A stretch of 27,702 nucleotides of DNA, from positions 1-27,702 of the forward strand of contig JAJPHT010000048.1 of the NCBI GenBank assembly GCA_021325135.1, written 5' to 3'. Origin of the DNA: Pseudomonadota bacterium (lineage in GTDB: Archaea > Thermoplasmatota > SW-10-69-26 > JACQPN01 > JAJPHT01). The stretch's first letter is position 1. Each line of letters opens with the position of its first letter. Under the pieces are notes generated by a model. It saw nothing but the letters and a program-made list of their open reading frames with translations. It had not been told where the DNA came from and did not search any database. The translations under genes were made by a program, and so were the position numbers. Below, piece by piece: positions 1 to 27,702 of this stretch.

Positions 1-68
1 CTTTGGTGTCCCCTAAGCCTCCCCCGAAGCGAAAGCCAAGGGGCCAAGAAGGCGAACACCTTACGGAT

Positions 69-386
69 TCAAAAGGTTGTCGGAGGCACAGACGGCTTTG
101 CGTTGCATGGCTGACATTCCGGAGGGCGTTGCGCGACGAGGAACGCCTCCAGCCCCCGCATGGGAAGCCACGGGGGCCAGAGGTAGTCGCCGCGGACGTG
201 GCGCGCGGGGAAGCGCACGACGCGGTAGCCCTCCATCGTCTCCTCGCGAGGCGCGCCCTCGACGGCGCTGGTCGCCACGGTCACGTCGTGGCCGCGGCGC
301 GCCTGCTCGCGGGCCAGCGCGCGCACGTGCGTCTCCGCGCCGCCCAGGGCGGGGTGGAAGCGCTGGACGACGTGGACGACGCGCAT
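69..386 (-). pseudogene. N-terminal fragment of a GT4-family glycosyltransferase, truncated or interrupted near nt 125
   Basis: MRVVHVVQRFHPALGGAETHVRALAREQARRGHDVTVAT is a typical GT4 N-terminus. After ...VAQRP the codon usage becomes AT-richer and the frame stops at 105 aa, far short of a full GT4. Confidence 0.7.
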
Positions 387-451
387 GCCACCGGGTCCAC
401 CAGGCGCCTGGCACATGGCCCTTGCGGCGTCCTCCCGTCAACCCGGCTTTT

Positions 452-676
452 TTACGCTCGTCCTGGAGACGGCCTGGAGTCGGCCTCCCAACTGGGGTTC
501 GCCTCGTGGAGCGCGTCCGCGATGTCCACCGGATGGCATCCGCGGCGCTCAAGCTCTGCGAAGACCTGCTTCGCGGAGAGCGGCCCGCGGGACGACCAAG
601 GGCGACTCCCCGCGTGTGGGGGAGTTACCTCGACATGATACGCGTCTGCGTCGACCCGAGCGATCTTGATGGCCAA
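452..676 (-). CDS. small hypothetical protein (74 aa)
   Basis: TTG start, protein-like composition (…ELERRGCHPVDIADALHEANPSW), fills the gap between co-oriented genes. Confidence 0.6.
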   Translation of the reverse strand: MAIKIARVDADAYHVEVTPPHAGSRPWSSRGPLSAKQVFAELERRGCHPVDIADALHEANPSWEADSRPSPGRA

Positions 677-747
677 TCCGGCATCGCCCTCCGTTGGATC
701 TCCTCAAGCTCCACTGTGCGGAATGGATTTGTCGGCTGGGAAATGCG

Positions 748-783
748 AGAAAAGGAAAGGGAGGGCCCGCGCGTGGCGGGCCC
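748..783 (-). terminator. hairpin plus pyrimidine tract downstream of 793..1227
   Basis: Stem GGGCCCGC/GCGGGCCC (763-783), followed on the minus strand by TCCCTTTCCTTTTCTC. Confidence 0.55.
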
Positions 784-792
784 GGAGGGGGT

Positions 793-1227
793 TCAGCTGA
801 GGAACTGGCCGAGGGTGCCGCTGGCGGGGCCGCTGCAGAGCTGGTCGCTCACGGTGCGGCCAGGCGTGCTGTAGGGCTCGTAGACCCAGGTCACGGGGTC
901 GACCGTCACGGGGGTGCTGCCCACGTGGACGGGGCCCTCGTTGATCGCGGGGGTGTTCTCGTTGGCGCCGGGGGTGGCGACGACGAGGACGCCGCTCACG
1001 GAGTGGAGCGTGACGGACACGTCGGCGCAGCCGGTGTACGAGTCGTAGCTCACGCACGCCGTGACGGTGCCCACGGTGCAGGGGCTGATGACGCACGAAA
1101 GGCAGATGGGGCGGCACGTCACGGGGCCGCACGGGGGCGGGATGGACGACGCGGGCAGGCTGGGCGCGGCGACCGCGAGGGGAATGCTCGCGAGAAGCAG
1201 CAGGCTGGCGATGACGAAGGTCTTCAT
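793..1227 (-). CDS. secreted Cys-rich hypothetical protein
   Basis: Signal peptide MKTFVIASLLLLASIPLAVAA and Cys cluster CGPVTCRPICLSCVISPC. Alternative TTG start at 1236. Confidence 0.75.
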   Translation of the reverse strand: MKTFVIASLLLLASIPLAVAAPSLPASSIPPPCGPVTCRPICLSCVISPCTVGTVTACVSYDSYTGCADVSVTLHSVSGVLVVATPGANENTPAINEGPVHVGSTPVTVDPVTWVYEPYSTPGRTVSDQLCSGPASGTLGQFLS

Positions 1228-1413
1228 GGTTTTCAAGCCTCAGAAGCGCAGCAGAGGGGGGCCTCCCTGCGCTCCCGGCGCCCGGAGCGACCGGCCCGGC
1301 TTCAACGCACCCGGCAGGCAACCGAGCAGGTGCAGCCATCCGTTCCAACGCCTTCGACAGGTCAGGCCCCACGCTCCGGAAGGGCCATGCCGCGGCGCCG
1401 CGTCGCGGGCGCG

Positions 1414-2421
1414 TTGATCGAGATCGACGGCGCGCGCGGCGAAGGGGGCGGCCAGGTGGCGCGCCTCGCGCTCTCCCTGGGCGCCGCGACGGGGACGCCG
1501 GTGCGCGTCGTCCGCGTGCGCGCGAACCGCGAGCAGCCGGGCCTCAAGGCCGGGCACGTCGCCGCGTTCCGCGCCCTCGCGCAGCTCTGCGACGGCACCG
1601 TGGAGGGCGCGTCGCTGGGCTCCACCGAGGTGACGCTGCGCCCCGGCGCGGTCGTGGGCGGCGAGCATCGCTTCGCCATCGAGACGGCGGGCCCTGTGAC
1701 GCTCCTCGCGCAGGCGCTCCTCCCCGCCGTCGCCGCGTCGCGGCAGCCCTTCACGCTGCATCTCGAAGGGGGCACGAACGTCGCGTGGGCGCCGCAGTGG
1801 GACGACCTCGTCCACGTGCACGCGCCGCTGCTGCGCCGCCTGGGCGTCGAGGTGGAGCCCACGCTGGTCCGGCGCGGCTTCTTCCCCAAGGGCGGCGGCG
1901 AGGTGACGCTGGACGTGGCCACGCCCGCGCTGCGGCCCGCGAGCTTCGAGGAGCCTGGCGAGGTCCGCTCGCTGCGAGCCGTCGTCGCCTCGCAGGGGCT
2001 CCCCGCGCACGTGGTCGACCGCGCGAAGGGCGCCCTCGCCGACGCGTTCCCCGCCATGCAGACCGAGGTGGATGCGCACCGCGGCCCCGGCGCGGGCTTC
2101 GCCGTCGCGCTGCGCGCCGAATGCCAGCACACGGTCCTGGGCGCCGACGCGGTGGGCCGCAAGGGCACGCGCGTGGAGGACGTCATCCTGGGCGCGGCCG
2201 CGGCCCTGCGCGCCGAGATCGCCAGCGGCGCCGGCGTGGACGTCCACCAGGCCGACCAGCTCCCCGTCTTCTTCGCCTTGGCGGGCGGCGGCTCGTACAC
2301 CGCGAGGATGATATCACCCCACGCGCGCACGGTGCTGGACCTGCTGCCGGAGTTCCTTCCGGTGGCGTGCGAGGCCGAGGCGCAGCCCCGGCGGACGCGC
2401 GTGCGCATCACGCGGCGGTGA
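1414..2421 (+). CDS. rtcA: RNA 3'-terminal phosphate cyclase
   Basis: IDGARGEGGGQ, RANREQPGL, RRGFFPKGGG and catalytic-His motif VDVHQADQL. Start is TTG 1414 or ATG 1387. Confidence 0.95.
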   Translation: MIEIDGARGEGGGQVARLALSLGAATGTPVRVVRVRANREQPGLKAGHVAAFRALAQLCDGTVEGASLGSTEVTLRPGAVVGGEHRFAIETAGPVTLLAQALLPAVAASRQPFTLHLEGGTNVAWAPQWDDLVHVHAPLLRRLGVEVEPTLVRRGFFPKGGGEVTLDVATPALRPASFEEPGEVRSLRAVVASQGLPAHVVDRAKGALADAFPAMQTEVDAHRGPGAGFAVALRAECQHTVLGADAVGRKGTRVEDVILGAAAALRAEIASGAGVDVHQADQLPVFFALAGGGSYTARMISPHARTVLDLLPEFLPVACEAEAQPRRTRVRITRR

Positions 2422-2436
2422 CGCGCCGCCTGGCGC

Positions 2437-3384
2437 TCATCCCCGGCCAAGCTCCACGATGCGCGCCCCCGCCTCGTCCACAGGCACGAGAATCGTCTCC
2501 CCGAAGGGCGCCAGCGCGCGCTCCAGCGCCCGCGCGTTGCCGAACGCGAAGAGCGAGTTGCCCAGCATGCTCATGCTCGCGCGCCCGTGGGGGCTGGCCG
2601 CGCGCATCGCCGCCTCCAGCGCGCCGGTGAGAAGGCCGCTCTCGCGGGCGAAGGCCTGCGACTGCTCCAGGAACGCGTCCATGGTGGGCCCCTTCAGCAG
2701 CGTCGCGAGGGCGCGGCCGCCCGCCTCGTTCACGGCCTTGCGCCGCGCGGGGTCGGAGAGGACGGAGCGCGTCTCCAGCTTGCCGCCCACGACGCAGAGC
2801 ACGCAGTCGCCCTGCCCCAGGAAGCGCGTCGTCGCGCCGAAGGGGGGAAGGCCCGGCGCGGTGCGGATCTCGAAGCCGCCCACCGAGGCGCCGATGACGT
2901 CGCCCAGGCCGCCGCGCAGCAGCACGTCCGCGCCGTGGGCCGCGCGCAGCGCCTCGCTGCGGCCCATGCGGAGGCACTTCGCCAGCGCCAGCGAGGCGGA
3001 GAGCGCGCCCGCGGCGCTCATGCCGAAGCCCTGGCTCACGGGAAGCTGGAGCGTCGTGTCCACGCGCACGCGCACGCGCGCCCGGCGCCCCTGAGGCGCC
3101 TCCTTGTTGAGGGGGATCCTCCCGTCGCGGACGGCCTGCCTCAGGAGCGAGGTCACGGCCTCGCGCGAGACGGGCGCCTCCTCCGGGCTGCCGTCGAGGC
3201 GGATGGCGATCTCCATCTGGTCCGCGGGCTCGACCTCCACCAGGGAGACGGCGCCGCGCGCCAGGGAGAAGCCCGCGCCGCGGCTGCCGCGCCGGTCGAG
3301 GTCGGGCGAGTCGTCGTGGATCTCGAAGAGCCCCGTGACGTGGCCGGGGCTGAACGCGGCGGCCTTGGCCCGCTCCACGCTCAT
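2437..3384 (-). CDS. pok: archaeal pantoate kinase (GHMP family)
   Basis: FSPGHVTGLF, GSRGAG, GHMP motif LPVSQGFGMSAAGAL, GLGDV. ATGA overlap with the coaBC stop. Confidence 0.9.
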   Translation of the reverse strand: MSVERAKAAAFSPGHVTGLFEIHDDSPDLDRRGSRGAGFSLARGAVSLVEVEPADQMEIAIRLDGSPEEAPVSREAVTSLLRQAVRDGRIPLNKEAPQGRRARVRVRVDTTLQLPVSQGFGMSAAGALSASLALAKCLRMGRSEALRAAHGADVLLRGGLGDVIGASVGGFEIRTAPGLPPFGATTRFLGQGDCVLCVVGGKLETRSVLSDPARRKAVNEAGGRALATLLKGPTMDAFLEQSQAFARESGLLTGALEAAMRAASPHGRASMSMLGNSLFAFGNARALERALAPFGETILVPVDEAGARIVELGRG

Positions 3385-4592
3385 CCGCGAAGCTCCTCCG
3401 CGAGGCGCGCGAGGACGGCCTGCGCCAGCGCCTCGGCGTCGCCCTCCACGGGCGTCGCGCCGCGCCCGTCCACGAGCAGCGTGCGCGTGCGCCCGGCGCG
3501 CACGTCCTCCAGGAGGTTCGCGACCACGAGCGCGCAGCCGTTGGCCTTGCCCGACGCGCGGGCGCGCTCCACGAGCTGCGCCTCGGCGATTTCGCTCTCG
3601 GCCTTGAACGAGACGAGGACGCCCTCGAACGCCTTCCGCAGCGCGGGGAGCGCCTTGGGCGCGCTCTTGAGGTGCAGCGTGGGGGGCGCGCCGCTGGGGA
3701 GCTTGCCCTGCGCGGGCTCCGCCGCGAAGTCGGAGAGCGCGGCGGGGACGAGCACGGCGTCGAAGCCGCGCGCCTCGGGCGCCATGGCGATGAGGTCCTC
3801 CACGGTGGAGAAGCGGCGCGTGGGCACCGCGGGAAGCTCGGCCTCTCCGTGGGCGAACCAGTGCTCGACGTCCGCGCCCAGGCGCCACGCCTCGCGGGCG
3901 AGCGCCGCGCCGGTGCGCCCCGTGCTGCGGTTCGAGAGCACGCGCATGGCGTCCAGCGGCTCCTGCGTCGCGCCGTTGACGACCAGCACGCGGCGGCCCG
4001 CCAGCGTGCGCGGCCCCAGGAGGCGCAGCACGTGCTCCACGATGTCAAGCGGCTCGGCGAGCTTGGCCTTGCCCTCCTCCATCTTCGGCTCGACGAAGGA
4101 GACGCCCAGCCCGCGCAGCGTCTCCACGTGCTGCTGGAGCATGGGGCTCTCGTACATCGTCTCGTGCATCGCCAGCGCGACGAGGGTGGGCGTGGTCGTG
4201 AGCCCCGTGGCGGCGAATGTGGTGACGGGCGAGTCGTCGATGCCGAGGGCCATCTTCGCCAGCGTGTTGCCCGTGCAGGGCGCGACCAGGAAGAGGTCCG
4301 CCTTGGCGTCGTGCCGGCCCAGCAGGGCGACGTGCTCGACGCCGCCCGTGATCTCGGTCACGGGCCTCACGCCGCAGGCGAACTCCAGCGCGTAGGGGTG
4401 GATGATCTTCTGCGCGTCCTTGGACATGACCGGCACGACGCGCGCGCCGTGGCGGATCAGCTCCCGCGCCAGCTCCACCGTGCGCACCGCGCTGATGCTG
4501 CCGGTGACCGCGAGGACGACGGTCTTCCCCGCGAGGCGCTGCGAGCGCGCGCCCGCGATGCGCTCGGCGGGCTTCCGGCCCAGGTCGCTCAT
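3381..4592 (-). CDS. coaBC: bifunctional phosphopantothenoylcysteine decarboxylase / phosphopantothenate-cysteine ligase
   Basis: VTGSISAV, APCTGNTLAKMALGIDD, AMHETMY, GATQEPLDAMRVLSNRSTGRTG, FKAE, VVAN. Confidence 0.95.
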   Translation of the reverse strand: MSDLGRKPAERIAGARSQRLAGKTVVLAVTGSISAVRTVELARELIRHGARVVPVMSKDAQKIIHPYALEFACGVRPVTEITGGVEHVALLGRHDAKADLFLVAPCTGNTLAKMALGIDDSPVTTFAATGLTTTPTLVALAMHETMYESPMLQQHVETLRGLGVSFVEPKMEEGKAKLAEPLDIVEHVLRLLGPRTLAGRRVLVVNGATQEPLDAMRVLSNRSTGRTGAALAREAWRLGADVEHWFAHGEAELPAVPTRRFSTVEDLIAMAPEARGFDAVLVPAALSDFAAEPAQGKLPSGAPPTLHLKSAPKALPALRKAFEGVLVSFKAESEIAEAQLVERARASGKANGCALVVANLLEDVRAGRTRTLLVDGRGATPVEGDAEALAQAVLARLAEELRG

Positions 4593-4637
4593 CGCGTCTG
4601 ATCCGGGAGGTGATAGAAATAGGGTGGGGACTTCGGC

Positions 4638-5555
4638 TTAAGCCGCCGCGGACCCGCCCGCGTCCTGGGCTTCCATCTCGGCGATCTCGCGCTCAATGCG
4701 CTCCAGGTCCGCCTGGCGCTTGGAGAGCATGGTGTCGTACTGGAGCTTGGAGAGCCCGCCGGCCTCGTGGCGCTTGCGCAGGAGGTCCATGGTCTTGAGC
4801 ACGTCCGCGCGCTTGGCCTCCAGGATCTGGAGCTCGCGGCGCTTCTCGCGCACCTGCTCCTGCTGGCGGATCTCGGCCTTGATCTGCTGGGCCTGCTCGG
4901 GGTCCTTCTCCTCGACCTTCTCCAGCTGCCTCTCCAGCTCCATCTCGCGCATGACCTGGCTGCGCTTGGGGCCCTCGTTCATGCGGCGGCGGACGCTGCG
5001 CTGGCGCGCGCCGTAGGCGAGCACGCCCGCGAGGACCAGCACGGCGAGGCCGCCCCCGACGTACCACGCGGTGGGGACTGCGGGCGCGGGGGCGGGGACG
5101 ACGGCCGTTCCTTCCACCGAGAAGGAGCCCGTGGCCGTGGCCTGGCCCAGGAGCGTGCCGTTGGCGTCCAGCAGGCGGACGTCGAGCGCGTAGGTGGCGT
5201 TGCCCGCGGCGGTGGGCGCCGCGAAGTTGGCCGATCGATAGCTCCACGAGTCGTTGCCCGCGGCCTGGATGGTCAGCGTCGCGTTGTCGAAGGTCACGTT
5301 GGACGAGGTGAGGTTGACGAGGACCGTCTCGTTCGCGGAGAGGCCTTGGACGCCCACCCAGACGGTGCCGGGCTCGCCGGCCTTGAGCGTCGCGTTGAGC
5401 GTGGCCGCGTCGGGGCCCGTGAAGTACGTGACGTTGACGGCGACGGGCGAGGTGGCGACGGTCGCGGCGCCGGCGGGCGGCGTCGTCGCGTCGGCGGCCA
5501 ACGCCAAGGGGGCGAGCGCGAGGACGAGGGCGGCGAGCAGCGCGGCGCGGAGCAT
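4638..5555 (-). CDS. single-pass membrane protein with extracellular beta-rich domain and cytoplasmic coiled coil
   Basis: Signal peptide MLRAALLAALVLALAPLALA, several N-x-T/S sequons, TM WYVGGGLAVLVLAGVLAYG, E/K/R/Q-rich tail. Confidence 0.8.
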   Translation of the reverse strand: MLRAALLAALVLALAPLALAADATTPPAGAATVATSPVAVNVTYFTGPDAATLNATLKAGEPGTVWVGVQGLSANETVLVNLTSSNVTFDNATLTIQAAGNDSWSYRSANFAAPTAAGNATYALDVRLLDANGTLLGQATATGSFSVEGTAVVPAPAPAVPTAWYVGGGLAVLVLAGVLAYGARQRSVRRRMNEGPKRSQVMREMELERQLEKVEEKDPEQAQQIKAEIRQQEQVREKRRELQILEAKRADVLKTMDLLRKRHEAGGLSKLQYDTMLSKRQADLERIEREIAEMEAQDAGGSAAA

Positions 5556-5665
5556 GGCGGAACGGGGCGCGCCAACCGGTGGGCGGCCCTTCAATCCTTG
5601 GGTGGGCTCGCCGCATCGGCGCCAACAGGCATTTATCACCCTGGCCGGATCGCGGGCCGATCCCG

Positions 5666-5896
5666 ATGAAGGTCTTCCGCGTCTCCGGCAAGTTCCGTAT
5701 GGGCCATGCCCTCTCCCCCTTCACCATGGAGGCCATCGGCGCCGACGAGAAGGGCGCCCGCGACCGCGTCCTCGCCACCCTGGGCAGCCGCCACCGCGCG
5801 AACCGCCACCAGGTCTGGATCGAGAAGGCGGCCGAGATCAAGCCCGACCAGATCACGGACCCCGCCGTCGAGAAGCAGCTCTCGCTGGTGAAGTGA
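5666..5896 (+). CDS. rpl18a: 50S ribosomal protein L18Ae (LX/eL20)
   Basis: MKVFRVSGKF…LGSRHR…IEKAAEI. Conserved archaeal gene order rpl18a-pfdA-ftsY. TTTATC box at about 5632. Confidence 0.9.
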   Translation: MKVFRVSGKFRMGHALSPFTMEAIGADEKGARDRVLATLGSRHRANRHQVWIEKAAEIKPDQITDPAVEKQLSLVK

Positions 5897-5897
5897 C

Positions 5898-6341
5898 GTG
5901 GCCGAGCGTCCCGCGGCCCAGGCTCCCAAGGGCCCCTCCGAGCAGGAGCTTCGCGAGCTGGCGCTCCGGGGCGAGTCGCTCCGCCAGCAGCTCTCCGCCC
6001 TCGACGCGCAGCGCGAGTACGTGGGCGAGGTGCTCATGGAGACGCGCCGCTCCCTCCTCACGCTGGAGAACCTGGAGAAGACGCGCCAGGGCGACGAGAT
6101 CCTCGTCCCCCTGGGCGCGGGCGCCTTCGTCCACGCCGCCCTCGCGGACCCCACGCGCGCGCTGGCGAGCCTGGGTTCGGGCGTGCACGCGGAGCTTCCC
6201 ACCGCGGAGGCCGCGTCTCGCCTGCGCAGCCGCGCCGAGAGCCTGGAGAAGACCGCTGACGCCCTCGCGCGCGACGCCTCCAGCGTCGCCGACGAGCTGG
6301 CGCGCATCAACGCCATCGTGGAGCAATTCTACGGCGGGTGA
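5898..6341 (+). CDS. pfdA: prefoldin subunit alpha
   Basis: Coiled coils flanking EILVPLGAGAFVHA…LGSGVHAE, plus gene context. Confidence 0.92.
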   Translation: MAERPAAQAPKGPSEQELRELALRGESLRQQLSALDAQREYVGEVLMETRRSLLTLENLEKTRQGDEILVPLGAGAFVHAALADPTRALASLGSGVHAELPTAEAASRLRSRAESLEKTADALARDASSVADELARINAIVEQFYGG

Positions 6342-6347
6342 GCCCCC

Positions 6348-7748
6348 GTGGGCATGTTCGACAACCTGAAGAAAGCGATCAAGAGCTTCACCGGCAAGGT
6401 CGCGGAGGAGACCGAGCTGAAGGACGCGCCGCCGGCGCCCCCTGCGCCCAAGGCCACGTTCCAGGTGGTGGAGTCGAAGCCCGCCGCGCCGAAGCCCGGC
6501 CCCGCGAAGAAGACCTCCGTGGACGACGAGATCGACGACGAGATCGCCGCGCTGGAGGCCGAGATCGAGGCGGAGCTCCAGGCCGAGAAGGCGAAGGCCG
6601 CGCCGCCGCCCGCGCCCCCGAAGGCCCAGCCTCCTCCTCCCCCCGCTCCCAAGCCAGTCCCCCCCGTCGCGCCGCCGCCCGTCGCGAAGCCGACGCCCCC
6701 TCCGCCTGCGCCCAAGCCGACCCCGCCCCCTGCGCCCGCCGCGCAGATGGCGAAGCCCGTCGTGCAGGCGCCGCCTCCGCCGCCCAAGCCGGTCGAGGCC
6801 CCCAAGCCCGCCCCCGCGCCGCGCGCGCCCGAGCCCAAGCCGGCGCCAGCGCCGACGCCCGCGCCCGCCGCGCCCCCCGCCAAGCCGGCAGGGAAGGCCA
6901 TCCAGCTTGACAAGATCGACGACCTCCTCTGGGACCTGGAGCTATCGCTCCTGGAGGCCGACGTCGCCATGACCGTCGTCGAGGAGATCAAGGAGACGCT
7001 CAAGGCGAAGCTCGCCGACGTGCGCGTGGGCGGCCCCGACGAGGTGCCCGCCGCCGTGGAGGGCGCGCTGCGCCAGTCGCTCCTGGAGACGCTCCAGGTC
7101 GACCCCCTGGACTTCGACACCTGGGTCCTGGAGAAGACGCTGGCCAAGAAGCCCGTCGTCATCATGTTCGTGGGCGTGAACGGCACCGGCAAGACCACCA
7201 GCATCGGCCGCATCGCGCACCGCCTCAAGGAGAACGGCTACACCTCGGTCATGGCCGCGGGCGACACGTTCCGCGCCGGCGCCATCCAGCAGCTGGAGAG
7301 GCACGCCGAGAAGGTCGGCGTCACGCTCATCAAGACCAGCGCCGGGGGCGACCCCGCCGCCGTGGCCTTCGACGCCATCGAGCACGCCAAGGGCCGCATG
7401 AAGGACGTGGTGCTCCTGGACACCGCGGGCCGCATGCAGACCAACACCAACCTCATGGACGAGATGAAGAAGATCAAGCGCGTCGCCAAGCCCGACCTCA
7501 TCGTCTTCGTGGGCGACTCGCTGGCGGGCAACGACGCCGTCGAGCAGGCCACGCAGTTCGACAAGGCCGTGGGCCTCGACGCCATCATCCTCACCAAGGT
7601 CGACACCGACGCCAAGGGGGGCGCCGCGCTCTCCATCGCCAAGGCCGTCGGCAAGCCCATCCTCTTCCTGGGCGTCGGGCAGGAGTACGGGGACATCGTG
7701 CCCTACGACCCCGAGTGGATGGTCAACCGCATCTTCGAGGCGGCGTAG
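6348..7748 (+). CDS. ftsY: SRP receptor FtsY with a long Pro/Ala/Lys-rich N-terminal linker
   Basis: GVNGTGKTT, DTFRAGAIQQL, DTAGR, TKVDTDAKGG, GVGQEYGD. Confidence 0.97.
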   Translation: MGMFDNLKKAIKSFTGKVAEETELKDAPPAPPAPKATFQVVESKPAAPKPGPAKKTSVDDEIDDEIAALEAEIEAELQAEKAKAAPPPAPPKAQPPPPPAPKPVPPVAPPPVAKPTPPPPAPKPTPPPAPAAQMAKPVVQAPPPPPKPVEAPKPAPAPRAPEPKPAPAPTPAPAAPPAKPAGKAIQLDKIDDLLWDLELSLLEADVAMTVVEEIKETLKAKLADVRVGGPDEVPAAVEGALRQSLLETLQVDPLDFDTWVLEKTLAKKPVVIMFVGVNGTGKTTSIGRIAHRLKENGYTSVMAAGDTFRAGAIQQLERHAEKVGVTLIKTSAGGDPAAVAFDAIEHAKGRMKDVVLLDTAGRMQTNTNLMDEMKKIKRVAKPDLIVFVGDSLAGNDAVEQATQFDKAVGLDAIILTKVDTDAKGGAALSIAKAVGKPILFLGVGQEYGDIVPYDPEWMVNRIFEAA

Positions 7749-7820
7749 CGCCGGTCATCCCTCGAAGGGATCGAGCGTCCGGCCACGAGGGCCATGAGCC
7801 AGGCGAGGGGAGGCTCGCCC

Positions 7821-8387
7821 ATGCGACCTTCCACGCTTCCGGCCGCCCTGATTGCCCTCGCCGCGGTCCTCGCGGGGTGCGCGACGACGAACACGCAGCA
7901 GTCCACCGGCAGCGGCGCCGGCAACGAGCGCTCCCTCGCCGTGGACGTCCCCTCGGGGGCCACGCAGCTTCGCGTCGACACCAGCGCGACGGCGCAGGCC
8001 GGCACGCCCGACGTCACCGTCCTCGTCAAGGACGAGTCCGGGAACATCCTGGGCACGCACACGTGGGCCCTCAAGGACCGCAGCGCCGACACGCTCACCG
8101 TCGACCTCACCGGGCAGGCGCGCCTCCTTGTGATCGCGAAGGTCATCGACGGCGACGCCTCGCTGGACGTGAACGTGACCGCCCTCGTGCCCGGCCAGCC
8201 CGAGGTCGTTGTGATCCACCAGACCCTCGTCATCACCCAGACGACCACCACCACGACGACGCCCAGCTCGCCCACGCCGACGACGTCGACGCCGGCCCCG
8301 ACCCCCACGACGACCACGCCCACCCCCGCGCCGACGCCCGCGACCAACGGCACCAACAACACCACGACCAACGCGACGGCGCCCTGA
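7821..8387 (+). CDS. putative lipoprotein with Thr/Pro-rich tail
   Basis: Lipobox LAGC, beta-rich domain, poly-Thr/PT tail, GGAGG upstream. Confidence 0.8.
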   Translation: MRPSTLPAALIALAAVLAGCATTNTQQSTGSGAGNERSLAVDVPSGATQLRVDTSATAQAGTPDVTVLVKDESGNILGTHTWALKDRSADTLTVDLTGQARLLVIAKVIDGDASLDVNVTALVPGQPEVVVIHQTLVITQTTTTTTTPSSPTPTTSTPAPTPTTTTPTPAPTPATNGTNNTTTNATAP

Positions 8388-8428
8388 GCCCCGCCAATCT
8401 GCGCGGGGTTCAAGCCCTCCCGTGGCCA

Positions 8429-10294
8429 GTGGCGCGCGTGCCCCGCGCCGCGCCGCTGCTCGCCCTCCTCGCGCTGCTCCTCGCCGGGTGCGCCCAGCCG
8501 ACGGCGCCCAGGGAGATTCCCACGGGCGGCACGCCCGAAGCCTCGACCCTTCCCGCCTCCGCGACGCCGGTCGGCCAGCTCTCCCCTCCGTCGTCGCCGC
8601 CCCGCGGTGGCGACGGCACTGCCCTCGCGAGCCTTGGCGTCGCGCTCGCGCCCTACGACGCCGCGACGGGCCGCGCGGGGGACGTGGTGTTCGACCCCGC
8701 GCTGGACCTCCCCGTGCTGGAGTTCGGCGGCTCGCCCGATGCCACGCTGGAGCTTCGCGTCGCGCCGGGCGCCACCATCGCGGCGCCCGCCGCCGGCACG
8801 CTCTCCGCCGCGTGGCGCCTGGGGGACGGCACGCCCGCGCTCAACGTCACGCTCGCGGACGGCCGCATCGTCGTGCTGCTGCGCGTCGCGCCCACCGCCG
8901 CGCCGGGCCCCGTCGCCGCAGGCGCGGCCATCGCGAGGCCCAGCGAGGAGGGCGGCTCGTGGGAGCGCTACGGCATCGCGCTCCTCGACCCTTCGGGCTC
9001 CACGGCCACTTGCGCCGTCGCCGCCGCGCCGCGCGAGGTGGGCGACGCCATCGCCCGCCTGGAGGCCGACTGGCGCGCGTACAAGAACGATAGCAGCCTC
9101 TACCCCGCGTCCGAGCACGGGCTTCCCGGTTGCCGGTTCGGCCAGACGCCGTGGCGCCCCGATGGCGCGGGCCCCGCCGGGGAGGACCCCTACGCCAGGA
9201 CGCAGGCCACCCTCGCCGCGCTGCCCCCGTGCGGCGCCGCGCCGTTCAACGCCTCCCCCATGGCGCTGGGCGACGTCCACGGCATCGTCCCCCTGGGCAA
9301 CATCAACCCGCCGGAGCACACGCTCCCCAGCGACCACGTCTACCTCCTCTACCCGCGCCTCCCGGCGGGCAGCGCGACGGGCTTCGCCACAGTGGACGTC
9401 TTCGCTCCAGGTGATATCACTATCTACACGGTGCAGGAGCAGCTGGCGAGCCGCGACGGCGCGATCAACGACGACTTCGCCGTGGACTTCGCGCCCTGCC
9501 GCGAGGTCACGTCGTGGTTCGGGCACGTCTCCAGCCTCGCGGGGGGCCTCAAGGAGGCGTTCGACGCCGCGACCCGGGCCGACCCTGGCTCCTGCACGGA
9601 CTACGGCGACGCGGAGAGGAACGCGACGTTCCACGTCTGCAACGCGGTCCTGGAGTACCGCGCCAAGGCGGGCGAGAAGATCGGCGCGGGCGGCGGCAAG
9701 GCCAGCGCGGCGCTGGACATGGGCGCGCACGACTCGCGGGCTCCCCCGCTCCAGGGCGCCGTCTCGCCCGCGCGCTACCCCGGCGAGGAGAGCATCGTGT
9801 GCCCGCTCTCCCTTTTCTCGGATCCTCCCCGCGCCGCGCTGGAGGCGAAGCTCGGGCAGGACGGAGCGCCCCGCACGACGGAGCCGCGCTGCGGGACGCC
9901 CTTCCAGGACGTCGCGGGCACGCTGGCGGGGGCCTGGTTCCGCCCCGAGGTCGCGGCGGCCGACAGCCTGGGCCCCAACGGGTGGAACCGCACGCTGGAG
10001 AACGGCGTCGAGCCGTGGGACGGCACGACGGGCGTCCTCGCCCTGGGCGGGCCCGGCGACGCGCTGCGGCTCTCCTTCGCGCCGCGCCACGCGGGCTCCG
10101 TCGACCGCGCCTTCGCCGAGGTGACGCCCGGCGACGCCGTGTGGTGCTATCAATCCGACGAGCCCTCGCTGCAGGCCTCGTCCGTCCTCCTGCGGCTCGC
10201 GGACGCGACGCGCCTCGACCTGGCGCGCCTCGCGGGCCCCTGCGGCCCGGGGCCGTGGACCCTGGGCGCCGACGCGCTGGAGTACGTGAGGTGA
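8429..10294 (+). CDS. large putative lipoprotein with degenerate M23/hybrid-motif-like segments
   Basis: Lipobox LLAGC, motifs PLGNINPPEHTLPSDHVY, VFAPGD, KAGEKIG. Start is GTG 8429 or 8438. Confidence 0.75.
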   Translation: MARVPRAAPLLALLALLLAGCAQPTAPREIPTGGTPEASTLPASATPVGQLSPPSSPPRGGDGTALASLGVALAPYDAATGRAGDVVFDPALDLPVLEFGGSPDATLELRVAPGATIAAPAAGTLSAAWRLGDGTPALNVTLADGRIVVLLRVAPTAAPGPVAAGAAIARPSEEGGSWERYGIALLDPSGSTATCAVAAAPREVGDAIARLEADWRAYKNDSSLYPASEHGLPGCRFGQTPWRPDGAGPAGEDPYARTQATLAALPPCGAAPFNASPMALGDVHGIVPLGNINPPEHTLPSDHVYLLYPRLPAGSATGFATVDVFAPGDITIYTVQEQLASRDGAINDDFAVDFAPCREVTSWFGHVSSLAGGLKEAFDAATRADPGSCTDYGDAERNATFHVCNAVLEYRAKAGEKIGAGGGKASAALDMGAHDSRAPPLQGAVSPARYPGEESIVCPLSLFSDPPRAALEAKLGQDGAPRTTEPRCGTPFQDVAGTLAGAWFRPEVAAADSLGPNGWNRTLENGVEPWDGTTGVLALGGPGDALRLSFAPRHAGSVDRAFAEVTPGDAVWCYQSDEPSLQASSVLLRLADATRLDLARLAGPCGPGPWTLGADALEYVR

Positions 10295-10354
10295 AGGGCC
10301 CCATCGGCGAAGGCGCCACAAGGGCTTGGCCCCCCGGCGCCCCTCCCCTTCGCG

Positions 10355-10732
10355 ATGCCCTTCCTGCCGGCGGACCCCGAGGCGGCGTTCCGCGTGGGCA
10401 TCGGGGTGGCGGTCATCGCGCTGGAGGGCGCCGCCGCGCTGGTCATCCTCGTCGCGGCCGGCCGGGCGCTCCTCCGCTTCGTGGCGGGGCTGCTCGCGGG
10501 CTGGCGGCGCCAGGGCGCGGACGATCCCCAGACGCGCCTGCGCCTGGAGTTCGGCCGCAGCCTGCTCCTGGCCCTGGACTTCGCCATCGGCAGCGACGTG
10601 CTCAAGGTGGCCGTGGCGCCCAGCTTCCAGGCAGTGGGCATCATCGGCGTCGTCGTGCTCGTGCGAGTCGTCCTCACCTTCGTGCTGGAGCACGAGCTGG
10701 ACAAGGAGACGCGCGCGGGGCGCCCGGCGTAG
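10355..10732 (+). CDS. DUF1622-family membrane protein
   Basis: RLEFGRSLLLALDFAIGSDVLKVAVAPSFQAVGIIGVVVLVRVVLTFVLEHEL matches the family pattern. Confidence 0.85.
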   Translation: MPFLPADPEAAFRVGIGVAVIALEGAAALVILVAAGRALLRFVAGLLAGWRRQGADDPQTRLRLEFGRSLLLALDFAIGSDVLKVAVAPSFQAVGIIGVVVLVRVVLTFVLEHELDKETRAGRPA

Positions 10733-10753
10733 GCGTGGAAGATGACGGGGCCT

Positions 10754-11035
10754 TCAGGGCATCAGGGTGGGCAGGTCGCCGCAGGGGCCCAGGACGCGGG
10801 GCACGGGGAGCGGGCCCGGGTCGAAGGTGGGCAGGCAGTAGATGATGATCAGGATGGGGCGCCCGAAGAGGTCCACCTCGACGCGGCCTTCGCCGCCGCA
10901 GGCGCCCACGTAGACGACGTTGAGCGGGTTCTCGACGGAGGGCGCGACGCACACCGATCCGGCGCTGGCCGCAGGCGTCGCCAGGGGCAGGATCGCCAGG
11001 AGCGGGACGAGGAGGGCAAGGAGGCGCGCGGTCAT
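10754..11035 (-). CDS. small secreted 4-Cys protein, paralogue A
   Basis: Signal peptide ending PAASA. Shares SVCVAPSxxNxxNVVYVGACGG with 11090..11380. Confidence 0.8.
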   Translation of the reverse strand: MTARLLALLVPLLAILPLATPAASAGSVCVAPSVENPLNVVYVGACGGEGRVEVDLFGRPILIIIYCLPTFDPGPLPVPRVLGPCGDLPTLMP

Positions 11036-11059
11036 CGCCTCTCCATGGGCGCGAGGCCG

Positions 11060-11085
11060 ATAAGCTCTGTAGGCACCCGGTTTCC
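11060..11085 (-). promoter_or_regulatory. conserved promoter/operator, copy 1 (GGAAACCGGGTGCCTA-N3-AGCTTAT)
   Basis: Near-identical to 11405-11430. CTTAT ends 25 nt before the start codon in both copies. Confidence 0.7.
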
Positions 11086-11089
11086 ACCC

Positions 11090-11380
11090 TCACGGAAGCA
11101 GGTCGTGGTACGAGGGGGGCTGCTCCAGCATCTGGACCCAGGGCTCCAGGGTCTGCGCGAGGGGGAACCGGCAGGGCACGACCCCCGAGCCCCCTTCCAG
11201 CCCGCAGACGACGACGCTCTGGCCCGCCGCGGAGACCGAGACGTAACCACCGCACGCGCCGACGTACACGACGTTGGGAGCGTTGTCCAGAGAGGGCGCG
11301 ACGCAGACGCTGTCAGCCCGCGCCGCCAGGGGCGGGAGCGCGAGGAGCACGAGGAAAACGGCCGCGGCGCGCGGGAGCAC
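11090..11380 (-). CDS. small secreted 4-Cys protein, paralogue B
   Basis: GTG start at 11380, signal peptide, SVCVAPSLDNAPNVVYVGACGG. Confidence 0.8.
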   Translation of the reverse strand: MLPRAAAVFLVLLALPPLAARADSVCVAPSLDNAPNVVYVGACGGYVSVSAAGQSVVVCGLEGGSGVVPCRFPLAQTLEPWVQMLEQPPSYHDLLP

Positions 11381-11404
11381 GGCTCCGGATCGAAGGGGGG
11401 CCCC

Positions 11405-11430
11405 ATAAGCTGCATAGGCACCCGGTTTCC
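11405..11430 (-). promoter_or_regulatory. conserved promoter/operator, copy 2
   Basis: ATAAGCT-N3-TAGGCACCCGGTTTCC on the plus strand, in the divergent gap before the wHTH regulator. Confidence 0.7.
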
Positions 11431-11487
11431 CGCCTCGTGCGCGCGCAGCGAGAACCATTTTGACGTGGCGCGGGCATCCGGCCGCCC

Positions 11488-13098
11488 GTGCGCGCCCTCC
11501 CCCTCGCGCTCCTCGTCGCGCTGCTGCTGCCCCTCCCCGTCTCGGCGCGCGGCCCGGCCCACGTGGAGGTCGACCTCGCGACGCCCATCCCGCCCGCCCT
11601 GCTGGGCGACCTGGACGTGGAGGCCCCGGGCGGCATCGTCAACCTCTCGGCCGCGTCCCTGGCGGGCGAGCCCGTCGACCTCTCGTGGGTCGCAGGCGAC
11701 GCCGAGGTGACGCGCGCCTCGTGGCTGGGCGTCGCGGAGCCCGTGGAAGGGGGCGCGTATGCGCAGCTCCCTCCCGACTCGCAGGATGCGCCCCTGGGCC
11801 CCGGCCGCCTCCTGGGCATCGAGTGCGGGCCCTCGTGCCGCGTCGTCCTGGCCGCGGACGAGGGCACCTCCGTCCTCCTCCACGGCCGGCTCGAAGGCTC
11901 GGTGGGCCGCCTGGAGCGCGACCTCCAGGTCTGCCCCGAGGTGTGCGCCGCCCAGGCGTTCCCCTCGTGCATCCGCGCCTGCCCCGAGGAGGGCGCCCGC
12001 GGCGTCGTGATCCCGCGGGGCGACTTCGCCTTCGGCGGCGACGCGGCGTCCCTGCGCGACGCCACGCTGCGGGCCTCCGGGCGCCTCACGCTCCTGGCCA
12101 CCGACGCGGTCCTCGTCGTGGAGGCGCAGAACGGGACGCGCCGCCTCGACGTGCTCACGCGCAGCGACGTGCCCGCAAGCCCCCTCCCCGGCGCGGGCCC
12201 GCGCGCGTACCAGAACGGCTACGCCTGGATCGTCCTCGCGGGCGCGCGCCTGGAGACGCCCGTGGGCACGCGCGCCCTCCTCTACGCCCACGAGCCGCGC
12301 GTCTCCCTCCAGGGCATCGTCGCCTTGGACCACGCCGCCGGCGCCGTGGCCGTGGACGGGCGCTCCTTCGACGCGCACGACGCGCGCCTCCTCCTGGAGG
12401 GCTCCGGTGAGGCGCGCCTCGCGCCCGTCGCCACCCCCTCGCTCCTCTCCGGCCCGCCGCAGTCGCGCCTCCGGTTCACGGGCGCCGCCACCAGCGTCGA
12501 GCTGGACGGCGCGCCCCTCCTCGTGGAGGACGCGGGTGCCGCGCAGGACGTCGCCCGCGACGCCACGCTCGCGGCGCTCCTCCTCGCCGCGCTCCTGGCC
12601 GCGGGGCGGCTCCTCTGGGCGCCGCTCTACACGCGCCTCAACGCCGCCACCGTGCTGCGCAACCCCAACCGCCTGCGCGTCTACGAGGTGGTCTGCGAGA
12701 GGCGCCCCGCCACGCTGCGCGACCTGCGCGCCGCCACGGGGCTCGCCCGCGTCGTGCTCCAGCACCACCTGCGCATGCTGGAGGTCCACGGCTTCGTCGC
12801 GCGCCGCCGCCAGGGGAGCGCCTACGTCTACTTCGCCGCCGAGCACGCGCCCCCCGCGTCCGACCCCGCATGGGCGCTCCTGGCGGACCTCACGCGCCGC
12901 GGCGTCGCCGTCGCCCTGGCGCGCTCCCCAGGCCCCCTGACGCAGGTGGAGATCGCCGCCGCCTCCGGCGTCTCGCGGCGCCTGGCCAGCTACCACCTGC
13001 GCCTCCTGCGGCACGCCGACCTCGTGCGCGAGGAGCCCGGCCTGCCCCACCGCTACGCGCCCACGCCCCGGCTGCTGGCGCTCCTGGAAACGGGCTGA
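11488..13098 (+). CDS. membrane-tethered transcription regulator: signal peptide, extracellular domain, TM helix, tandem ArsR-like winged HTH
   Basis: Signal MRALPLALLVALLLPLPVSA, TM LAALLLAALLAAGRLLWAPLYTRL, HTH1 NPNRLRVYEVV…LQHHLRMLE, HTH2 LTQVEIAAASGVSRRLASYHLRLL. Confidence 0.85.
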   Translation: MRALPLALLVALLLPLPVSARGPAHVEVDLATPIPPALLGDLDVEAPGGIVNLSAASLAGEPVDLSWVAGDAEVTRASWLGVAEPVEGGAYAQLPPDSQDAPLGPGRLLGIECGPSCRVVLAADEGTSVLLHGRLEGSVGRLERDLQVCPEVCAAQAFPSCIRACPEEGARGVVIPRGDFAFGGDAASLRDATLRASGRLTLLATDAVLVVEAQNGTRRLDVLTRSDVPASPLPGAGPRAYQNGYAWIVLAGARLETPVGTRALLYAHEPRVSLQGIVALDHAAGAVAVDGRSFDAHDARLLLEGSGEARLAPVATPSLLSGPPQSRLRFTGAATSVELDGAPLLVEDAGAAQDVARDATLAALLLAALLAAGRLLWAPLYTRLNAATVLRNPNRLRVYEVVCERRPATLRDLRAATGLARVVLQHHLRMLEVHGFVARRRQGSAYVYFAAEHAPPASDPAWALLADLTRRGVAVALARSPGPLTQVEIAAASGVSRRLASYHLRLLRHADLVREEPGLPHRYAPTPRLLALLETG

Positions 13099-13164
13099 CC
13101 CGAAACGGGATGTCGGTCGCGGCAAGTGCTCTCCACGGGCCCCCGGCCCAGGAGACACAACCCC

Positions 13165-13605
13165 ATGAAGATCGTCTGGATCCTCACCCTCTCGCTTGCG
13201 ACCCTCGCCCTCGCCGACATCCCCTCCCCCGCCAGCGCGGGCACGTGCGTCATCAACGCCGGCTGGAGCTGTACCGGCACCTGCGTCTACAACGGAGGCG
13301 CGTGCGGCAGCCAGCTTTGCGTCTACAACGGCGCGGGCGCCACCTGCAACGGCCTCTGCGAGGTCAACGTCGCGGGCACCTGCGGCACGGGCGGCCTCTG
13401 CGTCGTGAACGCGGGCGCCTGCGCCACGGGCGCCGACTGCTTCGTGAACCTGGCCACGTGCCAGACGGGCGGCGTCTGCGCCGTCAACGACGGCCTCTGC
13501 AAGACCGGCGGCGTCTGCGGCGTCAACCTGGGCACGTGCAGCAGCACCGCGACCTGCATCGTCAACATCGCGACCTGCCAGCTCATCGTCGACGGCGTCG
13601 CGTAA
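13165..13605 (+). CDS. secreted Cys-repeat protein (9 repeats of C-x-x-N-x(3-5)-C)
   Basis: GGAG RBS, signal peptide ending SPASA, 18 Cys in repeats of 12-14 aa. Confidence 0.85.
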   Translation: MKIVWILTLSLATLALADIPSPASAGTCVINAGWSCTGTCVYNGGACGSQLCVYNGAGATCNGLCEVNVAGTCGTGGLCVVNAGACATGADCFVNLATCQTGGVCAVNDGLCKTGGVCGVNLGTCSSTATCIVNIATCQLIVDGVA

Positions 13606-13618
13606 GCTCAGGATGATC

Positions 13619-13640
13619 CGGGGGGCGGCGACGCCCCCCG
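13619..13640. terminator. GC hairpin between convergent genes
   Basis: CGGGGGGCG-GCGA-CGCCCCCCG, a 9-bp stem with a GNRA loop. Confidence 0.55.
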
Positions 13641-13648
13641 CCTCCGTC

Positions 13649-15097
13649 TCATCCGCCCAGCATGGGCGCCAGGGCCTCGTCCAGCTTGAGGACGTAGAGC
13701 CCGCTGCCGCGCTCGCTCACCAGGAGATACGTCTTCCCGTCCGTGGGCGACGTGAGCCACTTCGCGTCGTACACGTTGGGGAAGTAGGCCTCGGGGAAGT
13801 TGGGCGTCTTCCTCCACACCTGCCCCTGGAAGGGCGAGGTCTCGTTGCCGTGCGGCTCGTAGAACGCCACGGCGTAGGGCTGCGTGGGGTCGCTGACGTT
13901 CAGGACCCACACGCCCGCGTGGTAGTGCGCGACGGCCATGAGGTCGCCTCGGAAGGCAAAATTGTGGGGCGACATGAGGAAGGGCTGGTCGTTCTCCACG
14001 AAGCCGGGGAGGCGCCAGTGGCCGATCTGGCCGAACGCGTCGGGCTTCGTCACGTCATACGCCCGCAGGTAGCCCGGCTCGCCGGGCGAGACGTCGATCT
14101 CGGGCCCGCTCCACGCGATCACCTTGCCGCCGCGCAGCGTGGGGTCGGGGCGGAAGAAGTGGATGTTGTTGCGCGTGGAAGGCGCCATGACGTCGTCGTA
14201 GTGGAGCAGCGTGGGCGTCGCGGGGTTGGTGATATCGACGATGACCGCGCCGCAGTCCCAGTACGCGATGTAGAGGAGAAGCTGGTGCGTGAGGGGGTGC
14301 TCCTCCGCCCACTGGTCGTGGGGGAAGCAGCCGCCGGGCTTCGTGGCCGCGATGGTCTCCACGAACTGGTACTGGCCCACGGGCTTCAGCGTCGGGCCCG
14401 CGGGCGTGTCCAGCAGCTCGGCGATCTTCACGTCGTTCCCCACGGGCTCGGTGTAGACGTCGCCGGTGGGGAGCCCTTCGCGCACGGGCTGGCCGTTGTA
14501 GATGAGGTAGCGGTGCCCCTGCCACTCGGTGTAGAACATGACGTGGCTCCCCTGCACCTCCACGGGGACGAAGCCCGCGAGCTTGGGGTGCGCCTTGTCG
14601 CGCACGTCCACGATCTGGATGCCCAGGCCGTCGCCGGCCAGCGGGGCGCCCGCGACGTCGGCGGCGCCGGGCTGGCGCTGGAGGTTGAGGAACACGTAGT
14701 CCCCTTCGGGGGTGGGCACGGCCTCCTGCGAAGCGCCGCCAGGCGTGCTGTACTGGCTCACGAGCCGGGGCTCCCGCGGGTCGCTGACGTTCACGATGAG
14801 GAAGCCCGCGTGCGCGCCGTCGGTGGCAAGGTACGCCAGGTCGCCCACGATGCGCAGGCCCGCGAAGCCCTCGGTGCCGAGCTCCTGGGGGATCAGCGGG
14901 CTCCAGTTCACCAGGGAGAGGCCGTACTTCGCCGTGTGCAGCGAGGCGTCGGTGTGGTTGTGCTTCATCTCGATGGGCTCGCCGATGGCCTGCGCCAGGC
15001 TGGAGGCGCTGGGCGGGGGCGTGGCGGCGGGGGTCCCTCCGGGGCCGGCGACGCAGCCGGCGACGAGGGCCAGGAGCACGAGGAGGCTCGCGCGCAC
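13649..15097 (-). CDS. LVIVD-repeat-like beta-propeller lipoprotein
   Basis: Lipobox VAGC, repeats FLIVNVSDP, IQIVDVRDKAHP, AVIVDITNPATP, VWVLNVSDPTQP. Confidence 0.85.
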   Translation of the reverse strand: MRASLLVLLALVAGCVAGPGGTPAATPPPSASSLAQAIGEPIEMKHNHTDASLHTAKYGLSLVNWSPLIPQELGTEGFAGLRIVGDLAYLATDGAHAGFLIVNVSDPREPRLVSQYSTPGGASQEAVPTPEGDYVFLNLQRQPGAADVAGAPLAGDGLGIQIVDVRDKAHPKLAGFVPVEVQGSHVMFYTEWQGHRYLIYNGQPVREGLPTGDVYTEPVGNDVKIAELLDTPAGPTLKPVGQYQFVETIAATKPGGCFPHDQWAEEHPLTHQLLLYIAYWDCGAVIVDITNPATPTLLHYDDVMAPSTRNNIHFFRPDPTLRGGKVIAWSGPEIDVSPGEPGYLRAYDVTKPDAFGQIGHWRLPGFVENDQPFLMSPHNFAFRGDLMAVAHYHAGVWVLNVSDPTQPYAVAFYEPHGNETSPFQGQVWRKTPNFPEAYFPNVYDAKWLTSPTDGKTYLLVSERGSGLYVLKLDEALAPMLGG

Positions 15098-15203
15098 GCA
15101 GGGGCACCCCCGCCCCGGGACCTAAAGCGTTGTGGCGACGCGCTTCCCACGGGGGCCCTTCCCGTCGCTTGGTATTTGCGAGGGGCGCGCGGTCCGCAGC
15201 GCG

Positions 15204-15698
15204 ATGGCCGAGATCCGCCTGCGCCACCGCGCCCGCATGCGCGAGAAGGACGCCGCCCGCCTCGCGGAGAGCCTCGCCGCCGCCTTCGGCATCGCGGACC
15301 CGTTCCCCCCCTCGGTGGAGCGCGCGGACGCAGGCGACTACGACGTGCTCATCCAGGGGGGCCGCGTCATCGCGTTCATCCGCCGCGAGCCCGAGCGCAT
15401 CGCCCCCACGGCGCGCCTCCTCATGGCCAAGAAGCCCACCAAGGCCTACGTCACGGTGGACATGGGCGCCGTGAAGTTCGTGAACAACGGCGCGGACGTC
15501 ATGGCGCCCGGCATCACCGAGGCCGACCCCGCCATCCAGGTGGGCGACCTGGTGTGGGTGCGCGACGAGAAGAACAAGGTCCCCCTGGCGGTGGGCGAGG
15601 CCGTGATCCCCGGCGCGCAGATGCCCCGCGGCCCCAAGGGGAAGGCCGTGAAGAGCCTCCACCGCGTGGGCGACGAGCTCTGGAGCCTGGAGCTATAA
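15204..15698 (+). CDS. DUF1947/PUA-domain RNA-binding protein (MCT-1/Tma20-like)
   Basis: VTVDMGAVKFVNNGADVMAPGI…KGKAVKSLHRVGDELW. Confidence 0.92.
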   Translation: MAEIRLRHRARMREKDAARLAESLAAAFGIADPFPPSVERADAGDYDVLIQGGRVIAFIRREPERIAPTARLLMAKKPTKAYVTVDMGAVKFVNNGADVMAPGITEADPAIQVGDLVWVRDEKNKVPLAVGEAVIPGAQMPRGPKGKAVKSLHRVGDELWSLEL

Positions 15699-15739
15699 GG
15701 CCGAGGTATAAGTGACGCCATCCCGTTTCCCCGGCGCCG

Positions 15740-17554
15740 ATGCTGTCGCCTGACGCCTTCCTCAAGGCCGTCGCGGCCGTCGTCTGCGGCGCCTTCGGTG
15801 CCCTCCTCCTGGGCCTCGCCGGACGCAGCGCGCGCTGGCGCCTCCTGGGGGTCTTCCTCGCCCTCATCGCCGGGAACCAGGCCGCGGAGGCCGTGCGCAG
15901 CGCCGCCGGCCCCGGCACGCAGGCGGCGCTCCTGGCGTTCCGCGCCGCCACGGTGTGCGCGTCGCTGGACCCGCTGGTGCTGCTCCTGGTGCTGCGCCGC
16001 TCCACGCGCGCGGGGAGCCGCCTCCTCGTGGGCGCCACGGGGGCCGCCGCGCTGGCGATGCTCCTCCAGGCCCTCTTCGCGCCCGCCTCGTGGATCGGGT
16101 CCGAGGCCTTCCGCAAGGCCTTCTTCGCCTACACGGCGCTGGCCTACCTCGCGGCCCTGACGCTGGGCGTCCTCGTCGCCCTGGAGGAGCCGCGCTCCGT
16201 CTCGCGCCGCTTCGTGCTGGCCGCCCTCGTCGTCGCCATCGCGCCCGTGCTGGTCAACTTCGTCACGCTCCTCGTGGCCTTCGTGGGCGTCCAGGACCTG
16301 CCCGGCGACATGCTCGGCCTCGCGGCCGTCGTCCTCGCGGGCGCCTTCCTCCGGCGTCGCCTCGCCCGCGCCTCGCCCCGCCTCGCGGGGACGTTCCTCC
16401 TGGCGCTCTCCCTCGCCATCCCGCTCACGGCGCTCCTGGACGTGTACCACCTCACGGCGGCGCTGCGCGTGCACGGCGCCGCCGAGGCCGTCTCGGTGAA
16501 CCTGGGCCGCGGCGGGGCCGCCATCCGCTGGCTCCTCTTCGGCTCGCTGGCCTCCATCGCGCTGATCCGCTACAACGAGGTGGGCCTGGGGGCCGCGCAG
16601 CGCCGCCTCTGCGCGCGCGTGCTGGCCGCGCTGGGCCTCCTCACAGTCGCGACGCTCCTCCTCATCACCGTCCACGCGCTGGGCGGCGCGCAGGACCTTT
16701 CCATCACCCCCACGGAGGCGGTGCTCCTCGCGGGCGTCCTCGTGCTCTCGCAGGGGTTCCGCTCCATGGTGGAGAGCGTCGCCGTGCGCGTCTACGGGCT
16801 CCCCTCCGGAGGCTCCACGGCCGCGGAGCCCGAGGAGCCGATGCGCCTGGGGGCCCTCGTGCGGGAGCGATATCGCGTGGACGCCTTCCTGGGGCGCGGC
16901 GGCTTCGGGCGCGTCTACCGCGTGCACGACCTCCTCCTGCGTCGCGACGTCGTCGTGAAGGAATTGCTCTGCGACGACGAGGGGGACGCCGAGCGCGTGC
17001 TTCGCGAGGCGCGCATCGCGGGCGCCGTTCGGCACCCCAACGTGGTGGCCGTCCACGACGCCATCCTCCGCACGGGCTCCATCCTCGTCGTGCAGGAGTT
17101 CGTGGAGGGGGGCACGCTGGGCTCGCGCCTGGCGCAGGACCCCCCGGCCCCCAAGGAGGCCGAGGCCATCCTGGACGACGTGCTGCGCGGGCTTGCCACG
17201 CTCCACGCCAAGGGGATCGTGCACGGCGACCTCAACCCCTCCAACGTCCTCCTCACGGCCGAGGGGCGCGCGAAGATCGCGGACTTCGGCGTCTCCGCGC
17301 AGCGCGGCCGCCACACCGTCGCCGTGGGCTCGCTCCCCGCCGCGTGGACGCCCGGCTACGTCGCGCCCGAGGTCGCGCGCGGCGGCGAGCGCACGCCCGC
17401 CTCCGACGTGTACGCCGCGGGCCTGCTCGCGCAGCGCCTCGTGGGCGAGGGCGACCTCGTGCGCCGCGCGCTGGACCCCGACCCTGCCAAGCGCTGGCCC
17501 GACGGCGCCGCGATGCTGGCGGCCTTCGAGGGGCGCTCCCTTCACGTCCAGTAG
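15740..17554 (+). CDS. polytopic membrane Hanks-type Ser/Thr protein kinase
   Basis: About 350 aa of hydrophobic helices, then LGRGGFGRVY, VVVK, HGDLNPSN, DFG, TPGYVAPE, SDVYAAG. TATAAG at 15707-15712. Confidence 0.9.
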   Translation: MLSPDAFLKAVAAVVCGAFGALLLGLAGRSARWRLLGVFLALIAGNQAAEAVRSAAGPGTQAALLAFRAATVCASLDPLVLLLVLRRSTRAGSRLLVGATGAAALAMLLQALFAPASWIGSEAFRKAFFAYTALAYLAALTLGVLVALEEPRSVSRRFVLAALVVAIAPVLVNFVTLLVAFVGVQDLPGDMLGLAAVVLAGAFLRRRLARASPRLAGTFLLALSLAIPLTALLDVYHLTAALRVHGAAEAVSVNLGRGGAAIRWLLFGSLASIALIRYNEVGLGAAQRRLCARVLAALGLLTVATLLLITVHALGGAQDLSITPTEAVLLAGVLVLSQGFRSMVESVAVRVYGLPSGGSTAAEPEEPMRLGALVRERYRVDAFLGRGGFGRVYRVHDLLLRRDVVVKELLCDDEGDAERVLREARIAGAVRHPNVVAVHDAILRTGSILVVQEFVEGGTLGSRLAQDPPAPKEAEAILDDVLRGLATLHAKGIVHGDLNPSNVLLTAEGRAKIADFGVSAQRGRHTVAVGSLPAAWTPGYVAPEVARGGERTPASDVYAAGLLAQRLVGEGDLVRRALDPDPAKRWPDGAAMLAAFEGRSLHVQ

Positions 17555-18237
17555 ACCAGCGTGCTGCGCCCGACGCCCAGCACGTCGCCGTGCCGCAGCC
17601 GCGCGCGCTCGCCCCGCGGAAGGGGGCGGAAGTTGAGCACCGTGCCGTTGCGGCTCTCGGGGTGGTCCTGCGCGACGACCGCCCCGTCCTCCCACGTCAG
17701 CAGCGTGTTCTCCGCGCTGACGTAGGGGTCGAAGTCCAGGCACACCTCGACGCCGCGGCGCCGGCCCACGACGTGCAGCGGCCGCGAGGGGGAGAGCGGG
17801 AACGTCGTCCCCTCCTCTAGCCCCTTCACCAGCACCAGGCGGTGCCCCTCCTCGCGGGGCGCCACCGGCAGCGCCAGCGCGGCGGTGGGCGTCGTGGGCT
17901 CCACCACCGGCCGCATGGTGGCGAGGGCCTTGAGCGACTCCGCCAGGGCGTAGATCGCCTGGTGGTTGAGGGAATACTCGCGCACGCGCGTCGTCGCGCG
18001 CTGCGCCTCGCGGGAGAGCACGACGCCCGCCTCGCTGAGGCGCTCCACGTGGTCCGCGACGCTCTGCCGCGTGAGGCGCCGCCCCGCGTCGGGCCGCTCG
18101 CTGGAGACCTCGATCTCGCGCAGCGTCCTGGGCATGCGAAGCTGCCGCAGGATGGCGAGGCGCTGCGCGCTGCCCAGCGACGCGAGCGTGGCCGCCAGCG
18201 CGTCGTCGCCGCGGGGCGTGACGTCCGACACGTCCAT
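17542..18237 (-). CDS. ArsR-like wHTH plus FHA-domain transcription regulator
   Basis: HTH LGSAQRLAILRQL…LTRQSVADHVERLSEAGVV. FHA motifs VVGRR, DPYVS, SRNGTVLN, LRHGDVLGVG. Confidence 0.88.
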   Translation of the reverse strand: MDVSDVTPRGDDALAATLASLGSAQRLAILRQLRMPRTLREIEVSSERPDAGRRLTRQSVADHVERLSEAGVVLSREAQRATTRVREYSLNHQAIYALAESLKALATMRPVVEPTTPTAALALPVAPREEGHRLVLVKGLEEGTTFPLSPSRPLHVVGRRRGVEVCLDFDPYVSAENTLLTWEDGAVVAQDHPESRNGTVLNFRPLPRGERARLRHGDVLGVGRSTLVYWT

Positions 18238-18278
18238 GCGGCGCGCACTCGCCCAGGGGGACTTGGAGCCATCGGGGG

Positions 18279-18311
18279 CGGCGCAGGGTTTTCCCTGCGC
18301 CGGGTTGAATA
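18279..18311 (+). promoter_or_regulatory. palindromic operator 1 plus TATA-like TTGAATA
   Basis: CGGCGCAGGG-TTTT-CCCTGCGCCG with 10-bp arms, then TTGAATA at 18305-18311. Confidence 0.75.
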
Positions 18312-18367
18312 GGCCGTCGCGGCTGCTGTCCTGCTCCGGAGGCTTGCTCCGGAGGGAGGCTTCCCCC

Positions 18368-19078
18368 ATGCGTCAACTGCTCATCGCCCTCGCGCTCCTG
18401 GCGTCCAGCTTCGCCATCCTGCCCGCGGCCAGCGCCGAATGCAACGCGACGGACCCCAGCTGCAACCTCTACCCGTGCAACCTCGTGAAGGTCTGCGACC
18501 CGTGCGAGATCGGCAACGGCTTCCTCTGCGACCCGTGCAGCATCGACAACGGCCGCATCTGCGACCCGCAGGTCCCCCAGGTCCCCAACGACAAGCCCTA
18601 CGTCCGCCACAACGCCGACGGCAGCGAGACCATCGGCCTCCGGACGTGCAACTCCAGCAACTTCTGCAACGACGACGACCTCGTCACCGTCCCCGCGGTC
18701 CATGCGCCCACAATCACCACCTACGCGCGCCAGAACGCGGACGGCTCCACGACCTACGGCTACACCGAGTGCCAGGGGACGACGTGCAGCGACCACGACC
18801 TCGCGACGGTGCCCGCGGCGACCACGTGCTTCGCGTACAACCCCGACGCCCTCACCAACGCGTGCGTCGTCGTCGGCTCCACCTCGGAGCCTGTGCCCGT
18901 CCCCACGGTGGGCACGCACAGCCAGCCCGTGTGCGTCATCGGCCCCGAGTGCGTCAACGCGCCCGTGCCCGACGTCGGCATCGTCTGGGTCCCCGTGGAC
19001 GTGCCCACCCTGGGCGGCTACGTCGAGGCGACCGTCCTCTGCGGCGCCGCCGGCTCCTTCTGCCGCGTGACCCTCTGA
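18368..19078 (+). CDS. secreted Cys-rich protein (18 Cys), paralogue 1
   Basis: GGAGG RBS, signal peptide ending PAASA, CDPC repeats, strong similarity to 19235..19897. Confidence 0.88.
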   Translation: MRQLLIALALLASSFAILPAASAECNATDPSCNLYPCNLVKVCDPCEIGNGFLCDPCSIDNGRICDPQVPQVPNDKPYVRHNADGSETIGLRTCNSSNFCNDDDLVTVPAVHAPTITTYARQNADGSTTYGYTECQGTTCSDHDLATVPAATTCFAYNPDALTNACVVVGSTSEPVPVPTVGTHSQPVCVIGPECVNAPVPDVGIVWVPVDVPTLGGYVEATVLCGAAGSFCRVTL

Positions 19079-19089
19079 GGTCCGGCCCC

Positions 19090-19133
19090 CGCGGCCGCCC
19101 CCTGCGGCCGCGCCCCCCTTTTCTCTTCTCTCT
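19090..19133 (+). terminator. hairpin plus pyrimidine tract
   Basis: CGCGGCCGC-CCCCT-GCGGCCGCG followed by CCCCCCTTTTCTCTTCTCTCT. Confidence 0.6.
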
Positions 19134-19141
19134 GGAGGCGT

Positions 19142-19170
19142 GCAGGGAAAACCCTGCGCCGGGTTGAATA
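19142..19170 (+). promoter_or_regulatory. palindromic operator 2 plus TTGAATA
   Basis: GCAGGG-AAAA-CCCTGC-GCCGGG-TTGAATA. Confidence 0.75.
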
Positions 19171-19234
19171 GGCGCGCGTGGGTCCCGTGGGCAACCGGGA
19201 GCGCCCCCGCTTCCGGACAGGAGGCACAAACCCC

Positions 19235-19897
19235 ATGAGAACCCTGATCCTCGTGCTTGCTTCGCTTGCGCTCAGCTTCGTCACGCTGGCCCCCGCCGCG
19301 TCGGCCTCTCCGTGCAACCCCACGGACTGCCCGGCGTGGGTCTGCGACCAGCTTGGCAACGCCTGCCACCCGCAGGTCCCCAACGACAAGCCCTACGTCC
19401 ACCGCAACAGCGACGGCAGCGTGACCCTCGGCATCACCGAGTGCGACGAGAACAACTTCTGCTCGAACCAGGACATCGTGACCATCCCCGCCCCCAAGGT
19501 GCCCCAGGTCCCCACGTTCAGCACGTACAGCCGCAGCAACCCCGACGGGTCGACCACCTACGGCTACACCGAGTGCAGCAACAACGTCTGCACGGACCAC
19601 AACCTCGCCACCGTGCCCGCCGTGGGTTCCATCCCCCCGCCGCCCTCGACGTGCTTCGCGTACAACCCCGACGCGCTCACCAACGCGTGCGTGACCACCG
19701 GCACGGCCCCCGTCACGCTGCCCTTCCCCGTCGTGGGCCCCCCGCAGCCCCTCTGCGTCCTCGGCCCCGAGTGCGTGAACGTGCCCACCGTGGGCGTCGG
19801 CAGCATCACGGAGAACGTCCCCACCGTCTCGGGCTACGCCGAGGCCACCGTCCTCTGCCCCGAGCTTGGCGACCTCTGCCACGTCGACCTCAGCTAG
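19235..19897 (+). CDS. secreted Cys-rich protein (14 Cys), paralogue 2
   Basis: GGAGG RBS, signal peptide ending PAASA. Shares PQVPNDKPYV, DGSTTYGYTEC, CFAYNPDALTNACV and GPECVN with paralogue 1. Confidence 0.88.
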   Translation: MRTLILVLASLALSFVTLAPAASASPCNPTDCPAWVCDQLGNACHPQVPNDKPYVHRNSDGSVTLGITECDENNFCSNQDIVTIPAPKVPQVPTFSTYSRSNPDGSTTYGYTECSNNVCTDHNLATVPAVGSIPPPPSTCFAYNPDALTNACVTTGTAPVTLPFPVVGPPQPLCVLGPECVNVPTVGVGSITENVPTVSGYAEATVLCPELGDLCHVDLS

Positions 19898-19907
19898 AGG
19901 CGCGCCT

Positions 19908-19944
19908 GGGCGGGGCCGCGCGGCCCCGCCCTCTTCTTTTTTTT
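19908..19944 (+). terminator. intrinsic terminator-like hairpin plus T-tract
   Basis: 24-nt perfect palindrome GGGCGGGGCCGCGCGGCCCCGCCC followed by TCTTC and T8. Confidence 0.7.
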
Positions 19945-19962
19945 CTCAGATCGTTCCAGCGC

Positions 19963-20193
19963 TCAGCAGGCGCCGATGCCGTTCACCACGACGTAGAGAG
20001 GACACGGGACGTAGGTGCCCGCGCACACGCCCACGTGGACGGCGTCGTTCACCGCGAACGCATCGATGCAGGTGTTGCCCGTCGCGTTCGAATCGGGGTG
20101 CGGATCGGAGACGCGCACGATGTCGGCGCTCGCGCTGGGCGCGAGCGTGCAGAAGGCGAGGCCGGCCAGCACGATCAGGATCATGGTCTTCAC
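19963..20193 (-). CDS. small secreted Cys-containing protein
   Basis: Start GTG 20193 or ATG 20184, signal peptide ending APSASA, 4 Cys in the mature part. Confidence 0.75.
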   Translation of the reverse strand: MKTMILIVLAGLAFCTLAPSASADIVRVSDPHPDSNATGNTCIDAFAVNDAVHVGVCAGTYVPCPLYVVVNGIGAC

Positions 20194-20244
20194 GATATCA
20201 TTTCCCGCAGCGCGAGGCTGCATCTGTTACACGGCCTTGGCCTG

Positions 20245-20284
20245 CATAAAGAAGAAGCAGGGAAAACCCTGCGTCGGGTTGAAG
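20245..20284. promoter_or_regulatory. palindromic operator 3 with TATA-like boxes on both sides
   Basis: GCAGGG-AAAA-CCCTGC at 20257-20272. TTTATG lies 6 nt away on the minus strand and TTGAAG 6 nt away on the plus strand. Confidence 0.72.
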
Positions 20285-20309
20285 GGCCGCGCCCTGGATC
20301 CCGGCGCGG

Positions 20310-20933
20310 TCAGAAATCCGCCGTCAGCGTGCCGCTGGCAAAGCCGAGCCCGGACTGGGGCGCGAGGAAGAGCCAGTAGCCGTCGTCGGCGCCCACCGAG
20401 TAGTAGCAGGAGCCAGGGCTCCAGGAGCCGGTCCACGCGCTGAGGCAGTCGTTGGCGTCCGTGTCGGGCGTGATGCTGCCGTCGCTCTGGCACGAGACGG
20501 TGGCGCCGGTGTGCGGGTCGGTGATGACGACGGGGCCCTCGGCGTCGTCGACGCCGAACGTGCCGGACGTCGTCGGGCTGCTCGCCGTTCCCGTCGTCGC
20601 GTGGACGTTGAGGTCGTAGCCGCAGTTGTCCGAGCCGTCCCAGACCGAGGAGTCGCCGAAGAAGGCGCCGCCCACGCCGTAGTCGTAGTCGCCGTCGAAG
20701 TCGTTGGGCACGCTGTCGCCGTTGCAGTCCGCCACGTTCGTGTCCTGGACGGTCGCGGAGCCCCCCGTGGCCGACTCCCGGAGGCCGTGGGAGCTTGCGC
20801 CCAGGACGGCAGGCGCCCCGTAGGAGTGCGTGGGCTGGCTCGCCGAGGGGCAGACGCCGTTGGCGCCCACGACGAGGGCGTGGGCCGTGGCGGCGACGAG
20901 CGCGAGACCGAGGAGGAGAGACGTTTGCGCCAT
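20310..20933 (-). CDS. secreted Asp/Gly-rich hypothetical protein with possible Ca-binding loops
   Basis: Signal MAQTSLLLGLALVAATAHA, segment DCNGDSVPNDFDGDYD. Confidence 0.8.
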   Translation of the reverse strand: MAQTSLLLGLALVAATAHALVVGANGVCPSASQPTHSYGAPAVLGASSHGLRESATGGSATVQDTNVADCNGDSVPNDFDGDYDYGVGGAFFGDSSVWDGSDNCGYDLNVHATTGTASSPTTSGTFGVDDAEGPVVITDPHTGATVSCQSDGSITPDTDANDCLSAWTGSWSPGSCYYSVGADDGYWLFLAPQSGLGFASGTLTADF

Positions 20934-21108
20934 GGAGTTACCTTCCGCCGGCCTTGCCCGCCGGCAGTCCCCCCAGGCGTTCGTCCGGGATGCCGATTGT
21001 GAAGGAAACCTGAGAAGCGGCGCCCGGCGCCCGGCCCAGGCTTGCAGCGCGCGTCTACAAGCCTTAAGCCGGAGCACCCCATGGGACGACCGGAACGGGC
21101 CTTTCGCC

Positions 21109-21231
21109 ATGGTCGAAACCTGCATCAACTGCGGCGAGCGCGCCGTGGTCTTCGTCATCGCCAACAAGTGGCGGTGCAAGAAGTGCGGCAAGTACTTCGA
21201 CTGGACGCAGATCAAGGGCGCGAAGAAGTAG
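21109..21231 (+). CDS. 40-aa zinc-ribbon microprotein
   Basis: MVETCINCG…WRCKKCGKYF, two CxxCG motifs, codon usage consistent with the genome. Confidence 0.75.
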   Translation: MVETCINCGERAVVFVIANKWRCKKCGKYFDWTQIKGAKK

Positions 21232-22015
21232 CGCGCGCCAGCGCAAGCAGCTCCGGGACGACCTGCGGGATCGTCCAGACCGGCGCGTGGGCGCGCCACA
21301 GGACGCGCTTGTCCTCGCCCACCGTGACGCGCGCCGCGCCCTCGGGCACCTCCGCTTCCGCGCTTTCCAGGGCGATCTCCCCCAGCCTCGGGGGGAGCGC
21401 GAGAGGGTCCCGCGTCTCGACGCGCGCGAAGGGGCCGGGGGGCGCGTCCGGCGCGCGGCGCATCTGCGCGTGCGTGGCGGCGATGCGCGCATGGCCCGCG
21501 GGCGAGAGGCGCGCGAACGCCTGCGCGAGGTCGCACGCGGGGAGGATGGGGATCCCCGCGTCCGCGGGGGCGTGGACGGGCGGGCAGAGGAAGACGGCGC
21601 CGCCCATGCCAAGCTGCTTGGCGTAGCCCGCGGCCGCGGTCGCCTTGGGCTGGACCGACGCGCCGCCCGCGAGGAAGCCCCCCTCCGCGACGGCGCCCGT
21701 GGCGAAGTGCGGCGGGAGGGGCGGCTCCTCCAGGAGCGCGGCGAGGGCGAGGAGGCCGAAGGAGAGACCCGCGCTCCCCCCTTGCAGGCCCGCGGCGCCG
21801 ACGACCTCGACGCGCGCGTCCGCGTCGCGGCGACCCGCCAAGGCCTGCGCGGCGTCCCACGCGGCGGAGAGCGAGGCGCGCCACGCGGCGTCGCCCGTGG
21901 CCGCGCCCTCCAGGTGGAGGCGCCCCTCGCCGGGCTCCAGGGAGAGCTTCAAGCGCCGGGGGACGACGAGGCCCGCGGCCCCGCCGCCGGCCAGGGTGAG
22001 GACGAGCGTCTCCAC
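21212..22015 (-). CDS. stand-alone Lon/S16-like protease domain protein
   Basis: GGSAG with TG at +25 and Lys at +43, the spacing of the Lon Ser-Lys dyad. No AAA+ domain. GTG start at 22015. Confidence 0.75.
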   Translation of the reverse strand: METLVLTLAGGGAAGLVVPRRLKLSLEPGEGRLHLEGAATGDAAWRASLSAAWDAAQALAGRRDADARVEVVGAAGLQGGSAGLSFGLLALAALLEEPPLPPHFATGAVAEGGFLAGGASVQPKATAAAGYAKQLGMGGAVFLCPPVHAPADAGIPILPACDLAQAFARLSPAGHARIAATHAQMRRAPDAPPGPFARVETRDPLALPPRLGEIALESAEAEVPEGAARVTVGEDKRVLWRAHAPVWTIPQVVPELLALARATSSRP

Positions 22016-22023
22016 GCGGCGCC

Positions 22024-22485
22024 TCACGCGAGGTGGGGCGCTTCGGCGCCGTCGCACGTGGCCGTGACGACCTGCGACTCGTAGTCCATGAGCCAGTGGA
22101 CGCTCTGCGTGGGGACCGTGCACGTCGCGGTGACGATCACGGGGCCGCCGTCCCACGCGGCCCAGTCGCCGATGACGAAGCGCGCGCTGAACGTGCCGCC
22201 CAGGGGGTAGGGGTGGTCGTAGACGACGGTGATGTCCCACTGGCCTTCGGCGGGGCCGCCGTGCTCCAGGGGCACGACGATGTCGTCGCACTTGCCCAGG
22301 CTCGCGTCGATGCACCCCTCGTCCAGCGAGAAGCCGGCGCGGTGCGTGGTGCCGTCGGGGTACCCGACGAGGAGCAGCTCCGCGCCTCCGGCCGCGACGT
22401 AGTCGGTGGGCGCGACCACCGTGGCGCCGGTGGACGGGAGCGTGAGCAGGGCGAGCGCGGCGACGAGAAGGGTCTGTCGGATCAT
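22024..22485 (-). CDS. secreted hypothetical protein
   Basis: GGAGG RBS, signal MIRQTLLVAALALLTLPSTGA, 4 Cys. Confidence 0.75.
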   Translation of the reverse strand: MIRQTLLVAALALLTLPSTGATVVAPTDYVAAGGAELLLVGYPDGTTHRAGFSLDEGCIDASLGKCDDIVVPLEHGGPAEGQWDITVVYDHPYPLGGTFSARFVIGDWAAWDGGPVIVTATCTVPTQSVHWLMDYESQVVTATCDGAEAPHLA

Positions 22486-22503
22486 GGGGGAAGCCTCCTG
22501 ATA

Positions 22504-23409
22504 TCACGAGGGGAAACGGACGGGGACCGCGGCCTCTTCCTTCAGGATCTCCGTCACGTCGAGGGGCCCGAAGGTGACGAGGATGCGGTCGTGGTTCTGC
22601 GGCTGGTAGGCGGGGCCGCCGGGGGCCACCATCCACTCGCCTCCCGGGTGGACGACGAAGACGTGCAGGCCGTCGGTGTCGTTGCCGCGGTAGCCGTGGC
22701 CGCCGTGGGCGGCGGCGTCGAGCCAGATGCCGTCGGGGGCGAGGCGCGTGTCGAGGCCGCGGTCGAAGAACTCCGCCAGCGTGACGCCCGGCGCGCCTTC
22801 CATGTGGATGGTGCCGGGGAAGCCTTCGCCCACGTGCTGGTGCGCGCGCTGGTAGGGGTGGAGCGCGAAGTCGAAGGCGGGAAGCTCGTAGTCGACCTGC
22901 GTCCCGTTGACGAACACCGCGAACGCCGCGTGCTCGTGGACGGGGGGCAGGTCGCGGTTGGCCATGGAGAACGCGACGGCGACGCCCGCGACGACCACGA
23001 GGCCCGCCGCGAGGAGCGCGGCCGCGGCCAAGGCGCGCGCGCGTCGGCGGCGGGCGGCGTCCTGGCCGGGCTCGCGGGAGAGCGAGGCGTCCGCGACGCG
23101 GGCCTCCGCCTGCGCGACGGCCTGCATGGCGAGGGCGGCGGCCTGCTCGGCGCGCGCGACGGCCTCGAAGGCCTGCACGACCTCGGGGGAGATGCCCTTG
23201 GCGCGCCGCGCCATGGCGCTCCAGCCCAGCGCGACCGTGAGCGGGGGGATCGTGACGAGGAGGCCCACGGCGAGGAGCGCGCGCGTGGAGAGGCCCGCGT
23301 CCCAGACGCCCGCCTCGCGGAGCAGCTCCAGCAGGGCGACCAGGAGGATGGGCGCGATGCAGGCCGCGACGAAGAGGGGGTGGGGGCGGGGGACGGGGTC
23401 GTCGCTCAT
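22504..23409 (-). CDS. membrane protein with His-rich C-terminal domain
   Basis: Three hydrophobic helices, then HEHAAFAVFVNG…HQH…IHME…TLAEFF. ATGA overlap with the MFS stop. Confidence 0.78.
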   Translation of the reverse strand: MSDDPVPRPHPLFVAACIAPILLVALLELLREAGVWDAGLSTRALLAVGLLVTIPPLTVALGWSAMARRAKGISPEVVQAFEAVARAEQAAALAMQAVAQAEARVADASLSREPGQDAARRRRARALAAAALLAAGLVVVAGVAVAFSMANRDLPPVHEHAAFAVFVNGTQVDYELPAFDFALHPYQRAHQHVGEGFPGTIHMEGAPGVTLAEFFDRGLDTRLAPDGIWLDAAAHGGHGYRGNDTDGLHVFVVHPGGEWMVAPGGPAYQPQNHDRILVTFGPLDVTEILKEEAAVPVRFPS

Positions 23410-24752
23410 GCGGGCTCACCGGAGGGGGACGTCGCGGGCTGCGCGGCGGGCGCGCGCCGCGGGACGGCGAGGAAGAGGAAGGGGAGGGCGGAGGCGAGGA
23501 CGGCGAGGGCGACGTAGTTGAAGCCCATGGCGAGGTCGCCGCCGCGCTTCACCACCAGCGCCAGCGCGTAGGGCGCCAGGATGCGCGCGGCGGAGGTGGC
23601 GGCCTCGGTCCACGAGAAGGACGCCAGGGGCCCGGCGGGCGAGGCGTTCTGCGCGACCATGGCCATGGCCAGCGGGCGGCCCACGCCGTCCACGACGCCG
23701 AAGACGACCCACGCGGAGATGATGAGCGCCAGGGGCGCGAAGCCCATGACGACGTTGAGCGCCGCGCACGCGAGGAGGCTTGCCACGATGACGGCGCGGG
23801 GGCGCCCCGTGCGCGCGGCGAGGGTGGGCCCGGCGAGCTGGAAGAGCGCGGCGGCGATCCAGCTGGCGGCGATCACGGGGCCAATCCACGCGGGGGGCAG
23901 GCCGCGCTGCTGGAGGTAGATGGGGAAGTAGATGGGGTAGATGGCCAGCGAGAGGCCGAAGAGGAAGAGGTGCGTGGAGAGGAGCGCGACGTTGCGCCCC
24001 GTGCCCAGCGGCAGGCGGCGCACGAGGCCCTGGCGCGCGCGCTGGAGGTCGTGGAGCGAGGCGAGGGCGCCCTTGCGCGCGGCGGCGAGGTCGTCGAACG
24101 CCTGGCGCTCGTCCTGCGTGAGCGCGTCGCGCTGCGCGCGGCTGCGCGGCGTGGCCGCGTGCGCGCGCCAGAGCACCCAGCCCGTGAGGCCCAGCACGCC
24201 CAGCGAGACCAGCGTCGCCAGCGCGAAGACGGGGCCGAAGCCCTTCGACGCCAGCGAGTACGCGACGAGGATGGCCGCCGCGTAGGCGAAGCCGGTGAGC
24301 ATGCCGAGGTACGCGAACACGCGCGCCTGGCCCTCGACGGGCGCGGCCTGCGCGATGAGCGCGCTCACCCCCGGGGCCGACGCCGCGCCCGCGAAGGAGC
24401 CCAGCGCCGCGAGGCCCACGAACTGCAGGGGCGTCTGCGCGAGGAGATAGAGAGGGGTCGTCAGCGCGGGGACGAACGCCAGCGCCATGACGAGCACGGG
24501 GTTGCCGAACGCGCGCGGGAAGCGGCCCGCCACGAGCTGCACCACCAGGGCGCCCACGCCCACGGCGACGAAGATGCCGCCAAGCTGGAGGAGCGAGAAG
24601 CCCTTGGAGATGAGGAAGAGGGGGAGGATGGGGATGAGGAGGCCCGCGTTGAACGCGGAGACGACGTTCACCACCAGGACGTGGCGCACGCCGGGGGACC
24701 TGCGCCAGTCCTCCCTCGCCACCGCGAGGGCCTGCCTCGTCCACGCCAGCAC
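23406..24752 (-). CDS. MFS transporter
   Basis: About 12 TM helices in a 6+6 arrangement with a long central loop, motif-A-like LAARTGRPR. Confidence 0.9.
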   Translation of the reverse strand: MLAWTRQALAVAREDWRRSPGVRHVLVVNVVSAFNAGLLIPILPLFLISKGFSLLQLGGIFVAVGVGALVVQLVAGRFPRAFGNPVLVMALAFVPALTTPLYLLAQTPLQFVGLAALGSFAGAASAPGVSALIAQAAPVEGQARVFAYLGMLTGFAYAAAILVAYSLASKGFGPVFALATLVSLGVLGLTGWVLWRAHAATPRSRAQRDALTQDERQAFDDLAAARKGALASLHDLQRARQGLVRRLPLGTGRNVALLSTHLFLFGLSLAIYPIYFPIYLQQRGLPPAWIGPVIAASWIAAALFQLAGPTLAARTGRPRAVIVASLLACAALNVVMGFAPLALIISAWVVFGVVDGVGRPLAMAMVAQNASPAGPLASFSWTEAATSAARILAPYALALVVKRGGDLAMGFNYVALAVLASALPFLFLAVPRRAPAAQPATSPSGEPA

Positions 24753-24795
24753 GCGCCTCGCCTCGGCGCCGGGACAACGTTCGAGAATAAATCCT

Positions 24796-25086
24796 CTAGC
24801 TGAGAGTCCTTTCTTCGTCGGCGAGAAGCCCGGCCTCCACGAAGCCGCGGAGGACCTCCTCCACGTCGCGCCGGATCTCCGTCTCGGGGACCTCCGGAAA
24901 CGATCGGCATAGAGAGTTGACGATGTCCCTGACGAGCAGCCCCGATTTCGCGGCGTCGAGGACCATGTACGCGGGCTCGTTGAGCTGGTAGATGGCGCCG
25001 TCGTCGAGGTTCGTCGCGTAGCGCGCGCCCTCCTCGCCCGAGAGGACGATGGAGCCCGCCGCGCGGAAGCGCTTCGCGGGGTTCAG
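24796..25086 (-). CDS. PqqD-family RiPP recognition element (RRE)
   Basis: GAIYQLNEPAYMVLD…IVNSLCRSFPEVPETEIRRDVEEVLRGFVEAGLL. Probable CTG start overlapping the methyltransferase TGA; start uncertain. Confidence 0.85.
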   Translation of the reverse strand: MNPAKRFRAAGSIVLSGEEGARYATNLDDGAIYQLNEPAYMVLDAAKSGLLVRDIVNSLCRSFPEVPETEIRRDVEEVLRGFVEAGLLADEERTLS

Positions 25087-25886
25087 GGGGCTCCCCCCTT
25101 GCGGCCGGTGACCACGAGATGCCCCGCGTGGCCCGAGAGCGAGAGGTCGGCGCTCAGGCGCGACTCCAGCGCGAGAAGCTCGCCCCACGCGACGGGGTCG
25201 CGGCCCATGTGCTCCAGCGCCGCGGGCGGGAGGAAGTGCGCGAAGAGGACCTTGCCTCCCACGCGGACGTCCTGCGCGCCGGCCTCGACGAAGAGGTCGC
25301 GCAATTCGTCGGGCGCGAAGGCGTGGACGCCCATGCCGTAGGGGTCGAGCCCCTTGCCGTGAGCGGCGGCCGCGAAGCCCTCCGCGACGCGCCCCTGGGC
25401 GAGGAAGCCCAGCGTCGCGATCCAGCGGTTGTCCACGCTGACGTAGAACGCGCCGCCGGGGCGCAGCACGCGCAGGATCTCCCGCGCCGCCGCCGCGCGC
25501 TGGGGGCCCGCGTAGGAGAGGGCGTCCCCCTCGCAGAACACGAGGTCGAAGGAGCCCTCGCGCAGCGAGAGGCGCTCGACGACCCCTTGCAGGAAGCGCG
25601 CCTTCCCCGAGAGGCCGCGCTGCGCGACCTTCGCCCGCGCGACGTCCAGCATGCCCGGCGAGGGGTCCAGCAGCGTGACGCGATCGCCGCGCCCCAGGAA
25701 GGCCAGCGCGTAGGTGCCCGAGCCCGCGCCCGCGTCGAGGACCGCGCCCCCGGGGGGCGGAAGGAGAGGGGCCACGCCCTGGAGCGTGACGTGCTCGTGG
25801 ACGCGCCAGACGGGGCCGCTGTTCTGGGCGTCGTACGCCGCCGCGACCTTGTCATACGTCTGGATCGTCTGGCCTCCGTCGCTCAC
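25083..25886 (-). CDS. class I SAM-dependent methyltransferase
   Basis: VLDAGAGSG, LDPSPGML, SFDLV, RVLRPGG. Start GTG 25886 or ATG 25925. Confidence 0.92.
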   Translation of the reverse strand: MSDGGQTIQTYDKVAAAYDAQNSGPVWRVHEHVTLQGVAPLLPPPGGAVLDAGAGSGTYALAFLGRGDRVTLLDPSPGMLDVARAKVAQRGLSGKARFLQGVVERLSLREGSFDLVFCEGDALSYAGPQRAAAAREILRVLRPGGAFYVSVDNRWIATLGFLAQGRVAEGFAAAAHGKGLDPYGMGVHAFAPDELRDLFVEAGAQDVRVGGKVLFAHFLPPAALEHMGRDPVAWGELLALESRLSADLSLSGHAGHLVVTGRKGGAP

Positions 25887-25963
25887 GCGTCCGCATGGCG
25901 CGCTCCCGTCATGGGGTTTTCTCATGACCCAACATTCTTCATGCTCCCGCGAGATGCGCGTGC

Positions 25964-26770
25964 GTGGCCCCTCTCCCGCGTCTCGGCGTCGGCCTCGGCT
26001 ACCGCGCGCCGCTTCGCGCCGACATCCTGCGCCACGTCAAGGACCTCGACTTCCTGGAGGTCATCGCGGACGCCTTCTTCCGGGAGGAGCCCATGCTGCG
26101 CGCGCTCCGAAGCATGACGCCCTGCGTGCCCCACGCGCTGGCGCTCTCCGTGGGCTCCGAGGTGCGCCTGGATTACCTGGAGCGCGTCGCCCGCGTCGTC
26201 GAGGTGACCGACCCTCCGTGGTTCACGGACCACCTGGCGTTCACGCAGGAGGGGGACGTGCCCATCGGCCACCTCGCCCCGGTCCCCCACACCGAGGAGA
26301 GCCTGCGCGTCGTGGTGGACAACGTCCGCAAGGTGATGCGCCGCATCCAGCGCCCCTTCGGCTTGGAGAACATCACGATGCCCTTCTACTGGCCCGGCAG
26401 CACCCTGGACGAGGCCACCTTCCTCCAGGAGGTGGTGAAGCAGACGGGGTGCCTGCTCCTCCTGGACCTGGAGAACGTGCGCGTGAACGCGGAGAACCAC
26501 GGCCGCGTCGCGCGCGACTTCCTGGACCGCCTCCCCCTGGAGCGCGTCGTGCAGGTGCACCTGGCGGGCGGCGTCCACGCGGAGGGTCTCCACCACGACA
26601 CGCACAGCGCGCCGGTGAGCCAGGAGACGTGGGACCTGCTGGAGTACCTCTGCGACGTGGCACCCCCCGCCGGCGTCCTCATCGAGCGCGACGCGGGCTT
26701 CCCCCCCTTCGCGGACCTGCTGGGAGAGGTGCGCCACGCGCGGAGCATCCTGGAGGGCGCCGCCGCGTGA
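25964..26770 (+). CDS. DUF692-family multinuclear non-heme iron oxidase (MNIO; MbnB/TglH/ChrH family)
   Basis: GVGLGYR, DFLEV, PHALALSVG, WFTDHLAF, GLENI, LLLDLEN, VHLAGG, DTHSAPV, LIERD. The metal-ligand motifs appear intact. Confidence 0.95.
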   Translation: MAPLPRLGVGLGYRAPLRADILRHVKDLDFLEVIADAFFREEPMLRALRSMTPCVPHALALSVGSEVRLDYLERVARVVEVTDPPWFTDHLAFTQEGDVPIGHLAPVPHTEESLRVVVDNVRKVMRRIQRPFGLENITMPFYWPGSTLDEATFLQEVVKQTGCLLLLDLENVRVNAENHGRVARDFLDRLPLERVVQVHLAGGVHAEGLHHDTHSAPVSQETWDLLEYLCDVAPPAGVLIERDAGFPPFADLLGEVRHARSILEGAAA

Positions 26771-27549
26771 GCCTGCCCGCGATGCGCCTCGCCGTCGCGC
26801 GCCTCCTCACCGATCCCGCGTACCAGGCGCGCTTCTTCGCGGCGCGGGAGGAGGCCGCCGCGGAGTTCGGCCTCACCCGGGAGGAGTTCGCGGCGCTGCG
26901 CACGCTGGACCGCCGCAAGCTCGCCATCACCACCGAAGGCTTCGCGGGCAAGCGCCTGGAGCCCCTCAACGAGTCGTTCCCCCTCACCCTGGCGGCCATG
27001 GGGGCGCACGATCCCGACGCCGCGCGCCGCTACCTCGCCTCCACGCCGCACCCTGCCAATCTGGAGATGGAGGCGGCGTCCCTGGGCTCGTACCTCGCGC
27101 ACGCCGAGGTGGGGCCGCCCCACGTGCGCCGTTACCTCCTGGACCTGCGCGACGCGGAGTGGGCCCTCGCCCGCGCGCCGCGCCCCCGGGGCCTGGCGAG
27201 CTATCGATTCGTCCCCGACGCGCTGCGCCCGCGCCGCACGCCCTTCGTTCCCGTGGTGGACCTGCGCGGCGCGCTGGGCTCGCCCGCCCTCGCCTCGGGT
27301 CCGATGATCCTTCCTCGCGAGTACCCCGAGGCGCCGCAGCGCGCGCTGGTGGTGCGCCTCCCCGGGGGAATCGCCACCGAGCTCCTCACCCCGGAGCGCG
27401 AGGCGCTCCTCGCGGCGTGCGACGGCGTCCGCACGCTGCGCGACCTCGCAGCGCAGTTCGGCCCCTCCGCGGAAGCGGCCGTCGCGGCGTGGCTGCGCAC
27501 GCGCGCGGTCGACGACGCTTCAGCCATCATCGGCAGCATATCGTCTTGA
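26767..27549 (+). CDS. MNIO partner protein (DUF2063-like role) with a C-terminal RRE-like winged helix
   Basis: GTGA overlap with the DUF692 stop, LLTDPAYQARF, FPLT, DLRDAEWA, C-terminal LLAACDGVRTLRDLA. Confidence 0.8.
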   Translation: MSLPAMRLAVARLLTDPAYQARFFAAREEAAAEFGLTREEFAALRTLDRRKLAITTEGFAGKRLEPLNESFPLTLAAMGAHDPDAARRYLASTPHPANLEMEAASLGSYLAHAEVGPPHVRRYLLDLRDAEWALARAPRPRGLASYRFVPDALRPRRTPFVPVVDLRGALGSPALASGPMILPREYPEAPQRALVVRLPGGIATELLTPEREALLAACDGVRTLRDLAAQFGPSAEAAVAAWLRTRAVDDASAIIGSISS

Positions 27550-27604
27550 GCCGCGCCCGGGCTCTGGGGGTCGCCGGGCCCTCGCGGCCTGGCGACGTGA
27601 GACC

Positions 27605-27702
27605 ATGACGTACTCCAAGCCCCTCTTCGCCCCCGTGACCAACGACCGCGAGTCCGCCGGCTGCTGCTTCTACTACAACAACGCCGGCCAGGGCTTCTAC
27701 TA
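27605..27702 (+). CDS. putative RiPP precursor peptide (partial, runs off the window)
   Basis: ATG 27605 gives MTYSKPLFAPVTNDRESAGCCFYYNNAGQGFY.., with G/C in every third codon position. YxxP leader motif, Cys-Cys/aromatic core, directly downstream of the MNIO pair. Absent from the supplied ORF track. Confidence 0.75.
   Translation, partial: MTYSKPLFAPVTNDRESAGCCFYYNNAGQGFY

Follow-up and report, generated by a model that had tools for sequence, protein, structure and literature searches.

The closest described systems to the locus reported here are TglA/TglHI, the bufferins and 'adjamnio' families, and the lasso and LPP peptides. In the TglA/TglHI system (pearlin, 3-thiaglutamate) an MNIO and a two-domain partner act on a Cys-containing substrate that has an N-terminal leader and no signal peptide. 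The locus has the same elements, and the predicted fold of its partner protein matches TglI (8hi7_A). However, the precursor is about 140 aa long compared to about 50 for TglA, and its conserved Cys is residue 20 and is not at the C-terminus. No PEARL/LanB-like gene is present among the cluster genes scanned here. The clusters add a methyltransferase, a PqqD protein, an MFS transporter and a protein with three transmembrane (TM) segments, and the host is an archaeon.

MNIO substrates as large as proteins had already been proposed (PMC12452194). Antoine et al. described 'adjamnio' families in which the substrates can be proteins of 120-290 aa with conserved Cys motifs (Antoine et al. 2025, PMC12452194). 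The precursor groups in their survey are spread across the eubacterial tree (PMC12452194). No mention of archaeal hosts was found in the supplementary material searched, and a literature search found no archaeal MNIO product described. Like these systems, the locus has a 'PME-type 2' partner with no Pfam signature, and BufB is the best NCBIfam model for its MNIO. The differences are that the precursor lacks a Sec signal peptide and matches neither DUF2282 nor any other Pfam or NCBIfam family, and that the gene order is MNIO-partner-precursor. When the locus was compared to bufferins (BufA; DUF2282 or BUF_6/12Cys), neither signature was found in the precursor, the MNIO scored 210 bits with the BufB model against a cut-off of 310 bits, and the partner had no DUF2063. 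The locus also differs from that of methanobactin (MbnA). The MbnB model gave 41.6 bits against a cut-off of 325 bits, the precursor has about 140 aa compared to 20-30, and no MbnC was found.

The leader peptides of lasso and LPP precursors carry the motif [Y/W]xxPx[L/V/I/F/A], which has been shown experimentally to bind discrete PqqD-type RREs (PMC13381572). LPP precursors are 35-200 aa long, their N-termini are conserved and their C-termini vary, and the Pro of the motif is at about -13 (PMC13381572). The locus has this N-terminal motif and a discrete PqqD gene in the cluster, and the Pro of the LPP motif, about 13 residues before the core, has its counterpart here. In contrast, the cluster genes revealed neither a lasso cyclase nor a B2 protease or LPP kinase. 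The precursor lacks a Thr at -2 and has no Asp or Glu as an acceptor in positions 7-9 of the core, and the tailoring enzyme is an MNIO. Of the features expected of a lasso precursor, the YxxPxL-type motif is present (YSKPLF), but the cyclase, the B2 peptidase and the acceptor are not. The residues after the Cys are CCFYYNNAG, with no acidic residue. In the MNIO systems themselves, the partner proteins bind the leader through an RRE as an added beta strand (PMC12257519).

The gene cluster and its host

The window analysed is a whole contig of 27,702 nucleotides from a genome of 3.77 Mb in 51 contigs with a GC content of 73.5%. The genome is archaeal. TBP is present and sigma-70 region 2 is absent, the editing domain of ThrRS is of the archaeal type, and one gene resembles an archaeosine TGT. 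The genes of the cluster are listed in Table 1 together with the precursor genes found elsewhere in the genome. Pfam scans of the cluster genes matched only the MNIO, the methyltransferase, the PqqD protein and the MFS transporter, and no protease was recognised in the cluster.

Table 1. Genes of the cluster in the window, and paralogues of the precursor gene in the genome
Feature	Position in window	Strand	Length	Remarks
153-aa protein	22024..22485	-	153 aa	N-terminal hydrophobic signal-like segment, several Cys
301-aa protein	22504..23409	-	301 aa	three TM-like segments (hydropathy) and C-terminal soluble domain; no Pfam match
MFS transporter	23406..24752	-		PF07690
Stand-alone PqqD-type RRE	24796..25188	-		PF05402, 38 bits against a cut-off of 23.4
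SAM-dependent methyltransferase	25083..25925	-		Methyltransf_25/11 matches; divergent from MNIO
MNIO (DUF692) oxidase	25964..26770	+		PF05114, 260 bits, full length
MNIO partner	26782..27549	+	255 aa	N-terminal helical domain and C-terminal RRE-like beta3-alpha3 domain (predicted)
Precursor gene, 5' end	27605..27702	+		first 98 bases, 32 codons
Paralogue C20			142 aa	P0002
Paralogue C47			152 aa	P0005
Paralogue C35			140 aa	
Paralogue C44			138 aa	
Paralogue C29			137 aa	
Paralogue C33			about 130 aa	
Paralogue C36			about 70 aa	divergent

The MNIO is a single copy gene in the genome. Its scores are under all the NCBIfam equivalog cut-offs, and its closest relatives in the PDB are 3bww and then TglH (8hci_D). 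The partner has no Pfam match, but its AF2 model has a pLDDT of 85.8, and the best Foldseek matches of the model are TglI (8hi7_A/8hci_A, E 1e-4) and NGO1945 (3dee), both full-length. The predicted combination of a helical domain and an RRE is that of the 'PME-type 2' class of Antoine et al. (PMC12452194). The partner is 48% identical to that of a related locus, L010.

Homologues of the other genes are present among three related loci, L010, L049 and L053. For the methyltransferase, tblastn gave 45-53% identity in all three. The true start of the PqqD gene is uncertain; the domain is located at roughly 24823-25011, and the gene overlaps or follows the methyltransferase gene. A PqqD gene also comes after the methyltransferase gene in L053 (37 bits) and in L010 (tblastn 1e-17). 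The MFS transporter has an identity of 66% to that of L010, 39% to that of L049 and 37% to that of L053, and tblastn found homologues of the 301-aa protein in L010 (69%), L053 and L049. The gene of the 153-aa protein is kept beside that of the 301-aa protein in L010 only. Both proteins lack a family assignment and are candidates for immunity, receptor or processing roles.

The precursor gene at the contig end

The ATG at 27605 opens the translation MTYSKPLFAPVTNDRESAGCCFYYNNAGQGFY, which can be read to base 27700, where the contig stops. The ORF holds the leader motif YSKPLF, the pair Cys20-Cys21 and the aromatic pair CCFYYNN/AGQGFYY. This start codon is supported by the paralogues and the metagenomic homologues, which all open at the same M-x-Y-x-K-P although their upstream DNA is divergent. 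An earlier note on this DNA had given the ATG and the translation exactly, and the Cys-Cys pair that it described is present.

The window (contig C21) finishes with 104 bases that four contig ends have in common without a mismatch; C43 and C20 carry this repeat at their ends and C47 carries it at its start. The assembly therefore broke inside a multi-copy gene. Since the paralogues are longer, the apparent peptide in the window is the N-terminus of a 142- or 152-aa protein. The window copy is one of two identical 5' ends, and its continuation is either the C20 gene or the C47 gene. In the protein database the partner (P0022) and the C20 protein (P0002) are both assigned a longest contig of 378,227 b, whereas the C47 protein (P0005) is assigned one of 285,431 b. 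The window gene therefore most likely runs on as the 142-aa protein P0002 of C20.

The earlier note had read the ORF as a short precursor peptide with possibly several repeated AGxxFYY nonapeptide core units and possible cleavage after SAG. Two AG-xx-FYY units do exist, and the pair recurs in some distant relatives, e.g. GCNFYV...GQGFYV. However, the full-length copies have 129-152 aa and two units; a third unit is absent from every paralogue, and a run of at least three tandem core units was not found. The 27-nt tandem repeat that had been described in the DNA is a two-unit match of only 19-20 of 27 bases. A period-27 match of this quality occurs at 6e-4 per position genome-wide in this genome of 73.5% GC, and TRF returned nothing at a score of at least 30. 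The aromatic stretches around NNAGQG can be read equally well as a hairpin. The paralogues refute the repeated cores for copy number and length, and the probability left to a short peptide of this type is negligible. A long protein is what the earlier note had named as evidence against its peptide, and the paralogues reveal one of about 140 residues, which is far from an ordinary protein.

The precursor family

The precursor family is extremely rare. Among 5.8 billion clustered proteins there are 9 matches, 6 from the same genome and 3 metagenomic, and 13 profile matches were obtained in 1.84 billion representatives, all of them singletons from metagenomes. A scan of genome contigs with the precursor alignment gave no match in 185,579 species genomes, and no member was found in 60 relatives of the genome. 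No model in Pfam or NCBIfam matches the family, and a PDB profile search was empty. The AF2 model (pLDDT 36) is uninformative about the fold and is beta-rich at low confidence. The ESM Atlas model is also poor and its structural neighbours are meaningless.

Only Y3, P6, C20, G80 and P92 are invariant in an alignment of 19 sequences. In 22 of 22 sequences (21 and P0030) the motif YxxPx(F/I/L/M/V) is present, and a Cys comes after its Pro at a spacing of exactly 14 residues. When it was used as a regular expression, YxxPx(hydrophobic)-N11-C, the motif had 10 matches in the whole six-frame translation of the genome and 9 of these are family members. The tenth, at C23:115599 (+), MEEYQLPVFFLIDQDLAIANCPLDSL..., is unrelated to the family in sequence and may be a chance match. 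The YxxP leader proposed in the earlier note has held up well. Its Y and P do not vary, YxxPx[F/I/L/M/V] agrees with the RRE-binding motif [Y/W]xxPx[L/V/I/F/A] from the literature (PMC13381572), and a PqqD protein is present.

Cys20 is the only Cys that is universal in the family. Only the close subfamily keeps the second Cys, Cys77 and the C-terminal Cys, and the distant members have G-C-N-F in place of G-C-C-F, Ala for Cys77 and no C-terminal Cys. Across the family a conserved block, VTPLxxTGxPxTxP, follows a Gly-rich variable linker and precedes a hypervariable tail. The N-terminus, MTYSKPLFAPVTNDRES, is not hydrophobic. A lipobox reading of the [SA][GA]C ahead of Cys20 was ruled out because there is no preceding hydrophobic signal segment. 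In a metagenomic protein of 2870 aa, P0017, positions 22-73 of the family profile are matched in 23 separate stretches (E 8.7e-9). This protein may consist of repeats of a related module, or the match may be due to low complexity.

In most members the Cys is followed by F or another aromatic residue, which agrees with a different role for the enzyme. The MNIO could act on the aromatic residues by the Cys pair (F22/Y23/Y24 and F31-Y34), e.g. by ortho-hydroxylation as in PbsCD, and the Cys residues would then be metal ligands or form disulfides. The MNIO PbsC, together with PbsD as its RRE partner, hydroxylates Phe within an FHAFRF motif, and its cluster also includes an MFS transporter (PMC12257519). 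However, the relatives in L049, L053 and G306 have C-[RS]-P-C with no aromatics after the Cys, and the best-scoring models for the MNIO are those of the Cys-modifying enzymes BufB and HvfB. A modification of the aromatic residues is highly improbable.

Paralogues in the same genome

Six-frame searches found 7 family genes in the genome, with full-length products of 129-152 aa and one of about 70 aa. The paralogues share near-identical N-terminal 34 residues, a variable Gly-rich linker, a conserved block (VGNNGAGVTPLCGTGLPATQPQTFGxPVGVTGV) and a hypervariable tail. Of the 9 close members, seven end in Cys and two in Cys-Thr-Gly. The multi-copy expansion was seen in this genome only, and G142, G345 and G306 have one copy each.

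The genomic positions of the copies are varied. Six of the 7 sit among housekeeping genes and are distant from any MNIO; the neighbours of the dispersed copies include archaeosine TGT-like, GlmS-like, PGM, ThrRS, TatC, UbiE and SDR genes. No conserved protease or transporter was found beside the dispersed copies, and an M50 peptidase is near the C35 copy only. The C35 copy is preceded, at C35:41779-41959 (L002, L024), by roughly the final 90 b of the partner gene at 87% identity, and this shows that copies of the precursor gene were duplicated out of the cluster. The third-position identity over the first 32 codons is 0.78-1.0 with a GC3 near 95%. Gene conversion was considered, but at such a GC3 the third-position identity does not separate it from codon bias.

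A promoter-like element, TTCACA(A/G)-N8-10-(T)CGCATAGG, is located about 55-80 nt before the ATG of the paralogues. The sites are C43:5925-5950, C33:90945-90975, C29:51440-51470, C44:47355-47385, L010:4205-4240 and 27520-27545 of the window. The window and the C35 copy have a degenerate version, TTCAGCC...GCAGCATA, within the 3' end of the partner gene. The element may be an archaeal BRE/TATA common to the copies, or an operator. In the paralogues GTGAGACC immediately precedes the ATG, and most copies have GC-rich hairpins just 5' of it (27550-27604 in the window and the equivalent 5' UTRs), some of them with a YATCAAG loop (C43, C29 and L010). As a conserved 5'-UTR structure the hairpin was rejected, with z-scores of -3.3 to 0 that are mostly unremarkable at such a GC content.

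The tails raise the question of where the core lies. It could be that the MNIO substrate has an NHLP/Nif11-style leader of about 120 residues that ends in S-V-A-G-Q, and that the hypervariable Cys-bearing C-terminal 15-35 residues are the core, with a C-terminal Cys processed as in TglA/TglHI. The tail is hypervariable while the upstream part is conserved, and the C-termini of the close members are as given above. TglI is the best structural match of the partner, and TglH is second-best among the PDB relatives of the MNIO. One enzyme set with many variable cores is also the arrangement of the prochlorosins, in which one modifying enzyme (LanM) serves many dispersed precursors. The likeness extends to the 7 dispersed precursors with near-identical N-termini and hypervariable C-termini. 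In contrast to the prochlorosins, the enzyme here is an MNIO and not LanM, the host is an archaeon, and the expansion was seen in one genome only. The distant relatives and the ORFs of L049, L053 and G306 have no C-terminal Cys, and Cys20 alone is universal. A core confined to the tail is an unlikely explanation.

Conservation of the neighbourhood

PF05114 was found in 14 of 401 genomes of the phylum. The same MNIO subfamily, taken as at least 55% identity to the window MNIO, comprises the loci L010, L049/G142, L048/G303, L050/G306 and L053/G345, and all of them carry the same type of partner. Four loci have an ORF beside the MNIO that belongs to the family or looks like it, and their genes are arranged in three ways. 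The set that they have in common consists of the MNIO, the TglI-like RRE partner, the SAM methyltransferase, the stand-alone PqqD, the MFS transporter and the 3-TM protein.

L010 is a soil metagenome contig (Ga0070741_10030585) with a 138-aa family member that is convergent with the partner and MNIO genes. On the other side are the methyltransferase and PqqD genes, and the contig also holds the MFS gene and genes for 291-aa and 153-aa proteins. L053 has the layout of the window. Its precursor, partner and MNIO genes share a strand, the methyltransferase, PqqD and MFS genes are on the opposite one, and the precursor is a 108-aa ORF that opens with MNHMYQKPMMTQVGLETETASCSPC. In L049 the MNIO and the partner are followed by a 105-aa ORF that opens with MSYIKPLVTLLDNTTELAGCRPC, and these three genes converge on the homologue of the 301-aa protein, the MFS gene and the methyltransferase gene. 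In G306 the MNIO contig ends just past the partner, and a 66%-identical ORF is 300 b from the start of another contig. The precursor of G306 probably adjoins the MNIO across this contig break.

The shorter ORFs of the L049, L053 and G306 type were missed genome-wide by the profile of the precursor family and were found by the motif and a local hmmsearch. When aligned to the main family with hhalign they gave an E of 1.6e-5 and a probability of 79%. Among the loci with the same MNIO subfamily, G303 (L048) is the exception, since the queries used found no such ORF near the enzyme or elsewhere in that genome. A scan of genome contigs with the MNIO alignment found only the locus L011 of a Polyangiaceae MAG, whose MNIO is 36% identical and which has no family ORF. 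In the partner gene of L053 there is an in-frame stop at L053:9199-9201 (G345:C6), with GKRLETV*SAFP compared to GKRLEPLNESFP and a Glu in the partners of the window and of L010. The gene may be a pseudogene or be read through, or the stop may be a sequencing error. The MNIOs of L043-L047, L051, L052 and L054 (genomes G008, G013, G014, G237, G154, G063, G201 and G270) belong to a second archaeal subfamily with an identity of 37-41% to that of the window. It has a partner of different sequence and no YxxP ORF downstream. G008:C150 holds two of the MNIO genes about 1.5 kb apart.

Unless the genes are functionally linked, it is difficult to see why different families of the phylum should carry the same set in three orders. 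From the ORFs found beside homologous DUF692 genes in L010, L049, L053 and probably G306, the claim of the earlier note that the ORF encodes the substrate of the cluster is very probable.

It is also conceivable that the protein is an ordinary structural or surface protein that the MNIO does not modify, and that its position beside the enzyme is a by-product of local duplication. The composition is low in charge, rich in G, T, V, N and P and of low complexity, such as a fibre- or matrix-forming protein might have, and the low-confidence model is beta-rich. Most of the 7 copies are dispersed among housekeeping genes and have variable tails. The recurrence of the adjacency in the phylum, set out above, speaks against this explanation. 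The protein has no signal peptide, and the invariant YxxPx(hydrophobic)-N11-C is the signature of a leader bound by an RRE. That the protein is a structural one and a bystander is quite unlikely.

A proposed role for the precursor

The explanation that is favoured here, and that is reasonably probable, is that the precursor is a substrate of the adjacent archaeal MNIO machinery with about 140 residues, no signal peptide and no confident fold. A scheme of docking, oxidation and methylation is proposed for it because binding of YxxP leaders by PqqD-type RREs and of leaders by MNIO partners has been published (PMC13381572, PMC12257519). The strand around YSKPLF, or YxxPx(hydrophobic) in general, would dock on an RRE, either the C-terminal domain of the partner or the stand-alone PqqD. 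Docking would put Cys20, the candidate modification site, into the iron site of the MNIO for oxidation. The product would most likely be a Cys-derived heterocycle or a thioamide-type group, as for the nearest MNIOs BufB, HvfB and TglH, and a thiooxazole, an oxazolone-thioamide or a TglH-like excision are the options. The stand-alone PqqD, whose gene always accompanies that of the methyltransferase, would probably present the same leader to the methyltransferase, which would then add a methyl group. Removal of the leader ahead of Cys20 and export are speculative steps. One enzyme set would serve the 7 dispersed paralogues, each of which has its own promoter-like element.

Against this scheme, 120 residues would be an unusual 'core' for a RiPP, and an MFS pump would hardly be expected to export it. 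The distance of six of the 7 copies from any MNIO, the exception of G303 and the lack of a recognised protease in the cluster also speak against it. A wider proposal is that the locus is a protein-sized combinatorial RiPP system in an archaeon, with one enzyme set, a YxxP leader, a Cys20 warhead, 7 precursors and diversifying tails. This proposal is tentative and somewhat less likely than not.

Significance

MNIO enzymes are known for unusual peptide chemistry, and the locus is a concrete archaeal system that is open to test. It offers an enzyme pair, a recognition motif known from other RiPP classes, a single invariant candidate Cys and seven natural variants of the substrate. The precursor family, for which a chemistry is proposed here, is a new one for a known enzyme class, in an archaeon. 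The locus adds to the growing view that the substrates of MNIOs include proteins as well as short peptides. The recognition logic of YxxP and RRE would be reused with a third class of tailoring enzyme. If the combinatorial proposal is true, the product could be an archaeocin-like toxin or a metal-binding protein, and Archaea would have their first natural product family made by an MNIO, with precursors of a new class.
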